A stretch of 64,000 bases of DNA. It comes from an uncultured Barnesiella sp. GTDB taxonomy: Bacteria; Bacteroidota; Bacteroidia; Bacteroidales; Barnesiellaceae_A. Positions 1 to 64,000 of this stretch are shown one piece after another (the first letter of the stretch is position 1; the number at the start of each line of letters is the position of its first letter). The position numbers were made by a program, and so were the translations under genes. The stretch covers positions 40,123-104,122 of the forward strand of contig CALUJY010000005.1 of the NCBI GenBank assembly GCA_944321085.1. Reading direction: 5' to 3'. Below the pieces are notes generated by a model, which was not told the DNA's origin, searched no databases, and was given only the letters and a program-made list of their open reading frames with translations.

Positions 1-2
1 AT

Positions 3-128
3 GAGCTGCCTCTGTTTTTCAATCGCCTATATACGTTGGGTATCTCTATCGATGAGATAGACCGGCGTTACAACGAGTATAAGAAAGCATCGTTGCACGT
101 CGATGACGATGCTGTCGATATCAAATAG
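3..128 (+). CDS. 3' end of an upstream gene (partial, product unknown)
   Basis: Frame 3 is open from the window edge to TAG at 126-128 (…DEIDRRYNEYKKASLHVDDDAVDIK*). No recognisable motif. Confidence 0.3.
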   Translation, partial: ELPLFFNRLYTLGISIDEIDRRYNEYKKASLHVDDDAVDIK

Positions 129-155
129 TATAAATCGTTATAAATAAAAAATACA

Positions 156-1151
156 ATGAAACGTTCTACCATATTTATTATTATAGTACTTGTTCTTGCC
201 GTACTTGTACCTGTGATTTTTGTTTGTATCATGACAACCAACTTTGTGTCTGACGTGAAAGAGATTAGCACAATAGACGGGCGTGTTCCCTGTGATTATG
301 TGGTCGTTGTCGATGACCCGGCGCAAACACATGCCGTGAACCTGTCTTTCTCGACCGAGAGGGAGGATAGCGGAATTTTCTCGTCGGTCAACATACAATC
401 GCGCTGCGGCGGTATATCTACGGTGATAAGCAGCGACACGATATATATCAACATCGATACGCTCCACACCAACGAAACTACGCCTTGTCCCATAGAGGTG
501 GTGTTGCCCAATAAATCGTCGATAGAGTTGCATAACCCTTCGTCGGCAGTGAGTGTAAAGGTGAAAGATGCCAATCTCGACAATATGCAAGTGGCAGCGG
601 CCGGTGATTTGTGTATAGAGGATAGCAACGTGGGCGTGTTGCAGAGTATCGACAGTGTGGCTCATAGTACCATCAAGATGGACGACAGCAATATAGGTGC
701 CGCCAAAATAAACGGAAAAAACAAAACCATCGACATCGATTCGTCGAACTTGGGCGCTTTGGCTGTGTCGGGCGATTGCGAAAGTATCAATGCCGCCGAT
801 TGCAACATAGGTGTAGCTACATGGAATAACAAGACACAAAGTAATTTCTATGCCAGAGACTGTGTGTTTCTGAGTAATATCAACGAGGATGTAGAGGCCG
901 TTGACTTCGACCGATCCTTCCTTTCGGATTCGGTAGGCGACTGTGTCGTCAAAGGCGGAAACGGTGAGATGGTAAATATTTCGAAAGACGGGGTACATGT
1001 AGAGAGCGGCAGCGATAAAGTGAACATCACACCGTCGAAGGTATTCGTCTCGTCGGGAACCGATACCGTGAAAGTATCGCCTGCCGGAGTACAGGTAACT
1101 TCCGGTGGTGACAAGGTCTCAATCGGAGTAGGAGGTATAAAAGTAAACTAA
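156..1151 (+). CDS. membrane-anchored beta-strand-repeat protein (GIN/DUF2807- or DUF4097-like putative adhesin fold)
   Basis: N-terminal hydrophobic helix (IFIIIVLVLAVLVPVIFVCI), followed by repetitive short beta-strand segments (DSNVG…, DSNIG…, SSNLG…, VHVESGSDKVNI…VKVSPAGVQVTSGGDKVSI). The product name is tentative. Confidence 0.5.
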   Translation: MKRSTIFIIIVLVLAVLVPVIFVCIMTTNFVSDVKEISTIDGRVPCDYVVVVDDPAQTHAVNLSFSTEREDSGIFSSVNIQSRCGGISTVISSDTIYINIDTLHTNETTPCPIEVVLPNKSSIELHNPSSAVSVKVKDANLDNMQVAAAGDLCIEDSNVGVLQSIDSVAHSTIKMDDSNIGAAKINGKNKTIDIDSSNLGALAVSGDCESINAADCNIGVATWNNKTQSNFYARDCVFLSNINEDVEAVDFDRSFLSDSVGDCVVKGGNGEMVNISKDGVHVESGSDKVNITPSKVFVSSGTDTVKVSPAGVQVTSGGDKVSIGVGGIKVN

Positions 1152-1258
1152 CAAATACATTGTGAAAAAAGGCTTTGCTCCGTTGTATTTTTGTCTTATG
1201 GAGTGTGCTGCATGAGGCTATTAGAAAGGGGCAGGACAAAATCAATCGATGAAAGAGT

Positions 1259-3730
1259 ATGAAACGTTTTTTTATCATCCTATTGCTCGGCATAAGTTGC
1301 ATGGCGTATGCCGGAGCGCAACAAGTATGTAAAGTAAAAGGCGTAGTCGCAGACGTAGCGGGCGAAACAATTCCCTATGCTACTGTGAGTGCATCGCAGG
1401 GCGACAAAGTGGTGCGTCGCGTAGCTGCTAATGCCGATGGTGCATTTACGATAGAACTCGACCGAGGCCGGAAGTATCTCCTTACGGTGACTTCTATCGG
1501 TTACACTCCGTTCAATCAGGAGATTACAGTGCCTGCTGCCGCAACCTACGACTTGGGCGGACTGACACTTACCGCCGATACCGAGTTGGCCGAGGTGGTG
1601 GTAGAGGCGCAAAAACCTATCATAAAAAGCGACGCCGAGAAGATAACCTACGACGTAAGTGCCGACCCCGAAGCCGACAACAAAATGCTCATAGATATGA
1701 TGCGCAAGGTGCCTATGGTGACGGTCGATGCCGAGGATAATGTACAGCTCAACGGGTCGAGCGACTTCAAGGTGCTGGTCAACGGCAAAGAGTCGGTCAT
1801 GATGAAAAACAACCTCAAAGAGGTGATGAAGAGTATGCCGGCCAACAGTGTGAAAGATATACAGGTGATTACCAACCCGTCGAGCCGCTACGATGCCGAG
1901 GGTGTAGGTGGCATTATCAACATTGTCACCACGCGCGAAAAGTTGGAAGGCCTTACCGGTTCGGTGACAGGCTATGGCGACATCATGGGCTCGTTTGGCG
2001 GTAATCTTTATCTGGCGACACAGTACAAGCGGTTTACGGCTTCGCTCAATTACAGCGGCGGGCGCTTTGTATCGAAGCAATATTTGAATGCCGAGAGCTA
2101 TAATTATAACAATCCCGATATGTATCTCACGAAAATGTATACCGGCGATGATCTTAATATTGATGGACAATACCATTTCCTGAGTTTCGAGAGTAGTTTC
2201 GAGCTCGATTCGCTCAATCTCTTTACCTTGGGCGTGACGGGCAATATAGGGAACTTCGGTGCAAACGGCAATCTCATGAACGACTCGTATGCGTCGGATG
2301 GTAGGGTAGTTTCGCGCTATATCGACCGCCTGTATCAAGGTAGCATGTTCGGCGGTGTGGCTGCCAACCTCGACTATCAGCACACCTTCGGAAAACCCGG
2401 GCATACGCTTGTGGCATCGTATCGCTACGAGTACAATCCCAACGGCGGGGCATATAGCGACTCTATCATGCTCGACGATGACTCTTTCAATGCTCCTTAT
2501 GGTGGACAGCGCAACGATAACAACTCGTATGCACAGGAACACACGGTGCAGATAGACTATGTGAACCCTATCAACGAGAAACATTCGATAGAAGCGGGCG
2601 TGAAATATATAGGACGTCTCAATCACAGTAACGACGACTATATGATGCTCGATGGCGGAGCGTGGCAGTCGATGAACCAACAACAGACGCTCGACTATAC
2701 GCAACAAATCTTGGCCATATATACCGGTTATGCTTTCAATGCAGGTAATTGGGGTGCGCGCGCCGGAGGTCGCTACGAGGAGACGTGGACCGATGCCATG
2801 CTCGAAAAAGCCGGTACACGGGTCGACTTTGGCAAGCCTTATGGCAACTTTGTGCCCTACGTATCGTTGAATTACAATCTCGACCCCATGCAGAGCCTGC
2901 GTTTGTCGTACACACAGCGTATCAACCGCCCCGGCATCAGTTACCTGTCGCCCTATGAGCGGTGGGTGGGTACGATACAGGTAGAGTATGGTAACCCCGA
3001 CTTGCGTCCCGAGGTGTCGCACTCTATATCGGCGGCCTACTCGCTCTTCAAAGGGGTGTTCAATCTCAACATGGAGTGGAACAGCCGTATTACCAACAAC
3101 AGTATCGAGTCATACGATTTTGTCGAAGCCTCTACCGGTACGATACACAGCACTTACGACAATATAGGTAGGACGCAATCGCATGGTATGTCGCTGTACA
3201 TATCGGGGCAGCTCTCGCCGAAGTTTACCTATTATAGCAATATGAGTGCCTGGTATGTCATATATAAAGCACCCGCGTTGCAACTCGAAAACGACGGTTG
3301 GCAGGCTCATGCCAACCTCGGTATACAGTGGACGGCATGGAAATGCGGTACGATAAGCGTCAACGGCGGCATAGGCAGCCCGTGGGTAGGCTTGCAAAAC
3401 AAAGGAACATTGCCGTGGTATTACTACGGATTGGGCATTACGCAACGCTTCTTCGATGATAAATTGAAGATTACCCTCTCGGGTAACAACCTTTTCAACC
3501 GCTACAATCGCTTTTCCAACATAACGTATGGCGACGGGTTTAAGACCATATCGGAGGGTGGTAATGTGTCTCGCAATGTGCAGCTCAGCGTTACCTTTAC
3601 GTTCGGTAAACTTGATGCGCAAGTGAAGAAGACCAACCGCAGTATCGTCAACAACGACGTCATAGAGGGCGGTTCGCAAGGCGGTATGACCGGCGGTTCA
3701 CAACAAGGCGGCATGACCGGCGGACGATAA
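1259..3730 (+). CDS. outer-membrane beta-barrel family protein with carboxypeptidase-regulatory-like N-domain (TonB-dependent-receptor-like)
   Basis: Signal peptide. N-terminal 'KVKGVVADVAGETIPYATV…TVTSIGYTP' CarbopepD_reg-like domain, a plug-like region, and a long barrel with alternating Y/G/N-rich strands. Gly-rich C-terminal tail GGSQGGMTGGSQQGGMTGG. Confidence 0.85.
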   Translation: MKRFFIILLLGISCMAYAGAQQVCKVKGVVADVAGETIPYATVSASQGDKVVRRVAANADGAFTIELDRGRKYLLTVTSIGYTPFNQEITVPAAATYDLGGLTLTADTELAEVVVEAQKPIIKSDAEKITYDVSADPEADNKMLIDMMRKVPMVTVDAEDNVQLNGSSDFKVLVNGKESVMMKNNLKEVMKSMPANSVKDIQVITNPSSRYDAEGVGGIINIVTTREKLEGLTGSVTGYGDIMGSFGGNLYLATQYKRFTASLNYSGGRFVSKQYLNAESYNYNNPDMYLTKMYTGDDLNIDGQYHFLSFESSFELDSLNLFTLGVTGNIGNFGANGNLMNDSYASDGRVVSRYIDRLYQGSMFGGVAANLDYQHTFGKPGHTLVASYRYEYNPNGGAYSDSIMLDDDSFNAPYGGQRNDNNSYAQEHTVQIDYVNPINEKHSIEAGVKYIGRLNHSNDDYMMLDGGAWQSMNQQQTLDYTQQILAIYTGYAFNAGNWGARAGGRYEETWTDAMLEKAGTRVDFGKPYGNFVPYVSLNYNLDPMQSLRLSYTQRINRPGISYLSPYERWVGTIQVEYGNPDLRPEVSHSISAAYSLFKGVFNLNMEWNSRITNNSIESYDFVEASTGTIHSTYDNIGRTQSHGMSLYISGQLSPKFTYYSNMSAWYVIYKAPALQLENDGWQAHANLGIQWTAWKCGTISVNGGIGSPWVGLQNKGTLPWYYYGLGITQRFFDDKLKITLSGNNLFNRYNRFSNITYGDGFKTISEGGNVSRNVQLSVTFTFGKLDAQVKKTNRSIVNNDVIEGGSQGGMTGGSQQGGMTGGR

Positions 3731-3857
3731 CTTGTCGGATGCGCATCTCCTTGCGATGGCATCGTGCTCTGCAACACAGCTTGTCATTGTGCCATCGTCA
3801 GGCGATGAGATATAGCGAATATTTGATTCTCATACAGTTGCATATTAGTAAACAAAG

Positions 3858-3889
3858 AATATGGCGCGCCCGTGAGGGTGCGCCATATT
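3858..3889. terminator. hairpin between convergent genes
   Basis: AATATGGCGC (3858-3867) is the reverse complement of GCGCCATATT (3880-3889). It lies between the + OM-barrel gene and the - TPR gene. There is no clear U-tract. Confidence 0.4.
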
Positions 3890-3990
3890 GTCATATCGGG
3901 TGATGCGATGGGTCGGTATTCTTCTCTCCGGTAGTAGGTTATAAATTCGGCCTTTGACTTTGAGCGGAAGAGGGTATCCGATAGTGGCTG

Positions 3991-6243
3991 TTATGCCTCA
4001 GCATTGTTTTTCTCACTGGCTTGGTATAGCACTTGGTCGTAGAGGATGGGAATTTCATCGGCCGGGACACCAACATGCAAGAGGTCGGGGATGTCTTGCT
4101 CGAAACTTTGGGCGAAGCGTTTGGTGTTGCCCTCGTCGTTCTTGATGCTTGCGAGATAGAGTTCGAGAGCTTTTTTGATGTTACCCATCGAGAACGCTAC
4201 ATGTCCGGCATTGAGAAAGTCTTGCGCATTGGGATTGCTGTCGAGTATTTGGGTGTAATATTGCCATGCCTGCTCTTTTTTGTTGGCAAGGAACGAGCAC
4301 CAAGCGATAGGCCTTCGGGCTTTGCTACCTTTGGGGTCGAGGTAGTTTACCTTGAAGTAGTATTGTAGGGCTTTGTCGTACTGCTTCGATTCCAAGTAAC
4401 AGTGTCCTATGTTGAGGCTGACCGACAAGTTATCGGGGGCAACTTTGTCGGCACGCAAGAAGTATTCGAGTGCCTTATCGGTCTTTTTCATGTAGCGGTA
4501 ACAAGTAGCGATGTGCCGTAAAGTCCACAAATGGTCAGGCCTTATGAGGTCGGCTTTCAGGTAGTATTCGAGTGCCACCTCATAGTTGTCGGTCGATTGG
4601 AAACAATATCCTGTTTTCTGGTACAGTTCGCTGTCGGTGAAGTTGCTGCCGGTGAGCATGACGAAGATATATGCTGCATCGGTATAGTACTCGTGATTGA
4701 AGAAGTATTCGCCCAACAGGCGCATCAGTTGCTCGTTGGCGGTGATGGGAGCAAGTACCTCGACTTGCATGACTTCTTCGATAGAGATGGAGAAGATGTC
4801 GCGAAATTCGCTACGGCGGGGGAAGAGCTTTGTAAAGCGGTATAAGTCTTGTATGTAGCGGTTCGATATGTTCTCGCGCTCTTTATTCCGCGGGTAGAGT
4901 TCGTCCATGGTCATCTCTTGCATGGCAAGAGTCTCTTCGTTGAGTTGCGATGTCAGCATTTGGCGTTGTGCCTCGGGTACCTGCATCAACGACAGACAGA
5001 AAGAGTATTTGTCGGAGTTGCACAGGAACTCCGAAGAGTTTATCACTTGGGCGAGGTATTTGTTTTGCTCATTGTCTCCGAAGAGCGAAGCCAAAGCCGA
5101 GTGTTGCTGTATGAAAGGCAGGAACCAGTTGGCTATTTCGTTGAAGAATTGGAACCCTTTCAGATGGGCGAATGTGCCCATAAAGACGTCGGCGCCCTCC
5201 ATTTGCAGGTCGTTTATTTCGCGCAGGCTGTCGGCAATGCCCGAGTTGTCGATGATTTCCTGCCACTCGGGGTTGCGTTCGAGCGATTCGAGGTCGTTCA
5301 AGGCATCGTCTTCTTTTATCTTTTTATAAAGCGCAGGGCTTATTTTCATCATTTGCGGCAATACCTCTTCATTGATTTTGCGGGCTATCTTTTCGGTGTC
5401 GCGGCTGCGAATGAATTGCAGCAGTATGTTGCGCATGTCGGTGATGAAGCGGTTGTCGTCGAGCAAGAGGCTGAGGCGGATGTGCAGTTTCTCGTAGAGC
5501 GGCAGCCGGTGGTGGTATTGTTGCAAGACAAAGAAAAGTCCGCACAAAGCTCTCATCTGTACCTCGACGCTGTTGTGGTGCAGGTATGCGTCGATGAGAA
5601 TGTTGGTTTTCTCTTCGTCGAAAGCATGTAACAGGTTCAGGGTCAGCGCCGATACCGTGAGAGCCGCTACGGGTGATGAGATGCGTTGCGGTTGCAGTGC
5701 GGCCGATAGCGTGGCGCAATCTTCGGCCGACGCCGGAAAGTTGGTCCATACGCGGTCGAAAAAGTCACATACTGCACGTTCGGCATTTATGCGCATTTTG
5801 TCTTTTTCCTTGTCGATATATAAATCGGACATAGACAAAGCGGACAGAGCCGTTTCGAGTTCTGCGAAAATCTTTGCGAGACTTTTCCCGTCGTTTTGTG
5901 CCACTCTCTTCTTGCCGTAATAGAGTGTCATGGAGTCGCGGGTGAGCAACTTTTCGCACACGGTGTCGGTGAGCCTATATACCGATACGATGAGGTGGTT
6001 ATATACCTGTATGCGCTCGGGGTCTTTTACGCCGTCGAGCATATACTGTATCATGTAACGGTAGGATGTTTCTATTGTGGCGAGTTCCTCGTCGATATTC
6101 CACTCTTGCAACCGGTCGGTGAGTCTTTTCAACTCGATAAATGCTTTCTGCAAGTGCTTTCGGTGAAGAGATTCGTATATTTTGTGTTGCCTGTTGGCGA
6201 TGTCGTGAGATAGCATAATCGTATGGTTTAGACTGTATAACAA
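3991..6243 (-). CDS. tetratricopeptide-repeat (TPR) protein
   Basis: The C-terminal third has repeated TPR-like units (…ALEYYLKADLIRPDH…, ALEYFLRADKVAPDN…, ALQYYFKVNYLDPKG…, AWQYYTQILDSNPN…). The long ORF has coding-like composition. Confidence 0.8.
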   Translation of the reverse strand: MLYSLNHTIMLSHDIANRQHKIYESLHRKHLQKAFIELKRLTDRLQEWNIDEELATIETSYRYMIQYMLDGVKDPERIQVYNHLIVSVYRLTDTVCEKLLTRDSMTLYYGKKRVAQNDGKSLAKIFAELETALSALSMSDLYIDKEKDKMRINAERAVCDFFDRVWTNFPASAEDCATLSAALQPQRISSPVAALTVSALTLNLLHAFDEEKTNILIDAYLHHNSVEVQMRALCGLFFVLQQYHHRLPLYEKLHIRLSLLLDDNRFITDMRNILLQFIRSRDTEKIARKINEEVLPQMMKISPALYKKIKEDDALNDLESLERNPEWQEIIDNSGIADSLREINDLQMEGADVFMGTFAHLKGFQFFNEIANWFLPFIQQHSALASLFGDNEQNKYLAQVINSSEFLCNSDKYSFCLSLMQVPEAQRQMLTSQLNEETLAMQEMTMDELYPRNKERENISNRYIQDLYRFTKLFPRRSEFRDIFSISIEEVMQVEVLAPITANEQLMRLLGEYFFNHEYYTDAAYIFVMLTGSNFTDSELYQKTGYCFQSTDNYEVALEYYLKADLIRPDHLWTLRHIATCYRYMKKTDKALEYFLRADKVAPDNLSVSLNIGHCYLESKQYDKALQYYFKVNYLDPKGSKARRPIAWCSFLANKKEQAWQYYTQILDSNPNAQDFLNAGHVAFSMGNIKKALELYLASIKNDEGNTKRFAQSFEQDIPDLLHVGVPADEIPILYDQVLYQASEKNNAEA

Positions 6244-6496
6244 TATTCAGCCCCGATAGTGCGGCCGTATGGGATAAATCTTTTAGCCGGTGTTCCCGAG
6301 CCGCTTCGGATGTAACAGTCGTATCTGTTGCAATGGCTTTGCTTCTTCACCGTAAAGGTAGTAAAATTTTTTTAATTGCGATACTCTCCGCTTCGGCTAT
6401 TGGGAGGCAGCAAGGTAAAAAAGTATCTTTGACACAGATATGTGGTGTGTGGACAACTAAAAAAGCGTATCTTTGTGCCGCTAAATTATAACTATC

Positions 6497-9118
6497 ATGA
6501 AAAACTTATTCGCATCATTCCTATTGCTTTTGTTGTGCATTCATGCACCTTTCTATGCCCAGACACCGGCATTCCCCGGAGCCGAGGGTTTTGGCCGTTA
6601 TACGATGGGAGGTCGTGGAGGCGATGTATATCGGGTGACGACACTCGAAGATAATAACATGCCCGGTTCGTTGCGGTATGCCGTGAAACAGAAAGGGGCA
6701 AGAACAATCGTTTTCGATGTTTCGGGTACTATTTTCCTTACCGAAGAGCTGAAAATACAGAACGATTATATAACCATTGCCGGGCAGACAGCTCCCGGTG
6801 ACGGGGTGTGCATCGCCGGTTATCCCGTAGTGATTGCTGCTAACGATGTGATAATACGTTATTTGCGATTTCGTATGGGCGACGACCATGCTGTCGAAGC
6901 CGATGCCCTTGGCGGTATGGACCGTAGGAATATTATCGTAGACCACTGTTCCATCAGTTGGAGTACCGACGAGTGTTGTTCGGTGTACGGTAACGAGAAT
7001 ATGACGTTGCAATGGTGTATTATCTCGGAGAGCCTTCGTCTCTCGGTGCATGGCAAGGGCGCACATGGTTACGGTGGTAACTGGGGCGGAAACAAAGCAT
7101 CGTACCATCACAACCTCATGGCTCATCACGACAGCCGCACGCCTCGCTTAGGCCCGCGTGCCAGCACACAACTGGATGAGTGGATGGACTTCCGCAATAA
7201 CGTCATATATAATTGGGGTGCCAACAACGGTTGCTATGGCGGTGAGGCGATGAAAGTGAATATTATAAACAATTATTATAAGCCCGGGCCGGCTACGGCC
7301 TTGGCACGTAGCAACGTCCGTTATCGTATTGCCAAAGTGGGCATACGCACTACGGAGTATGTAGAACGAAATCCCGCTTTTGCTCCGGCACTTCATATAT
7401 GGGGAAAGTTTTATGTGGCTGGCAACATTATGGATGGGTATGACGATGTGACTGCCGACAACTGGTCGAAAGGCATATACGAGCAGATTTCAAACAGCGA
7501 GTGCGACAACCTCTTTACCGATGTTACGCGCGATACCATACGCTTATACGAACCGTTGGATGCGGGATATATACACACGCATTCGGCGTCCGATGCCTAT
7601 GAGAAGGTGTTGGCGTATGCCGGATGTTCGCTTTCGCGCGACGAAGTGGATGCCCGCATTGTCGATGATACCCGCAACGGCCGTGCTACCTATGGCAATA
7701 GCGATGGTTACCCCGGTTTGATAGACACGCCCTACGATTTGCGTCCTTCGGATGCCGGCGCCGACTGGTCGCCGTGGCCTGAGTTGCAACAAGTCGCTCC
7801 GTCGGCCGATAGCGATGGCGACGGTATCCCCGATGAGTGGGAGACGGCTCACGGCCTCGACCCCGCCGATGCTGCCGATGGCAACCGTGTCGATGCCGAG
7901 GGCTATACGGCTTTGGAAGAATATCTCAATTCGCTGGTCGCCGATATTACCGAGGCACAGTATGAAGGGGCAACGCTGGAATATATTCCCGAAGTGAAAT
8001 TAGCCGATGCTGTGGCTCGTGCCGAAGATGGCGATGTGATAGAGTTAACGGACGACGAGGCGGTCAATACCACGATTACGATAGACAAGTCGTTGACGAT
8101 ACGGGCACGCGACGGTTATCGTCCGGTGTTGGAGAAGGTAAAGTTTGTGATGGGCGATGGCGGCAGCCTCGTCTTGGATGGCATTGTGGCTTATTATGAC
8201 GAAGCCGGCACGTCGGAGCCTACGCGCAATACTTTTATTACGGCCAACGACATCGTGACTTTTAAGCGGCTCGAAATACGCAACTGCGAGATATACGGAT
8301 ATGGCGAATCTTTCGTACAGTCGAACAACAAAGCTCGCTATGCCGTCATAGATACGCTATTGGTTGACAATTCTATTTTGCATGATTTTTGCAAGGCGCG
8401 AGCCAACGAACCCGTTTTCGGATTGAAATACGGGCGTGTGTCGCAGGCGTTTCTATCCAATACATCGATATATAACTGTGCGGGAGGCGTCTTTGTCAAC
8501 GAAGACCCCGATGAGGTGACACCCTGTCCGCTTCTGTTCGATATGAAGCGGGTGACGATACTCGATTGCGGTAATGCTGCCGGTTCCGACCCCGAGAGCA
8601 AAGATATTATAGATCTTGCCCGCAAGAAAGCTGTCGTGACGGCAACGATTGAAGATTGTGTCATATCGGGACATCCCGACAAGGCGTTGAAGTTTACCGA
8701 TGCTTCCGCTTCGATACTCCACTCGTTGGTGACAAACAATGTGGTAGGCTCATTGGTGGACGATACACGCATCGAAGGGGTAATAACCCGCTGCGACTAT
8801 GACTCGTACAGCCTTACGACCGACCCTGCCGAGATTATCGGGATAGGTGACCCCCGATGGACGCTCAACGGAGTAGGGGCTGTCTCGGCAGCACAACGCG
8901 AGACGTGTCGGTTTTATACCGCCGGTGGCCGGCTCGTCATTGCCGGCATAGCTCCTTGTTATACAAAAGCTGCTCTTTATGACGTACAAGGCCGAATGGT
9001 GCAACAGGATGCAACGGTAAGTGGCGGCGAGGTGTCGTTTGCCATACCGTCGCGTGGTATTTATGTGGCACGTTTGGGAGGGGATAGTGCCTGCACTTCG
9101 ATAAAGGTGAAGATATAA
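6497..9118 (+). CDS. pectate lyase (PL1-like) with extra beta-helix region and T9SS C-terminal sorting domain
   Basis: Signal peptide followed by 'FPGAEGFGRYTMGGRGGDVYRVTTLED…GSLRYAV', which is typical of pectate lyases. Asp-rich Ca-binding repeat DSDGDGIPDEWE. The C-terminal ~80 aa end in '…GIYVARLGG…IKVKI', resembling a T9SS type-A CTD. Confidence 0.85.
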   Translation: MKNLFASFLLLLLCIHAPFYAQTPAFPGAEGFGRYTMGGRGGDVYRVTTLEDNNMPGSLRYAVKQKGARTIVFDVSGTIFLTEELKIQNDYITIAGQTAPGDGVCIAGYPVVIAANDVIIRYLRFRMGDDHAVEADALGGMDRRNIIVDHCSISWSTDECCSVYGNENMTLQWCIISESLRLSVHGKGAHGYGGNWGGNKASYHHNLMAHHDSRTPRLGPRASTQLDEWMDFRNNVIYNWGANNGCYGGEAMKVNIINNYYKPGPATALARSNVRYRIAKVGIRTTEYVERNPAFAPALHIWGKFYVAGNIMDGYDDVTADNWSKGIYEQISNSECDNLFTDVTRDTIRLYEPLDAGYIHTHSASDAYEKVLAYAGCSLSRDEVDARIVDDTRNGRATYGNSDGYPGLIDTPYDLRPSDAGADWSPWPELQQVAPSADSDGDGIPDEWETAHGLDPADAADGNRVDAEGYTALEEYLNSLVADITEAQYEGATLEYIPEVKLADAVARAEDGDVIELTDDEAVNTTITIDKSLTIRARDGYRPVLEKVKFVMGDGGSLVLDGIVAYYDEAGTSEPTRNTFITANDIVTFKRLEIRNCEIYGYGESFVQSNNKARYAVIDTLLVDNSILHDFCKARANEPVFGLKYGRVSQAFLSNTSIYNCAGGVFVNEDPDEVTPCPLLFDMKRVTILDCGNAAGSDPESKDIIDLARKKAVVTATIEDCVISGHPDKALKFTDASASILHSLVTNNVVGSLVDDTRIEGVITRCDYDSYSLTTDPAEIIGIGDPRWTLNGVGAVSAAQRETCRFYTAGGRLVIAGIAPCYTKAALYDVQGRMVQQDATVSGGEVSFAIPSRGIYVARLGGDSACTSIKVKI

Positions 9119-9219
9119 TAAGCCGGTAATACTTATCTTACCGGTAGGCGTTATATATAAGAAGGTATGCAGGCATACCCTCGGGTGGATTTGTGTCGTT
9201 TTATGTCATATTTTTGTGC

Positions 9220-9227
9220 TATATTTG
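9220..9227 (+). promoter_or_regulatory. Bacteroidetes -7 promoter motif (TAnnTTTG) upstream of fucO
   Basis: TATATTTG lies 38 nt upstream of the ATG at 9265. This supports the shorter start. Confidence 0.4.
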
Positions 9228-9264
9228 CATTCGAATATTTTTAATCCGAAATTTTTTGAAAAAT

Positions 9265-10419
9265 ATGATTAACAGATTCATCTTGAACGAAGTATCATAC
9301 TTCGGAGCCGGTGCTCGCAGGCAGTTGCCGGAAGTTATGGAACGTCTTAATATGAAAAAAGCCTTGGTTGTAACAGATAAGGGGCTTTTGAAAGTGGGTA
9401 CTGCAAAGATGGTTACTGACATTCTCGATGAGGTGGGTTTTGCCTATGAGATGTATAGTGAGATAAAGCCTAATCCTACTGTTACCAATGTAAAACAGGG
9501 TGTCGAGGCATTCAAGGCATCCGGCGCCGATTGTCTGATTGCCATAGGCGGCGGTTCAGCCATGGATACGGCAAAGGGTATCGGTATAGTAGTTGCCAAT
9601 CCCGAGTTTGCCGATGTGGTTTCATTGGAAGGTTGTGCACCTACCAAAAATAAGTCTGTGCCTCTGATAGCACTGCCCACCACCGCGGGAACGGGAGCCG
9701 AGGTAACGATTAACTATGTGATAATCGACGAGGAGAATCACAAGAAGATGGTTTGTGTAGACCCGAACGATATTCCGGCTGTTGCCATAATCGACCCGGA
9801 GCTGATGTATTCTTTGCCTAAGTCGCTCACTGCTGCCACGGGTATGGACGCGTTGACTCATGCCATTGAGGGATATATAACTAAGGGTGCATGGGTAATG
9901 TCCGACATGTATGAGTTGCAAGCTATAAAGATGATAACGGAGTATCTGCCTGTCGCTGTGGAAGAACCTTCTAATGAGGCAGCCCGTGAGGGGATGGCTT
10001 TGGCTCAATATATAGCTGCTCAGGCATTCTCCAATGTAGGTCTAGGTCTTGTTCACGGTATGGCTCATCCTATGGGATCGCTTTTCGACGTGCCTCATGG
10101 TGTAGCAAATGCGTTGCTTTTGCCTACGATTATGGAATACAATATGCCCTGCTGTATAGAAAAATATGGCGTGATAGCACGTACAATGGGTGTAGATACT
10201 ACCGCTATGAGTGCCGAGGAAGCTGCAAAGGCTGCTTGCGATGCTGTAAAAGCGCTTGCCATACGTGTAGGAATACCGCAGCACCTGTCGGAACTTGGTA
10301 TAAAAGAGAGCGATATTCCGGCTCTTGCCGCACAGGCTATTACGGATGTATGCACACCCGGAAATCCGCGCGATGTTACAGAAGAGCAGATTGTCGCACT
10401 TTATAAGAAGGTGCTTTAA
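9265..10419 (+). CDS. fucO: lactaldehyde reductase / iron-containing alcohol dehydrogenase
   Basis: MINRFILNEVSYFGAGARRQLPE…, a GGGSAMDTAKG motif, and Fe-binding His-rich motifs (HAIEG…, HGMAHPMG…HG). The length from the internal Met (~384 aa) matches FucO. The 408-aa ORF start is upstream of the promoter motif. Confidence 0.9.
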   Translation: MINRFILNEVSYFGAGARRQLPEVMERLNMKKALVVTDKGLLKVGTAKMVTDILDEVGFAYEMYSEIKPNPTVTNVKQGVEAFKASGADCLIAIGGGSAMDTAKGIGIVVANPEFADVVSLEGCAPTKNKSVPLIALPTTAGTGAEVTINYVIIDEENHKKMVCVDPNDIPAVAIIDPELMYSLPKSLTAATGMDALTHAIEGYITKGAWVMSDMYELQAIKMITEYLPVAVEEPSNEAAREGMALAQYIAAQAFSNVGLGLVHGMAHPMGSLFDVPHGVANALLLPTIMEYNMPCCIEKYGVIARTMGVDTTAMSAEEAAKAACDAVKALAIRVGIPQHLSELGIKESDIPALAAQAITDVCTPGNPRDVTEEQIVALYKKVL

Positions 10420-10450
10420 GGCAAGTTGCAGCGCGTCTGTTTTGATATAT

Positions 10451-10491
10451 AAAAAAGAGCTGCGTCGAGTATTACGACGCAGCTCTTTTTT
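10451..10491. terminator. bidirectional intrinsic terminator (fucO / cydB convergent)
   Basis: 12-bp perfect stem AGAGCTGCGTCG (10456-10467) / CGACGCAGCTCT (10475-10486), flanked by an A-run on the left and a T-run on the right. Confidence 0.75.
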
Positions 10492-10519
10492 CGATACTTG
10501 TGACGGCAGCCGGCACTGG

Positions 10520-11665
10520 TTAATATTTGTCGGTAGTATGTTCTATTTCGTCGGCCGTGATGCGTTTGGCATTCATCTGTCGCCATGTGTAGATGATGTA
10601 AGCCGCCACAAAAGGAATAAGCAGCGATACTACGCTCATCACTTGCAGTGTGAAGAGGCTCGACGAGCTGTTGCTTATCGTGAGCGAGCTTTCGGGCGAG
10701 GTGAGCGACGGATAATAAGGGGTGTTGTTGTATCCGGCGAGCAGCAACAGACACAATACGGTAAATACCGTGCCTATGCCTGTCCACCAAATACCATAGC
10801 GGTACTTGCGCGACACAAGGGTGCGTATGATGCCGTATAGTACGCCTGCCACACCTAAGATGAAGCCTGTGGCAATGATCGGTTGCTCCAAAAGGTTGTA
10901 CAGATACTTGTAAGGACGTTCCATGACACTCCCGCCCTCTGTTTCGTATCCTGCGGCGGTGAGCAGAAATGCCACATAGGCAAGAAACAGAACGACAAAT
11001 ATAATGCTGTTATAGAGTACCGATTGGCGCGAACGGGTATAGACGGTGGCGTCGTCGATGTTATTGATGAAGTAGAGTGCTCCCAGCACGCGTGACAGAA
11101 ACAACACGGCAAATCCTAACAGCAGGTTGGGTAACGAAGCGATGGCTTCGAGACCGTGCAACGGGTTGTCCCATGTAGAGATGACCGGTTCGCCCACGCT
11201 CAGCAGGTTGCCTTTGTCGATGCTAAACTCCGCGCCGGTAAAGAAAGTGCTTACGGCGACACCCAAAAGTACCGAGCCGACAACACCGTTGATAAGCAGG
11301 AAGGCATCGTAGGTTTTGCGCCCCAAAATATTGTTGGGCTTCGAACGGAACTCATACGATACGGCCTGTATGATGAAACTGAACAAGATAGCCATCCACA
11401 GCCAGTAGGCTCCTCCGAAACTGGTGGAGTAGAAGAGCGGGAAAGAGGCAAAAAATGCGCCGCCGAATACTACGAGGGTAGTGAACGTAAGTTCCCACTT
11501 GCGACCCAATGAATTGACGAGCATGCTTTTGCGAGGCTCATCCTTGCCAATGGTTACGAGCAATGTCTGTCCACCTTGTACAAAGAGCAGGAATACCAAA
11601 ACAGCTCCTAACAACGATATGAGAAACCACCAATAGTGTTGGTAGAAAGAGAAATCGAGAGTCAT
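10520..11665 (-). CDS. cydB: cytochrome d ubiquinol oxidase subunit II
   Basis: Polytopic membrane protein starting 'FSFYQHYWWFLISLLGAVLVFLLFVQGGQ', immediately downstream of cydA with a 1-nt gap. Confidence 0.9.
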   Translation of the reverse strand: MTLDFSFYQHYWWFLISLLGAVLVFLLFVQGGQTLLVTIGKDEPRKSMLVNSLGRKWELTFTTLVVFGGAFFASFPLFYSTSFGGAYWLWMAILFSFIIQAVSYEFRSKPNNILGRKTYDAFLLINGVVGSVLLGVAVSTFFTGAEFSIDKGNLLSVGEPVISTWDNPLHGLEAIASLPNLLLGFAVLFLSRVLGALYFINNIDDATVYTRSRQSVLYNSIIFVVLFLAYVAFLLTAAGYETEGGSVMERPYKYLYNLLEQPIIATGFILGVAGVLYGIIRTLVSRKYRYGIWWTGIGTVFTVLCLLLLAGYNNTPYYPSLTSPESSLTISNSSSSLFTLQVMSVVSLLIPFVAAYIIYTWRQMNAKRITADEIEHTTDKY

Positions 11666-11666
11666 A

Positions 11667-13235
11667 TTATTTGTTTTTTACGGGTTGGGGGTTGAATCCT
11701 TTCTTGATTTGTTTGACGAGGATGCTCACCTCGGCTACCAGCAATACCGTGAAGATGATGGCGAAGAGCCAGAAGGTGGTTTGCACCGCCGAGACCTCTA
11801 TGGCCGAGATAGAGGCATAGGTGGGCAATATGTCTTGTATAGTCCACGGTTGCCGGCCTACCTCGGCGACAATCCATCCCGATTGCAGGCAGATGTAGCC
11901 CAACGGAATAGACCACAGGCATATCCACAGCACCCAACGAAGTTTCTCTAAGAGCTGCTTGCGTTCGAGAATGAGGATAGCAATGAAGAAAAGGATGAAA
12001 TATCCGCCGAGAGTAATCATGATGTGGAACGAGTAGAATACCATGGGTACGCTGGGGATGAGTTGCGCCTCGTCCTCGATATATCCGTAGCCGAAGTATT
12101 CGTAATTGTCGCGCAAGGTTTGCAGAGCCGAGTCGGCAGCCATGCTGTCGTTCCGTTCCCGGGCATTCCGATAGTCGCCCAGCGCGGCTATGGCGGCGCG
12201 TCCTTGTTGCATCTTCTCTTGTGCCGAAGGGGCTATGATGCTGTCGCCGGCAAAATTGGTTGTGGGATAACCTCCTTGTAAAATATCATTGATGCCGGGA
12301 ACAAAACCGTTGGCATCGCGGGTGGCAAGAAATGAGAGTATGCCGGGAACTCCTATCTTGAAGCAGAACGGGTCTTGGTTGTCGTCGTATTCTTTCTGCG
12401 GATTGAGTATGCCCACTGCTATAAACTCCTGCCCTTTGTTGCCGTGGTAGATGCCCTCCATGGCGGCCAGTTTCATGGGTTGTTTCTGAGCCACTTCGTA
12501 TGCCGACCCGTCGCCTGTGTAAGCTACCAGCAGAATGCCGGCAAGCCCTACCCACGAGGCGATGCGGATGCTCTTCAAAGCATAGCTGACATGCCGTTTT
12601 TTCAGTAAGAACCATGCCGAAACGCCTACAACGAATACAGCTCCCAATACCCATCCGGCGGTGACGGAGTGGAAAAATTTGTTCAGCGCTACGGGCGACA
12701 AGGCTACGGCGGCAAAGTCGGTCATTTCGTTGCGTACGGTGTCGGGATTGAATGTCATGCCGACAGGATATTGCATCCATGCGTTGGCTACCAATATCCA
12801 TAATGCCGAAATGGTTGCACCGAGGCATGTAAGCCATGTAGAGGCGAGATGGAACCCCTTGCTCACTTTGTCCCATCCGAAGAACATGACGGCGAGGAAT
12901 GTGGCCTCCATAAAAAAGGCCATGATACCTTCTATGGCAAGCGGGGCACCGAAAATATCGCCCACAAACCAACTGTAATTCGACCAGTTGGTGCCGAACT
13001 GAAATTCGAGGATGATACCTGTGGCAACGCCGACGGCGAAATTGATGCCGAAGAGTTTCATCCAAAATTTGGTGATGTGTTTCCACTCGGCTTTCCCCGT
13101 ACGGTAATAGATGGTTTCCATAATGCCTACGATAACGGCAAGACCGAGCGTCAGCGGTACGAAGAGCCAGTGATACATGGCAGTGAGAGCAAACTGCGCT
13201 CTTGACCAATCGACCAGTGATAATAAATCGTTCAT
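11667..13235 (-). CDS. cydA: cytochrome bd ubiquinol oxidase subunit I
   Basis: 'SRAQFALTAMYHWLFVPLTLG…', a Q-loop region, and 'GWIVAEVGRQPWTIQDILPT', a conserved CydA signature. Confidence 0.95.
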   Translation of the reverse strand: MNDLLSLVDWSRAQFALTAMYHWLFVPLTLGLAVIVGIMETIYYRTGKAEWKHITKFWMKLFGINFAVGVATGIILEFQFGTNWSNYSWFVGDIFGAPLAIEGIMAFFMEATFLAVMFFGWDKVSKGFHLASTWLTCLGATISALWILVANAWMQYPVGMTFNPDTVRNEMTDFAAVALSPVALNKFFHSVTAGWVLGAVFVVGVSAWFLLKKRHVSYALKSIRIASWVGLAGILLVAYTGDGSAYEVAQKQPMKLAAMEGIYHGNKGQEFIAVGILNPQKEYDDNQDPFCFKIGVPGILSFLATRDANGFVPGINDILQGGYPTTNFAGDSIIAPSAQEKMQQGRAAIAALGDYRNARERNDSMAADSALQTLRDNYEYFGYGYIEDEAQLIPSVPMVFYSFHIMITLGGYFILFFIAILILERKQLLEKLRWVLWICLWSIPLGYICLQSGWIVAEVGRQPWTIQDILPTYASISAIEVSAVQTTFWLFAIIFTVLLVAEVSILVKQIKKGFNPQPVKNK

Positions 13236-13268
13236 AGTATATAAGATTTCGTGTTATATGATTTGCTT

Positions 13269-13517
13269 TTATTGCACGCCGCGTTCCACAAGCTCAGTGC
13301 CCACGTAGCGTGCCCGACTTTCGTCGTCGGTATTTCCTTTTGTCGATAGGAAATCGGGAAAGAAAAAGAGTTTCAATATGAAGAACAGAATGAATAATTT
13401 GATGAGTATCAATGCCCATAACGTTTTGCCGACGGTCATTTCACGAAATCCGTCGCGGTAGAAATACCATATACGTTTGGCATAGCCCGGAGGTCGTTTC
13501 GTAGATATATTATCCAT
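13269..13517 (-). CDS. DUF4492-like small membrane protein upstream of cydAB
   Basis: 82 aa with one hydrophobic helix (LWALILIKLFILFFILKLFFF). It is conserved in position ahead of cydA in Bacteroidetes. Confidence 0.7.
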   Translation of the reverse strand: MDNISTKRPPGYAKRIWYFYRDGFREMTVGKTLWALILIKLFILFFILKLFFFPDFLSTKGNTDDESRARYVGTELVERGVQ

Positions 13518-13574
13518 CTGTTCGGGGTTTATAATTATATGGCGCCATGTGCGGCATGTGTCCGATCCGAGGCT

Positions 13575-14321
13575 TTATCGTCCTATGCGATTATTGAGTA
13601 TGTTGCCGGCTTTCTGTTTGAGTTTCTCATACTCTTTGCTGCCGATAAACTTGGTGATGTGTGCCGCGTGTTGCATGTGGTGCATATCGCTGCCTATCAG
13701 GTCAACCATGCCGTTGTCTAAGAGTTTCCATGCCATCTCTTTTACCTCAGAATTGTAATACCCTGCCAGCGATAGCAGATTGACTTGGAAGAGCAATCCT
13801 TGGTCGTGCAACTCTTTATAGATTTGAGGTGTTTTGTGGTAATACACATATCGTTCGGGATGTGCCAGAACAGGGGTGTAACCTTTCAGTTGCAGGTCGA
13901 AAACTAATTCGCGCAGTTCCCAAAACGGTTGGAAAAACGAGTTTTCTATCAAGAGGTAGTTGTCAGGAAAAGATATGATGGTTCCTGCTTGGAGTTGCTT
14001 TAAGAAATATTCGTCCATCCGGTATTCGGCAGAGGTCTTTATTTCTATTTCTATGTCTCTGTCATCCAGTGCCTTGCGAAGCATTTTGTATGCCTGTTGG
14101 ATGCTTTCGGGCGTATTTTCGAAAGTGCTTTCGGTGACGTGTGACGTAGTGATGATACGTTGTATGCCCCAATTTTTCAGTTGTTGTACCAATGCAACCG
14201 AAGTCTCTACGTCGGGTGAACCGTCGTCGATGCCCGGTAAAATATGACAATGCACCTCGGTGTCGTAAAACAAAGTAGTATCGGTGTTGTGTTTTTTGCC
14301 GAGGAAATTGAATATCTTCAT
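13575..14321 (-). CDS. PHP-family protein-tyrosine phosphatase (CpsB/YwqE-like)
   Basis: 'DTEVHCHILPGIDDGS' N-terminal metal-binding motif, 'TSHV', 'LAHPERY' and 'GSDMHH' motifs. Confidence 0.8.
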   Translation of the reverse strand: MKIFNFLGKKHNTDTTLFYDTEVHCHILPGIDDGSPDVETSVALVQQLKNWGIQRIITTSHVTESTFENTPESIQQAYKMLRKALDDRDIEIEIKTSAEYRMDEYFLKQLQAGTIISFPDNYLLIENSFFQPFWELRELVFDLQLKGYTPVLAHPERYVYYHKTPQIYKELHDQGLLFQVNLLSLAGYYNSEVKEMAWKLLDNGMVDLIGSDMHHMQHAAHITKFIGSKEYEKLKQKAGNILNNRIGR

Positions 14322-14593
14322 TTCGGTGATAATTGTTTTCGTCGTGCAAATATAATATAAATAACATCTATATGGAATATCCGGTTCTTTTTTATGGCAG
14401 AAATGGTGGCAGTGTGATGGGTTGTAGGTGGATAGAGTATAAAAAAATGAAATTTCGTTTTACATTGCGGCTCTATTGTGTTATCTTTGCAGTTGCTAAG
14501 GATATAGCCCATCGCGATGATGTGTTGCCACCGCGGCAGGTAGTTCGCAAGATGGTGCGCTTACGCCCGAGGCAGAAAATAAGATTTGATATT

Positions 14594-15136
14594 ATGCCAG
14601 ATACAGTAGCACAGTTTGAACAGGTAATAAGTGTGTGCCGGGATGTGTTTGTCAAAAAACTGAAAGATTACGGAGCTTCGTGGCGCATCATGCGGGCAAC
14701 GTCGTTGACCGACCAGATATACATCAAGGCAAACCGCATAAGAACATTGGAAATGAAAGGTGTGCATCGCGTGGCGGAAGGTGTCCGTCCCGAGTTGATT
14801 GCTATCGTGAATTATGGTATCATAGGTCTTATACAGTTGGAATTAGGTCCGTCGCAAGGCGAAGATATGACCGCGGAAGAGGCTCTCGCATTGTATGACA
14901 AATACATGACAGCGACCAAAGAGCTGATGTATGCCAAGAACCACGACTATGACGAGGCATGGCGGCTGATGCGCATGACATCGTACACCGATATGATACT
15001 CACCAAGATACATCGTACGAAGCAGATAGAAGACAATGCCGGTCGTACGTTGGTTTCGGAGGGCATCGATGCCAATTATATGGACATGATAAACTATGCC
15101 TTGTTTGGCTTGATAAAGACCGATTATGGCGAATGA
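14594..15136 (+). CDS. DUF1599 domain protein
   Basis: Two internal repeats ('KLKDYGASWRIMRATSLTDQIYIKANRIRTLE' and 'KNHDYDEAWRLMRMTSYTDMILTKIHRTKQIE'). Start chosen at the internal ATG 14594, because the upstream part of the ORF looks non-coding. Confidence 0.7.
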   Translation: MPDTVAQFEQVISVCRDVFVKKLKDYGASWRIMRATSLTDQIYIKANRIRTLEMKGVHRVAEGVRPELIAIVNYGIIGLIQLELGPSQGEDMTAEEALALYDKYMTATKELMYAKNHDYDEAWRLMRMTSYTDMILTKIHRTKQIEDNAGRTLVSEGIDANYMDMINYALFGLIKTDYGE

Positions 15137-16493
15137 GACGATAGCGACAGAGCAAGAATGCGTGCGTGATACCGCACAATGCCGCGAAAGGTGGCTTTGT
15201 GCGGGGGTAATTGCCGTACGTGTGATTGTAGGCGTTACGTTTATCGTGTCGGGAGGGGTGAAGCTGATAGACCCCGAGGGCACGATGTATAAGATAGAGG
15301 AGTATCTGACTGTCGTCGGGCTGACGTCTCTTGTCCCCCTGTCGTTGGTTGCGTCGGTCGTCTTGTCGATGGTAGAGTTTGTCATAGGCGTGAATACGTT
15401 ATTGGGTTCATACCGTCGTGTTACGCCCGTGCTGCTGGCTGTTTTTATGGGCGTGATGACGCCGTTGACGCTATACCTTGCAATAGCCAATCCGATACAC
15501 GATTGCGGCTGTTTCGGCGATGCCATCGTGCTGACGAATTGGCAAACGTTTTGGAAAAACGTGGTTCTCGTTGCATTGGTGTGTGTGTTGTTGCGTTACA
15601 ATAAACGTGTACGGTCGCTGTTTCATCCCGATGTGCAATCGTTGACGGTACTGTTTGCGCTTTTGTATGCCTTTATAGTGGCATGGATGGGATATACCTA
15701 CCAGCCGTTGATAGACTTCCGTCCCTATAAGCCGGGCGTAGACCTGCGTGCGGCTCTCGACGGTAACGGCGTGGCTGACCGTGAGTACGATTTCATTTAC
15801 GAGCGCGAGGGAGAGCAACGCGTCTTCTCGCTCGACAATTTGCCGTCGGCCGACGACGGATGGCGTTTCGTGGAACGTCGCGAGCGGGCTGTGCCGCAAG
15901 CCGATGCGAATGAAGAGTTAGGACATTTTGCCATTTATGATGGCGATGAAAATGTGACTGACCGCATAGTGGGGCATGACGGATATGTATTCATCATGTT
16001 TTCGCCCGATATAAGAAAGGCGAGTGACGATGAGGTAAATAAGATAAACGAGCTGTATGATTATTGTTGCGAGTATGGCTATCCTTTCTATGCCGTGTCG
16101 CCGTCCTCTCCGCGAGCTACCGAACGCTGGCTCGAAGATACGGGGGGCGAATATAGCTTCTATTTTATGGACAAAATCACTATACGCACCATAGCCCGCA
16201 ACAATCCCTATGTACTGGTGCTGAAAGATGGTGTGATATGTCGTAAGGGCACACCCTCCATGCTTCCCGACGAAAGCAAGCTGAACGACTGCGTCGAGAA
16301 TACCGACTGGCCGGGCACGGTGAAACCTTATGAAGTAGCTCCGCGCGTATGGTGGCTTGTAGGCGTGTTGCTAGTACCGTTATTGCTGTTGCTTGCCACA
16401 GAACGAGCCGCTCTGTTTGTGGTGCGTCGGATGCGTAACTTCTATCGTGACCGCAAGGCTAAGTATGAGAAAAACAGAGGAAAACAAAAATAA
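15126..16493 (+). CDS. DoxX-like membrane domain fused to thioredoxin-like domain (BT_3928-family-like)
   Basis: N-terminal 4-5 TM helices with a 'CGCFGD' motif, a soluble C-terminal half, and a final TM. Sits with DUF1599 and tpiA, as is common in Bacteroidales. Confidence 0.65.
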   Translation: MANETIATEQECVRDTAQCRERWLCAGVIAVRVIVGVTFIVSGGVKLIDPEGTMYKIEEYLTVVGLTSLVPLSLVASVVLSMVEFVIGVNTLLGSYRRVTPVLLAVFMGVMTPLTLYLAIANPIHDCGCFGDAIVLTNWQTFWKNVVLVALVCVLLRYNKRVRSLFHPDVQSLTVLFALLYAFIVAWMGYTYQPLIDFRPYKPGVDLRAALDGNGVADREYDFIYEREGEQRVFSLDNLPSADDGWRFVERRERAVPQADANEELGHFAIYDGDENVTDRIVGHDGYVFIMFSPDIRKASDDEVNKINELYDYCCEYGYPFYAVSPSSPRATERWLEDTGGEYSFYFMDKITIRTIARNNPYVLVLKDGVICRKGTPSMLPDESKLNDCVENTDWPGTVKPYEVAPRVWWLVGVLLVPLLLLLATERAALFVVRRMRNFYRDRKAKYEKNRGKQK

Positions 16494-16533
16494 AAACGAA
16501 CAACATATATTTGTATAATAAAATTTTAAGGTT

Positions 16534-17289
16534 ATGAGAAAAAACATTGTTGCAGGAAACTGGAAAATGAACACAACTCTGCAAGAGGGTGTTGATTTGG
16601 CTAAAAAAATCGATGAAGCCTTGAAAGGCGTAGAGACAAAATGCGATGTTATCATAGCAACTCCGTTTACCCACCTTGTATCGGTAGTAAATACTGTCGA
16701 CGGCTCGCGTGTAGGTGTCGGTGCCGAGAATTGTGCCGATAAGACCGAAGGCGCTTTCACCGGTGAGGTATCGGCCAAGATGGTTGCCTCGACAGGTGCA
16801 CGCTATGTGATATTGGGACACTCCGAGCGTCGTGCCTATTATCATGAAACCCCCGAAATGCTGAAAGAGAAAGTAATGCTGGCTTTGGAGGCCGGGCTTA
16901 CGCCGATATTCTGCGTAGGCGAGGTACTCTCTGAGCGCGAGGCCGGCAAGCACTTCGAGGTGGTAGCTTCGCAAATCAAAGAGTCGCTTTTCAACCTTAC
17001 AGCCGAAGAATTCGGTAAGCTGATAGTAGCTTATGAGCCTGTATGGGCGATAGGAACCGGTAAGACAGCCACTGCCGAGCAGGCCGAGGAGATGCACGCC
17101 TTCATTCGCAAGACAGTATGCGAGAAATACGGCAAGACCATTGCCGACGATTTGTCGATATTGTACGGCGGTAGCTGCAAGCCCTCGAACGCTGCCGAAC
17201 TCTTTGCCAAACCCGATGTCGATGGCGGCTTGATAGGTGGCGCAGCCCTCAAAGCCGACTCGTTTATGGGTATTGTGACTGCTTTTTGA
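16534..17289 (+). CDS. tpiA: triose-phosphate isomerase
   Basis: 'IVAGNWKMN', 'ILGHSERR', '[11 protein letters not shown]' and 'ILYGGS' catalytic/loop motifs. Confidence 0.95.
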
Positions 17290-17357
17290 TAAATAGCCGG
17301 GTATATAAGGCTGCAAGAATAAGAAAAAATGCTTATTTTTGCAGCCTTATCTTATAT

Positions 17358-17867
17358 ATGGGAAAGCGTATGAAGACAGCATATCGTTTGCTCTTGTGTA
17401 TCTTTGCAGGTTTTGCAACTAATGCAGCGATGGCACAGACTGCTGCCGTTGCCGACGGTGACACATCGATAGTGCAGTATCTCGAACGCCGCGACACCGG
17501 TGGCGAGGTGAAAATTGTGCAACCTGTGGCTTTGGCGCAGCGTTTGTCGCGTACCGCGGTGACACAGGCCGGACAACGTTCGCTTACGGTTTATAGAGTG
17601 CAATTATTTTCGGATAACCGCTCTACAACGGCCAAGGCCGAGGCCGATCGACGTGCAGCTCGTGTGCGTGAGGCTTTTGCCGACGTCGACGTATATGTTA
17701 CTTTCACTTCGCCGTTTTGGAGGCTTAGGGTAGGTAATTTCCGCAGCTACGAAGATGCCAACAAAATCTTGCATGAACTGAAAGCCGCTTTCCCCGATAT
17801 GGCATCAGAGATGCGTATCGTACGCGACCGCGCCAATGTAGAGGTGCTGGATTATATCAATGATTGA
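17358..17867 (+). CDS. SPOR-domain protein (secreted)
   Basis: Signal peptide (MKTAYRLLLCIFAGFATNAAMAQ). The C-terminus has 'YRVQLFSDN…AKAEA…FTSPFWRLRVGNFRSYEDANKILHELK', a SPOR-like peptidoglycan-binding fold. TATTTTTG motif at 17334-17341. The start may be 17358 or 17370. Confidence 0.6.
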   Translation: MGKRMKTAYRLLLCIFAGFATNAAMAQTAAVADGDTSIVQYLERRDTGGEVKIVQPVALAQRLSRTAVTQAGQRSLTVYRVQLFSDNRSTTAKAEADRRAARVREAFADVDVYVTFTSPFWRLRVGNFRSYEDANKILHELKAAFPDMASEMRIVRDRANVEVLDYIND

Positions 17868-18460
17868 GAAAAAAGATGATGAAACAAGGTGATCTGCTCG
17901 ACGAGGAGCGATTGAAGCAGATAGAGTACCATTATCGCAGCATATTGTCGCTGCTTGGAGAAGACCCTAACCGCGAGGGGTTGTTGAATACACCCCGACG
18001 CATAGCGAAAGCCATGTCGTATCTCACGCAAGGATACAGACTAAGTGCCGAAGAGGTAATAAAGTCGGCGGTGTTCGACTATGCCGGGTCGCAAATGATA
18101 GTAGTGCGCGACATTGAGTTCTACTCTATGTGCGAGCATCATATACTGCCTTTCTTCGGGAAAGTACATATCGGTTATGTGCCCGATGGCAAAATGGTGG
18201 GATTGAGTAAAATAGCCCGTCTTGTAGAGGTCTATGCCCGCAGATTGCAAGTACAAGAGCGTCTCACACGCGAGTTGTGCGAGAGCCTTTACGAAATACT
18301 TCCCTCTCGTGGTGTGATAGTAATGGTAGAGGCGCAGCACCTGTGTATACAAATGCGCGGAATAGAGAAACAAGGTTCGCAAACGGTGACCATAGAGTAT
18401 GCCGGTTGTTTTACCGACGATGCCAATCGAGCCGAGTTTATGCGTATGATAGGGCGTTGA
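17864..18460 (+). CDS. folE: GTP cyclohydrolase I
   Basis: 'NTPRRIAKAM', 'FYSMCEHHILPF' and 'QERLT' signatures. The start overlaps the previous stop (ATGA). Confidence 0.95.
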   Translation: MRKKMMKQGDLLDEERLKQIEYHYRSILSLLGEDPNREGLLNTPRRIAKAMSYLTQGYRLSAEEVIKSAVFDYAGSQMIVVRDIEFYSMCEHHILPFFGKVHIGYVPDGKMVGLSKIARLVEVYARRLQVQERLTRELCESLYEILPSRGVIVMVEAQHLCIQMRGIEKQGSQTVTIEYAGCFTDDANRAEFMRMIGR

Positions 18461-18777
18461 GCGGTAGGCAAAAATCCCGACGCTGCGGTTTTGAGACGGT
18501 AGGGTTATGGTTTTGCCGGTGGTGCCGAAAAACGCTATCGTGATTGTACGAACAAAGTTTTTTTGAATGATATAGAGGCATGGGATAGTAGCCGAGAAGG
18601 TGTTCCCGTGCCTCTTTTTTATATCGGTCGGTTGGCGGGTGCTGTGTTGCAGCCGTGACCGATAGAACGATGTTGTCTTGCCGGCTCCGAAAAATGGCGG
18701 AAAATTTTGCTTGTTGGTGTCTCATACATTATCTTTGCAATATATCTGTCATGAAACCTTAACATGAATGTAATAAT

Positions 18778-19986
18778 ATGATGAGAAAAATTTTATGGGC
18801 TGTCATGGCCTCAATGACACTACCGCTGTGTGCGGTGGCGCAGAGTGAAGATACTACGGCTGTTGCAAAGCCCGAGGGTTACCAATTCACCGATACCAAG
18901 GTGTTGCCGACGACGCCAATCAAGAATCAGGCGCAATCGGGTACGTGTTGGAGTTTTGCCGGTATAGCATTGCTCGAAAATGAGTTGTTGCGTATGGGTA
19001 AACCCGAGTATGATTTGTCGGAAATGTGGATTGTGCGTCATTGCTACCTCGATAAGTTGGCACGTTTTGTGCGTTATCACGGTACGGTCGAGTTTGCCGG
19101 CGGCGGTGGCGTGATAGATGTGCCGTATGTTGTCACAAAATACGGTCTTGTTCCCGAGGAGGTGTATACTGGGTTGAATTACGGAACTGAGAAACACAAC
19201 CATAATGAACTCGATGCCGTGATGCGGGCTTATGCCGAGGCCGTAGTGAAGGGTGATAAACTTACGACTGCATGGCTCAATGGTGCAGCCGGTATCATAG
19301 ATGCTTATCTGGGCGATGTCCCCGAGACTTTTACCTATAACGGCAAGCAATATACACCCGAGTCGTTTGCCGCTTCGTTGGGGTTGAATATGGACGATTA
19401 TGTTTGCATCACTTCATTCACGCACCATCCTTTCTATACGACTTTCCCGGTAGAGGTTCCCGATAACTGGTTGCAAGGCTACTCGTATAATGTACCGCTC
19501 GACGAGATGGTACAGATTGTAGATGCTGCCATCGACAACGGTTACAGTGTGTTGTGGTCTGCCGATGTGAGCGAGAAGGGATTCAACCGTAAAGGCGGTT
19601 TTATGGTATGTCCGGCCGAGAAACTGCGCGAAGATATGTCGGAGGGCGAATGGCTTAATTGGTCGAAGATGACCGAGAAAGAGCGCGAAGAGCAGCAGTA
19701 TAAATTGGAGACTCCGGGCAAGGAACTCGACGTGACGCAAGAGATGCGTCAGTTGGCTTATGACAACTATGAGACGACCGACGACCACGGCATGTTGCTC
19801 ATGGGTAAGGCTGTCGACCAAATAGGCAATCGTTACTATAAAGTGAAAAACTCGTGGAGCACCGAGAACGGTTTCGACGGATTTTACTATGTGTCGATAC
19901 CTTATTTCCGTTACAAGACGCTGAATATTGTCGTAAACAAGAATGCAATCCCCTCCGCTTTGCGAGCCAAGATGGGGATAAAATAA
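18778..19986 (+). CDS. C1-family cysteine peptidase (aminopeptidase C / bleomycin-hydrolase-like), secreted
   Basis: Signal peptide, the catalytic-Cys motif 'QAQSGTCWSFAG', and a C-terminal 'DDHGMLLMG…YYKVKNSWS' His/Asn region. Confidence 0.85.
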   Translation: MMRKILWAVMASMTLPLCAVAQSEDTTAVAKPEGYQFTDTKVLPTTPIKNQAQSGTCWSFAGIALLENELLRMGKPEYDLSEMWIVRHCYLDKLARFVRYHGTVEFAGGGGVIDVPYVVTKYGLVPEEVYTGLNYGTEKHNHNELDAVMRAYAEAVVKGDKLTTAWLNGAAGIIDAYLGDVPETFTYNGKQYTPESFAASLGLNMDDYVCITSFTHHPFYTTFPVEVPDNWLQGYSYNVPLDEMVQIVDAAIDNGYSVLWSADVSEKGFNRKGGFMVCPAEKLREDMSEGEWLNWSKMTEKEREEQQYKLETPGKELDVTQEMRQLAYDNYETTDDHGMLLMGKAVDQIGNRYYKVKNSWSTENGFDGFYYVSIPYFRYKTLNIVVNKNAIPSALRAKMGIK

Positions 19987-20271
19987 GCACTTGCAACCTC
20001 TTGTTACCGAACCCCTTTGATATGAAAGGTGTGTAATACGCGAAGAGTCCTGTCACCGTCGGCGTGTGGCAGGGCTCTCGCTGTGTAACAGGGGCGTATG
20101 CAAGGGGTGCCGAACATAAACGATGCCGAGTGACGAGTTGCAGTTTCATCCGGTGTAGTGCGATAAGGTGTGATATATCGGGTGCCGGATGTGTCCCGAA
20201 CGGCTTGTCAAGGTAAATCGGTGCGATATATGATGCTGTTTTATTGTTATTAATAGAGAAAAATTACTGTT

Positions 20272-21177
20272 ATGTTGAGTTTCCAGCCTGTAACGCTTGC
20301 TTCCATGCAAGAGATATATCGTTATTTGAAATTGTCGCATAGCCGAACCTGCGATTTCACCGTAGGCGGCATTTTCATGTGGATAGAGTATTTCGATTAT
20401 CGCTATTGTGTACAAGACGATACGCTCTTCATCATGGGACGGCTCGAAGATGACAGGCGCGAGATAGCCTTTTCCTTGCCGCGGGGCGCTCTGCCGCTGA
20501 ACCGGTCGGTAGGTATGATAGAGGAGTATTGTCGGGCACACGGCCTGACGCCCAACATGTCGGCGGTGCCCGAAGATGCTTTGCCTGCGCTGCAAGCAGC
20601 TTTCCCTGCGTGTAGGGTCGACGAGCTTGTCGATTGGGGCGACTACCTCTATGACAGCCGTTCGCTTGCCACACTCACGGGGCATAAGTATAACAGGAAA
20701 CGCAATCGGGTAAACAAGTTTGCCCGCGAATATCCCAGGTATGAATATCGTCGCCTTATGCCCGACGATGTCCCTGCCGTGCGTGCTTTTTTCGTGGAGC
20801 GTTATTGTCGTCAAACCGATTTCAGTGAGATGGCGCGGTATGAGAATGGCGCCGTGTTGCAGGTGCTCGACAATTATGCCCGACTTGTGGCGTTGGGATT
20901 TTCGGGCGGATACATCGTGGTCGATGACCGTATTGTGGCTTTTACGATAGGCGAGGTGTTGGGCGACACGCTCTATGTGCATATCGAGAAGGCTCTTTAC
21001 GACTATGCTGGGTCGTATGAGGCGATAAATTACCGCTATGCCGCCGATTGTGGTAGCGAACATCCCGAGGTGTTGTATATCAATCGCGAGGACGATGCCG
21101 GTGATGCCGGATTGCGCGAGGCGAAGCGCTCATACAATCCGTTGGGCATCCTCAAAAAATACGATGTCTTTCTCTGA
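20272..21177 (+). CDS. DUF2156-like (lysyl-PG-synthase C-terminal-like, GNAT-fold) protein
   Basis: 'GGIFMWIEYF…', 'GHKYNRKRNRVNKF' and 'EDDAGDAGLREAKRSYNP' motifs, typical of DUF2156 proteins. Confidence 0.7.
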   Translation: MLSFQPVTLASMQEIYRYLKLSHSRTCDFTVGGIFMWIEYFDYRYCVQDDTLFIMGRLEDDRREIAFSLPRGALPLNRSVGMIEEYCRAHGLTPNMSAVPEDALPALQAAFPACRVDELVDWGDYLYDSRSLATLTGHKYNRKRNRVNKFAREYPRYEYRRLMPDDVPAVRAFFVERYCRQTDFSEMARYENGAVLQVLDNYARLVALGFSGGYIVVDDRIVAFTIGEVLGDTLYVHIEKALYDYAGSYEAINYRYAADCGSEHPEVLYINREDDAGDAGLREAKRSYNPLGILKKYDVFL

Positions 21178-21225
21178 TGTCGGCCGGAGGCCTTTCTCCG
21201 GGCAACCGGTAATCTTGTTATGATG

Positions 21226-22497
21226 TCATTTATAGCGTTCGCCCCATAGACGGCGCATGTTCTCGGCCAATTTCTCTTCGGCCGGGCTGTTCTGGGCTAT
21301 CCAAAATCGTTGTGCCGTTGCCTCGTCGGGCAGGTATTGCTGATTGACGAAATGCCCCGGGAAGTCGTGTGCATAACGATACTCTTTGCCGTAGTTGAGT
21401 TCTTTCATCAGTTGGGTAGGGGCGTTGCGCAGGTGCAGCGGTACGGGCAGGTTGCCACTCTCGCGGACGTATGCGAGAGCCTGGTCTATACCAAGGTATG
21501 CCGAGTTGCTTTTGGGGCTGGTTGCCAAGTAGATGGTCGTTTCGGCAAGGGGGATGCGTCCCTCAGGCCATCCTATTTTTTGCAGGGTGTCGAAACAGGC
21601 ATTAGCCAGCAGCAAGGCGTTGGGGTTGGCCAACCCTATGTCTTCTGATGCCGATATGACCAACCGGCGGGCAATGAAAGCGGGGTCTTCGCCGCCGTCG
21701 ATCATGCGGGCAAGCCAATATAGCGCGGCATCGGGGTCGCTGCCCCGTATGCTCTTGATAAATGCCGATATGATGTCGTAGTGCATTTCGCCGTTTTTAT
21801 CGTAAGCGGCGGGGTTTTGTTGCAGGCGTTCTGTGACAATGCGGTCGTTGATGACGAGCGGTTCGCCCTCGGGGGTAGCCTGCTCTATGAGGTCTAAGAT
21901 GTTGAGCAGCTTGCGGGCATCGCCGCCCGAGTATCGGAAGAGGGCGGTAGTCTCCTCGATTTTCGTCTGTCGTTGTTGCAACACTTTGTCGTAGGTAATG
22001 GCACGTTGCAGCAGTTTGTCGAGGTGCTCTTTGTCTAAGGGTTGCAGCACATATACTTGGCATCGCGAGAGCAGCGGGCGTATCACCTCGAATGAGGGAT
22101 TTTCGGTCGTGGCGCCTATGAGCGTCACAGTGCCGCGTTCTACGGCAGCGAGCAGCGAGTCTTGCTGCGACTTGTTGAAACGGTGTATTTCGTCGATAAA
22201 CAAAATGGGGCGTGCCTGCGTAAAAAGATTCGTACGGCAGCGTTCCAATACCTCGCGCACCTCTTTTACACCGGCCTGCACGGCGCTGAGAGTGTAGAAA
22301 GGAGCTTTCAACTGTACCGATATGATGTGTGCCAGTGTGGTCTTGCCTACGCCGGGAGGGCCCCATAAGATAAACGAGGAGATATTGCCGCTCTCTATCA
22401 TGCGGCGCAGTACGGCACCCTCGCCCACGAGGTGTTCTTGCCCTATATATTCGTCGAGGCTTTTGGGTCTTAGTCTCTCTGCCAAAGGTTGTAGCAT
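21226..22497 (-). CDS. rarA: replication-associated recombination protein A (AAA+ ATPase)
   Basis: 'LAERLRPKSLDEYIGQEHL', Walker A 'GPPGVGKTT', Walker B '[16 protein letters not shown]', and the MgsA C-terminal domain 'HYDIISAFIKSIRGSDPDAALYWLARM'. Confidence 0.95.
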   Translation of the reverse strand: MLQPLAERLRPKSLDEYIGQEHLVGEGAVLRRMIESGNISSFILWGPPGVGKTTLAHIISVQLKAPFYTLSAVQAGVKEVREVLERCRTNLFTQARPILFIDEIHRFNKSQQDSLLAAVERGTVTLIGATTENPSFEVIRPLLSRCQVYVLQPLDKEHLDKLLQRAITYDKVLQQRQTKIEETTALFRYSGGDARKLLNILDLIEQATPEGEPLVINDRIVTERLQQNPAAYDKNGEMHYDIISAFIKSIRGSDPDAALYWLARMIDGGEDPAFIARRLVISASEDIGLANPNALLLANACFDTLQKIGWPEGRIPLAETTIYLATSPKSNSAYLGIDQALAYVRESGNLPVPLHLRNAPTQLMKELNYGKEYRYAHDFPGHFVNQQYLPDEATAQRFWIAQNSPAEEKLAENMRRLWGERYK

Positions 22498-22696
22498 CGC
22501 TTTTGCCTTGAAAGGTGAATGTATTATATCGTGTTGTCGGCACTCTTTTCAGACGACAATATTCATACAAAAATAAAGGCTTTTTGTTTTATATGCAACA
22601 AGGCATTCCGGCTATTTCACCATAAATGGTTATTGCGCGATATACGGCAGAAATCCTATCTTTGCGCGAAGAATGTCGTAATATGTAATCTAAAAC

Positions 22697-23506
22697 ATGA
22701 CAGATATGAATGTATTGTATCCTTTTTTGCTCACCATGGGTGCCGGCCTTGCTACTGGCATAGGCAGTGCAATAGCCTTTGTGTCGCGACGCACGTCGCG
22801 TCGGTTTTTCTCGTTCACCTTGGGATTGTCGGCCGGTGTTATGCTGTACGTATCGTTTGTAGAGCTGTTTGCACAGTCGCGTGACCTTTTTGCTGCGGCG
22901 TGGGGCAGTCGTGGCGGCAGTATGGGAGTAGCCGTCTTTTTCTTCATAGGCATGGCGTTTATAGGTATCATAGACAACCTGGTACCGTCGTTCGAGAATC
23001 CGCACGAGATGCGCTCGATAGAGACGATGGATGCGGCACACCGTCGCAAAGAGTCACATCTGCATCACTTGGGCATCATGACAGCCCTTGCCATAGCCAT
23101 ACACAACTTTCCCGAGGGCATTGCCACATTTATGGCCGCCGAGAGCAATCCTGCCGTGGGTGTCGCCATAGCCGTGGCTATTGCATTGCACAATATTCCT
23201 GAGGGTATCGCCGTGTCGGTACCGGTCTATTACGCTACGGGCAGTCGTAAGAAAGCCTTTCTCTACTCGTTGTTATCGGGGCTTGCCGAACCGTTGGGAG
23301 CATTGCTCGCCTTTGCAGTATTGATGCCTTTCATCAACGATGTAGTGCTTGGTGCCGTTCTGGCAGCTGTCGCCGGTATCATGGTATATATTTCGATAGA
23401 CGAGCTGTTACCCGCTGCCCGTGAGTATGGTGAGCCGCATATCTCTATCTATGGTATGGTTGTAGGTATGATGATAATGGCCACAAGCCTTATCATGATA
23501 GCATAA
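22697..23506 (+). CDS. zupT: ZIP-family zinc transporter
   Basis: Polytopic protein with 'AIAIHNFPEGIA' and 'ALHNIPEGIAV' ZIP signature helices. Confidence 0.9.
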   Translation: MTDMNVLYPFLLTMGAGLATGIGSAIAFVSRRTSRRFFSFTLGLSAGVMLYVSFVELFAQSRDLFAAAWGSRGGSMGVAVFFFIGMAFIGIIDNLVPSFENPHEMRSIETMDAAHRRKESHLHHLGIMTALAIAIHNFPEGIATFMAAESNPAVGVAIAVAIALHNIPEGIAVSVPVYYATGSRKKAFLYSLLSGLAEPLGALLAFAVLMPFINDVVLGAVLAAVAGIMVYISIDELLPAAREYGEPHISIYGMVVGMMIMATSLIMIA

Positions 23507-23665
23507 TTGTTAATCATTAACGTGTAATATAGTTAAAATTTGAAATTTTCATTCTTTCGGTTAAACCCTTTTGCCTCTCGGGCGTCTTAATAGCAAAAGT
23601 AATCCGTTAAGGGTTGCAAGTGTAGAAAACTAAAAGAATAAATTAGTAAAAAAGGAGAAACAATT

Positions 23666-24103
23666 ATGAAAACGACCGTGTTATCTATGTTGACACTATG
23701 CGCGATTGCAATGGCTCCGGCCGCAATGGCACAAACGCCCCAGCAAAAAAAAGATGGTAACGGTGCTAAACCCGAGAGACGTTATGAAAGACTTACCAAA
23801 ACGCTTGGCCTTTCTGAGGCACAGGTAAAAGAGCTGAAAGAGGTCGATGCCAAATTCGAGGCTGTGAAGGTAGAGACTCGCCAGAAAATGCAGCAGGCTA
23901 CCGCTGAGCGCGATTCGTTGGTAAAGAAAGTACTTACTCCTGAGCAATATACTAAGATGCTCGAAATGCGCTTAGACGGCCGCAAAGTACGTCGCGCCGA
24001 GATGAGGGCTCCCAGAGGCGAACGCATGGCACCTCCTTGCTGCCCGGCCGATTCAGTCGATTGCCCGCAGCATGACAGACTTATGCATCGTCACAGAAAA
24101 TAG
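23666..24103 (+). CDS. secreted helical protein (Spy/CpxP- or DUF4890-like)
   Basis: Signal peptide followed by Lys/Glu-rich helices ('LGLSEAQVKELKEVDAKFEA…LTPEQYTKMLEM'). The product name is tentative. Confidence 0.5.
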   Translation: MKTTVLSMLTLCAIAMAPAAMAQTPQQKKDGNGAKPERRYERLTKTLGLSEAQVKELKEVDAKFEAVKVETRQKMQQATAERDSLVKKVLTPEQYTKMLEMRLDGRKVRRAEMRAPRGERMAPPCCPADSVDCPQHDRLMHRHRK

Positions 24104-24338
24104 AGCAATAGTTTCATAGGATAGATTGATTTTAAGTAAATCGGATTGTAGAGAAAAAAGTCCTCTTGGCAGTGATGCCCGGAGGATTTTTTCTATTATA
24201 TTGTGTGACAGAATATTAACAGATACGGAATAAAAGAGTTATCCAATATGACAATTATAGAATAGCTGTTTTGGTTTTGAAGAGTGGAATGTTTATAAAA
24301 TAAAAGGAGTAATTAGAATGGATTGATGCATCTTGATT

Positions 24339-24364
24339 ACCGCCCGGCCAATTGGCCGGGCGGT
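24339..24364 (-). terminator. GC-rich hairpin downstream of the 572-aa lipoprotein gene
   Basis: Perfect palindrome ACCGCCCGGCC-AATT-GGCCGGGCGGT, 24 nt past the stop codon. There is no strong U-tract. Confidence 0.5.
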
Positions 24365-24387
24365 ATAATCAGAATGATTGAAATCGA

Positions 24388-26106
24388 TTAAAATCTATTC
24401 ATCATTTTTTTGCAAGCAAATTTGGGAGCGGTTGCAGGATTGAAGGCCTTAATCTGCTCACGAATCTTAGCAGACGAAACCATTGCATCTTCTTCGGCAT
24501 ACGAAACAGTTGCATTGTTAATGTAAGCAACCAGACTTACATAACCGGCCTCATCAGACACTGTAATCAAAACCAAGTTGGGTGTTAAAGAGGAGGGTTG
24601 GAGAGTTCCATTTTCATATTCGAATATAACATCCGGTCCTACTTGATTACCTTCGAGATATGCCAACCAAATAGGACGTATGCTTCCATCAGTAAACTTA
24701 GCCGTACCTACTTGTGTGAAAGCTTGAAGAGATTCGTCTATGATAACGAAGAAATCAGTTCCCGAGTATTCAAACGAGAAACCGTTGAATGTCATAGACG
24801 TTGCAGAGTCGAAGAAACCTACATCAACAAGGAAGCTGCTGATATCCCACTTATAAGCATCCATTCCATCGTATGTCGTTGCACCGGCGCAAGTAAATTG
24901 CGTAGCACTTGTCATGCTGCCACTTGTCATGCCAGTATAAGAACCTGGCGAATCTTCCCAATCGAACGACCATACATACGTACCTTCCGAGAGGAAGCCA
25001 TAAACGCCACCAGGGGTATCGGTTATTTGTGGTTTTACTTTCAGTTCAGCTTTGTTGCTTCCGTCTTTCGATGCTACCGTAACAGTTGCTTCGCGAGGGG
25101 TTTCACCGTTGTTATCCGATGATGCGCTTACCGAAAGGGTATAGGAGCTTGTGCCGTAGTTGCTCTTATCGGTTACCCGTTCTTTGCCTTTGAAGCGGAC
25201 TTGTTCGTTCATGCGGGCAAGCATTTCTCCACCATAAGGTTCGAGTGTTGCTTGGCACCACTCGGCAGAGGACGTAACTGACAAATCGTCGAAATGATAA
25301 TTTGTCATGACACCTATGAACATTACCCCGAACGGGTATGGCAATAAAAGTGTGTCTTGCGAAAGGGAGAGGTAGGGTTCTGCTCCGGCTTGGATGATAG
25401 AGATTTCTTGTATATTATTGTTGCCGTCCAATATAGATACGGTCGCTTCGCGTTGGGCTCCTTCGTTGGGTGTTACTTCTACAAAGATGCCGTCGATCAG
25501 GAAGCTATAGTTGAGAGTCGATGACGTATATACCTGACACCAATCGGCAGAGGACGAGACATTGAACGGTATAATGTTTTCGTTGCCGAACACGATATTC
25601 TGGGCACCGCCATCTTGTCCGAACTCCAACACTTGCAACGGCAGTTTTATCGTCTCTGTGGGATAGAACGGAGTTTGGTATTTTACATCTGCACCGATAA
25701 TTTCGTTCATCGAGTTGACGGTGTAGCTGGTGACAAAGAGACGGTAGAAGTGGCCATAACTGTTGCATGCCACATAACCGGTGCTGGGAACTACTGCGGC
25801 TTTATTTCCCCATCCATGCTTGGGGATTCGTGTTACATTGTCCAAACCCTTCATTTCGCCCAACGATGTAAAATAACCGCCACTGAAATTGTTGGCGTTG
25901 TCGATGTAGAAATTATTGTCCAAATAGGTGTCTCCGTTATTACGCATGGATATTAAGATAGTCCCCTCGGGGTCGGGTACTTCTACTGTGGGGTCGTTTC
26001 CCGGGTTTGTACTCGGTGAGTCAATCTCCTCTTTGGAACAGCTCGTGGCAGCCACGGCCATTGCGGCGATGGCAAGCAAAGAGAAATAGAAATAATGTTT
26101 TTTCAT
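24388..26106 (-). CDS. surface lipoprotein, possibly with BACON/Ig-like domains
   Basis: Lipoprotein signal (…AVAATSCSKEE). Two segments resemble BACON domains ('…ADWCQVY…REATVSILDGNN…ISIIQ' and '…AEWCQATLE…REATVTVAS…'). The rest is unknown. Confidence 0.7.
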   Translation of the reverse strand: MKKHYFYFSLLAIAAMAVAATSCSKEEIDSPSTNPGNDPTVEVPDPEGTILISMRNNGDTYLDNNFYIDNANNFSGGYFTSLGEMKGLDNVTRIPKHGWGNKAAVVPSTGYVACNSYGHFYRLFVTSYTVNSMNEIIGADVKYQTPFYPTETIKLPLQVLEFGQDGGAQNIVFGNENIIPFNVSSSADWCQVYTSSTLNYSFLIDGIFVEVTPNEGAQREATVSILDGNNNIQEISIIQAGAEPYLSLSQDTLLLPYPFGVMFIGVMTNYHFDDLSVTSSAEWCQATLEPYGGEMLARMNEQVRFKGKERVTDKSNYGTSSYTLSVSASSDNNGETPREATVTVASKDGSNKAELKVKPQITDTPGGVYGFLSEGTYVWSFDWEDSPGSYTGMTSGSMTSATQFTCAGATTYDGMDAYKWDISSFLVDVGFFDSATSMTFNGFSFEYSGTDFFVIIDESLQAFTQVGTAKFTDGSIRPIWLAYLEGNQVGPDVIFEYENGTLQPSSLTPNLVLITVSDEAGYVSLVAYINNATVSYAEEDAMVSSAKIREQIKAFNPATAPKFACKKMMNRF

Positions 26107-26714
26107 AACAAAAAAGATGTGTGTGCCACGCAGTCCCCTAACGTAGGCGATAAACGAAAAGCGTGAGGACTTTTAGTTTATCTGTTATTAAAAATACTAC
26201 TGACACAAAGTTTAAATAAATTTTGAATTAGATAGGATATTTTCAATATGAAATAAAGCTAAACGCTTATAATATAAAATGTCGCGACCGCAGTCGGTAC
26301 ACTGCAAAAATAAGAATTTTTATAATAACAAGTCGTTTGTCGGACTCTTTTATATAAATGATATGAATCTATCAATGAAGTGTTGGTTACACTCTAAGGT
26401 GTATTATTGTTTGACTTTCTCGATGATATTTTCAAAATAGATGTATTAACAGTGTGTTTATAGCGATGGTATTGGGGGTGTACATTCATTTTTATGATGT
26501 GTGTGAATGATATAACTTATTGATAATCATGACAAAATGTCGTGTTTGGAGGTCTTTTTGTCTTATCTGACCGTATGTTTCTGCCGTTTTGTCGTGCTTG
26601 GGGGATCGGCATCGCTTTTGCATAGTATGAAGTGAATATCCTGTAAAAGCAGCGTGTTGAATATGAGAGTGGTAACACCTGAAATAATAACAGCAGAAAG
26701 GAGAAAATAAAGAT

Positions 26715-29303
26715 ATGAATTTCAACAATTTTACAATCAAATCGCAAGAGGCAGTACAGAAAGCCGTCGATTACGTGACGCGTAACGGTGGTCAAAGTAT
26801 CGAGGCGGTGCATCTGTTACGAGGTGTGATAGATGTAGGCGACAGCCTGATAGATTTTGTATTCCAGAAATTGGGTGTCAACAAGACGATGTTGATACAA
26901 TGGCTCGACCGTTCTATTGCCGGTCAGCCGAAGGTAAGCGGCGGCGAACCCTATCTGAGCCGTGAGGCAAACGAGGTTTTGCAGCGTGCCACGGATTACT
27001 CGTCGAAGCTGGGCGACCAGTTTGTGGCTTTGGAATCGGTGCTGATGGCATTGTTCCTTGTGAAGAGCGAGGCTTCAACTTATCTGAAAGATGCCGGTGT
27101 TACCGAGAAAGAGTTGGGTGCTGCCATCGAAGAGTTACGTCGTGGTAAAAAGGTGACCGACCAAGGTGCCGAAGGCACGTATAACGCTTTGTCGAAATAT
27201 GCCATCAACCTGAACGAACGTGCCCGTACGGGCAAGCTCGACCCTGTGATTGGCCGTGACGACGAGATAAGGCGTGTATTGCAGATATTGAGCCGCCGTA
27301 CCAAGAATAACCCTATCTTGATAGGTGAACCGGGTACGGGTAAAACGGCCATTGCCGAGGGGCTTGCCCATCGTATCGTGCGGGGCGATGTACCCGAGAA
27401 CTTGAAGTCGAAACAGATTTTCTCTCTCGATATGGGGGCATTGGTAGCCGGTGCAAAATACAAAGGCGAGTTCGAGGAACGACTCAAAGCCGTCGTCAAC
27501 GAGGTGATAGAGTCGGACGGAGACATTATCCTCTTTATAGATGAGATACATACCTTGGTGGGTGCCGGTAAGAGCGAGGGCGCAATGGATGCTGCCAACA
27601 TATTGAAACCTGCCTTGGCGCGCGGTGAGTTGCGTGCCATAGGTGCTACGACCCTCGACGAATATCAAAAGTATTTCGAGAAGGATAAAGCACTCGAACG
27701 GAGGTTCCAAATCGTTATGGTCGACGAGCCCGACGAGATGAGTACCATCTCTATCTTGCGTGGCTTGAAGGAGCGTTACGAGAACCACCACAAGGTGCGT
27801 ATCAAAGACGATGCCATCATTGCTGCCGTACAACTCTCGGAGCGTTACATTACAGACCGTTTCTTGCCCGATAAGGCGATAGACCTTATGGATGAGGCTG
27901 CTGCCAAATTGCGGCTCGAAGTCGATTCGGAGCCCGAGGCTTTGGACGAGATTGTGCGCCGGTTGAAACAGCTCGAAATAGAGCGTGAGGCCATCAAGCG
28001 CGAGAACGACAAGGAAAAGCTGGATACGTTGGGTCGCGAGATTGCCGATTTGCGCGAGGAAGAGACGCGTATGCGTGCCAAATGGACTGCCGAAAAGGAG
28101 TGCATGAACCGCATACAGCAAAACAAGATAGATATAGAGAACTTGCGCTTTGAGGCCGACCGTGCCGAACGTGAGGGCGACTATGGCAAGGTAGCTGAGA
28201 TACGGTATGCACGTATCAAGCAAAAAGAGGACGAGATTGCCGAGGAGCAGAAGAAGCTGCACGAGTTGCAGGGCGACAAGGCGATGATAAAGGAGGAAGT
28301 CGATGCCGAAGATATTGCCGATGTCGTATCGCGCTGGACGGGCATACCCGTGAGCAAAATGTTGCAAAGCGAGCGTGAGAAACTGCTCCATCTCGAAGAG
28401 GAGTTACACAAACGTGTGGTAGGGCAGGACGAGGCCATCAGCGCTATTGCCGATGCCGTGCGTCGCAGCCGTGCCGGACTGAACGACCCGCGCCGTCCTA
28501 TCGGTTCGTTTATCTTCTTGGGTACGACCGGTGTAGGTAAAACGGAGCTTGCCAAGGCTTTGGCCGAGTATCTGTTCGACGATGAGAACATGCTGACGCG
28601 TATAGATATGAGCGAATACCAAGAGAAGTTCAGCGCGACGCGTCTGATAGGTTCACCACCCGGATACGTAGGTTACGAAGAGGGCGGCCAGCTTACCGAG
28701 GCGATACGTCGGAAACCCTACTCGGTAGTGCTTTTCGATGAGATAGAGAAGGCTCACCCCGATATTTTCAACGTGCTGTTGCAGGTACTCGATGATGGTC
28801 GTCTTACCGATAACAAAGGTAGGTTGGTCAACTTCAAGAACACGATTATCATCATGACCTCTAACATGGGTTCGCAACTCATCCGTGAGAATTTCTCGCA
28901 TATCACGCCCGAAAATCGCAGCGAGGTGATAGAGAAAACCAAGGAAGAGGTGCTCTCGATGCTGAAACAGACGATTCGTCCCGAGTTCCTCAACCGTATC
29001 GACGAGACTATCATGTTTACGCCGTTGAGCGAGAGCGAAATCCGCGACATCGTGCGGTTGCAGATAGAGAGCGTACAGAAATTGCTGGCGAAAAACGGTG
29101 TGACGCTCGATGTTACGCCGGCTGCCCTCGGCCTGATAGCCAAAGAGGGTTACGACCCCGAGTTCGGTGCGCGTCCTGTAAAGAGGGTGATACATCGCCA
29201 TGTACTCAATCCGCTGTCGAAGGAGTTGCTTGCCGGTACGGTCAACAACGAGCGACCTATCGTAGTAGATGCCGATGGCGACAAGTTGGTATTCCGTAAT
29301 TGA
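26715..29303 (+). CDS. clpB: ATP-dependent chaperone ClpB
   Basis: Clp N-domain, two AAA+ modules (GEPGTGKTA…; GTTGVGKTE…), a middle coiled-coil, and 'GARPVKRVI' near the C-terminus. Confidence 0.97.
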
Positions 29304-29420
29304 TGCCGTCATAAACGGCAACGGGTTCTGCCGGATAATGATATAACCGGTATATAGAGTGCGCCGAGGCGAAAATTGTGAATATCCGATACTGTTTGCC
29401 GAACGGTAATAAAGAGCCAA

Positions 29421-29466
29421 GGGGCTGCATCGTATAGAGATTTGCGATGCAGCCCCTTTCTTTTTG
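29421..29466 (+). terminator. intrinsic terminator after clpB
   Basis: GGGGCTGCATCG (29421-29432) / CGATGCAGCCCC (29445-29456), followed by TTTCTTTTT. Confidence 0.7.
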
Positions 29467-29653
29467 CGATTTGTAGCAAAAAATGTGCCGACTGTTATTT
29501 TTTATAGGAAATTCGATTTCTGTTAGCGTTATTATTTTATAGTAAAGTGGTCATTTAGTACATAAATGTAAGCAAAAAGCGGCGTTTCTGTTAAATAATT
29601 AAAATTTCGTGATTTTTTTGGTCATTAGCTATGCTTTATAACATAAATGGCTA

Positions 29654-29738
29654 TATCTTTGCAGTGTGTTTTTCATAGTATTAGATTAAGATTAAGGTTA
29701 ACGAGGATTGGTTGTCGTGAGACAATCAATTTTTTTTT
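29654..29738 (+). ncRNA. candidate small RNA (orphan promoter motif + strong terminator)
   Basis: TATCTTTG at 29654-29661. Then a 10-bp stem ATTGGTTGTC/GACAATCAAT (1 mismatch) with a GTGA (GNRA) loop at 29707-29730, followed by a T9 run. There is no credible ORF between them. clpB has its own terminator upstream. Confidence 0.3.
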
Positions 29739-29883
29739 GTCCCTACTCGTAGGTTACGCTCTCTTTTTATTTCCCATTGCCGCTATTATTTCATATTGCT
29801 GTTCTTGGTATCGCAAGAGATGGCGACAGTTCCCGTCATTGAAAGCTGTCAGCCTCCTGAAAATGTATGGGCTTTCTTATACG

Positions 29884-31212
29884 TTATTCGGTAGCCCGCG
29901 TAAAAATCAACAGATTCCCGAATTGGCGGAAGGCAAAGCGGTCTTTGTCGCGAAAGGCAATACCGACGCCTGTGGGTGTGTTGACAAAGATGTTGGGCGA
30001 CTTCGACTCTAACCATATCGGCGGCTGCCCCGATATATGTAACGAGAGGTTTTTGCCGTCGCAGGTAATGGTAAATGGCAGAGGGAAACTCTCGGAACGG
30101 AATGTTCCGGCGTACATCGGGAGCGAATCGGTCGGTGTTGTATATTGCTGCAACTGAGAGAAGTCGGGGTATTCGTATTCCCTGCCATATATGGCGCTGG
30201 CAATACCTGTGAGCAATGTGTTGCGTGGCGTAGAGCATCCGTTCAGGCATAGAGCAATGGCGATGCCATCGGTAGGATTGTACATCACCACCGAGTGTGT
30301 GCCGAAGGTGTCGCCAGCATGACCGTAGAACGTATGTTCGTAGAAAGGCATTCGCATCATTCCGTAGCCGAAAATATCGTCGCCTTGCGGCAGCATGGCG
30401 GTTGCAAGCGTATCGCCCAAAATGCTCTTCGAGAAAAGCGCCTCTATCAGTTTTAATAAGTCGCAGGGTGTAGAGATGATGTCGCCTACGCCTATGACGT
30501 TGGGAAAATAGAAGTCGGTGACCTCTTGCCAGCAGTTGGCCGTGTTGATTTGATAGGGAGGGGCAGCGGCCTCGCGGTCGGCAACGGCAGCTTCGGTGTC
30601 GTACATTTTCAGCGGAGCCGTGATGTAGCGAGTTACTATGTCGCGGTAAGGTAGTCCGTAACGGCGTTCCACGATGCGGCGCAGCAGGTAATAGGCCGTG
30701 TTGGAGTAGCGCATATCTTCGCCGGGCGCAAAGAGCACATCTTGTCGCACTATTTCGGCAAGGATTTCGGCCTCGTCGACAGGTTGCGTGAGCCACAGCG
30801 GCAAGGTATCCTCTTTCAGTGCATAATCGGCCAACCCGCTGCGATGCGACAGCATGTGAGCGATGGTGATGCTGTCGGCCGTAGCGAAGAGCGGGAAATC
30901 GTTCTCTAATACGGTTCCCGGTGTTAACTTTTTTTCTTCACACAGGCGATGCACTAAAATGGCGGTGAATAGCTTGCTCACAGAGCCTACGCGATATTTC
31001 CCGTTGTCGGGCGGTACGGCCTGTTTGCCGAATGCCCGGTCATATATCGTCTTACCGTTTTGTGAGATAGCCACCTCACCTATGCCTTGGTTGTGTTGTT
31101 CTATGTAGGAAATGAACGAATCGACAGCCGCCACGTCGATATTTTGTGCCGAGGCATGAGAGTGAGAAGCGGCGAGGAGGACGACGAGTAAGAGCTTGTG
31201 TGTTATGCGCAT
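29884..31212 (-). CDS. beta-lactamase-fold serine hydrolase (secreted)
   Basis: Signal peptide, the 'VGSVSKLFTA' SxxK motif, a YSN motif ('RYSNTAYY') and a 'HAGDTFG' region. Confidence 0.85.
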   Translation of the reverse strand: MRITHKLLLVVLLAASHSHASAQNIDVAAVDSFISYIEQHNQGIGEVAISQNGKTIYDRAFGKQAVPPDNGKYRVGSVSKLFTAILVHRLCEEKKLTPGTVLENDFPLFATADSITIAHMLSHRSGLADYALKEDTLPLWLTQPVDEAEILAEIVRQDVLFAPGEDMRYSNTAYYLLRRIVERRYGLPYRDIVTRYITAPLKMYDTEAAVADREAAAPPYQINTANCWQEVTDFYFPNVIGVGDIISTPCDLLKLIEALFSKSILGDTLATAMLPQGDDIFGYGMMRMPFYEHTFYGHAGDTFGTHSVVMYNPTDGIAIALCLNGCSTPRNTLLTGIASAIYGREYEYPDFSQLQQYTTPTDSLPMYAGTFRSESFPLPFTITCDGKNLSLHISGQPPIWLESKSPNIFVNTPTGVGIAFRDKDRFAFRQFGNLLIFTRATE

Positions 31213-31223
31213 GATGTTGCCCG

Positions 31224-31691
31224 TTACTTACTGTTTTGTGGCAACAGGAAAGTATCTATGATTTTAACAAGCTCTTCTTTGGACATTGCGCCCATGGAAC
31301 CTTGTGGGTTGCCTTGCATGGGGCAGAAGAGGAAGGCCGGTATGGAGTTTACGCCGAAAGCGGCAGCGAGCTCTTCCTCTTTATCTACGTCGATTTTGTA
31401 AATATCTATTTTACCGGCATATTGTGCTGCAAGTTCATCCAAGATAGGAGCCATTTGACGGCAAGGACCACACCACGAAGCCGTGAAATCGACGATGCAG
31501 GGACGCTGGCCGAGATATTGCCAAGAGTCGGGATTCTTTTCGTAATTGACTACGAGTTGCAAGAACTCCTGTTTTGTTATGTACCTTGCCTGCGTCTGTT
31601 TGTTGTTGTTGTTGTTGTTGTTGTTTTGCGCACATGCCGTTATGAAAAATGCGCCGATGGCGAAAAGTGCGATAGTGATAATTTTTCTCAT
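31224..31691 (-). CDS. thioredoxin-family lipoprotein
   Basis: Lipoprotein signal (…FFITACAQ), an Asn8 linker, and a thioredoxin fold with active site 'WCGPC'. Start chosen at Met 'MRKIITIALFA'. Confidence 0.85.
   Translation of the reverse strand: MRKIITIALFAIGAFFITACAQNNNNNNNNKQTQARYITKQEFLQLVVNYEKNPDSWQYLGQRPCIVDFTASWCGPCRQMAPILDELAAQYAGKIDIYKIDVDKEEELAAAFGVNSIPAFLFCPMQGNPQGSMGAMSKEELVKIIDTFLLPQNSK
31602..31625. repeat. (GTT)8 trinucleotide repeat (encodes Asn8 on the - strand)
   Basis: Eight uninterrupted GTT units counted in the sequence. They correspond to QNNNNNNNNKQ in the thioredoxin lipoprotein linker. Confidence 0.95.
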
Positions 31692-31726
31692 AGTTTCTTT
31701 TTTAATATAACGTTTGATATATAAAA

Positions 31727-32755
31727 TCAGTCGAGCATAAGGGTCACATAAGGGAGGGTAGGAGCTATATGGCAAGAACCTTCATTCGTCTGTCCGAAGA
31801 TAAATTCGGCAAGGCCGTTTACCGATAGTCTTACTACATCGGCCTCGCTGTGTGTCGGTTGCGATACTCTTCCGTTGGCAATATGCCATATCCCGTTGTT
31901 ACGAGGTATCAGCTCGTCGTCGACGGTCACGTTTACGACTGCTTCGGGGTGAGTCGCAGCCCATTGTTCCAGTATGGTAGGCACATGGGTGATGCGTATC
32001 ATGGCACGTGGCGTACCTGTCAGTGCAGGCCGGTTGCAGACGATGCGACGGCTGCCGTAGCGCTCTTTGAGGCAGAAAGTCAATGCTGCTGTCGCTGTTG
32101 CCGACATTGTCACATACTCTTTGACAACAACCCGGTCGGGTTCTGTAATGACAAACGCGAGTGCACAAAGTAATCCGTCGGGGGCTGCTATGGCATGTAC
32201 GTGTCCGCCCGACAGTCTGAGGTCGGCCAATATGATGTAATAGTCGGGGCGCATGTGCAATACGGTAGCATCGCGTTTGCGGCAGAGCTTGTCGTATAGT
32301 TTATGTTGCTTGTCGGCCGGAATTTTGCATTCGCGGTAGCCGTGCGGCATGGTATCGGGCGGTTCGAGCGATGTTTCTAAGGTGTGGCATACTGTGGCAA
32401 AGCCGCTATGGGCGTAGTAGTCGAACAGCCAAGGCTCGGCAGGAATAAGCAGGCTCAATGCGGTGCCTTTGTCGCCCAGCTCCTGCAATGTGCGATTGAG
32501 TAACTTGCGCATGTGCCCTTTGTTGCGTTCTTGTGGGGCTGTTGCTACACCGGCGATGTAGGAGCAGTCGAACTCAGAGCCCCATGCCATAAATGTATAG
32601 GGTAGAATTTGCAACATGGAGAGCAATCTCCCTTCGCGCTCGTATGAACGCAGGTAAGCCGGATTGTAAACGTGGTCGAAAAAGAGCCTCACAAAAGACT
32701 CATTGTCATGGAAGCACGTTTGCCAAAGCCCTATAACTTGTTCGCGAGTTGCCAT
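31727..32755 (-). CDS. GNAT-family N-acetyltransferase (Eis-like, with C-terminal SCP2-like domain)
   Basis: 'IAGVATAPQERNKGHMRKLLNRTLQEL' acetyl-CoA-binding motif. The ~340-aa length and architecture are typical of Eis-like enzymes. Confidence 0.8.
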   Translation of the reverse strand: MATREQVIGLWQTCFHDNESFVRLFFDHVYNPAYLRSYEREGRLLSMLQILPYTFMAWGSEFDCSYIAGVATAPQERNKGHMRKLLNRTLQELGDKGTALSLLIPAEPWLFDYYAHSGFATVCHTLETSLEPPDTMPHGYRECKIPADKQHKLYDKLCRKRDATVLHMRPDYYIILADLRLSGGHVHAIAAPDGLLCALAFVITEPDRVVVKEYVTMSATATAALTFCLKERYGSRRIVCNRPALTGTPRAMIRITHVPTILEQWAATHPEAVVNVTVDDELIPRNNGIWHIANGRVSQPTHSEADVVRLSVNGLAEFIFGQTNEGSCHIAPTLPYVTLMLD

Positions 32756-33124
32756 ATAATTGTTATTTGTTTAGTACAAATATAACCGTGGGCGAAAGCC
32801 GAGGCAAACGAAAACGGAGTTTCCCGATTTGACTTAGCCGAGCCACTTTTTATATTTTACAAATATATGGAAAGTTGGGAGCAATGCAAAATATATGTAC
32901 TGTTTTGCATTGTCGTCGGAGTCGATGTATGCCGTTAAATGGAAAGGGCATCGGTATAATAAAATTATTGTTTTATTTTCGTGGTCGTTCGATACAAGTG
33001 AGTATTGGGGTAGAGCTGTATTGTGAGATAAGCCGACGGTGTTTTTGTACAGAATCAGCGCTTCTTTACTTTTTGTTGCTTCTTTTCCGTTCACACTCTG
33101 TTGTTCTTTTTTTTAGTTTTTCCT

Positions 33125-33322
33125 TCAACCACTCGCGTATCACTTTTTCTCGGTTGCCTCTTTTCTGTTTCTTCCTTGGTCACTTGTGTACCCCCCTTTT
33201 CTCGTCTTCTCTCAATTACTCGCGTATCACTTTTTTGTGTTGTTCCCATTTTCCGTTTCCCTTCAACTATTCGCGTAACCCTTTTCCCATTGCCTCTCTC
33301 ACAATTACCCGTGAGCACTTTT
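33125..33322. repeat. five degenerate ~44-bp direct repeats (pyrimidine-rich on + strand)
   Basis: Core 'TCAAnnAnTCGCGTAnCaCTTTT' at 33125, 33212 and 33253. Weaker copies at ~33176 (GGTCACTTGTGTACCCCCCTTTTC) and 33301 (ACAATTACCCGTGAGCACTTTT). Confidence 0.5.
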
Positions 33323-33341
33323 CGCTTATCGTTATATGACA

Positions 33342-33376
33342 AAAACGCCGCGCATCGGTGCGATACGCGGCGTTTT
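33342..33376 (-). terminator. hairpin immediately 3' of tRNA-Ser
   Basis: AAAACGCCGCG (33342-33352) / CGCGGCGTTTT (33366-33376), an 11-bp perfect stem abutting the tRNA 3' end. Confidence 0.6.
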
Positions 33377-33377
33377 G

Positions 33378-33464
33378 CGGAAAGAGGGGGATTCGAACCC
33401 CCGGTACCCATTCGAGTACGTCAGTTTAGCAAACTGGTGGTTTCAGCCACTCACCCATCTTTCC
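33378..33464 (-). tRNA. tRNA-Ser (anticodon GCU)
   Basis: The reverse complement reads GGAAAGATGGGTGAGTGGCTGAAACCACCAGTTTGCTAAACTGACGTACTCGAATGGGTACCGGGGGTTCGAATCCCCCTCTTTCCG. It has a 7-bp acceptor stem, anticodon loop TTGCTAA, a long variable arm and the T-loop GGTTCGAATCC. The TATCTTTG promoter motif (complement of 33501-33508) lies upstream. Confidence 0.9.
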
Positions 33465-33959
33465 TTTGGGTAGGAATAACTCCTTTTGCCAAATGCGATG
33501 CAAAGATAGTGTTCTATATCTGTTTATGCAAGTTTTTAGGATGTTTTCTGCAAATAAAAAATAAGCTGGCAGATAACTCTCTTGTTATCAACAGCGAATG
33601 GGTCGGCTGCTTGTGTGGTGTTTTGCCTTTTCATTCGGCCTATCGTATTTTGTCGGGTTTCGGGCTGTTTATCATCGGGCGACATGTTGCACGTTTCTTG
33701 TCGATGCGAGAACCACAATAGGCGTGAGCCCCCCTGTGGCGGCAGGTAAAAGTCTTTTGACATGATGGCTTGTATTGTCTGAGGCGGGCTTCATACTCGA
33801 CGAAGATTTCGATGAAATTAAGCCGGTTTGTCGCCTGAAAGATGACTTTACGCAGAGTAATTTTTTTGAAAAAATTGAAACGATACGCGACGTATGCGCA
33901 TAAATTTGTATTTTTGAAATTCATTGTGCGTTGCACACAATACCTACACAAACGTAATC

Positions 33960-34814
33960 ATGGGAAAAAGAAACAAACCGGGATTTTGGAAACGCATGCA
34001 GGCACGCTATAAGCTGTCGTTTTTCAATGAAAATACACTCGAAGAGGTGTGGACGTTGCATCTGTCGCGTGTGGGGGCTGTGATTGTGGCTGTTATCGTG
34101 GTGGCCTTCATTGTCGTTTTGGTTCTTTCGTTTGTTTTGGGCACGCCCGCACGGACTTTATTGCCCGGTTATTTGCGCACCGAAGACCGTTTGCAGATGG
34201 TCGATAATACTTTGCGGATAGATTCGCTTATGGACGAGATGCAGATACGCGATTATTATCTTGCAAATATCCGTGCCATTCTTTCGGGAGAAATTACCGT
34301 TGACAGTTTGCTGCCACAAAATGATACGACGCGTGTATGGCAGCCCGACATTCTTACCAAATCATCGCAGGCAAGCGAGGCTTTTGCCGATGCTTATGAG
34401 CAGGAAGAGCGGTTTATGCTTAATACGCTGCCCAAACCCGATGAAGGGTTGGTTTTCTATCCTCCTGTCAAAGGAATAATAACTCAACATTACGATGCGG
34501 GTAAAACAAGTTATGGCGTCGGGATACAGGCTGCAAGACGGGCGGCTGCTTCGGCGGTACTCGATGGTACGGTGGTATCGGTGACTTATACCATAGAAAA
34601 TGGGTATGTGATTATCATCCAGCATAATAATAACTATATGAGTATATACCGGAATAATATGGAAGCATTGCGTAAGGTGGGTGATGTTGTCGCGGCCGGT
34701 GAGAAAATTGCCATCATAGGGTTACCGGGAGATAACAGTAACGATATAGTTGCGGAATTTGAGTTGTGGCATGCCGGTGTTTCTCTCGACCCTGAAATGC
34801 ATATCGTATTTTGA
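33960..34814 (+). CDS. M23-family metallopeptidase (membrane-anchored)
   Basis: N-terminal TM. The C-terminal LytM-type region has 'GVGIQAARRAAASAVLDGTVV…GYVIIIQHNNNYMSIYRN…GDVVAAGEKIAIIG…FELWHAGVSLDP'. Confidence 0.85.
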   Translation: MGKRNKPGFWKRMQARYKLSFFNENTLEEVWTLHLSRVGAVIVAVIVVAFIVVLVLSFVLGTPARTLLPGYLRTEDRLQMVDNTLRIDSLMDEMQIRDYYLANIRAILSGEITVDSLLPQNDTTRVWQPDILTKSSQASEAFADAYEQEERFMLNTLPKPDEGLVFYPPVKGIITQHYDAGKTSYGVGIQAARRAAASAVLDGTVVSVTYTIENGYVIIIQHNNNYMSIYRNNMEALRKVGDVVAAGEKIAIIGLPGDNSNDIVAEFELWHAGVSLDPEMHIVF

Positions 34815-35122
34815 TTGAAACGAAAAAGCCCTTGTCCCGTGAACTTTCGGAGCAAGGGTTTGTTTTATTGACAAATGGCAGTATTACCCGTAGAGACGGG
34901 AATAATGTCATTGTTATCATTGTTACCGGCGGCATGGAGGCATGTTATGTTCTCATGGCATATGCAAGCTCATTTGCCGGTTTTTCAGCAACGATATTCT
35001 TGTTTTTGTGTGTTTCATTGGTACTATTATTTCCTTATCATGCCCGTCTGGCAATCGATAAGATTCCTCTTTCTTGTTTTTGATAGTGTAGAAGCTGCAT
35101 CGTGATGATGCGGCTTTTATTT

Positions 35123-36166
35123 TTATTTGATGTTGCGTTTATTGAGGGCTGCGTGATATTTTGCCGCGTTGCGGTTGTGCTCCGACAAGGTGCAGGCAAA
35201 GGCGTGGTAGCCCGATAAGTCATCTTTGGCACACATATACAGGTAGTTGTGATGTGTGTAGTGTAATACTGCCTCTGATGCCGTTTTCGAGGGGATGCGT
35301 ATGGGCGATGGCGGTAGCCCGGCATAGAGGTATGTGTTGTAGGGCGAGTCGGTAGCAAGATGTTTGTTGAGAATGCGGCGTAGCGAGAAGTCCCCCACGG
35401 CATACTTTACAGTGGGGTCGGCTTGCAACAGCATGCCTCGGCGCAAACGGTTGATGTATAGTCCTGCTACGATGGGCATCTCATCGGCTTTGGCCGTCTC
35501 TTCTTCTACAATCGATGCTAATATCGATACTTCTAAGGGCGACAAACCGGCTTCGTTTGCAAGGCGTTTGCGGTCATCGTTCCAATATAGTTTGTAATAG
35601 TAGTGCATGCGGTCTAAAAAGCGGCGGGGCGATACCGTCCAGTAAAATTCGTACGTGTCGGGGATAAACATGGCAATGATTGTTGTGGTATCGAATCCGT
35701 ATGAAGCGCACACCGACGGGTCGGAAAGAAGGGCGGATATGGTATCGGTATCCATATAAAATACGTCGCCGATGCGTTCGATGAGTTGCTCTTTTGTGCG
35801 TAGGTTGTTGAAAGTAAACCGTATGGGCGTTTCGCTGCCAGCCGTCAGTTTACGGGCGGCCTTATATATCGAGAGTTGCGGCGACAGTTCGTAATATCCA
35901 CATCGTTCATGCCCGGTGGTGCCATATCCCATATATTCCATGAGCGTTGCCACGCGTTTGGCCGTAACCTCGGGGATGTATTGCGATAACTGCATGCTTA
36001 CCGAGTCGGCCGGTAAATCCGGTGTAAGGTATATACATGCTTTTTCTTTGCCTATGGGGTCGTACATGTACACCTTGCATATCCATCCCGCCATAGCTAG
36101 AATTATTATGAGAAAAGCCGCTACGATGGTTATCCAAATCGTTTTGTTGCCTGTTGTATTCTTCAT
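35123..36166 (-). CDS. mltG: endolytic murein transglycosylase MltG (YceG-like)
   Basis: N-terminal TM and 'LASIVEEETAKADEMPIVAGLYINRLRRGMLLQADPTVKY…SPYNTY…GLPPSPI' YceG signatures. An alternative upstream start is at 36208. Confidence 0.9.
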   Translation of the reverse strand: MKNTTGNKTIWITIVAAFLIIILAMAGWICKVYMYDPIGKEKACIYLTPDLPADSVSMQLSQYIPEVTAKRVATLMEYMGYGTTGHERCGYYELSPQLSIYKAARKLTAGSETPIRFTFNNLRTKEQLIERIGDVFYMDTDTISALLSDPSVCASYGFDTTTIIAMFIPDTYEFYWTVSPRRFLDRMHYYYKLYWNDDRKRLANEAGLSPLEVSILASIVEEETAKADEMPIVAGLYINRLRRGMLLQADPTVKYAVGDFSLRRILNKHLATDSPYNTYLYAGLPPSPIRIPSKTASEAVLHYTHHNYLYMCAKDDLSGYHAFACTLSEHNRNAAKYHAALNKRNIK

Positions 36167-36182
36167 TATTTCCGATTTTTTA

Positions 36183-37010
36183 TTACTTGTTATTGTCCTT
36201 GTATCCAAGCTCTTGCAATAGTTGCCTATTCCATAACGACCGCTCTTTGTCGCGGAACCAACCCCATTTGTTGAAATATTTTATCATGTTTACGATGTGT
36301 ATTCTCAGCATCTTCAAGCTCTTGTACGATTCGGCCTTATGGGCATGTACAATAGTTACCTCAGGCCAAAACATGGTGCGGTAGTAGCGGTGCATGCGGC
36401 GTGTGATGTCGATATCTTCGGGGTACATGAAAAAACGCTCGTCGAAGAGCCCTACCTTCTCGAAACATGCTACTCTGAAAAACATGAAGCTGCCCTGATG
36501 GTAGGGTACGTTCATCTCATGCTTGTGATTATCGAAGGCAAGACAATATCTGCGATTCATCTTTCTTGTCATGCCTGCGGGCAGAAATCGCCTGAATAAC
36601 AGATTGGCGGGCGTCGGTAGGAGCCTCACCGCATATTGCAGCTGCCCGTCGGGATAGACGACATTGGGTATCAGCTGGGCTACATCGCGATGGGTCTCCA
36701 TGTAATGGACGATTTTTTCTATGACACCCTCGTCGAAATAGACATCGGGATTTATCACCAAGTGATAATCGGCGTGCATGTTTATGGCCCTTCTTATAGC
36801 AATATTGTGCCCGGCGCCATACCCCAGATTTTTGTCGTTGAAGATATATTCTACCTCGCTCCACTTCGAGCAGAACTCTTGCAATTCGTTGCTCGGCGAG
36901 TTGTCGCTTATATAGATAGGAGCAATACCATTTTTGCGCATCGAGTCTATGCACCTCGATAATTCATCGAGGCGGGTTTTGTAGGTTACAATCGACGCGG
37001 AAACAATCAT
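36183..37010 (-). CDS. family-2 glycosyltransferase
   Basis: 'SASIVTYKT…' then 'YISDNSP' and 'NLGYGAGHN' (DxD / GT-A fold motifs). The TATCTTTG motif (complement of 37049-37056) lies upstream of the 37010 start, so the longer ORF start (37073) is disfavoured. Confidence 0.85.
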   Translation of the reverse strand: MIVSASIVTYKTRLDELSRCIDSMRKNGIAPIYISDNSPSNELQEFCSKWSEVEYIFNDKNLGYGAGHNIAIRRAINMHADYHLVINPDVYFDEGVIEKIVHYMETHRDVAQLIPNVVYPDGQLQYAVRLLPTPANLLFRRFLPAGMTRKMNRRYCLAFDNHKHEMNVPYHQGSFMFFRVACFEKVGLFDERFFMYPEDIDITRRMHRYYRTMFWPEVTIVHAHKAESYKSLKMLRIHIVNMIKYFNKWGWFRDKERSLWNRQLLQELGYKDNNK

Positions 37011-37307
37011 ATTTATACTATCCTTTGCAGTGTGGCTGACGTAGTGTGCAAAGATAGCACAAACGAGGGGCAAAACGAAGAAAGCATGGCCTTAATTTCT
37101 TATGCCGGGTGCAGATTGATCTTGTGCGGGCAAATGTAAAAAGAGCCGTTGAACATTCTTTTTTGTATCTTCTATTAGTTTAATGATTATTGGATGTTGA
37201 ACAGAATGAGCGGAGAGTTGTTCTATTACCAAAGCGCGTGTAGCGGGGCGCATCAGCTCTGCGGCATGTGTCAGAGAAAATGATTTATCAATTAAATTTA
37301 TCAAGAC

Positions 37308-38477
37308 ATGAGAATGAAACTAATCCCTTATCGGGTGGCAGCAGTCGCTGTTGTGGCGTTGCTGGCGTCGCAGCCTGCCGCAGAAGCGCAGGTAATGGTT
37401 CAAGAGGAGGTCGTGGAATGGTTGCCGGGTAAACCGCGTTATTATGCCGAGAGCGCTCTCGACAATTGGTATATATCGGCGGGTGCAGGTACGCAGACAT
37501 TTTTTACCGAGCACGAAGGCGACCCCAAGTTTACGTTGGCAATGAATCTTGCTGTGGGTAAGTGGTTTACACCGAACTTGGGCTTCCGTATGAGTGCAAT
37601 GGCCGGTGAGTTGCATTATAACCAGCCCGGACATGTAGCGTCGATGAAATATACGGCAGCATATATGGATGTGTTATGGAATATGACTGCTGCTTGTTGC
37701 GGATACAATGAAAATCGAGTCTTTTCGTTTATTCCTTTCATCGGTTTGGGAGCCGCATACGGCTGGGACCATAGTAACGGTTTGAAACACTCCTATGCTC
37801 TGCCGGTAACGGGTGGTTTCAAGATAAATTTCAGATTGGCACATTACGTCGATCTCTTTATGGAGGCTCGTGCAACAGGCTTTACCGACCAATTTAACGG
37901 TATTGTACGTGGCCGCCAGATAGAAATGGTGGCATCGGCCGTGGCCGGTATCACAGTCAAGTTCAGGCACGACCGCTTCAAAGCCTACGATGCTTATGCC
38001 GATCGTCTGGCTATTGCCGAGTTGAATCGTCGTACCAACCAATTGCGAGCCGAACTGGATGCTTGCCGTTCGCGTAAGATAGAATGTCCGCCTTGTCCCG
38101 AGGCATCGGTCGAGGAAGTTGTAGTAGTGCAACCGGCACCTTGCCAAGGAACCATTACGGCATCGGTAGCATTCGACATCAACAGCTCAACCGTATCGCA
38201 ACGCGAGATGGTGAATGTATATAACGTGGCACAATGGCTCAAAGATAATCCCGAGTGCAACGTGACCATCACCGGCTATGCCGACAAAGGTACCGGAACA
38301 GCAGCATACAACATGCAGCTCAGTAAGAAACGTGCCGAAAGCGTAGCAAAATTGCTCACCGAGAAATATGGCATTTCGTCGAACCGTATCCATGTCGTAG
38401 GAGAGGGCAGCAACAGCCAGCCGTTCCCGCAAGACAACAACTGGAACCGCATCGTGATTTTCACCGGTGGTGAGTAA
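37308..38477 (+). CDS. OmpA-family outer-membrane protein (beta-barrel + OmpA C-terminal domain)
   Basis: Signal peptide and an N-terminal barrel. The C-terminal 'VTITGYADKGTGTAAYNMQLSKKRAESVAKLL' is an OmpA-like peptidoglycan-binding motif. Confidence 0.85.
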   Translation: MRMKLIPYRVAAVAVVALLASQPAAEAQVMVQEEVVEWLPGKPRYYAESALDNWYISAGAGTQTFFTEHEGDPKFTLAMNLAVGKWFTPNLGFRMSAMAGELHYNQPGHVASMKYTAAYMDVLWNMTAACCGYNENRVFSFIPFIGLGAAYGWDHSNGLKHSYALPVTGGFKINFRLAHYVDLFMEARATGFTDQFNGIVRGRQIEMVASAVAGITVKFRHDRFKAYDAYADRLAIAELNRRTNQLRAELDACRSRKIECPPCPEASVEEVVVVQPAPCQGTITASVAFDINSSTVSQREMVNVYNVAQWLKDNPECNVTITGYADKGTGTAAYNMQLSKKRAESVAKLLTEKYGISSNRIHVVGEGSNSQPFPQDNNWNRIVIFTGGE

Positions 38478-38650
38478 TAATAACTTCATACTCATATAAG
38501 TCCCGGCAGCCCGATAGCCTGTCGAGGTGCGAATCGAGTATCGAGGCACTGAGCTTTGTACAGATACTAAGCCGATGTGCCGCACCGAAACGCAGCCATT
38601 GTCAACGGAATCGTACTCCGTCAAGCTATCGATTTTGCTTCTATTTGTGA

Positions 38651-38690
38651 GGGTGCGCCTGATTGAAAAATCGGAGCGCACCTTTATGTG
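38651..38690 (+). terminator. imperfect hairpin + T-rich tail downstream of the ompA-family gene
   Basis: GGTGCGC (38653-38659) / GCGCACC (38676-38682) core stem, with partial extension, then TTTATGTG. It marks the last core-like sequence before the AT-rich island. Confidence 0.45.
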
Positions 38691-39154
38691 TATAGATAAT
38701 GTCTTATTTGAGAGATGTAACATGTAAAATAATATGGAATATTTAGTATGGCCAATGCTTCGGCCTAGTTTGAGTTGAAAAATTCGTTCCCGTTTGCCTG
38801 CGCACTTACTTTTACGTATATTTGTATGAAAAAGATCTAAGTGATTGAATATGAGTTGCAGCTACCAATTCATAGTAGTAATAGGTTGTGAATTAGTTAT
38901 CCGCTGTTTTATTCTTCTGCACGTTGCGTAACCTTCAAAGAACTTTTCGTATGCAAAGTAGATTTAAATGTCTATGTTGAAGTAAAAATCCAGCTTTTTA
39001 AGCTTCGCAGGCAAGTTTTTCAGTAAAAGCTAATACCATATTTTTAAGCTTAGTGTTCTCTTTTTTGTGATTTTCTTGCCAGATAGCCATATATTTACAG
39101 ATGAAGCTGAAAGTGAAAATAAATCAATATCTTTGAGCATTATAAGTTGGTGAT

Positions 39155-39361
39155 ATGAAAGAACTAAACCGATTGAACGTTGTATTGTGTGAAAAAAAAG
39201 CGTACAAGCAAGAGGCTGGCAGGACAAATGAATCTCAATCTGTCTACTGTGTCAAAGTGGTGTACCCATACATCTCAGCCGGATTTGGGCAGCCATTAAC
39301 TATCGCAAACCTAAAATCCAACTGTGCGACCATTGTGTTCGCAACCGATGGCTACTTTTGA
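39155..39361 (+). pseudogene. XRE-type HTH gene, frameshifted
   Basis: Frame 0 gives MKELNRLNVVLCEKK. After the A8 run (39192-39199), the +1 frame continues RTSKRLAGQMNLNLSTVSKWCTHTSQPDLGSH*, the classic small Bacteroidales HTH pattern (…KWLAEQ…TVSKWC.N..QP.L). The reading frame is broken at the homopolymer and ends prematurely. Confidence 0.5.
39353..39360 (+). promoter_or_regulatory. TAnnTTTG motif upstream of the WYL gene
   Basis: TACTTTTG lies 17 nt upstream of the ATG at 39377. Confidence 0.35.
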
Positions 39362-39376
39362 AAAAAATATTAAGAT

Positions 39377-40411
39377 ATGCCTACAAATAAGAATGCTTTA
39401 ACGAGATACAAATATCTGGATGAAATGTTGTCTGACAGACATCATTTCTATGACATTCATGACCTGACAGAGAAATGCAATGAGAAACTTATTGATGCAG
39501 GATTTCCCGAAGTATCTCAACGTTGTATTGAAAAAGATATAAACTATTTGGAATATGATCCATTCTATGCCGAAATAGAACGTTATAGGGTAAATAGTCG
39601 TCGGTGTATTAGGTATAAAGACCCCTCATTTACAATCTTTCGTAAAGAACTGAGTGAAGAGGAGCGTAATTTGATATTGGAGGTTCTTAATACAATAGGA
39701 CAATTTGACGGCCTGCCCCATTTTGAGTGGCTCGATAGTTTCAAAACCGGACTTGGTCTGAAGAAACGTCCTCGAATCATTAGCTTTAGCAATAACCCAT
39801 ATTTGCAGAATTCCAACTTGTTAGGTGTATTGTTCGACAATATATCAAACCAAGTTGTCGTAGGGTTGGAGTATCATACTTTTGCGGATAAGGGAAATAG
39901 AAGAATCATTATTCATCCCTATTTGCTTAAACAATATAATAATAGATGGTACTTGATTGGTGCAGCGGATAATGATGCCAAAATCCTCAATTTCGCTCTC
40001 GACAGAATTGATGCCGTGACAGCCCTTCCTGAAATGAAATACAAACCATGTAATGAAGACTTGGCAGAGCGATTCGAAGATATTATAGGAGTAACCCTGT
40101 ATGAGGACAGGAATATTGAACATATTTTGTTTTGGGTGAGTAATCAATCAAAGGACTACATGGAAACCAAGCCTATTCATGGTTCACAATGTCAATATAA
40201 AGGTGAAAAAGAAGAAGAATTCCGTAGACAATACCCATCTCTTTATGAGGGTGCGTTTTTCTCAATAGATTGCATCCCTAACTATGAGTTGATCCGTGAA
40301 CTTTCTTCCTTTGGCAAAGAACTTATAGTGTTGTCGCCGTCATACATACAAGACGATATTTTTAACCGTATTAAATCAATGCTCGATATTTATTCTATAG
40401 TGCGAATATAG
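39377..40411 (+). CDS. WYL-domain transcriptional regulator (wHTH-WYL-WCX architecture)
   Basis: N-terminal 'NKNALTRYKYLDEML…' wHTH-like region. Central 'IIIHPYLLKQYNNRWYLIGA…ILNFALDRIDAV' is a WYL-domain signature. C-terminal '…ELIRELSSFGKELIVLSPSYIQDDIFNRI' resembles a WCX extension. Confidence 0.85.
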   Translation: MPTNKNALTRYKYLDEMLSDRHHFYDIHDLTEKCNEKLIDAGFPEVSQRCIEKDINYLEYDPFYAEIERYRVNSRRCIRYKDPSFTIFRKELSEEERNLILEVLNTIGQFDGLPHFEWLDSFKTGLGLKKRPRIISFSNNPYLQNSNLLGVLFDNISNQVVVGLEYHTFADKGNRRIIIHPYLLKQYNNRWYLIGAADNDAKILNFALDRIDAVTALPEMKYKPCNEDLAERFEDIIGVTLYEDRNIEHILFWVSNQSKDYMETKPIHGSQCQYKGEKEEEFRRQYPSLYEGAFFSIDCIPNYELIRELSSFGKELIVLSPSYIQDDIFNRIKSMLDIYSIVRI

Positions 40412-40428
40412 AGTTCGTAATCATAAAC

Positions 40429-40436
40429 TAACTTTG
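40429..40436 (+). promoter_or_regulatory. TAnnTTTG motif upstream of the helicase gene
   Basis: TAACTTTG lies 21 nt upstream of the ATG at 40457, in the 45-nt gap after the WYL gene. Confidence 0.35.
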
Positions 40437-40456
40437 TATCAATAAAAAATGATTAT

Positions 40457-42082
40457 ATGAGATTAGAAAAATGGTTTATATCAAACTTGGATGACTCGCA
40501 ACGTCAAATTATCATCCGGGATCCAAATGAAAACCTTATTGTTCAAGGTTCTGCAGGTAGTGGAAAAACTAACTTAGCTATACATCGGGCAGTACAAGCA
40601 AGTGCATTCAGCGATTCATACGCTATTGTTGTTTATACAATGGCGTTGAAACGTATGGTTGCATATGGATTAGAGGCATTAGATCTTGATAAAGAAAAAA
40701 TTGTATATGATTGGGCTTGGGAACATCGTGGTTTTGACTTAATTGGTGATGTCTATTGTCGTGGAAATATTAAGTCTGTAAATTCACATCCAGTCTATTT
40801 CCTAATTCAAGATGAAAAAGTTTACAAATTCGAAAGTTCAAGATTAGGCAGTTATACTGTTAATGCTAATGGTGTAAAAATTGATAGTAAATTCAAACGA
40901 TTAGAGACAAGCATCGATCCTTCGTTTATAAGGGATATGGGATCATATTCTATTTCTACCAATGTGGAAATTATTGATGGAAATAATTTTATACAACAAG
41001 GTGAAATTTATTATTTCATTGAAATATCAAACAAAAATGTCTTTATTGTCCAAAATGGTGAAATTCGCCAATTTGAAAAAGTACAATCGTACGATCAGGG
41101 CAAAAAAGATTACCCTAATGGCTTATTGGTAAGTATTGATTTCGCAGATTGGGTAGCTGAAACCTATTACCGAAACTTTGGAAGACGTATTTCCTGGTTT
41201 AGAGAAATTCCAGTTGAATTTGGGATCGATATTACGAATCCAGAAATGGTACTCATTCCAAGTGGTACACTATTTAGAAAAGCCGAGAGCAAAATTGATT
41301 ATCTTATCGTTGATGAAGCACAGGATTTTGATGTTTCAGACTACCAGTATCGTTTTCTTCCGAAGGTTAATAAAAGTATATCTCTTTTTGGAGACTCTGC
41401 TCAAAAAATCTATAATAGAGGTGCCAGTATTGATGATATAACTGCTGCTCTACGCTATAGAAGATTGTTCCTCAAATACAATTATCGCTTGCCCAAATCA
41501 ATAGCTAAGGTTGCGCAAGATATCGTATATCCATCAATAGACCTTTTATCTGATAATATGAAAGATGGCGGAAATAGTGACTATCCGCAGTACCCCAAAC
41601 CCGTTATTCAAAAATTTGAGTCTAAAGATAAGGAATTAGAGGCAATTCTTAACAAAATTCGTTTGGAAGATTTGGATGATGTTGCCATCCTCGTACCTTT
41701 AGAAAGTGATGTTAAATATGTACATGATTTCTTCTCGAAAAATGGTGTGCAAACTCAAGTCCTTTATAGAACAGGAAAAATTGCACCATACCGCACAATA
41801 AACACTCTTGATTTCACTAATAACGATTTGCCTTGTATACTTACATATCATGCGGCCAAAGGTACCGAATTTGACAATGTGTTTGTTCCATTTGCTAATA
41901 GTGCAGATATACCCGACAGGAACGCATTTTATGTTGCATGTACTCGTGCTTCACATAGCCTAACAATTTCTTTTTCAGCAAAGAAAATTACAGAATATTT
42001 AACAAATGTAAATCCTGATGCCATAGTTGAGCGTAATGTTCCTGACGATGCTTGGATTGGTACAAGACCCATCAAGAAATAA
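40457..42082 (+). CDS. superfamily-1 (UvrD/Rep-like) helicase/ATPase with a ~190-aa insertion
   Basis: Walker A 'GSAGSGKTN', motif II 'DYLIVDEAQDF', 'NYRLPKSI' (motif IV-like), 'LTYHAAKGTEFDNVFVPF' and 'YVACTRASHSLTISF' (motifs V/VI). A long insertion between Walker A and B contains two similar segments (VYFLIQDEKVYKFES / IYYFIEISNKNVFIVQNGEIRQFEK). Confidence 0.85.
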   Translation: MRLEKWFISNLDDSQRQIIIRDPNENLIVQGSAGSGKTNLAIHRAVQASAFSDSYAIVVYTMALKRMVAYGLEALDLDKEKIVYDWAWEHRGFDLIGDVYCRGNIKSVNSHPVYFLIQDEKVYKFESSRLGSYTVNANGVKIDSKFKRLETSIDPSFIRDMGSYSISTNVEIIDGNNFIQQGEIYYFIEISNKNVFIVQNGEIRQFEKVQSYDQGKKDYPNGLLVSIDFADWVAETYYRNFGRRISWFREIPVEFGIDITNPEMVLIPSGTLFRKAESKIDYLIVDEAQDFDVSDYQYRFLPKVNKSISLFGDSAQKIYNRGASIDDITAALRYRRLFLKYNYRLPKSIAKVAQDIVYPSIDLLSDNMKDGGNSDYPQYPKPVIQKFESKDKELEAILNKIRLEDLDDVAILVPLESDVKYVHDFFSKNGVQTQVLYRTGKIAPYRTINTLDFTNNDLPCILTYHAAKGTEFDNVFVPFANSADIPDRNAFYVACTRASHSLTISFSAKKITEYLTNVNPDAIVERNVPDDAWIGTRPIKK

Positions 42083-42091
42083 TTTTTAAAT

Positions 42092-43861
42092 ATGAAATAC
42101 TGGATAATTATAGACTCATGGAATCTTATGGAGACTTTTACAACAGAAAGTCTTTCACCACATATATTCTATTTGAAAAGAGCTTTCGGTAATGACTTGA
42201 CTAGATACATAAGTAAAGATGGAGAGCTTTTCAATAATCTTATTCTTTATAAAGAAGAACCTTCATCTCAATTTGCTATTGAATTAGATGATTCTCTATT
42301 CGACAAGTCTCTTTTGGCAGCATATAAGAAAGGAGAGACTTTCCTATATCCAAAAACGGTTTATTACCAAAAGGGTAAGGTTAGGTTCCGATTTAAAAAT
42401 CAAGACTCAATAAAAGCTTTTATCGCAGAATCAAAGATAATTTTTGAGGTTAAGACAATAGATAAATACTCTAGTGATTTCTTTATTGAAACTGATACGC
42501 CAAAGAAGGCTCCGTCCATAAATGGAAACGACTCTTTCCCATTTGATATTAATGAATACATTTGGGTTGATAATCTCTTTAATTCAGTTAAAGGAGGTAT
42601 CGTATCATATTTATGTGGCCTAAAGACATCTACAAGTTTGGAAAATCAGTCTTTAATACTTTCATTGACCTCTCTTAAAAATATGATTGCAGGATTAAAT
42701 ACTGTAGTTATGATGGGGGAAGAAAACGAGATAGACTATTCTCAGTATAAGATGTCATTGCTTAAAACGAAGAACGAATTTTTGCGATCTCCTTTTAAAA
42801 GTAAGATAAACTTATTCGAGGTGCTTAAACATATACTAGATGAAATAATATCACTTTCTACCCTTAGATTGGAGAAAGTTGCGGAACAGAAATCGCCTTC
42901 GTATAAACTCAAAATTGAACGACTGAAGAAGAAAAAAGCAGAATATGAAGATTTGCTATATAAACTGGAAGATTCAAACATAGGGAAGATAAAAGAAGAA
43001 TTGAACCGCATCAAAGAGCAAGAGGCAAAAATGGGTGAACTTGAGGGTAAAAAACGTAGATTCTTCCCAAAAGGTTCTCGTGAATATGAAAGGAAGAAGG
43101 AACTTAAAAATCAGATTATTAAATATAAGGAAAAAAATAGTGAATATAAAACAGTTTACAGAGAATATAAATCGATAGAAGCTTTATTGTCATATTCTGT
43201 TGTTGGAGTTACTCAATACGATGCCACTATCTCTTCTTTGTTTATTAGGTTTAGCGATAACATAAATGACATCCTTAAATTATTCAAATCAAGCCTTGTT
43301 AAAGATAACAAAGAAACGGATCTTCTTCCAAATTTAACAGTTTTAAAGAATGACGTAAAAATTGAAATAGAGGATGTTTCTTTAGAGGAAATAGTTCTCT
43401 ATAATATTATCTTCCATTTAATAGTATTTAATTCTAACGAAAAGTATAATGTCATCTCTGACAGTAAAATTGTTGAGTTAGTAGAACGTGTTGGTAAAGA
43501 ATTTGGTGAAAAAGAGATTTCAAAGTCTGTAATCGGAAACCAAATAATGAATACATTACGGACATTCTGGATGTATAAGAAACAAAAAACTGATTCTTTT
43601 GACATTCCAACTGACCTTCCACTTTTACAGGCTATCATGTCCTTTTTTATAAAGCCAAGGGGGTTTGACCAAATTGATAGATTTATGTTAAACAGAGGAT
43701 ATCAATTGAAAAAATACGCATATATGCTATGGGGAGCTATTGTTGGATATGCTTCCATTCCCAAAACATTAACTAACATAATTAATGATAATATTAAAGA
43801 GGATTTGTTGGATAGTTATCTTTCCTCTATTTATAGGTCGTTAGAAAATTGTAACATATAA
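42092..43861 (+). CDS. hypothetical 589-aa protein (central coiled-coil; no recognisable catalytic motif)
   Basis: Starts 9 nt after the helicase stop. Residues ~270-360 are a Lys/Glu-rich heptad-like segment (KLKIERLKKKKAEYEDLLYKLE…IKEELNRIKEQEAKMGELEGKK…). I saw no P-loop, nuclease or TM signature. Confidence 0.75.
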   Translation: MKYWIIIDSWNLMETFTTESLSPHIFYLKRAFGNDLTRYISKDGELFNNLILYKEEPSSQFAIELDDSLFDKSLLAAYKKGETFLYPKTVYYQKGKVRFRFKNQDSIKAFIAESKIIFEVKTIDKYSSDFFIETDTPKKAPSINGNDSFPFDINEYIWVDNLFNSVKGGIVSYLCGLKTSTSLENQSLILSLTSLKNMIAGLNTVVMMGEENEIDYSQYKMSLLKTKNEFLRSPFKSKINLFEVLKHILDEIISLSTLRLEKVAEQKSPSYKLKIERLKKKKAEYEDLLYKLEDSNIGKIKEELNRIKEQEAKMGELEGKKRRFFPKGSREYERKKELKNQIIKYKEKNSEYKTVYREYKSIEALLSYSVVGVTQYDATISSLFIRFSDNINDILKLFKSSLVKDNKETDLLPNLTVLKNDVKIEIEDVSLEEIVLYNIIFHLIVFNSNEKYNVISDSKIVELVERVGKEFGEKEISKSVIGNQIMNTLRTFWMYKKQKTDSFDIPTDLPLLQAIMSFFIKPRGFDQIDRFMLNRGYQLKKYAYMLWGAIVGYASIPKTLTNIINDNIKEDLLDSYLSSIYRSLENCNI

Positions 43862-43912
43862 AAAGAGAGTAGAAAAATTTAATATACGAACATAGAGTAC
43901 GTATATATGTAG

Positions 43913-43920
43913 TACTTTTG
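43913..43920 (+). promoter_or_regulatory. TAnnTTTG motif upstream of the retron ncRNA
   Basis: TACTTTTG lies 16 nt before the a1 repeat. The same motif precedes the three tRNAs and several genes in this window. Confidence 0.4.
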
Positions 43921-43936
43921 TAAAAGATAACAAGAT

Positions 43937-44163
43937 AAGGCGGTCTTTGGTAAGTTTGGAGTCTGAAACGAAATTTTGAACGTTGTCCGGCGTATTTGTC
44001 CGGATGTCTCCCTGTCCTTCGGAATCTCGGAGATAAACAATGTTAGTACGTTATAAAACAATACAGCACCATGTAAACTGTAATAGGTGAGATGAGTTGT
44101 ATTTAGATGTTTGGAATATACATAAAGAAAAGAAGTTTCAGCCTAAACCTCAGAGACCGCCTT
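43937..44163 (+). ncRNA. candidate retron msr-msd non-coding RNA
   Basis: AAGGCGGTCT (43937-43946) is the exact reverse complement of AGACCGCCTT (44154-44163). With G:U pairs the helix reaches 14 bp. The ~200 nt between them are ORF-free and contain local hairpins. a2 ends 18 nt before the RT start codon. Confidence 0.6.
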
Positions 44164-44181
44164 TAATTTAGAATAAAACAA

Positions 44182-45492
44182 ATGGATAAAACGGAAATAG
44201 CACAAATCGCATCACAGATGTCAACAAGAGACGAACTGTTGGCACTGCTCAATCGTATCAAGCAAGATGAGATGCGCGAATTGGGCTTTGATGCAGACAA
44301 GTTTTATCCATTTACGATGAAGCAACTTCTGTACTATTGCAACCCCAATCATGTATTCCATCGCTATCGTCAATTCAATATACAGAAGAAGTCTGGCGGT
44401 TTTCGCCAGATTACAACACCGCGTAATCGGAGTTTCATGATGCTTTTGCATTCACTGAATGAGATTTTGAAAGCTGTTTACATACCCTCAAAATATACTA
44501 TGGGGTTTACAGCGAAACGTTCAGTCGTGACAAATGCAGCAATCCATAAAAGTCAGAACTATGTATTCAACATTGACTTGAAAGATTTCTTCCCAAGTAT
44601 AGAGCAGGGACGAGTGATGAAACGTCTGACTTTGGCCCCCTTTAACTTTCCGCCACAAATAGCATTATTGATTTCGGGTCTTTGTTCTATGAGGGTTAAA
44701 CGAGACCAACCCATAGAAAGCAAACGACATGATTTGGACAAACAATATATGTACGTGCTGCCACAGGGTGCCCCGACATCACCAATCATTACCAACATGA
44801 TTTGCGATACGCTAGACCACAAACTGGCAGGATTGGCAAAGCGTTTTGGATTACGTTATACGCGATATGCAGACGACATCACGTTCAGCTCTATGCATTA
44901 TGTCTATTCTAAAAATGGTGAGTTTATAAAGGAACTTGCCCGTATAATACAGGCTCAGGGTTTTGTGATAAATGAAACCAAAACGAGATTACAGAAACTT
45001 GGAAGCCGTCAGGAGGTAACGGGGATTATTGTTAGTGATAAACTGAATGTTAGCAAGAAATATGTTCGTGAAATCAGAAGTTTGCTTTATATATGGGATA
45101 GGTATGGGTACTCGGCAGCAATGTCAAGATTTTTCCCAAAGTATAAAGCGGAAAAAGGACATATAAAGAAAGGCAATCCAGATTTGGCTAATGTGCTCGA
45201 CGGGAAACTTATGTATTTGAAGATGGTAAAAGGTGATGCCGATTCTGTATATGTGAGACTTTATACGAAATTTCAAGAACTTGTCAATAGAGATTCCAGT
45301 TCGGATAAGACCAATTCTTATGGTATTACCTACATTGAGTCTGTTCCTTTTCTGAAATTTGAAAAAGAAAAAAATACAGAGATTACTATTTATCATAAAG
45401 CCGATAAAGTAACAGTTCTTGATAAACCAATAATTAATATAGATGAGTTAAATAATGACTTAGATATACTATTGAATATACCAAATGGATGA
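44182..45492 (+). CDS. retron-type reverse transcriptase
   Basis: 'FNIQKKSGGFRQITTP', 'NAAIH' (retron NAxxH), 'FNIDLKDFFPSI', 'LPQGAPTSPIITN', 'YTRYADDITFS' (YxDD) and 'RQEVTGIIV' (retron VTG motif). The ~120-aa C-terminal extension beyond the thumb is unassigned. Confidence 0.9.
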   Translation: MDKTEIAQIASQMSTRDELLALLNRIKQDEMRELGFDADKFYPFTMKQLLYYCNPNHVFHRYRQFNIQKKSGGFRQITTPRNRSFMMLLHSLNEILKAVYIPSKYTMGFTAKRSVVTNAAIHKSQNYVFNIDLKDFFPSIEQGRVMKRLTLAPFNFPPQIALLISGLCSMRVKRDQPIESKRHDLDKQYMYVLPQGAPTSPIITNMICDTLDHKLAGLAKRFGLRYTRYADDITFSSMHYVYSKNGEFIKELARIIQAQGFVINETKTRLQKLGSRQEVTGIIVSDKLNVSKKYVREIRSLLYIWDRYGYSAAMSRFFPKYKAEKGHIKKGNPDLANVLDGKLMYLKMVKGDADSVYVRLYTKFQELVNRDSSSDKTNSYGITYIESVPFLKFEKEKNTEITIYHKADKVTVLDKPIINIDELNNDLDILLNIPNG

Positions 45493-46372
45493 GAAAATAC
45501 GGGTCACTATTAATAAGATAAGACTTTTAGCAGAACAAAATTCGGAATTTTCTAAGGAAATGCGGAAACTGTTTGGAAAAACAGCTTCTGCATTTGATGT
45601 GAGCATAAATTCAAGTCTTTCTTCAGATATTATAGCGATTAGATCTGCCTTAGAAATAAGAGCTAATGCAAGTATCACATATAACTTCGTCAAAGATCAA
45701 AGACTACGTGACCAACTTATCATAGATAACCTAAGAATGGAAAACGCAGCATTAAATTTGCAGTGTATAGAAGCCGAGCGTTTTTATGTATTCTGTGTAA
45801 ATGCTTTTTATCAAGTTGAAAATATTATCAACTATTTTTATCATTCGGCTTTCCCAGAAATTGAAGTTTTATTGAAAGAAATTGAGGGAGCTACACAAGA
45901 TGAAAGAAATGATTTTAAATTCAGACGTACAGGAAAAGAACAGAATGTTAGCAGTATTCCTGTTGCCCATAAAATTAATGCCTTTTTCAATGCCTATTTG
46001 CCAGGAGAAGGTCCTTTGAAATGGTCTATTGGAACTCTCAGACAAGTTAGAAATGAAGGAGAGCATAGATGCGATGTCATTAGAGAAGAAAAAGAGGGAA
46101 GCAACAATATGTATAAATTCTTCAAATGCAAGACCTTTGATAATGTAAGGAATGACCTTATCAAGTTTGTCAGTGCTATTGAGTATAATCTTAGCAAAAA
46201 AGAAGAATTAGATTCTGTAATAACGTCAAAATTGCCTAGTATTTGTTATGTGTTGTTGAGAGGAAATAGTGTACAACTTCCCAACATACTATTTGAAAAA
46301 GTTAAACACCTTAATAAAGGTGATAAGGTTGTTCTAACTGTTATTGGTGATAAAATAATTGATGTGAGCTAA
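45485..46372 (+). CDS. RT-coupled 295-aa protein with HEPN-type RNxxxH motif (putative retron effector)
   Basis: The start overlaps the RT stop (ATGGATGA, 8-nt overlap). 'LRQVRNEGEHRCD' (R189-N-E-G-E-H194, nt 46049-46066) fits the R[NHK]xxxH HEPN signature and is preceded by predicted helices (ERFYVFCVNAFYQVENIINYFY). The assignment rests on this single motif. Confidence 0.55.
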   Translation: MDEKIRVTINKIRLLAEQNSEFSKEMRKLFGKTASAFDVSINSSLSSDIIAIRSALEIRANASITYNFVKDQRLRDQLIIDNLRMENAALNLQCIEAERFYVFCVNAFYQVENIINYFYHSAFPEIEVLLKEIEGATQDERNDFKFRRTGKEQNVSSIPVAHKINAFFNAYLPGEGPLKWSIGTLRQVRNEGEHRCDVIREEKEGSNNMYKFFKCKTFDNVRNDLIKFVSAIEYNLSKKEELDSVITSKLPSICYVLLRGNSVQLPNILFEKVKHLNKGDKVVLTVIGDKIIDVS

Positions 46373-46833
46373 CAATAGCATTAAAATTGATAATATATAT
46401 GAGTAAGATATAGCCATAAAAATACTAGAGAGTTGAACTCAAACGTATCTTGAAAGATGAATACTTGAAGTGGATTGCGTTTTGCGAATACATAGAGTCT
46501 AGTAATATATTTCGGTACGGATAACAACAATAAAGTCTGTGCCTTGAAAGATAGCATGGAACCATTAAAAGTTATTCTAAATAAGGAGATAGGCTACATG
46601 CGACTGGATGTTAGTGTTTTCTATATTCTTTCAACCTCGTCATAACCTGTTTCAGGCATGGTCACGAATTGGTAACGTTGTGATATTCTAACTTGGCTTT
46701 TTCATTGCATTTTCTGTCTTTCATTTTTTAGCTATTTCCCCAAAATGCCTATCTGTCAATAACTTTACTGCATTTTTCTGTTTATCACTTTTTATTCGTA
46801 TTTTTGCATAGTAAACTCTATAAATTCGACAAT

Positions 46834-47382
46834 ATGAAAAAATCGTATGTTTTCTTAGCCGAAGGTTTCGAAGAAATAGAAGCCCTCGCCGTTGTAGATA
46901 TATTACGCCGTGCCGGTATGCCCGTAGAAACGGTTTCTGTGACTGCCGAAAATGTTGTTGCCGGAGCTCATGGTGTGCCGGTTGTGGCCGACAGTTGCAT
47001 AGGTGATGAATCGCTCTATGTCGATGCCGAGTGGTTGGTATTGCCCGGCGGAATGCCCGGTATGACCAATTTGGCCGCTTGTCGTACGCTGTGTAATGCC
47101 CTGAAAGCTCATGCCGAGGCCGGTAAACATACCGCTGCAATATGCGCTTCACCTTCGGTATTGGGAAAACTCGGGTTGCTCGCCGGTCGCAAAGCAACAT
47201 GTTATCCCGGATTTGAAGCCAATCTTACCGAAGCTTCCGTTACGGGAGAACGTTGCACGATAGACGGTAATATAACCACGGCAAACGGTCCTTCGTCGGC
47301 AGTGATTTTTGCCCTTTCCCTCGTAGAACAATCGATGGGCGAGAAAGTGGCGCAAGAGGTTGCCGCAGGCATGTTGCTGTAA
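46834..47382 (+). CDS. DJ-1/PfpI-family protein (YajL/ThiJ-like)
   Basis: 'KSYVFLAEGFEEIEAL…', the nucleophile-elbow 'AAICASP' and a C-terminal 'GPSSAVIFAL'. The TATTTTTG motif lies ~30 nt upstream of the internal ATG 46834. Confidence 0.85.
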   Translation: MKKSYVFLAEGFEEIEALAVVDILRRAGMPVETVSVTAENVVAGAHGVPVVADSCIGDESLYVDAEWLVLPGGMPGMTNLAACRTLCNALKAHAEAGKHTAAICASPSVLGKLGLLAGRKATCYPGFEANLTEASVTGERCTIDGNITTANGPSSAVIFALSLVEQSMGEKVAQEVAAGMLL

Positions 47383-47397
47383 TAAAATCGTTGCTCC

Positions 47398-48078
47398 ATG
47401 CGCATAGATATACTGACCGTCCTGCCGGAGTTGCTAGATGGACCGCTCAACAACTCTATCCTCAAACGTGCACAAGACAAAGGCCTTGTTGAAATTGCCG
47501 TACACAATTTGCGCGACTATACCCTCGATAAGCATCGCCGTGTCGACGATTATCCCTTTGGTGGCGAGGCCGGTATGGTGATGCAGATAGAGCCGGTAGA
47601 CCGGGCTATAACTTACTTGAAGTCGCAAAGAGACTACGACGAGGTGATATTTACCTCGCCCGACGGAGAGCTTTTTACCCAGCCTATGGCAAACTCGCTC
47701 TCGTTGTTACAAAATATGATTATCCTTTGCGGCCATTATAAAGGGATAGATTATCGCATACGCGAGCATCTTGTCACGCGCGAAATATCGGTAGGCGATT
47801 ACGTGCTGACGGGAGGCGAGCTCCCAGCTGCCATCATTGCCGATGCCGTAGTGCGTCTTTTGCCCGGCGCTATCGGCGATGAGCAGTCGGCATTGAGCGA
47901 CTCGTTCCAAGACAACCTTTTGGCACCTCCTGTATATACGCGCCCGGCCGATTATAAGGGGTGGCGTGTGCCCGATATATTACTCTCGGGGCACCAGCGT
48001 AAAATAGACGAGTGGAAGTATGAACAAGCGTTGGAGCGCACTCGCCGTCTTCGTCCCGGATTGCTCAAAGAGGAGTAG
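47398..48078 (+). CDS. trmD: tRNA (guanine37-N1)-methyltransferase
   Basis: '[11 protein letters not shown]…', '[13 protein letters not shown]', '[11 protein letters not shown]' and '[14 protein letters not shown]' signatures. Confidence 0.95.
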
Positions 48079-48136
48079 TACGGTAACAAAAACAATGTCG
48101 TTTCGCTTTTGCCGATGAGGGCGAGAGATGATTATT

Positions 48137-48170
48137 AAGGAGTCCGGTATTTTTGCCGGACTCCTTTTTA
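48137..48170 (+). terminator. intrinsic terminator after trmD
   Basis: AAGGAGTCCGG (48137-48147) / CCGGACTCCTT (48156-48166), followed by TTTA. Confidence 0.7.
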
Positions 48171-48350
48171 TATGTGATAGCAGTTTCTGCTGTTGGTGTT
48201 TGAGGCGGGTAGACAATGAAATCGTTAGATCGGAACAATTTTACCTGTTTGTGTGTGGCAGACTGCAAAAACATGACAATATTTCATATATTTGCATTCG
48301 GTATGGATTTTGACTGCAATATTTGCAGATATCATATAAAACAGAATAAT

Positions 48351-48599
48351 ATGTGCCTATTTAGAGGGCTTCTCTTGCCTATTATATTTCTTGTATTTAT
48401 ACTTCCCGTGATATTATTTATGTCGTTGGGCAGAAATTTCGTTTCGTGGCGTAATCGTGATAAAAAACCTCGCAATCCGTCGTGTAGTACCGAGGGGGAG
48501 CAAACAGCATATCAAGATAATATAGCCGATGAGCCTATCGACCCGGCCAAGATAGAGTATATCGATTTTGAGGAGGTGAAAAACGACGATAAATCGTAA
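48351..48599 (+). CDS. small membrane protein (DUF4834-like)
   Basis: N-terminal TM (LLLPIIFLVFILPVILFM). The acidic C-terminus has 'IEYIDFEEVKND', a pattern I associate with DUF4834. Start chosen at the internal ATG. Confidence 0.5.
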   Translation: MCLFRGLLLPIIFLVFILPVILFMSLGRNFVSWRNRDKKPRNPSCSTEGEQTAYQDNIADEPIDPAKIEYIDFEEVKNDDKS

Positions 48600-49095
48600 A
48601 GGTCTCTTTTGTGAATTGATTTTTACCCCTACGGCGAGGTGCCGGTTGCTGACAAGCTGCCGTATATGATTTCGCAATCAGTGGCGGCATGACGTTTATG
48701 ACGCTCCTATAACTGAATAGTTATAGGATTGTGCCGAGGTATGTCGTGAGGGATAATCCGTGAATATGTTTTTGTATCGTGACAGCGTATGCAATGGCAT
48801 GTGCGGTAGAGTTACTCAACCCGAAGTAGTCCCCGATTATAATGCCGTAGCCCCCAAAATAGAAAAATTGAAGAGTCCAAAACGCTATTCAGTGTCGTAT
48901 GTGGCAGGGCTTTTCCCTTGTTCAGACTGACAGAATTTTATGTCTGAGCATTAAATCCATCGATTTCTTTCATTGCCCCAATCCGGACTAAATTAGCCCT
49001 CGTCAGGTCGTTTTTGCCGATTACGAGGATTTTCTACTATTTTCATCCTGAATTTTGTCGACTAGGCCCCCAATTTAGATGATGTATAAAATACA

Positions 49096-49129
49096 ACGAA
49101 CGCCTTACAGTGTATTGTAAGGCGTTCGT
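49096..49129 (-). terminator. hairpin 3' of tRNA-Ala
   Basis: 14-bp perfect stem ACGAACGCCTTACA / TGTAAGGCGTTCGT with a 6-nt loop. A T-rich tract follows on the - strand. Confidence 0.6.
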
Positions 49130-49151
49130 GAAATTAGATAGTGTCTTTTTG

Positions 49152-49225
49152 TGGAGTATAGCGGACTCGAACCGCTCACCTCAACACTGCCAGTGTTGCG
49201 CTCTAGCCAGATGAGCTAATACCCC
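49152..49225 (-). tRNA. tRNA-Ala (anticodon GGC)
   Basis: The reverse complement reads GGGGTATTAGCTCATCTGGCTAGAGCGCAACACTGGCAGTGTTGAGGTGAGCGGTTCGAGTCCGCTATACTCCA. It has the G3:U70 identity pair, anticodon loop CTGGCAG and the T-loop GGTTCGAGTCC. The TACCTTTG promoter motif (complement of 49244-49251) lies upstream. Confidence 0.9.
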
Positions 49226-49447
49226 TTAGCGTTTTTAGTGCTGCAAAGGTAATAGCTTTTTACCGTTTATGCAACAAAAAACGGTATAATTTTTATCGTT
49301 ATTTTGTATGCATATTGCGCAATGCTGTTTATGTTTGAGTCAAATCATTGTCGTATAGTACATTCCGTTGCCGTTAGGCGGGTGAGAAAGTCGAGAGAAC
49401 TCTGTGTTATGGCGCGTCGTTTGTGAAAAACGGTCAGTGGTACGCTA

Positions 49448-50539
49448 TTACTCTTGCACAAAAGGTTTCAATCCTTTTACAGCTTCGGCTGCGGTAATAC
49501 GTTTGCCACCGTTGTCCAAATCGATAAGTACATACCGGTCGTTTCCCATGCCGAGCTCTTTCATGTATGAAAGCTGGCGCAGCCCGTGTCGTGTTTCTAT
49601 GCGTTCTACCAAGTCGTGATGTTCGGCTTCGGTCATGGCATATACGAGGTCTATGCACGCTTGGTCGATGGCTAAAATATCGGTCGATGAGAGTATGCCC
49701 ACGTTCGGGGTTACTACGGGTGCAGCATTTATACCCTCGCAATCGCACGAGACCGACATGTTGCGCATGACGTTGATATACGTCACGTGCTTGCCGAAAT
49801 AGTCTATTACCGATTTTGTCGATTCCGTCATGCGTTCCATAAACTCCTCTTTGGCAATATCCCACTGGTTGTCTTGTCCCGGCGTGGTGTGTATCCAAGC
49901 CTTGCCTATACGACCGTCGGCACAGCCGATGCCGATGTTCTTGTTGCTGCCGCCAAATCCGCCTTGTGTGTGGCCTTTGAAGTGGGTGAGGGTCAGCAGC
50001 GAGTTGTAACGGGTCAGGTGGCTGCCTACCGACATTTTGTCGAACCATTTACCTCCGTTTACGGGCAGCGTGAGGGTATCTTCTTCATCGATGATATCGA
50101 CAGGGCAGAAAGTCCAACCGTTTATTTGCAAGGTCTGTCGGTGTTGTTCGGTCGTGTAGCGGTCGCCCGTGTAGTAGGTGTTGGTCTCTATGATATGGGC
50201 ATCGGGCAGCTCTTTTTCTATCAGAGCTTTCACCCATTCTCGCGGGATGATGTTAGGGCCGTTGGGCTCACCGGTGTGTAGCTTCACGCCTACGCTTCCA
50301 GTCATATTGGCGCACACCTGTTCGTAGGCTTTGATAAGACCTTCGGGACTCAGGTCGCGTGTAAAGTAAACAATCGATTCGTTACCTGTACGATTTTCGT
50401 AGGGCACATACTTGCTTCCATCTTGTGGAGTGTTGCTTTCTTTTTGTTCGGTCGGTCGGTGCAGGGTCTGTGCAAAGGCTACCGCTCCGGCTACTATCGC
50501 ACCTGCAATCACAGCATTTGTTACATGTTTCATTGTCAA
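49448..50539 (-). CDS. DUF362-like protein (secreted/anchored)
   Basis: N-terminal hydrophobic segment, then 'VGVKLHTGEPNGPN', 'THFKGHTQGGFGGSNKNIGIGCADG' and 'SVSCDCEG…', patterns I associate with DUF362 family proteins. Confidence 0.65.
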   Translation of the reverse strand: MTMKHVTNAVIAGAIVAGAVAFAQTLHRPTEQKESNTPQDGSKYVPYENRTGNESIVYFTRDLSPEGLIKAYEQVCANMTGSVGVKLHTGEPNGPNIIPREWVKALIEKELPDAHIIETNTYYTGDRYTTEQHRQTLQINGWTFCPVDIIDEEDTLTLPVNGGKWFDKMSVGSHLTRYNSLLTLTHFKGHTQGGFGGSNKNIGIGCADGRIGKAWIHTTPGQDNQWDIAKEEFMERMTESTKSVIDYFGKHVTYINVMRNMSVSCDCEGINAAPVVTPNVGILSSTDILAIDQACIDLVYAMTEAEHHDLVERIETRHGLRQLSYMKELGMGNDRYVLIDLDNGGKRITAAEAVKGLKPFVQE

Positions 50540-50800
50540 TAGATTGTTATATTTCTGATTACAAAAATAGTGCTATATATTTTTCTCTCGTGTAATACAA
50601 TAACTGAAAAATATACCACAATTACATTATTTCCATCGGACATAGGTGTAATATGGAGCTCTTCTCAACCCCTGTATTAGGAACGAACTCTTTTAGAAAA
50701 AAATGTGGTAGTATCTTCTATTGTTTGTTTCTTCTTATTTATTGAACTAACTTTGTAGCCATTCTTACAATAGTGGGGAAATTGCCAAAATATTGGGCTT

Positions 50801-51109
50801 ATGTTTATTTATAATACGACCTTTCATATCGATAGAGAGTGCTACAACGAATTTGTCGCTTGGTTGCGTGACGTATATATTCCGATAACCGTGCGGCATG
50901 GAGCGTTGAGCCAACCGCGGCTTGCCCGTATCATCGTAGATGAAAAAGAGAAGGGCGAGAATGTTGCGTTGCAGTTCTTCGTTGCCCGGCTCGAAGATTT
51001 GTCGCGTTGGTACTCGGCGCACGGTGATGCGTTGATTCAAGAGTTACGCGAGAAGTTCGGCCGGCGTGTTGTGGGTTTCTCTACTATTATGGAGCATCTC
51101 GAAGTATAA
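50801..51109 (+). CDS. DUF4286-like small protein
   Basis: 102 aa starting '[13 protein letters not shown]…[11 protein letters not shown]…'. Its position immediately upstream of ruvC is common in Bacteroidetes. Confidence 0.6.
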
Positions 51110-51119
51110 TTTCGTATTC

Positions 51120-51758
51120 ATGACAGAGCGGATTTCTGTTCCTAAGCGTACGGCGGCCGAACGTATCATCATCGGTATCGACCCCGGTACTCACATCATG
51201 GGATATGGTGTGCTACGTGTTTGTGCAGGAGTGCCGTCGCTTGTGGCTATGGGGGTTATAGAGTTGAACCGTTTCGATAGCCACTACTTGCGCTTGCGTC
51301 GCATATACGAGCGCGTGTCGGGGCTTATTGCACAATATTTGCCCGATGAAATGGCGATAGAGGCTCCCTTCTTCGGCAAGAATGTGCAGTCGATGCTCAA
51401 ATTGGGCAGGGCGCAAGGTGTAGCCATGGCGGCAGCTCTGTCGCGCGATATTCCTATATGCGAATATGCCCCGTTGAAGATAAAAATGACCATTACGGGC
51501 AACGGACAGGCGTCGAAAGAACAGGTCGCCGAGATGTTGCGCCGCATATTGCACATACCCGCCGAAAGTATGTTGCCGCAATTAGATGCCACCGATGGTT
51601 TGGCGGCGGCATTATGCCATTATTACGAGACGTCGCGTCCGATTGCTTCTCATAACAGAAGTAGTAATTGGAAAGATTTTATAGCCAAAAATCCTGATAA
51701 GGTAGTGCAGCGCGCCGTCCCTCGTCACAATACCCTAACCGACGAAAAAGAAGAATGA
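51120..51758 (+). CDS. ruvC: crossover junction endodeoxyribonuclease RuvC
   Basis: '[17 protein letters not shown]' (catalytic Asp), '[14 protein letters not shown]', '[22 protein letters not shown]' and '[12 protein letters not shown]'. Start at the internal ATG 51120. Confidence 0.9.
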
Positions 51759-54700
51759 CTATAAAAGAGCAGCTCGATGATATACTGAGCCACCGTGTGC
51801 TGATACTCGATGGTGCTATGGGCACAATGATACAACGCCGTGCCCTCGATGAAAAAGACTTTCGCGGTACCCGTTTTGCCGATAGCTCCAAGGAGCTGCG
51901 CGGTTGTAACGATGTACTGAATCTTACCGCTCCGCATATAATAGCCGCAATACACGAAGCCTATTTAGCGGCCGGAGCCGATTTGATAGAGACCGATACG
52001 TTCAATGCTAATGCCATATCGCTGGCCGAATACGGGTTGGAAAACCATGTGTGCGAAATAAACCGCACGGCTGCTCGGATAGCACGCTGCGCAGCCGACC
52101 GTTATGTTACACCCGACAAACCGCGTTTTGTGGCCGGCTCGGTAGGCCCTACGGGAAAAACCTGTTCCATGTCGCCTCGTGTCGATGACCCGGCTTTTCG
52201 CGACCTCGATTTCGATACGCTTGTCGCTGCTTATATTGAGCAGATGCGTTCGCTCATAGAGGGCGGGGTCGATGTATTGCTCATAGAAACCGTATTCGAT
52301 ACACTCAATGCCAAGGCTGCTCTTTATGCTGCCGATGAGGCTATGAAGCAGTGCCACCGTTGCCTGCCTATCATGCTGTCGGCTACGTTGACCGAGAGCG
52401 GCCGGCTTCTTTCGGGGCAGACGCTCGATGCTTTTATGGCGTCGGTAAGTCATGCCGGATTGTTCTCGATAGGGCTTAACTGTTCGTTCGGCGCACACGA
52501 AATGCTCCCTCATTTGCGCGAACTTTCGCGTAAAGCATCGTGCTATGTGAGTGCATATCCCAACGCCGGGCTTCCCAATCGACAAGGCGGTTACGATGAA
52601 ACGGCGGCCGAAATGGTTGCTGCCGTGCAAAGCTATTTCGATGAGCGGCTTGTCAATATCGTGGGCGGTTGTTGCGGCACTACGCCCGAGCACATAGCCC
52701 TTATGGAACAGGCTGCCCGCACAGCGTTGCCGCGCATCCCTGCAAGACCGTCGCATCACTTGCAGCTGGCCGGTCTCGAAATGTTGGAGGTGACACCCGA
52801 TAGCAACTTCATCAACATCGGTGAGCGGTGCAATGTGGCAGGTTCGCGCAAGTTCCTGCGCCTGATTCGAGAAAAAAATTACGCCGAGGCGCTATCTGTT
52901 GCGCGTCAGCAGGTAGAGGCGGGGGCACAGGTCTTGGACATCAATATGGACGATGCCATGCTCGATGCCCGCGCCGAGATGGTAACCTTCCTGCGACTTA
53001 TCGCTTCGGAGCCCGAGATATGCCGTATCCCGGTTATGATAGATTCGTCGAAGTGGGAGGTGATAACCGCCGGTCTGAAAGCTATTCAGGGCAAGCCCGT
53101 GGTAAACTCTATCAGCCTCAAAGAGGGCGAGGAGCTTTTTCTCGCACATGCCCGCGAGATAAAGCGGTTGGGTGCGGCTGTGGTAGTGATGGCTTTCGAC
53201 GAACAAGGGCAGGCCGACACGTACGAACGTCGCATCGAGGTGTGTTGCCGAGCCTATCGCCTGCTCACGCAAGAAGCGGGTATATCGCCCGAAGATATTA
53301 TTTTCGACCCCAATATATTGGCCATCGCTACCGGCATAGAAGAGCATCGCAACTATGCCGTAGATTTTATACATGCGGCGCAGTGGATACGTCGCAATCT
53401 GCCCGGCGCGCATGTGAGCGGCGGCATCAGCAATTTGTCGTTTGCCCTCAGAGGTAACAACTACATACGCGAAGCCATGCACGCCGTCATGCTTTATCAT
53501 GCGATAGCTGCCGGCATGGATATGGGCATCGTCAATCCGGCCTCGACGGTCGTCTACGACGATATTCCCGCCGACCTGCTTGTCGTGATAGAGGATGTGG
53601 TTTTGAATCGTCGTCCCGATGCTACCGAACGCCTCATAGAGGCTGCTGCCCGGCTCAAAGAGGTGGCTGTTGACCCTGTCGTTGTGACACAGCATCAGCA
53701 GCTTATAGCCGACCCGGCCGCCCGTCTGGCCGATGCTGTTGTGAGGGGGCGCGATGAACATCTCGACGCTACTTTGCAAGAATTGCTCTCGCAGCATCGT
53801 GCCATAGAGATTATCGACGGTCCCTTGATGCAGGCGATGAGCCGTGTGGGGGCACTCTTCGGCGAAGGGAAAATGTTCCTGCCACAAGTTGTGAAGTCTG
53901 CCCGAACGATGAAACAAGCCGTGGCTTTCTTGCAGCCGTATATAGAACAGGAAAACATATCGTTGGGCAGGGTATCGAAGGGGAAGTTCCTCCTCGCTAC
54001 TGTCAAAGGCGATGTACACGACATAGGCAAGAATATCGCTGCCGTAGTGCTGGCGTGCAATAACTACGAAGTGATAGACTTGGGGGTGATGGTGCCTGCC
54101 GATGTTATCGTGCGTCGTGCATGCGAAGAAAAGGTCGATTTTGTAGGATTGAGCGGACTGATAACCCCTTCGCTCGACGAAATGTGCCATGTCGCTGCCG
54201 AGATGGAACGTGCCGGGTTGGATGTACCTCTCTTTATAGGAGGGGCAACCACGTCGGAGTTACACACCGCTACGCGCATTACTCCGTGCTACTCAGGTCC
54301 TGTTATCCATACGCGCGATGCCTCTCAAAATCCCATTATAGCCGCTCGTTTGGCCGACACAGCCGACCGTGTGCAGTTCCTCGATGAGCTGTACCGCCGT
54401 CGGCAGTCGTTGTGTGAGGTGTCGGCCGCTCCGGCATTGCTCTCTTTGTCCGAGGCCGGTAAAGCACGCTTTACGACCGATTGGGCTGCTTATCATCCGG
54501 TGACACCCCGACATACGGGTGCAGCATCGTATGATGCGATAACAGTGGGCGAAGCTCGGCAGTATATTAATTGGAAGAGCTTTATGGCCGTGTGGAAGAT
54601 AGATGCCTCGCTGGCCGAGATAGCCCATACAGCCCCCGACAATGCCTCTCGCGAGGCTTGGGTGGCCTCTCTGTCGCCCGATAAACGCGATAAGGCCGAG

Positions 54701-55444
54701 GAAGCTGCACGGCTCTACGACGATGCCTGCCGTATGCTCGATGTGTTGCAGCGTGAAGAAAATCACAGTATAGCCATACGCTATGGGCTGTATCGTGCCA
54801 ACAGCGAGGGTAACAATATATGTATTATGCCCGACGGGGGCGCAGAGGTAACGATACCATGCCTCAGACAGCAAGAGCGCAAGCCTCGTCCCGACGCGGC
54901 ATATTATGCCCTGAGCGATTTCGTGATGCCGGCCGAAACCTGTCGCACCGATTATATAGGCGTTTTTGCCGTGACTGCCGGTTGTGCCATAGAGCAGCGA
55001 GCCGTTACTTTGCGAGAGCAAGGCGACAGCTACCAATCCTTGTTGATGCAAGCCCTTGCCGACCGCCTCGCAGAAGCTGCCGCCGAGTTGTTCCATTACA
55101 AGATGAGGACGCAGCTATGGGGATATGCTCCCGACGAAGCGCCGCTCTCCCTGTCGCAGCCTCTCACCGGTAGGGGAATACGTCCCGCTGTGGGTTATCC
55201 CTCGTTGCCCGACCAGTCGCTTATCTTCGAGTTGGATGGCCTGATTGATTTATCCAAGGCCGGTATCGCGCTTACCGAAAACGGTGCAATGCAGCCATCG
55301 GCATCGATTGCGGGCTTGATGATAGCCCATCCCGACTCTCGCTACTTTGCCGTCAACCGCATCGACGATGAGCAGAAAGAGGTCTATTGCCGGCAGCGAG
55401 GTTTTTCGCAAGCCGAAGCCTCGAAATGGCTGTCGGTAGAATGA
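51755..55444 (+). CDS. metH: cobalamin-dependent methionine synthase
   Basis: Hcy-binding ([11 protein letters not shown]), pterin-binding, the B12-binding '[14 protein letters not shown]' (DxHxxG) and AdoMet-activation domains, in 1229 aa. The start overlaps the ruvC stop (ATGA). Confidence 0.97.
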
Positions 55445-55782
55445 ATTTGTTAGGATTGGCGATGCGGCGGCGCAACCTATCACGGAAGTAAGGCCGAAAA
55501 ATCGGCGGCGAAAGGGGGACGTTATGACGCTAAACTCTCCGATTTAGATTTTATCAGTATAATATTATACATCGGCGGCTTGTCTACCTCAATAAGGGGT
55601 GGATAAGCCGTTTCTGCTATGATTTCACATCGTAATCCCTTGCTTTTGCCACAGGTAGAAGGGTTGATATGTTGTGCTGGAACATATAAACATCGGCCGG
55701 GATTGTATAGCAGCAGTGACGCAAATTTATAGAACAGCATAAAAAGGAAATTACCAAAGAAAACTTTCCTGAGATACAACAG

Positions 55783-56265
55783 TTGGAAGCCTTCGTCGGG
55801 GCTCAATTCAAAGTGGGTATATGGCAGCCCAAGGTGAATGCCGGTATCATAAAACAATGGTTGACCATAGACTACGGGGGCGGCAGGATAAATCTCGACA
55901 AGCCGTTAGGGCTTATACAGTGGCAAAACGCCATACACTTGCCCGGTGATATATGGCTGAATGTAGATATGCAGTGGATGAGCGCGGGTAACGGCGAGAA
56001 CGTCTATATGGAATCGACCGCATACCTCAACTGCAAGCTCTACAAGGCATTTTTCAATAACCAATTCAGCATCACCTTCGAGGCTAATGATATACTGAAT
56101 ACCAACAACCGCAACTTTACGTTCTATAACAAAGATGTGACTATCCATAAGGTAAATAGTAACACCAACCGCAGCTTTATGCTTACGTTGCAATATACCT
56201 TCAATACCACACGTGACCGCTATCGTGGGCAAGGCGCTGGGCATAGCGAGATAAACCGTTTCTGA
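55783..56265 (+). pseudogene. C-terminal remnant of an outer-membrane beta-barrel family gene
   Basis: It encodes only the last strands of a barrel ('…FTFYNKDVTIHKVNSNTNRSFMLTLQYTFN…'). The upstream ~300 nt give barrel-like peptides in other frames interrupted by stops. There is no signal peptide or plug. Confidence 0.5.
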
Positions 56266-56517
56266 TACGGACGTAATTCATGCGAGATGCAGCCCCCGGT
56301 GTGATGCCGGGGGCTGCGTTGTTATGCGCTATCGGTTCACGAAAACAGCAGGCTGTCAGAATTTCCAGAAATAAAACGTATATTTGCCATGCGATAGAGA
56401 TACCCTCGGCGGGCATAAAGAAGCCCGGCTACGATAAAAAGAAATTTGGCACTAATGCCGTGCGCACTGATATGTTGCAAGAAATGGAAGTGTGAGGGAT
56501 AAATGTAAATTCGGAAT

Positions 56518-57594
56518 ATGACAGATACCCGTCAAGAAAAAGAGTGTTCCTCCCATAGTCGCGATGTCGACCTCGATATTTATCGCGGTTGCATCATGAT
56601 ATATATCACTTGCTTCATTCATAACATCTATGGCGTGACAAACGCTTATAGCGTTGTGACAAGTTATTTCCTCATAGAGATGCCGCTCATATTCTTCATT
56701 GCCGGGGCGGCGCACTCGTTGGCACGACCGCGACCCTATCTGCAATACCTTTGGGGACGGATAAAACGCATTGTCTTTCCCTACTACATATTGGTAGGTT
56801 TCGTCACATTATACCACCTCATAGTCGATTGCGGAGTAGGAGGCGAAACACCGGCCGATTTCCTGAGCAGTTTTTTGCAAAATGGTTATTACAACATCTT
56901 TACGGGTAGGTTATACGAATTCAACGCCCTGTGGTTTGTCCCCATATATCTTGTTGTGGCGGCATTGTTCCCGGTTATGGATGTCGTGAAGCAATACCTT
57001 CGGCCGGCGTATGCCTATCTGTTGTTGGGCTGTGCTATCGTGGCGATGGCCTTCTTTCCCAATGAGGTACTCTGCTATTCGATATTCGCCTTTGCCGGGC
57101 TCTATTATCGAAAACAGTCGCCCGTAAACCGTTGGGTTATCGTTGCCATATCGCTTCTTATGATAGTCTATTGCGTAGGCAGTCACCGCTACGCTATGGA
57201 TATGCAGGTCAATAAGTTCCCGCCCAACCTCTACTTCTTGGCCTATACCGCCTTGGTACTTGTGATATTGGCAAAGCCCCTTGCGTGGATATGTCGCCGG
57301 CTCTATCAAAGCGCCATTCTCCGACCCTTTATCGACCTCTATGCCCGTTCGGGGTTCACGATATATCTCTATCACGGCTTCAATATTATATGGTTGCAAG
57401 AGTTGTTTCATTATATCGCCATTACTACCCGGCCAACAGTCATAGGCTATGTCGCGCTCTTCGCTTTGGCAAGCCTCGCTCTCTTGCTGAGCAACGCCAT
57501 CCTCGGTATCATCATGCAATATGTAGAGACTCGTATTATCCGGTGCGGCGAAAATATGTGGCATAAAGGCATAACACGATGGATAAAGCATTAA
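56518..57594 (+). CDS. acyltransferase-3 family membrane protein
   Basis: About 10 TM helices. The N-terminal 'DLDIYRGCIMIYITCFIH' resembles the acyltransferase_3 motif. Confidence 0.7.
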   Translation: MTDTRQEKECSSHSRDVDLDIYRGCIMIYITCFIHNIYGVTNAYSVVTSYFLIEMPLIFFIAGAAHSLARPRPYLQYLWGRIKRIVFPYYILVGFVTLYHLIVDCGVGGETPADFLSSFLQNGYYNIFTGRLYEFNALWFVPIYLVVAALFPVMDVVKQYLRPAYAYLLLGCAIVAMAFFPNEVLCYSIFAFAGLYYRKQSPVNRWVIVAISLLMIVYCVGSHRYAMDMQVNKFPPNLYFLAYTALVLVILAKPLAWICRRLYQSAILRPFIDLYARSGFTIYLYHGFNIIWLQELFHYIAITTRPTVIGYVALFALASLALLLSNAILGIIMQYVETRIIRCGENMWHKGITRWIKH

Positions 57595-57720
57595 TCGATT
57601 TATTTCCGCCGTACTATGAGTTTAGGATAAAATCTCTCTGTGCAGAAATATGGCAAGAACCCCGGCTTAAAATTTGCATATCAGAAAACAATGCCCTATA
57701 TTTGCATCCGCAAATGCGAT

Positions 57721-57793
57721 GGTGCCATAGCTCAGATGGTAGAGCAAAGGACTGAAAATCCTTGTGTCCCCGGTTCGATTCCTGGTGGCACCA
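57721..57793 (+). tRNA. tRNA-Phe (anticodon GAA)
   Basis: GGTGCCATAGCTCAGATGGTAGAGCAAAGGACTGAAAATCCTTGTGTCCCCGGTTCGATTCCTGGTGGCACCA, with a 7-bp acceptor stem, anticodon loop CTGAAAA and the T-loop GGTTCGATTCC. TATATTTG at 57697-57704 lies upstream. Confidence 0.92.
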
Positions 57794-57803
57794 CCTGAGA
57801 ATC

Positions 57804-57835
57804 AGAGAGTTACAGAGATGTAGCTCTCTTTTTTT
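57804..57835 (+). terminator. hairpin + T7 run after tRNA-Phe
   Basis: AGAGAGTTA / TAGCTCTCT (1 mismatch), followed by TTTTTTT. Confidence 0.55.
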
Positions 57836-57896
57836 ATTGCTTTTCCCCTTGTTTTAGCCCCAATATACGCAATCTGTGTAAACCAGCGTGTAAACC

Positions 57897-58775
57897 GTGG
57901 GAATTACAGTAAAAGCAGTTTGTTACAAGTCTAAGGTACTTAGTAACAATGAATCACCTCTAATGTTGAGAGTGACAAAAGACAGAAAACGGAAATATGT
58001 CAGTCTTGGCATATCTCTTAATCCTGCACATTGGGACTTTTCCAAAAATGAGCCAAAAGCAGATTGCCCCAATCGTGAGTACATTGAAATGCTCATTGCG
58101 GATAAAATCAAAGAATACTCCGCTAAAATCATTGAGCTTAAAGCAACCAACCAAGAGTTTACCTCCACCTCTCTTGTGGAGAAAGTCTGCGTGAAGCACA
58201 CCAATCGTAAGACAGTGGAGAATGTCTTTCAGGAACACATCACCTCTCTTATAAAGTCAGGTCGTAAAAGCTATGCTTTATCAGTTAAGCAGCTATACAA
58301 CTCCCTTAAAGAATTTTGCCACAGCCTTGATTTCTATTTCTCTGAAATGGATGTGGCTTGGCTGAAACGCTATGAGCAGTTTTTAAGGGAGAAGCGTTTG
58401 GCAGAGAATACCATCGGCATAAGATTTCGTACCCTAAGAGCCATTTATAATGTGGCAATGGAAGAAAATGCTGTTTCAACAGATTGCTATCCATTCAAGA
58501 AGTTCAAAGTTGCAAGGCTTCATCAAGACACTATCAAACGAGCCTTGACAAAAGCGGACATAGAACGTGTGTTGCAATTCCAATCATCTAATCGCTACAT
58601 GAGATTCCCTATTGACATCTTTGCATTCACCTATTATTGTGGTGGCATTAACTTCATAGACATTGCTAACCTATCTGCAAAGGGCTGTGAATGCAACGGA
58701 AGTGGCGGTAGGCATCAACAATGCACTGCATGGAGATACGAAATACGCTTGGTTCTTGGGCTAAGTGCTTATTGA
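57897..58775 (+). pseudogene. tyrosine integrase, 3'-truncated (Arm-binding + SAM-like N-domains only)
   Basis: GTG start. 'KSKVLSNNESPLMLRVTKDRKRKYVSLGISLNPAHWD' (Bacteroidales Arm-type N-domain) and 'LAENTIGIRFRTLRAIYNVA' (SAM-like core-binding). Homology-like sequence stops near aa 262 ('…INFIDIANLSAKG'), followed by 30 unrelated residues. The catalytic R-H-R-Y region is absent. Confidence 0.65.
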
Positions 58776-58867
58776 TTCACTTCTGACAATCGGGCATTCC
58801 TCATTATGGGGAGTGTCCGATTTTTATTCCTGACACTCTTATAAATATAACAATAAACAATACAAAA

Positions 58868-59140
58868 ATGGACATACAGAATACACGTGAATACAAGGCT
58901 GCAAAAGACTTGGAAAGAGCCTTGAATGATTATGGTTGGAATCCTGAAAGGTTTGCCGAAAGTACAAGGTACTTTCATCGTACATTGCAGCAGAATTTAG
59001 TAAGGACTGTTGTTGCCATTATAAGAATGGTGGGCAGTGAGAGCTATGGGACAGACCTTAGAAACAGAGCTTCACATGAGCTTTGTAAAAGGATAGTGGA
59101 AAGTGGTGTGTTGGATGATGCACACTTACCTTTCATCTGA
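58868..59140 (+). CDS. hypothetical 90-aa protein
   Basis: Compact ORF followed by a strong hairpin (GGCAGGACATCCC…GGGTGTCCTTGCC, 59147-59176). No motif recognised. Confidence 0.45.
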   Translation: MDIQNTREYKAAKDLERALNDYGWNPERFAESTRYFHRTLQQNLVRTVVAIIRMVGSESYGTDLRNRASHELCKRIVESGVLDDAHLPFI

Positions 59141-59290
59141 ATATCGGGCAGGACATCCCTTATGGGTGTCCTTGCCTTATTGATACTCACTTTCTCTATT
59201 AGTGAATGTTCCTTTGGTAATCAATGAGTTACAAAATTTACCTCAAAACAAACACTCACTTTTATTCATTTGCCTATAAAACAGAATATT

Positions 59291-59878
59291 ATGTCACTCA
59301 AATACTCCACCACAACAGCAGACTATCTTATTTGGTCTGACGCTATGAATCTAATCAGGAAACTGGCTAAGGACGGCAACTATAAAATCTCCCTCCTTAT
59401 AGCATTGGGCTGTTTCACAGGTCTGCGAATATCTGACATTCTATCTTTAAGGTGGAAGCAGATATTGGATACCTCCGAATTTACCATAACAGAGAAAAAG
59501 ACAGGGAAGCAGAGGACTATCAGGCTCAACCCTCAATTACAGCAGCATATAAAAGAATGCTACGAACATATCAAGCCGATAGGAATCAACGCCCCAATCT
59601 TGGTAAGTCAGAAAGGGACTATCTTCACCGTTCAGAGAATAAACATCATTCTTAAAGAGGTGAAGAAGAAGTACAGGGTGAGAATAGGCAATTTTAGCTG
59701 CCATTCCCTTAGAAAGACTTTCGGCAGACAGGTCTATAACATGAATAGTGAAAACTCTGAATTGGCTTTAGTCAAACTTATGGAGCTTTTCAATCATAGT
59801 TCTGTCGCCATTACGAAACGCTATCTTGGACTAAGGCAGGAAGAACTTTTGAATACATACGATTGCCTTAGCTTTTGA
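59291..59878 (+). CDS. small stand-alone tyrosine recombinase (catalytic domain only)
   Basis: 'GCFTGLRISDIL' (Arg I), 'CHSLRKTFG' (H-x-x-R), 'LFNHSS' (His/Trp position) and 'ITKRYL' (catalytic Tyr). About 195 aa from the internal Met. Confidence 0.85.
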   Translation: MSLKYSTTTADYLIWSDAMNLIRKLAKDGNYKISLLIALGCFTGLRISDILSLRWKQILDTSEFTITEKKTGKQRTIRLNPQLQQHIKECYEHIKPIGINAPILVSQKGTIFTVQRINIILKEVKKKYRVRIGNFSCHSLRKTFGRQVYNMNSENSELALVKLMELFNHSSVAITKRYLGLRQEELLNTYDCLSF

Positions 59879-59885
59879 CTTTGGA

Positions 59886-59941
59886 GAGGTGGAAAATCTT
59901 AAAAATTGGCTCTTATAGGGCTTATTGGGATTTTCCACCTC
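59886..59941. repeat. 13-bp perfect inverted repeat with 30-nt spacer directly after the recombinase gene
   Basis: GAGGTGGAAAATC (59886-59898) / GATTTTCCACCTC (59929-59941). It starts 8 nt after the stop codon. Confidence 0.8.
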
Positions 59942-60330
59942 ACATAAAGCTGTTTTTCAGCAATAAAGAGCAAATATTTATCGTTTCAGCATTGATATTA
60001 AACGCTTTTTCAGTACCTTTGTAACTGACTTCCGAAAGGTTGTCAGACATAAGAGAACGAAGAGCGTTATTGAAACTCGCCTTGTTATCAAATTCTCGCA
60101 AAATTTGAATACGCAAAGAGGCCGGGTAGCAACAACGCTCACGCTACGGATATATACTATCCTGAAAGGGAGAACTATATACCTCGCAAGCGTGAGTGGC
60201 TGTTGCTTACTCATTTGCGTAGGCAATGCGAGAAGCCTGATAACTGAGTGAGCATAGATACAGTCCTCACGCTTTTCACATTTAATAACTTAGCCGTTCC
60301 AACGGAGGATGAGGGACATGGGGTAAGATT

Positions 60331-60744
60331 ATGCTGACAATCTGCATCAAAAAGTACATTGCTACAATTTTCGTAATAATGCTCACTTGTTCATGTGCAA
60401 GTGCACAGACTTTTGTTGTTACTGATATTGCTGCTCCTGACAATATACCTGAAAAGCACGTTCAAGAAGCACGAGAAAAGGTTATTGGAACAGAAGTCTA
60501 TCTCTTATTTTCAGATAATGATGTACGAATGACGGCTAAGCCAAAAGGTGAGAAAGCCGAATCAATGGTATTACAAAAGATTAGTGATGATTTATATCGT
60601 GGAGAAGATGGACGTGAAGTGTTTGATTTAGAATTGAATACTCTTTTTAGCTATATTAAGTCATGCAAATTTACCATATATGATAAAAAACACTCTGGCT
60701 CGTCAATGGTTTGGGCTGGGACTATAACTCTTAAACGCAAATAA
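60331..60744 (+). CDS. hypothetical small lipoprotein
   Basis: Signal/lipobox-like 'IFVIMLTCSCASAQ'. 137 aa with no motif recognised. Confidence 0.55.
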   Translation: MLTICIKKYIATIFVIMLTCSCASAQTFVVTDIAAPDNIPEKHVQEAREKVIGTEVYLLFSDNDVRMTAKPKGEKAESMVLQKISDDLYRGEDGREVFDLELNTLFSYIKSCKFTIYDKKHSGSSMVWAGTITLKRK

Positions 60745-60756
60745 TAGCAAAGAACC

Positions 60757-62220
60757 ATGAAAGCAAGTTTCTATTTTGTGCTATGGCATTTGGTAGGGTT
60801 GCCTGCTATCTTGTTGGATATACCATTTCTTAATGAATATGGATTCTTTTTCGCTTGCATTATTGTCTTTTTTGCCGACCGTATTATTAGGAAACTTCTC
60901 AAAAATCAAATAGAGTATCAACAGATGTGTGAAGTGGCATCTATAATGGAAATGGCTTACAATAATGATTATAAGAAATATAAACAACAAGCACTGCATC
61001 AGATGATAATCTATACAGCAATGTTTGCTTATATGCTGCTGTATTTTATCGCTTTGTTCACATCGTTTTCTAATGTTCCGCTTATAGATTATATCCTATG
61101 GGGCGCATTTATGATATTAGCTGGCATATCGTCTTTATGGCATATTAGGCTTTATTTACAGGTAAGAAAGGCAGGGTGTGTAATTTTGGATAAAGGACTT
61201 CAAGAGATTTACCAATCTTATAAGGATGAAAGAGGCACTTGCACTTATGAAGAAATGTTATTACCACGCCCCAAACATTACAAGGCAATAAATACAGCTA
61301 ATACCATTTTTGCGATACTTAGCATAGTCATTGGATTACTCACAATTACAATTTTATATACTTATAGGGGTGAGCTTAATTCTAATGCTGAATTAGTAGA
61401 AATTTCTTTGATTATTTACGGTGCGCTTGCTTTCTATTGTGGAATAAAAGACTTACTAAACACTTCAAACAGTCAAAAATATCTTCTGCTGTTACTTTCT
61501 TGCATTCTTGTAGTTTTATTATATATTCCGTTCACGAGTTATTTGAACAAAACTTTTTTAACGGCTTACATTGGAGATGATTCCAACTTAAGTTATGATG
61601 CAAAATCTAATTTAGTACAAGAAATAATAAGAGTAGATGAAATAGCAAGTTTTGAACCTACATATTGTAGAAAGCGTTTCATTCTCGCATTGTCGAGTGA
61701 AAGCCAAAGAAAACTACTTGAAAACATTATAAGGGTTAATGCTGAATATCGAGTTGTTTATAAAGATAGTTTAGGAAAGGAACAGGCTATAACCATAGCA
61801 CCAAGCGAATTAAAAGAGATATATCATCAAACTAAATCGTACTTAGATATATTTCTTGGAATAATAAAGCTCGATTTAGGTGAGAATTCCACAAAGGTTT
61901 ATGACGATGGAGAATATATCATAGTCGAATTGTGGGAAGGTGAAAATGTGCCTTATCCAATGCAGTCGGAACAAACAAGAATCTCGACATGGCTTGCAAA
62001 TTTTGCAAAAGAATGGGCAGAAGATTACAATATTGCATCTTTTAATAGAGGACTAAAAATGCGCCTCATTTTTAACAATCATCGATTCATTGAAAACACT
62101 TTAAGTCTTGAAGAAATCAAAAAGGCAAAGGAGAATATAGATTTAAAAGAATCCAAAGAGGCTTTTGACGGTCTTATTAATATGCTTTCAGGTAAATCAA
62201 CTGAAAATCAACATAAATAA
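60757..62220 (+). CDS. hypothetical polytopic membrane protein with soluble C-terminal domain
   Basis: About 7-8 hydrophobic helices in the first ~270 aa, then a ~210-aa soluble region. Starts 12 nt after the previous stop. Confidence 0.65.
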   Translation: MKASFYFVLWHLVGLPAILLDIPFLNEYGFFFACIIVFFADRIIRKLLKNQIEYQQMCEVASIMEMAYNNDYKKYKQQALHQMIIYTAMFAYMLLYFIALFTSFSNVPLIDYILWGAFMILAGISSLWHIRLYLQVRKAGCVILDKGLQEIYQSYKDERGTCTYEEMLLPRPKHYKAINTANTIFAILSIVIGLLTITILYTYRGELNSNAELVEISLIIYGALAFYCGIKDLLNTSNSQKYLLLLLSCILVVLLYIPFTSYLNKTFLTAYIGDDSNLSYDAKSNLVQEIIRVDEIASFEPTYCRKRFILALSSESQRKLLENIIRVNAEYRVVYKDSLGKEQAITIAPSELKEIYHQTKSYLDIFLGIIKLDLGENSTKVYDDGEYIIVELWEGENVPYPMQSEQTRISTWLANFAKEWAEDYNIASFNRGLKMRLIFNNHRFIENTLSLEEIKKAKENIDLKESKEAFDGLINMLSGKSTENQHK

Positions 62221-62225
62221 AAGAG

Positions 62226-62648
62226 ATGCGGCACATGAAATACGTTAGTCTTTTATATATGTTTCCTTTACTATTCATTGGAGGCTGTGGCAATAAGCAA
62301 CAATCAACAAAAACTGCCATAGACAATCTTATTGTTGGCAAGTGGGAAATGATAGAATATGCAGGTGGTTATGTAAATGCACTTGACACACTTAGCTTTT
62401 ACAAGAATGGCAAGGCTGACTGCCCACCTGAAACGGGTGAATTTACCTACCGCTTTATAAAGCCTGATTCGTTGATTATCTATAATAAGGGCTTTGGAGA
62501 ACAGCATTACAAGATACTCAAACTTTCCAATGACAGCCTTATAAAACAGATAAGGCGGCAAAGAATATATGCTGACAGCATAGACGAACTTGTAAATGGA
62601 GATATTGAGAAATACATACGAGTAACAGATAGGCAGTACCTTTTTTGA
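62226..62648 (+). CDS. hypothetical lipocalin-like lipoprotein
   Basis: Lipobox 'LLFIGGCGNK' followed by 'LIVGKWEMIEY…', typical of small beta-barrel lipoproteins. The start is 62226 or 62235. Confidence 0.6.
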   Translation: MRHMKYVSLLYMFPLLFIGGCGNKQQSTKTAIDNLIVGKWEMIEYAGGYVNALDTLSFYKNGKADCPPETGEFTYRFIKPDSLIIYNKGFGEQHYKILKLSNDSLIKQIRRQRIYADSIDELVNGDIEKYIRVTDRQYLF

Positions 62649-62729
62649 AAGAAACTCTGTTTTATAGGGAGAATTAGAAAAAAGTACTCAGTGATAAATA
62701 CTACAATGACATTGCATAAATTTTAAATT

Positions 62730-63608
62730 ATGAAAAAGAATCATTTTTTAGAAGTAATGAGGAAGCATTCGGATGATGGATTGTTGGAAGTTTTGTTTGT
62801 TGAAAATGTGCTGTTAAAATTTAAAAGGACAATAGCCATTGTTTTAAAAACAATGCTATTGCTAGAAGGATTTGTCTTGCTTTGCAGTTGCAACTCCAAA
62901 AAATCTTCTTCAACTATCTTGTTAAATGACAGTCACTCTCTTACGACATTAAAAAATGCCACAAATACTCAAAAAGGCATAATAGAAACATGGTATGGTG
63001 AAGCTATCAGAAAACCAGCAGAAAAAGTTCTTCCATCAAACAGATATGATAAGGAAGCTGTTGAGAAACTAAGAGACAATCTTTGGCTTGATGTTCTGAT
63101 GCAATATAACAGAAATACAATTATGCAACATTTTAGACAGTATCATAATGCGGTTAATGGTTATCTGAATAATTATATAAATGCTAAGTTTTATACTCAA
63201 ACTACTCTTAAATCTTTAGAGCTAGAAGAACTTGAATTTTCATTGGACACCTTTAGGATTGATGAAACTTGCAGGTTGATGATGTTAGAAATTCCTATAG
63301 ACGACAATTCCATTTTGGGCTATTGCTATTTATATAGATTCTATGCGGAAGACTATCTGATATACAAATACTATATTAAAATTAAAGAAATTCTCAAGGA
63401 TGAAGATAGGAACAAGTTAAGATTAAGCCAAGAACAATGGGAAAGTTCCTTAAATGCTGATTGGGAGCTTGAAAATACCGTTATGAATAGTAAATATACA
63501 GGCGGGGGGAGCATTTGGAAAAATCTCACTTATGTAGATAAAAGGTCACGTAGTGAGTTTCTATTTAGAATATATAAACATCTTAAAGCCTGTCTTTGTA
63601 AAAATTAG
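62730..63608 (+). CDS. hypothetical lipoprotein, C-terminal DUF1311/LprI-like segment (tentative)
   Basis: Hydrophobic segment with 'LLCSCNSKK'. The C-terminal 'LRLSQEQWESSLNADWELEN…GGGSIW…' resembles the lysozyme-inhibitor LprI-type helical motif. This is a weak call. Confidence 0.5.
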   Translation: MKKNHFLEVMRKHSDDGLLEVLFVENVLLKFKRTIAIVLKTMLLLEGFVLLCSCNSKKSSSTILLNDSHSLTTLKNATNTQKGIIETWYGEAIRKPAEKVLPSNRYDKEAVEKLRDNLWLDVLMQYNRNTIMQHFRQYHNAVNGYLNNYINAKFYTQTTLKSLELEELEFSLDTFRIDETCRLMMLEIPIDDNSILGYCYLYRFYAEDYLIYKYYIKIKEILKDEDRNKLRLSQEQWESSLNADWELENTVMNSKYTGGGSIWKNLTYVDKRSRSEFLFRIYKHLKACLCKN

Positions 63609-63657
63609 AAGGAATTTTCTTGTTCCTATAGATAAATATTAAATTCAATCAAAACAG

Positions 63658-64000
63658 ATGAAAGCCGTAATTACATTCATTGCCATACTCTTTGCTTTAT
63701 CCGCTTGCAATGTCAAGCCTGACAAGTTAGCCAATCCCTTTACCAAGGAGGAACAGGAGCAGTATGTAAACACTTTATCTTTATATCTTCAAGCAGGTTC
63801 CAGCTTGATTGCAGAAAGGAATCAGTTCTTCCAATTCCTATTGAAACACATAGATGCAGAAGAAAAGGATTCTGCTTATTACATGGAGAACATAGCCCAT
63901 GTGGATTCAGTCATTCATAAGGCTATCGGATTAGTGGAACAGGGCAATACAGACGATTTGCTTACTTTACTTGAGCAGGAAAGATACAATATCTATGCAC
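63658..64000 (+). CDS. hypothetical lipoprotein (3'-partial at window end)
   Basis: The ATG at 63658 gives MKAVITFIAILFALSACNVKPDK… (lipobox). The frame is open to the window edge. It is not in the ORF track because it has no stop. Confidence 0.5.
   Translation, partial: MKAVITFIAILFALSACNVKPDKLANPFTKEEQEQYVNTLSLYLQAGSSLIAERNQFFQFLLKHIDAEEKDSAYYMENIAHVDSVIHKAIGLVEQGNTDDLLTLLEQERYNIYA

Follow-up and report, generated by a model that had tools for sequence, protein, structure and literature searches.

A probable msr-msd-type RNA gene upstream of a retron-clade reverse transcriptase and a putative HEPN RNase in gut Bacteroidota

Known Retrons Resembling the Locus

The TXI_C2like reverse transcriptases (RTs) are type XI-like enzymes that lack the protease, are associated with WYL-domain genes and are found only in Bacteroidota; independently of the present work, an RNA with three stem-loops flanked by a1/a2 repeats was predicted upstream of them (Toro, bioRxiv 2026, 10.64898/2026.05.14.725207). 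Canonical type XI retrons are defined by the fusion of a trypsin-like protease to the C terminus of the RT (Mestre et al., 2020; PMC7736814). In 2020, type XI was among the few retron types without a predictable ncRNA (stated in 10.64898/2026.05.14.725207), and type XI ncRNAs from other phyla have given RT-DNA experimentally (PMC10849725). The Bacteroidales entries in the retron census of that study belong to types III-A1 and VI, not to the family considered here.

In Retron-Eco2 (Ec67), a type I-C retron, a TOPRIM nuclease is fused to the RT. Its ncRNA of ~118 nt has a1/a2 repeats, with the branching G15 close to where a1 ends, but no second closing helix, and its msDNA is hairpin-free in the complex (PMC12916289). 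Retron-Eco1 (Ec86), of type II-A, shows the order a1, priming G, msr stem-loops, template, a2 and RT, with an a1/a2 helix of ~12 bp, a long stable msd hairpin and an NDT-domain effector. Type IX retrons, which belong to another RT clade, have a HEPN-like protein in which the motif histidine is missing; its gene lies 5' of the retron, and it is accompanied by a winged-helix protein (Mestre et al., 2020; PMC7736814).

The locus described here lies in a window of 64,000 nt, i.e., the whole stretch of DNA that was analysed, from an uncultured Barnesiella sp., and relatives were found in genomes of Phocaeicola, Bacteroidaceae, Prevotellaceae and Bacteroidales. It fits the TXI_C2like lineage by the features described for these RTs, not by comparison with the sequences or the RNA model of the preprint: it combines a type XI-like RT without a protease but with a C-terminal extension, a WYL gene nearby and an a1/a2-flanked RNA, and in both cases the accessory protein is uncharacterised, with no Pfam or structural match. 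The preprint makes no mention of HEPN, a universal partner gene, a second closing helix, invariant blocks or a missing hairpin, and the window differs further in that its RT is a truncated chimera. The best-scoring RT models link the locus to canonical type XI, from which it differs by the absence of the defining protease fusion and the presence of a separate HEPN-like gene. It shares the order of elements with Ec86 and the a1/a2 repeats with Eco2. In contrast to the latter, its ncRNA of ~230 nt has a second closing helix and the HEPN-like protein is separate from the RT. Unlike the HEPN-like protein of type IX, that of the window family contains an invariant, full RN(x3-4)H motif and is encoded after the RT. 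Positions 43937-44163 are probably the msr-msd-type ncRNA gene of a retron with an RT and a HEPN-like effector.

Organization of the Locus

The features of the locus, all on the forward (+) strand, are as follows.

39377-40411, +: WYL-domain protein heading the module (WYL, 3.9e-11)
43913-43920, +: Bacteroidetes-type -7 promoter motif TAnnTTTG, here TACTTTTG (sequence match)
43937-44163, +: probable ncRNA gene (msr-msd-type), upstream neighbour of the RT gene at 44182-45492
43937-43950, +: a1, 5' arm of the outer closing helix H1, pairing with 44150-44163
43944-43949, +: invariant UCUUUG, including G43949 (alignment)
43954-43969, +: 5' arm of the second closing helix H2, pairing with 44135-44148 (repeat search and MFE fold)
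43984-44006, +: stem-loop SL1, stem 43984-43990 / 44000-44006
44007-44033, +: stem-loop SL2, TCTCC/GGAGA plus an inner stem with a C(UUCG)G cap at 44017-44022
44034-44053, +: conserved single-stranded segment UAAACAAUGUUAGUACGUUA (nearly invariant columns)
44054-44116, +: variable, A+U-rich, weakly structured stretch (alignment, folding)
44119-44132, +: invariant block UACAUAAAGAAAAG, family form UAYAUAAAGAAAAG (invariant alignment columns)
44135-44148, +: 3' arm of H2, pairing with 43954-43969
44150-44163, +: a2, 3' arm of H1, pairing with 43937-43950
44182-45492, +: retron-clade RT, 436 aa, type XI-like without protease (RVT_1, 1.5e-19)
45485-46372, +: partner protein (effector) of 295 aa, putative HEPN RNase, beta domain at the C terminus

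The motif TACTTTTG was correctly recognised in the sequence-only reading as fitting TAnnTTTG. TAnnTTTG is located 7-21 nt (mostly 13-17) 5' of a1 in 54 of the 58 distinct upstream regions of related loci, against a background expectation of 0.04 occurrences per 70 nt. Going by the Bacteroides consensus in the literature, it is presumed to be the promoter of an ncRNA-RT-effector operon, and these three elements are probably present on a single transcript. The RNA is separated from the RT gene by 18 nt, counted between the end of a2 and the ATG at 44182, as had been claimed. The earlier claim that the enclosed segment contains no ORF holds for the forward strand; the reverse strand carries a mechanical ORF of 60 aa starting with TTG (43879-44061), but indels among homologous loci in that stretch are not multiples of three.

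Further upstream, the WYL-domain protein is a likely regulator. In at least 43 related loci, a homologue is encoded 5' of the RT, in some of them directly adjoining the ncRNA. The position of the ncRNA relative to the RT is constant among the related loci, while the genes 5' of the ncRNA are exchanged. An upstream pair consisting of a UvrD-like helicase and a 589-aa protein was considered as a Gabija system, but this was rejected: the helicase matches GajB models, whereas the 589-aa protein had no match in PADLOC, Pfam, NCBIfam or PDB.

The Reverse Transcriptase

The gene downstream of the RNA encodes a retron-clade RT. Among RT models, PADLOC RT-Protease_XI scored best (2.4e-100, 335 bits), with the match covering profile positions 20-331 of 510, i.e., the RT part only, and Pfam revealed no protease domain in the window RT. 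The protein scores below the cut-offs of the Retron_TIR and Ec67 families. Its top matches in the PDB are all retron RTs, with Ec67 as the closest solved structure (5e-35) and Ec86 as the second (1.9e-29). The YADD motif (Y229-A-D-D232) and the retron-specific motifs NAxxH (N118-A119-x-x-H122) and VTG (V279-T-G281) are invariant in the alignment.

The window RT lacks ~55 aa of a C-terminal domain that other full-length related RTs have kept, as seen in an alignment with 486-aa homologues, and the DNA identity between the window and its close relative L092 stops near 45400. Judged from these alignments, it is a chimera, truncated in the family's C-terminal domain. Since part of a conserved domain is missing, the window locus is possibly impaired. 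The exact window RT protein is present on 15 contigs. A 421-aa RT in another locus (L020) was considered as a second short form but was discarded as the result of a frameshift on a low-coverage contig.

The Partner Protein

A homologous partner ORF follows the RT gene in all 85 loci that are complete in this region, starting only a few bases from the RT stop codon. HEPN RNases are characterised by an Rx4-6H motif, usually in the form R-N/H/D-xxx-H. Among 28 diverse partners, Q110, E112, N116, R189, N190, H194 and R195 are invariant, and the last four form a motif RN(x3-4)HR, with a spacing of three to four residues, that agrees with the Rx4-6H pattern. Profile searches gave no significant match to a HEPN family. 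All sub-threshold matches, i.e., DUF4145 (E 0.0065-0.049 in five members), HEPN pEK499_p136 (0.0072) and HEPN_Swt1 (0.12), fall on the motif region; DUF4145 is, we assume, a member of the HEPN clan.

A profile search of the PDB with the partner family gave no match, and searches in PADLOC and PHROGs yielded nothing useful. HEPN domains fold as an up-down bundle of four helices. AlphaFold2 models based on two alignments were helical but of low confidence (pLDDT 53.8 and 57.2); Foldseek found no PDB match at E <= 0.001, and the only matches, weak and OB-like, were to the last 60 aa. Based on the motif and the sub-threshold matches, the partner is a putative HEPN RNase. The presence of a universal partner with an invariant HEPN-type motif is new here.

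Structure and Conservation of the Upstream RNA

The present analysis establishes the RNA, its structure and its association with the genes for the RT and the partner. All full-length related loci that were examined have kept the RNA, which is shared by 94 related loci and is retained across RTs of 61-95% identity. As proposed earlier, 43937-43946 (AAGGCGGTCT) and 44154-44163 (AGACCGCCTT) are exact reverse complements of each other, and with G:U pairs this repeat extends to a helix of 14 bp between a1 and a2; a repeat search recovered it as 13 nt with 92% complementarity. These 14 bp are, however, not the full length of the closing helix, which comprises ~28 pairs in two parts: beyond a 3-nt bulge, H1 is continued by H2, another helix of 14 pairs that had gone unnoticed in the sequence-only reading.

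Both parts of the closing helix are maintained by compensatory changes. In a covariation count over 42 sequences, 93.8% of the cells in H1 were paired, with five pairs changed on both sides, and the segments of H2 were 93.6% and 95.9% paired, with six pairs changed on both sides. Between the window and L092, H2 shows one compensatory change from G:C to A:U, and in the L062 and L083 groups its arms have wholly different sequences and yet have kept their complementarity. Cognate 5' and 3' arms pair at a mean of -35.6 kcal/mol, versus -12.8 ± 3.4 kcal/mol for shuffled arms, and pairing of arms across clades drops to the shuffle level.

The local hairpins that had been seen by eye, i.e., TCCGG/CCGGA (43986-43990 / 44000-44004) and TCTCC/GGAGA (44007-44011 / 44029-44033) with CTTCGG (44017-44022), are all present and correspond to SL1 and SL2. 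SL1 is 96.5% paired, with five of its seven pairs changed on both sides, and more distant loci contain at this position a 30-nt insertion that forms two additional covarying hairpins. The two helices of SL2 are 97.1% and 89.9% paired in a MAFFT alignment, which was not fitted to the structure, and its pairs vary, e.g., between CG (39) and AU (19) at one pair and between UA (30) and CG (25) at another. In most loci, the variable stretch starts with a small covarying hairpin, SL3, which is replaced in the window lineage.

Folding of 43930-44170 with RNAfold, one of the checks proposed beforehand, gave -72 kcal/mol versus -50.9 ± 4.4 for shuffled sequences (z -4.78; none of 200 as good). For the closing helices and SL1 together, 90.8% of the cells were paired, versus 29-48% in slid controls, and 19 pairs were changed on both sides, versus 9.2 ± 1.7 in shuffles, none of 500 of which reached 19. 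For SL1-SL3 on the MAFFT alignment, 88.1% of the cells were paired and 221 were doubly changed, against control values of 77.4% and 81.5 ± 11.3. The proposed check for covariation in homologous loci came out in favor of both parts of the closing helix and of the stem-loops. The proposed Rfam scan gave no support: among the covariance models, including that of the retron msr family, none matched within 43900-44180 in a scan of 38-50 kb at E <= 10.

A covariance model built for the family, R1, gave a single match in the 64 kb, at the RNA of the window (134.7 bits), and one match per related locus, each directly 5' of the RT. R1 was built from a construct from which the variable stretch had been cut out, and it forces this stretch into SL2, so that this helix is only 64% paired there; therefore, the MAFFT alignment (A4) served to assess SL2 and SL3. 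R1 also misplaces the 3' arms of the distant L062 group, giving matches that stop ~60 nt too early and score 25-40 bits, and the closing helix of this group was therefore assessed by duplex folding. The pattern GGTCTTTG-N172-202-ATAAAGAAA has more than 120 matches on viral contigs; of these, 80 were fetched from among the matches listed, and since none of the 80 fits R1, the matches are attributed to chance. A search of viral contigs for the RT revealed no relative.

Invariant Blocks and the Candidate Priming Guanosine

Six residues at the 3' part of a1 (T11, C12, T13, T14, T15 and G16 in alignment columns) are invariant in 63 distinct sequences. The conserved G among them, G43949, is thus an established feature of the RNA. 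Two residues, 43949 and 43950, had been put forward as candidates for the branching G; the former is conserved in 63 of 63 distinct sequences and is retained, whereas the latter is mostly A and was dropped. G43949 is located one base from the end of a1 and, by analogy with G15 of Ec67 (PMC12916289), is the single best candidate for the priming (branching) guanosine. Its position counts against the retron reading, as it is embedded in a long helix and does not mark a clear end of one. Moreover, while the UCUUUG sequence is fixed, its pairing register with the 3' arm varies between sublineages.

The UAAAGA sequence (44123-44128) within the invariant block UACAUAAAGAAAAG is complementary to UCUUUG, and the two blocks are paired by RNAalifold; neither varies, so that no covariation signal is possible. 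This pairing is a candidate alternative that would compete with the a1/a2 arrangement and counts against the retron reading.

The single-stranded segment UAAACAAUGUUAGUACGUUA is a possible stop zone for reverse transcription, and the variable stretch at 44054-44116 is the presumed core of the msd template. Across 61 sequences, this stretch has a median length of 73 nt, ~50% U, a GC content of ~0.22 and a median folding z of -1.1; its version in the window was found only in the closest relatives, L092 and L094. No convincing long msd hairpin had been recognised by eye, and folding bears this out: the putative cDNA of the window folds at -4 kcal/mol (z +0.75), and neither this cDNA nor the variable stretches of the 61 sequences form a stable msd stem-loop. 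The missing hairpin is still compatible with an ordinary msDNA, since the msDNA of Eco2 is likewise hairpin-free in its complex, as mentioned above.

Proposed Function and Alternatives

Taken together, the retron-clade RT, the conserved upstream RNA and the helices kept by compensatory changes support the retron reading. Of the features that mark retrons, the locus has the RT motifs, an ncRNA closed by a1/a2, a conserved G, recognised by its conservation only, and a putative effector gene in the operon. It lacks a stable msd stem-loop, which is usual but not universal among retrons.

The two-part closing helix encloses SL1, SL2, the single-stranded segment, the U-rich stretch and the UACAUAAAGAAAAG block. 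By analogy with Ec67 and Ec86, we infer the following course of events. The RT would bind the conserved stem-loops. Priming from the 2'-OH of the invariant G43949 would create the branch, and the 3' half of the RNA would be copied leftwards, starting at ~44149 or, should priming take place on the UCUUUG:UAAAGA duplex, at 44122. Copying would stop near 44035-44055 and yield an A-rich, largely unstructured msDNA of ~70-110 nt. The complex of msDNA and RT may restrain the HEPN RNase until it is disturbed by a phage, whereupon the freed RNase would cleave RNA and abort the infection.

The RNA might instead serve as template or cofactor for a non-canonical RT product, such as an unbranched or differently primed A-rich ssDNA copied from the U-rich variable stretch, with UCUUUG/UAAAGA as a priming or positioning duplex. 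The absence of an msd hairpin throughout the family, the ~50% U of the template stretch, the two invariant complementary blocks and the position of the invariant G in the middle of a helix of variable register would all fit such a product. However, the RT falls squarely among retron RTs and not in the DRT/UG or Abi groups, the a1/a2 layout, in which a1 closes with a conserved G nearby, is the canonical arrangement, and Eco2 makes do without a hairpin as well. We consider this product improbable, albeit the most serious competitor of a retron.

Less probable still is that the region is a structured 5' leader, i.e., a cis-regulatory RNA that is not reverse transcribed and regulates the RT-effector operon at the level of transcription or translation, for example by sequestering the start region or by binding the WYL regulator or the RT. 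Its conserved structure, for which no DNA product is known, and its location between the promoter motif and the ATG, with a2 ending just before the start codon, would suit this role. On the other hand, a length of ~230 nt, a closing helix of ~28 pairs, invariant single-stranded blocks and a hypervariable interior are the marks of a retron RNA and not of a leader, and the RNA stays beside the RT while the upstream genes change. Moreover, to our knowledge, every characterised retron RT requires such an ncRNA as primer and template.

The view that the inverted repeat arose by chance in an A+T-rich intergenic spacer without function is refuted by the covariation analyses: by itself, a 10-nt perfect repeat is not statistically unusual (10 with a gap of 150-300 nt in the 64-kb window versus 3-17 in mononucleotide shuffles), but a1/a2 stand above chance because of their position and their conservation to RTs of 61% identity, with compensatory changes in five helices and with the shuffle and slide controls as reported above.

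A more far-reaching version of the retron reading, which we put forward tentatively and doubt more than we believe, is that the lineage forms a retron type in its own right in gut Bacteroidota, marked by a hairpin-less, A-rich ssDNA, a dedicated HEPN RNase and a WYL-headed module with swapped cassettes. In such a type, the ssDNA may be copied from a fast-evolving U-rich template, with priming set by UCUUUG:UAAAGA rather than by a1/a2, and the variable C-terminal domain of the partner, OB-like in the window type, may read the DNA. Unrelated defence cassettes may have been swapped in between the WYL regulator and the retron.

Significance

The branch of Bacteroidota retrons to which the locus appears to belong, a little-studied putative anti-phage module, was so far known from a computational outline of 2026 (10.64898/2026.05.14.725207). 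To this outline, the locus and its 94 relatives add a base-by-base RNA model with strong covariation, a universal partner with a nuclease-type motif and, in G43949, one best candidate for the priming residue, which opens the system to direct tests in cultured strains of Bacteroides and Phocaeicola. For those who use retrons to produce DNA in cells, a retron whose template can vary and lack structure could be of interest, too. One variant of the partner is present in 2191 indexed blocks of the assembly collection, and its cluster comprises at least 1000 contigs. The module is common in human-gut Bacteroidaceae and may therefore shape the dynamics between phages and their hosts in the gut.

The closing helix and its conservation

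The region 43937-44163 is supported as the ncRNA gene of a type XI-like retron without protease, in line with the msr-msd element proposed from the sequence alone. The components of the module are as follows.

Components of the module, by position in the window
39377-40411, WYL protein, upstream of the ncRNA
40457-42082, UvrD-like helicase, upstream of the ncRNA; GajB-like (8e-21)
42092-43861, 589-aa protein, upstream of the ncRNA; no match
43937-44163, retron-type ncRNA
44182-45492, reverse transcriptase (RT), 436 aa; RVT_1 (1.5e-19)
45485-46372, partner protein, 295 aa; 8-nt overlap with the RT stop

All coordinates of the sequence-only reading between 43913 and 44182 proved correct. The a1 arm AAGGCGGTCT (43937-43946) and 44154-44163 are exact reverse complements, and G:U pairs extend the helix to 43937-43950 with 44150-44163. 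Two local hairpins and a CTTCGG loop lie between a1 and a2, the latter ending 18 nt before the RT ATG at 44182, and the TAnnTTTG motif TACTTTTG is present at 43913-43920. A repeat search recovered the a1/a2 pair (listed as I4) and a second pair, 43960-43969/44135-44144 (I8). RNAfold, applied to 43930-44170 as the earlier reading had suggested, combined both into a single long closing helix of 14 pairs, a 3-nt bulge and 14 further pairs, with a folding energy of -72 kcal/mol versus -50.9 ± 4.4 for shuffles (z -4.78). Perfect 10-mer inverted repeats at 150-300 nt spacing are not unusual by themselves (10 pairs in the window versus 3-17 in shuffles), so the case rests on homologous loci, covariation and gene context.

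Related loci were collected from genomes (7 loci; Phocaeicola, Bacteroidaceae, Prevotellaceae, Bacteroidales), metagenomes (80 loci) and exact-protein look-ups (7 additional loci). Their RTs are 61-95% identical to that of the window, and ~250 nt upstream of the RT could be aligned with the window in all loci fetched. A conserved 5' half (43937-44053) is followed by an A+U-rich variable middle, an invariant UAYAUAAAGAAAAG block and a 3' arm that varies in concert with the 5' arm. A covariance model, trained on 18 sequences without their variable middle, gave a single match per related locus, invariably immediately 5' of the RT, and its sole match in the 64-kb window was 43934-44170 (134.7 bits).

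Comparison between loci gives strong evidence for the RNA. In a model-guided alignment of 42 distinct sequences, 90.8% of the cells in the closing helices and stem-loop SL1 (43984-44006) were standard pairs, versus 86.1 ± 0.3% in shuffles. Nineteen pairs had changed on both sides, versus 9.2 ± 1.7 in shuffles, a number reached in 0 of 500; the inverted repeats thus carry compensatory changes across homologous loci. Shifting the partners by 1-3 columns left 29-48% paired. In a plain MAFFT alignment of 63 sequences, which was not fitted to the structure, SL1 with its insertion hairpins, SL2 (44007-44033) and the small hairpin SL3 were paired in 88.1% of cells versus 77.4% when shuffled, with 221 doubly changed cells where 81.5 ± 11.3 were expected; slid controls were 34-50% paired. 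When sequences were folded singly, the 5'-terminal 42 nt paired with the 3'-terminal 50-60 nt into the same long duplex in every lineage, even with wholly different arms (GUUUGG..CUGAAAC/GUUUCAG..CUAAAC in the window versus AUUCGGGACGACAGAC/GUCUGUCGUUUCCGAU in locus L062). Cognate arms paired with a mean of -35.6 kcal/mol, shuffled arms with -12.8 ± 3.4, and mixing arms across major clades reduced the pairing energy to shuffle level. Even L092, the closest relative (RT 95% identical), differs from the window by a G:C to A:U exchange in the second closing helix (43954-43969/44135-44148).

Presumed promoter and candidate priming site

TAnnTTTG, known as the Bacteroides -7 element, precedes a1 in 54 of 58 distinct upstream regions at 7-21 nt, mostly 13-17, where 0.04 occurrences per 70 nt would be expected. 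Its position fits a transcript that would start a few bases 5' of a1.

G43949 and G43950 had both been put forward as branching G. UCUUUG (43944-43949) is invariant in 63/63 distinct sequences, whereas position 43950, a G in the window, is A in most related sequences; G43949 is therefore the better candidate for the putative branch point of the msDNA. It is the penultimate base of a1, a position similar to that of G15 in Ec67 (PMC12916289). The register of the strand opposite UCUUUG differs by sublineage (paired throughout in the window group, a CUU bulge in the L062 group) while UCUUUG stays fixed; therefore, the sequence itself, beyond its pairing, is under selection. RNAalifold offered an alternative, in which UCUUUG pairs with UAAAGA (44123-44128) within the other invariant block. 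As neither block ever varies, covariation cannot decide between the two pairings. Were priming positioned by the UCUUUG:UAAAGA duplex, the template would start at 44122 instead of 44149.

The presumed template

A long msd hairpin is a feature of classical retrons. None had been convincing by eye, which was borne out, as none was found by folding in the window or the related loci. The stretch between a conserved ACGUUA and the invariant block (median 73 nt, ~50% U, 22% G+C) folds scarcely better than shuffles (median z -1.1), and a DNA copy of 44035-44149 reaches -4 kcal/mol (z +0.75). SL3, which covaries, opens this stretch in most loci and is replaced in the window lineage, whose version is common only to L092 and L094. 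We infer reverse transcription of this region, with presumed boundaries; the product would be an A-rich DNA largely without structure.

Near-identical loci (L001, L011, L012, L013) are set apart in the variable stretch by (TA)n length and, as among L001, L011 and L012, by a 24-nt unit (ATTGTTATTATGATATTTATAT...) whose copy number differs by one or two; the presumed template is therefore under no tight length constraint.

The reverse transcriptase

Profile models, structure matches and motifs bear out the call of a retron-clade RT. Its top models are of retron RTs (RT-Protease_XI, 2.4e-100, then RT-TIR_XII and RT-Toprim_I-C), the nearest solved structures are the retron RTs Ec67 (5e-35) and Ec86, and YADD, NAxxH and VTG are invariant among homologues. 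It falls below the NCBI cut-offs for the Retron_TIR, Ec67 and St85 families. Of the 510 positions in the RT-Protease_XI profile, only 20-331 are matched; the protease half is therefore lacking.

Relatives of the RT number in the thousands, the closest being 486-aa proteins from Bacteroidales. All but 2 of 91 related RTs with the stop reached measure 477-502 aa, versus 436 aa in the window; the two exceptions are broken (L020 and a 172-aa fragment). Up to residue 405, the window RT is 95% identical to a related RT, P0001, and DNA identity to that lineage stops near 45400. The RT is a chimera, as seen at 45380-45492: its tail (ADKVTVLDKPIINIDELNNDLDILLNIPNG) is, like the partner gene, similar to that of another lineage, represented by L088, and the junction is at a short common HK/CATAAAG. 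The conserved C-terminal domain is shortened by ~55 aa, and the allele may be impaired. The exact protein is found on 15 contigs, nearly all with the same genomic context, and is therefore a real allele.

The partner protein

An ORF of 151-315 aa (mostly 270-310) begins at the RT stop in 85/85 loci complete there, and all 85 products are homologous to the window protein at least across the first ~116 residues. The window protein itself had no significant match in Pfam, PADLOC or NCBIfam. Invariant residues among 28 diverse members include Q110, E112, N116 and R189-N190-(x3-4)-H194-R195, the last of which is the HEPN RNase signature. Sub-threshold matches to three HEPN-type Pfam families, DUF4145 (in 5 members, best E 0.0065), pEK499_p136 (0.0072) and HEPN_Swt1 (0.12), all fall on this region. 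AlphaFold2 was run twice, with poor models (pLDDT 53.8 and 57.2) in which confidence was confined to the final ~55 residues (~240-295; 46200-46372), a small beta domain that weakly resembles OB folds (EF-P/eIF5A, S1, Rho N-terminal domain; E 0.01-0.3). This C-terminal part varies between sublineages. With moderate confidence, the partner is a putative nuclease of the HEPN type.

Neighbourhood of the module

In at least 43 related loci, too, a WYL protein is encoded at the head of the module, and interchangeable cassettes fill the space from there to the ncRNA (window 39377-43861; L001, L002, L005, L007, L046, L074, L088-L094): the UvrD-like helicase with the 589-aa protein (window and 21-23 loci); HAD-like 183-aa, 220-aa, DprA-like 308-aa and 262-aa proteins; a 1010-aa WD40 protein; a 171-aa WG-repeat protein; or nothing. 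This interval looks like a regulator-headed slot for exchanging defence genes. The 589-aa protein had no match in Pfam, PADLOC, NCBIfam or PDB, and together with the helicase may form an undescribed two-gene defence system.

The module occupies a low-GC island (~38.7-46.6 kb; GC 0.30-0.40 versus 0.45-0.52 in the flanks) between housekeeping genes, an OmpA-family gene on one side and DJ-1/PfpI and TrmD on the other. In L088-L091, the same module lies inside a mobilisable element with relaxase, NikA-like and VapE-like genes. Window 39155-39361, 5' of WYL, holds short overlapping ORFs including an XRE-type helix-turn-helix-like stretch (KRLAGQMNLNLSTVSKW); at this place the HTH gene is intact in related loci, and the window copy may thus carry a frameshift. 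L003 (CAZFMC010000071.1) is a Bacteroidales-type module on a contig of an 'uncultured Ruminiclostridium' MAG, which is probably a binning error.

Relation to described retrons

Type XI is defined by an RT-protease fusion (Mestre et al., 2020, PMC7736814), and, according to a 2026 preprint (10.64898/2026.05.14.725207), no ncRNA was predictable for it in that study. In a retron census, type XI ncRNAs were validated for members of other phyla (Nitrospira, Ruminococcus, Pseudomonas); the Bacteroidales entries there belong to types other than XI (PMC10849725). In type IX, the HEPN-like protein is encoded upstream and is without the motif histidine (PMC7736814), whereas the partner described here lies downstream of the RT and H194 is invariant.

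The type XI-like lineage TXI_C2like, described by Toro in the May 2026 preprint, is confined to Bacteroidota and has protease-less RTs with a C-terminal extension, WYL proteins close by, an abundant accessory cluster in which no domain is detectable, and a predicted upstream RNA with three stem-loops between a1 and a2 (10.64898/2026.05.14.725207). Each of these features is matched by the window locus. By the preprint's own statement, msDNA synthesis awaits demonstration (10.64898/2026.05.14.725207), and a literature search for an experimental paper on such retrons found none. The HEPN-type partner, which we infer here, is absent from the preprint text (10.64898/2026.05.14.725207). The lineage and a candidate RNA are already known in outline from the preprint (10.64898/2026.05.14.725207). 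What is added here is a putative partner of the HEPN type, a closing helix in two parts, the invariant blocks, the lack of an msd hairpin and the chimeric nature of the RT.

Follow-up and report, generated by a model that had tools for sequence, protein, structure and literature searches.

The window, by which we mean the whole 64-kb stretch of DNA analysed, carries on its forward strand a candidate msr-msd noncoding RNA, a reverse transcriptase (RT) gene and, overlapping the end of the latter, an ORF of 295 aa (Table 1). A WYL-domain gene and two further genes precede them. The retron copy lies within an island of low GC content that spans about 38.7-46.7 kb.

Table 1. Features of the retron locus and its upstream genes (positions in the window)
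Feature	Position	Strand	Basis
Cassette copy before WYL gene	39327-39360 (palindrome 39327-39341, -7 box 39353-39360)	+	Pattern search
WYL-domain protein, 344 aa (WYL + WCX)	39377-40411	+	Pfam WYL 3.9e-11, PADLOC WYL 3e-20
Cassette copy before helicase gene	40403-40436 (palindrome 40403-40417, -7 box 40429-40436)	+	Pattern search
Variable cargo between WYL gene and retron	40457-43861	+	Pfam, PADLOC, locus comparison
UvrD/GajB-like SF1 helicase, 541 aa	40457-42082	+	Pfam UvrD_C, UvrD-helicase; PADLOC GajB 8e-21
589-aa protein	42092-43861	+	Zero matches in Pfam, PADLOC, NCBIfam
Operator-like palindrome and -7 box before ncRNA	43887-43920	+	Sequence, inverted-repeat scan
msr-msd ncRNA candidate	43937-44163	+	Inverted repeats, RNA fold, covariation
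Retron RT, 436 aa, type XI-like (Mestre clade 8)	44182-45492	+	Pfam, PADLOC, NCBIfam, motifs
Effector ORF, 295 aa	45485-46372	+	Start overlaps RT stop by 8 nt
N-terminal helical region, ORF residues 1-60	45485-45664	+	AlphaFold
Conserved all-alpha core, residues 61-237, putative HEPN domain	45665-46195	+	Core-only AlphaFold model, invariant residues
R189-N190-E-G-E-H194, Rx4H motif, putative catalytic site	46049-46066	+	Read from sequence
C-terminal small beta-barrel, residues 239-295	46199-46369	+	AlphaFold2, Foldseek

Judged by its motifs, the gene upstream of the ORF is a retron RT. Its translation contains NAAIH, YADD and VTG (in RQEVTGIIV); the NAxxH motif of region X and the VTG triplet of region Y define retron RTs (PMC7736814). 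The protein matches Pfam RVT_1 (1.5e-19) and several NCBIfam retron models, the latter each below its own family cut-off, and it extends ~65 aa past the RT core as a C-terminal tail. Its top PADLOC model is RT-Protease_XI (2.4e-100), followed by RT-TIR_XII and then RT-Toprim_I-C. Pfam and PADLOC find no protease in either the RT or the ORF, and no protease, TIR or Toprim domain is fused to the RT. We rejected a canonical type XI retron because the RT-Protease_XI model is matched over its RT part only (model positions 20-331 of 510) and the protease is absent.

The ncRNA candidate is bounded by an a1 arm at 43937-43950 (AAGGCGGTCTTTGG) and an a2 arm at 44150-44163 (TCAGAGACCGCCTT), both located by the inverted-repeat scan. 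Its closing helix continues via 43960-43969 / 44135-44144, internal hairpins are present, and the region folds with a z-score of -3.7. An a1/a2 pair ending at most 46 nt from the RT start occurs in 47/53 related loci, as against 4/52 and 4/57 in controls. The arm sequences vary between lineages, and in the consensus structure of 14 relatives 14 of the 31 pairs stay paired despite changes on both sides. The ncRNA matches no Rfam family. The conserved G that ends a1 (43949) is a candidate branching G for msDNA. Together with the RT motifs and models, this msr-msd-like ncRNA bears out the retron context proposed in an initial annotation of the window.

An ORF family tied to a retron reverse transcriptase

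The start codon of the ORF (ATG, 45485-45487) lies ahead of the RT stop (TGA, 45490-45492) within an 8-nt overlap (ATGGATGA), confirming the overlap noted in the initial annotation. Searches of Pfam, PADLOC and NCBIfam give zero matches to the ORF, even with relaxed thresholds. Its family comprises 712 proteins, which form 249 clusters at 50% identity and come nearly all from Bacteroidota. We scanned species-level genomes with ORF peptides as the only seeds, and 52 of the loci had usable upstream sequence. In all 52 of these, a retron RT lies directly upstream of the ORF homologue, and at 13 of them the two are fused in frame. Co-occurrence with retron RTs across genomes, which the initial annotation had proposed to check, is thus strict.

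The close junction between the two genes is conserved too. Where the start codon could be aligned (19 split loci), the distance from RT stop to ORF start ranges from -11 to +5 nt, and the same 8-nt overlap recurs in 8 of the 19. The identities of RT and ORF to their counterparts in the window covary (Spearman 0.85, n=49). In the fused forms, RT residue ~369 leads directly to ORF residue ~61, so that ORF residues 1-60 are missing; in the split forms these N-terminal helices may dock onto the RT tail. Searches of plasmid and phage collections found no ORF homologue. The commonest homologue, P0033, is 75% identical; at least 1000 contigs carry it, and the assembly collection lists it in 2191 blocks. 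Its surroundings are an integrative mobilisable element that also encodes a relaxase, a VapE-like primase and an integrase. The 295-aa gene is real, and it is the fixed partner of a retron RT that is common among gut Bacteroidota; some bacteria have it as a domain fused to that RT.

Predicted fold and assignment of the ORF core

Full-length AlphaFold2 modelling of the ORF gives a mean pLDDT of 90, and the core modelled separately reaches 95. The N-terminal region consists of three helices, 3-18, 20-31 and 43-55, the last two of them joined by a linker (32-42) modelled with low confidence. Within the core, helix 72-90 bears a DNLRMEN motif, and helix 96-122 bears Q110, E112 and N116. The stretch ERFYVFCVNAFYQVENIINYFY, read earlier as helix-like heptads, falls in this second, confidently predicted helix. 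After a variable, poorly conserved insert (residues 126-171), helix 176-191 terminates in R189-N190 and the next helix begins with H194. The R[NHK]xxxH motif singled out in the initial annotation (LRQVRNEGEHRCD) is indeed encoded where it had been placed, with R189 at 46049-46051 and H194 at 46064-46066.

The last ~70 aa had been described as beta-rich, and five strands are predicted there by AlphaFold2 (239-250, 253-258, 261-264, 281-287 and 290-294). They form a small barrel that, in Foldseek searches of the PDB, resembles the N-terminal domains of EF-P and eIF5A as well as S1-like domains. Alignments to the EF-P and eIF5A domains cover ~62 residues with rmsd 2.2-3.2, probability 1.0 and E about 0.08-0.7. 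The barrel occurs in 36 of the 128 core-complete representatives, hence as an optional accessory domain, and it may bind nucleic acid.

A single R[NHK]xxxH in 295 aa would be expected by chance at a rough estimate of a few per cent. Conservation takes the motif beyond chance, unlike a lone match: R189, N190 and H194 are invariant in 52/52 aligned sequences at identities down to 22%, and R, N and H are retained in 131 of 132 motif-covering representatives of the 50%-identity clusters. The conservation of R189 and H194 on which the initial annotation depended is therefore borne out. M85, Q110 and E112 are likewise retained in every representative that covers them.

HEPN domains are characterised by an Rx4-6H motif in which the arginine is followed by N, D or H, all polar (PMC3710099), and R189-N190-x3-H194 has this form. 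In the secondary structure of the model, to which this comparison is confined, the layout also matches that HEPN description, with R-N ending one helix and H beginning the next. The invariant E112 in the second long helix and the variable insert between helices 2 and 3 agree with the same source (PMC3710099), while the conserved glutamate here stands in an ExxxN rather than an Ex3[KR] context.

Profile searches lean in the same direction at sub-threshold scores. Of the 128 members, 21 match DUF4145, with a best E of 1.5e-4; this is the most matched Pfam family, ahead of HEPN_Swt1 (5) and HEPN_LA2681 (4), which are followed by HEPN_Apea (2), Ribonuc_2-5A (KEN) (1) and DUF3644 (1). These matches are not independent of the motif, as they fall largely on the same helix-plus-motif region. 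An hhalign comparison with the pEK499_p136 HEPN family (PF18736) is weak (P = 0.014, probability about 3%); its alignment is motif-to-motif, LRxVRNxxxHRC with LIxxxRNSVAHF, and 0/60 column shuffles reach its score. Foldseek of the pLDDT-95 core against the PDB returned no HEPN structure and nothing significant. In the viral library BFVD, the top match is an MAE_28990/18760-like HEPN protein (E 0.45, probability 0.75, TM 0.43, rmsd 10).

Links between HEPN families are notoriously difficult to recover by sequence or structure search (PMC3710099). Since Foldseek gave no significant match, we regard the HEPN call as likely rather than proven: motif position, helix layout and the Pfam trend uphold the earlier identification, the hhalign match is weak, and the structure search did not confirm the fold. 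Three findings had been named that would speak against that identification (a non-HEPN fold, lack of R/H conservation, no linkage to RTs), and none of them emerged. The core of the ORF is most likely a new divergent family of HEPN RNase domains, closest to DUF4145.

Putative regulatory cassettes and relation to known systems

Shortly before the ncRNA lies a palindrome at 43887-43901 (CGAACATAGAGTACG), nested in a longer one with 10-nt arms (43882-43906) and followed by a Bacteroidetes-type -7 box, TAnnTTTG, at 43913-43920 (TACTTTTG). Palindrome and box in this combination are confined to three sites in the 64-kb window, each heading a transcription unit, and recur about 50 times in related loci compared with once in shuffles. 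A TAnnTTTG box stands 11-26 nt ahead of a1 in 14/14 related loci, and an equivalent cassette precedes the WYL gene in loci L001, L010, L013, L016, L017, L025, L026 and L031. Going by their sequence and position, the cassettes may work as operator plus promoter.

The WYL protein, whose WCX part is a weak Pfam match below threshold, is likely a transcriptional regulator of the island. Its homologues are found near the retron in 31/57 loci, all within the split type; counting only split-type loci whose upstream sequence extends 2 kb or more, the figure is 31 of 34. None occurs at the 13 fused loci. WYL regulators of this kind co-localise with defence islands (PMC9122601). The cargo following the WYL gene is rarely shared, with homologues of the helicase in only 4 loci and of the 589-aa protein in only 3. 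Other loci fill the slot with unrelated genes, at split-type loci including PLD nuclease, Fic, PIF1-like helicase, AlkB-like and DprA-like proteins. The helicase and the 589-aa protein are probably a separate, co-regulated module outside the retron proper. Related loci show neither a conserved second partner besides WYL nor a conserved winged-helix partner.

The closest description of this lineage is that of the type XI-like retrons termed TXI_C2like in a preprint by Toro of May 2026 (bioRxiv 10.64898/2026.05.14.725207). Common to both are a protease-less type XI-like RT (NAxxH, VTG), Bacteroidota hosts, nearby WYL proteins and, upstream, an ncRNA closed by a1/a2 arms around internal stem-loops; we assign membership by these shared features. 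The commonest accessory cluster of TXI_C2like, AC006 (26 loci), had no Pfam or structural match there, was left unassigned and was named a priority for functional study (bioRxiv 10.64898/2026.05.14.725207). Our comparison of AC006 with the ORF family is by description, because the preprint gives no AC006 sequences. The preprint presents WYL as the characteristic accessory module and nowhere mentions HEPN, whereas in our loci the R-N-x3-H protein, translationally coupled downstream or fused, is the partner that never varies, the fused forms lack WYL, and there is an additional shared operator-promoter cassette.

A stand-alone HEPN effector has already been described for type IX retrons (Mestre 2020, PMC7736814), with mechanistic preprints in July 2026. 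The initial annotation, which named no such partner among the retron effectors described so far, is outdated on this point, and its suggestion of a new retron subtype has to be narrowed, since the RT lineage matches TXI_C2like. With the lineage and a HEPN partner both on record, only the effector assignment is new. Type IX systems such as Retron-Kva2 consist of an RT, an ncRNA, a HEPN-like protein and a winged-helix (WH) protein, and so share a HEPN-type effector with the present system. They have a clade 7 RT, place HEPN and overlapping WH (HTH12) genes upstream of the retron module and require the WH partner (PMC7736814). Their HEPN protein lacks the canonical H of Rx4-6H (PMC7736814), while the motif here is canonical. 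We rejected type IX as the class of the present retron because the ORF is downstream or fused, has no PADLOC match and lacks a conserved WH partner. RT_IX scored ~150 bits on the homologous RT of L001 (~328 bits for XI) and is not among the best 25 PADLOC models for the RT in the window.

By PADLOC and NCBIfam, the closest RT relatives are Eco2/type I-C, XI and XII of clade 8, which share the minimal architecture of an effector right after the RT or fused to its C-terminus. The present system differs in an effector unrelated to Toprim, protease or TIR, in having both split and fused forms, and in the WYL gene of the split forms. AbiA also couples an RT to HEPN (RT fused to HEPN_AbiA_CTD) in an abortive-infection context. 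Its RT is of the Abi/UG class and performs untemplated, protein-primed DNA synthesis, with no msr-msd ncRNA. AbiA was rejected on the grounds that retron models score far above Drt/UG models (PADLOC, NCBIfam) and an a1/a2 ncRNA is present; the AbiA-CTD is absent among the 25 most-matched Pfam families of the ORF family. The HEPN families known from defence islands, DUF4145 among them (Anantharaman et al. 2013), have R-N-x3-H, an all-alpha domain and the defence context in common with the ORF. The ORF family differs in that all its members stay below the Pfam gathering score and in two invariant motifs of its own, DNLRMEN and QxExxxN; an exclusive association with retron RTs is not described for those families.

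Proposed mechanism and alternatives

We propose, with a probability of roughly 0.6, that the protein encoded by the ORF, most likely a divergent HEPN RNase, serves a type XI-like (clade 8) Bacteroidota retron as its dedicated effector. By analogy with characterised retrons, it is most likely a toxin held in check by the retron DNA. The Bacteroidetes-type promoter just before a1 would drive a single transcript of msr-msd, RT and ORF, the latter two presumably coupled in translation. As expected of a retron, the msd part of the folded ncRNA would be converted to msDNA by the RT. The RT-msDNA complex may then bind the HEPN protein and hold its R-N-x3-H site inactive, as Eco2 and the type IX retron Kva2 would suggest. 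In Eco2, a clade 8 RT-Toprim, msDNA cages the nuclease until phage DenB degrades the msDNA, whereupon tRNA is cut. In Kva2 the WH protein and msDNA together enclose the HEPN site until a phage exonuclease activates it (July 2026 preprint), so that msDNA-dependent caging with activation by a phage nuclease, as in type IX, offers the best mechanistic template. Contact between RT-msDNA and HEPN would be made in cis in the fused forms and, in the split forms, through the RT C-terminal tail and the N-terminal helices of the ORF. A phage factor that degrades or alters msDNA would free the HEPN domain to cut host tRNA, rRNA or mRNA and thereby abort infection. At split-type loci, the WYL protein probably represses itself, the cargo cassette and the retron, presumably by binding the shared palindromic operator at each promoter.

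The assignment of the core leaves room for a different enzyme. The ORF might be a retron effector with a novel helical fold, for instance another nuclease or a nucleotide-modifying enzyme, in which R-N-x3-H arose convergently and the active site is formed by D81/N82/E86/Q110/E112/N116. The generic HEPN description offers no equivalent of the strongly conserved DNLRMEN and QxExxxN motifs, which could, as far as sequence tells, mark a chemistry other than HEPN; the confident core model that finds no HEPN structure in the PDB, the hhalign probability of about 3% to a true HEPN family and the uniformly sub-threshold Pfam matches would fit such an enzyme too. Against this stand the three most-matched Pfam families, all of them HEPN and accompanied by several others, the motif itself, which has the canonical polar residue next to its R and falls at the junction of helices 3 and 4, the conserved acidic residue in helix 2 and the HEPN protein at the top of the BFVD matches, in a superfamily whose members are hard to connect. 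We consider a non-HEPN enzyme unlikely.

Two further readings accept a HEPN RNase and differ in its role. It might serve the retron itself, for instance in msr-msd transcript processing or in shortening the RNA part of the msDNA, and the lethal or defensive output would then fall to the variable genes that lie between WYL gene and retron, or to host factors. Maturation of msDNA in known retrons requires RNase activity, and a defence-like variable cassette with UvrD-like helicase, PLD nuclease, Fic or PIF1-like helicase adjoins many split-type retrons under the same operator-promoter. However, the content of that cassette is unrelated between loci, and the 13 fused RT-HEPN loci have neither WYL gene nor shared cassette, which argues that RT and HEPN are a self-sufficient unit; moreover, in every characterised retron the effector role falls to the partner that is conserved or to the domain that is fused (PMC7736814; Eco2). 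We find such a service role very improbable. Equally improbable to us is a reading in which addiction comes first and the RT-ncRNA-ORF unit, as a toxin-antitoxin module, chiefly keeps the mobile element or island that carries it stable. The integrative mobilisable element of P0033, the low-GC island around the copy in the window and the frequency of HEPN toxins in toxin-antitoxin systems (PMC3710099) would suit such a role, but every retron type tested so far protects against phages, the related I-C and the HEPN-bearing type IX among them, and the neighbourhood is defence-like, with its WYL regulator and helicase, PLD and Fic cargo. Addiction and anti-phage roles are in any case mutually compatible.

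A bolder extension of the HEPN effector reading would make the Bacteroidota TXI_C2like lineage a distinct RT-HEPN retron type, split and fused. In its split forms the WYL protein would go beyond repression: it would sense msDNA or phage-derived nucleic acid and co-activate, through one operator, the retron and an exchangeable cassette (helicase with the 589-aa protein, PLD, Fic, AlkB-like, DprA-like and others). The WYL protein would then be analogous to WYL1 of Cas13d or to the winged-helix partner of type IX. We hold this extension to be doubtful; if true, gut Bacteroidales would possess a defence island of modular build, operated by a single switch.

The dedicated HEPN effector that we favour would most likely put a name to the component left unassigned in the 2026 survey of this retron lineage, the only paper known to treat it. 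The lineage is very common in gut Bacteroidaceae, and its effector is annotated everywhere as a hypothetical protein. Assigning it to HEPN leads to a testable model of RNase-based abortive infection with R189, N190, H194 and E112 as key residues, and the natural split and fused versions provide a ready comparison for the way RT-msDNA restrains a nuclease. The shared operator-promoter cassette offers a concrete handle on the switching of Bacteroidales defence islands, and the compact Bacteroides RT-ncRNA units may interest developers of retron-based editing in gut commensals. The principle known from Eco2 with its Toprim and from type IX with its non-canonical HEPN would thereby extend to another RT clade and to a HEPN whose motif is canonical.

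The ORF family and its reverse transcriptase partner

The start codon of the 295-aa ORF lies 5 nt ahead of the TGA of the retron reverse transcriptase (RT) gene, with ATGGATGA as the junction string, and the peptide LRQVRNEGEHRCD carries the motif residues R189 (codon 46049-46051) and H194 (codon 46064-46066). The initial annotation had described a reading frame overlapping the RT stop, an R189/H194 motif at nt 46049-46066 and a helical body with a beta-rich end. The ORF listing and the raw sequence return the frame, its overlap and the motif, and the AlphaFold2 model of the full protein returns the layout (residues 1-237 all-helical, residues 239-295 a small beta domain), so that this observation is confirmed.

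Features of the retron locus and of the ORF protein (window positions, or residues of the ORF protein)
Feature	Position	Strand	Source or remark
16-nt element, two copies 46 nt apart	38990-39051		upstream of the HTH remnant
Remnant of XRE-type HTH gene	39157-39299		
Cassette copy before WYL gene	39327-39360		sequence pattern
WYL/WCX protein	39377-40411		upstream of retron
Cassette copy before helicase	40403-40436		sequence pattern
WYL-to-retron slot	40457-43861		
UvrD/GajB-like helicase	40457-42082		upstream of retron
589-aa protein	42092-43861		upstream of retron; no match in Pfam, PADLOC or NCBIfam
Cassette copy before retron ncRNA	43887-43920		sequence pattern
a1 arm AAGGCGGTCTTTGG	43937-43950	+	long-range inverted repeat closing the gap
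TTACATAAAGAAAAG box	44116-44130		alignment columns ~297-311
a2 arm TCAGAGACCGCCTT	44150-44163	+	pairs with a1
Upstream RT gene	44182-45492	+	436 aa; TGA 45490-45492
ORF	45485-46372	+	295 aa; ORF listing and raw sequence
Helix	residues 72-90		AlphaFold models
Long helix with invariant E112	residues 96-122		AlphaFold models
Poorly conserved segment	residues 126-171		AlphaFold models and alignment
Helix ending in R189-N190	residues 176-191		AlphaFold models
Break, next helix beginning at H194, more short helices	to residue 236		AlphaFold models

The ORF has no match in Pfam, PADLOC (E up to 1) or NCBIfam (E up to 0.1), and searches of PDB sequences by phmmer and profile hmmsearch gave only chance matches, to repebodies and a designed protein. 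Scanned against PADLOC, 128 family members returned chiefly the RT matches of members fused to an RT, and nothing on the effector. In a large protein collection the ORF has 712 homologues, forming 249 clusters at 50% identity; those with a name are called 'hypothetical protein' and come mostly from Bacteroidaceae. No homologue was found by tblastn in plasmid and phage collections.

A scan of one genome per GTDB species with peptide patterns from the ORF only, drawn from a 20-sequence alignment (a 52-sequence alignment offered no conserved stretch), yielded 55 loci, nearly all in Bacteroidota (Bacteroidales, Flavobacteriales, Chitinophagales, Cytophagales and Sphingobacteriales). A retron RT, sought by tblastn with the window RT, lies directly upstream on the same strand in 52/55 loci, and in the remaining three the ORF match sits at the very start of its contig. 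Where RT and ORF are split into separate genes and the start codon could be aligned (19 loci), the distance from RT stop to ORF start ranges from -11 to +5 nt. Thirteen loci hold a single RT-ORF frame in which RT residue ~369 is joined to ORF residue ~61; these fused loci belong mostly to Flavobacteriaceae, with single Cyclobacteriaceae, Draconibacterium and Bacteroidales genomes, and RT fusions also occur among the representative proteins P0254, P0257 and P0264. The identities of RT and ORF to their window copies are correlated over loci (Spearman 0.85, n = 49). Linkage, tight spacing, fusions and correlated identity therefore mark the ORF as the specific partner of the RT, and the association across genomes anticipated for this family is firmly supported. 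In the fusion P0257 (784 aa), an extra ~300 aa at the C-terminus match the C-terminal portion of HamB, the Hachiman helicase (PADLOC 1.8e-60, residues 470-775).

The 436-aa RT matches Pfam RVT_1 (1.5e-19), and its best PADLOC models are RT-Protease_XI (2.4e-100), followed by RT-TIR_XII, RT-Toprim_I-C and RT_XIII. The fusion models align over their RT part alone (positions 20-331 of 510), indicating that the window RT is without a protease, TIR or Toprim domain. In NCBIfam, retron models far outscore Drt/UG models, all of them below family cut-offs. The translation reads NAAIH, YADD and VTG, and NAxxH and VTG are the retron-specific RT motifs (PMC7736814). Among related loci, the RT gene looks broken in L028 (a short ORF) and in L045 and L049 (tblastn matches in two pieces), and some copies may be decaying.

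The 320-nt gap 5' of the RT folds more stably than its shuffles (z = -3.7) and is closed by the a1/a2 inverted repeat. When the strongest long-range inverted repeat was sought within 420 nt 5' of the RT in related loci, a retron geometry, defined by an arm separation of 140-300 nt and a second arm whose end lies at most 46 nt from the RT start, was found in 47/53 distinct regions, as against 4/52 controls from RT coding sequence and 4/57 from shuffled sequence. The arms vary by lineage, for example AAAGACACCAG/CTGGTGTCTTT versus AAAGATACCAG/CTGGTATCTTT, and GAAGTGCCAAC/GTTGGCACTTC, so that the helix as a whole shows covariation. For 14 closer relatives, the RNAalifold consensus recovers the a1/a2 helix together with internal hairpins, and 14/31 of its pairs keep pairing despite changes on both sides. 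No known retron ncRNA family of Rfam was matched, the one match being a chance CRISPR-DR match inside the ORF (E 0.8). Just 5' of the a2-proximal stem, 14 related ncRNAs share the near-invariant TTACATAAAGAAAAG box, a candidate msd site for RT recognition or for priming.

HEPN-like features of the ORF protein

Across the 52-sequence alignment R189, N190 and H194 do not vary, and they are kept in 131/132 representatives covering the site. M85, Q110 and E112 are kept in all representatives that cover them, L78, D81, N82, N116 and R195 in 96-99%, and E86, C104 and K163 in 92-93%. Published HEPN domains are four-helix bundles in which the R is usually followed by N, D or H, helix 2 has a conserved acidic residue, a variable insert separates helices 2 and 3, and helix 4 is frequently kinked (Anantharaman et al., PMC3710099). 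The AlphaFold2 models, made for the full protein from the 52-sequence alignment (mean pLDDT 90) and for the core alone (pLDDT 95), fit this layout in the predicted order of helices as well as in the motif.

Profile comparisons are suggestive. When Pfam was searched with each of 128 family members separately (E up to 1), the most-matched families were DUF4145 (21/128 members, best E 1.5e-4), HEPN_Swt1 (5) and HEPN_LA2681 (4), with further matches to HEPN_Apea (2), the RNase L/Ire1 KEN domain (1) and DUF3644 (1), all of which are HEPN families. For a direct comparison by hhalign, the bona fide HEPN family pEK499_p136 (PF18736) was taken from its type plasmid and its homologues were collected. 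The top alignment sets LRxVRNxxxHRC of the ORF family on LIxxxRNSVAHF of PF18736 with P 0.014, a score reached by 0/60 column-shuffled queries, at an HHsuite probability of only 3%; hhalign against the single pEK499_p136 sequence, or in global mode, was uninformative beyond the motif.

In structure searches with the full model, Foldseek matched PDB entries through the C-terminal barrel only, and the core was modelled alone because this barrel dominated the results; the core-only model gave nothing significant against the PDB. Against a viral library, the top match of the core was a 'MAE-28990/MAE-18760-like HEPN domain-containing protein' (E 0.45, TM 0.43), the only match there with probability >0.25. 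Of the HEPN-type assignment made in the initial annotation, the motif and the helix layout stand, whereas a significant PDB match by Foldseek was not obtained and the profile matches are weak. The fold and profile evidence is suggestive, and with the motif and layout we consider it quite probable that the ORF core is a HEPN domain.

Fused forms lack residues 1-60 of the ORF, which comprise helices and a disordered linker, and they also lack the tail of ~65 residues that the split RT carries. Both pieces are natural candidates for a non-covalent contact between RT and effector. Residues 239-295 form a small barrel like the EF-P/eIF5A N-terminal domain and S1-like domains (~62 residues, rmsd 2.2-3.2) and possibly bind RNA. 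Since the barrel is found in only 36/128 core-complete representatives, it is an optional accessory.

The low-GC island and its shared cassette

The retron lies in a low-GC stretch of ~38.7-46.7 kb (GC 0.30-0.38 vs 0.45-0.53 in the flanks); direct repeats around it were only short, chance-like pairs, and no attachment sites were identified. When the neighbours of 57 loci were clustered, the WYL protein was the sole other recurrent family (31 loci), present in 31/34 of the split-type loci that extend 2 kb or more upstream, and in 0/13 fused loci. Between WYL gene and retron lies a slot (3214-6197 in the related locus L001) whose genes are unrelated from genome to genome: the helicase and 589-aa protein of the window, a HAD phosphatase with a DprA-like protein, WG-repeat proteins, an AlkB-like (2OG) dioxygenase, a PLD nuclease, a PIF1-like helicase or a Fic protein. 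Such variety suggests a cargo position whose content can be exchanged. The helicase and 589-aa genes can be rejected as obligate parts of the retron, with homologues in only 4 and 3 loci, respectively. In a few related loci the 589-aa protein co-occurs with GajB-like helicase homologues, and the two may be an uncharacterised helicase-partnered defence pair.

The loci L001-L008 of P0033, the commonest Bacteroidaceae homologue, sit on an integrative mobilisable element with a relaxase, a NikA-like gene, a VapE-like primase and two integrase genes, whose accessory end consists of the WYL gene, the cargo and the retron. In related loci, an XRE-type HTH gene (81 aa in L001) precedes the WYL gene. 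The window has a remnant of it that stops early, its ATG frame (from 39157) differing from the HTH-homologous frame (~39190-39299) near an A-run at ~39194-39201. A pseudogene is the probable reading, with a frameshift from sequencing or phase variation as a possible alternative. The 16-nt element upstream of the remnant contains the palindrome AGCTT-TTT-AAGCT.

The 64-kb window has exactly three copies of a cassette in which the palindrome CGAAyATAGrGTTCG is followed after ~10 nt by a Bacteroidetes -7 box TAnnTTTG (palindromes written as CGAACATAGAGTTCG). Related Bacteroidales loci (L001, L010, L013-L017, L023-L027, L030 and L031) carry it at the same three position types, with ~50 occurrences vs 1 in shuffled sequence, and the -7 box lies 11-26 nt before a1 in 14/14 close relatives. 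A scan for sigma-70 promoters and terminators was uninformative, falling below shuffle expectation, as would be expected of Bacteroidetes promoters. The cassette resembles an operator through which one regulator, most plausibly the WYL protein, would govern three transcription units: its own gene, the cargo and the retron. The cassette is also present on the short 'cleanbin' contigs of L027 (labelled Lactococcus garvieae) and L030 (labelled Lachnospiraceae), whose RTs are 66% identical to the window RT. These are probably mis-binned Bacteroidales contigs and no evidence for the ORF family in Bacillota.

Relation to known retrons and a proposed mechanism

The initial annotation listed no stand-alone HEPN partner of retrons and suggested that this may be a new subtype. 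The former is outdated, as type IX retrons have such a partner (PMC7736814), but the present system does not belong with them: the type IX HEPN lacks the motif H, whereas the ORF family has a canonical R-N-x3-H, and type IX differs in RT clade and gene order and has a WH partner, which is absent here. Membership in AbiA is likewise rejected, AbiA having an Abi/UG-class RT and no ncRNA. Canonical type XI, the best PADLOC model for the RT, is rejected because the system has no protease. The system is a type XI-like retron and not a wholly new subtype: the lineage matches TXI_C2like, the type XI-like lineage of a May 2026 preprint (bioRxiv 10.64898/2026.05.14.725207), in being exclusively from Bacteroidota and in its WYL neighbours and a1/a2 ncRNA. 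The preprint does not mention HEPN; the variable C-terminal extension of TXI_C2like probably corresponds to the fused form of the ORF family, and its accessory cluster AC006 probably to the split form. No description of an RT-HEPN retron or of a type XIV retron was found in the literature searched, in which the effector assignment and the shared operator also appear unreported. The finding on the ORF is real and is not a categorically new system, but a type XI-like retron with a likely HEPN effector of canonical motif, split or fused.

Two solved relatives lead us to infer how such an effector might be held in check. Eco2 is an RT-Toprim fusion of clade 8 whose nuclease is caged by a branched msDNA scaffold; once phage DenB has degraded the msDNA, tRNAs are cut. 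In Kva2, a type IX retron, the WH protein and msDNA together enclose the HEPN site, which a phage exonuclease activates. In hand for the present system are the retron RT motifs, the conserved ncRNA, the obligate coupling or fusion of the ORF and the invariant R-N-x3-H in a HEPN-like layout. By analogy, msDNA would be made and the RT-msDNA complex would keep the HEPN domain inactive, until phage activity removing or altering the msDNA frees it to cleave RNA and arrest the cell. Taken together, we put a probability of roughly 0.6 on the ORF being a dedicated HEPN-type effector of a type XI-like retron, gated by RT-msDNA.
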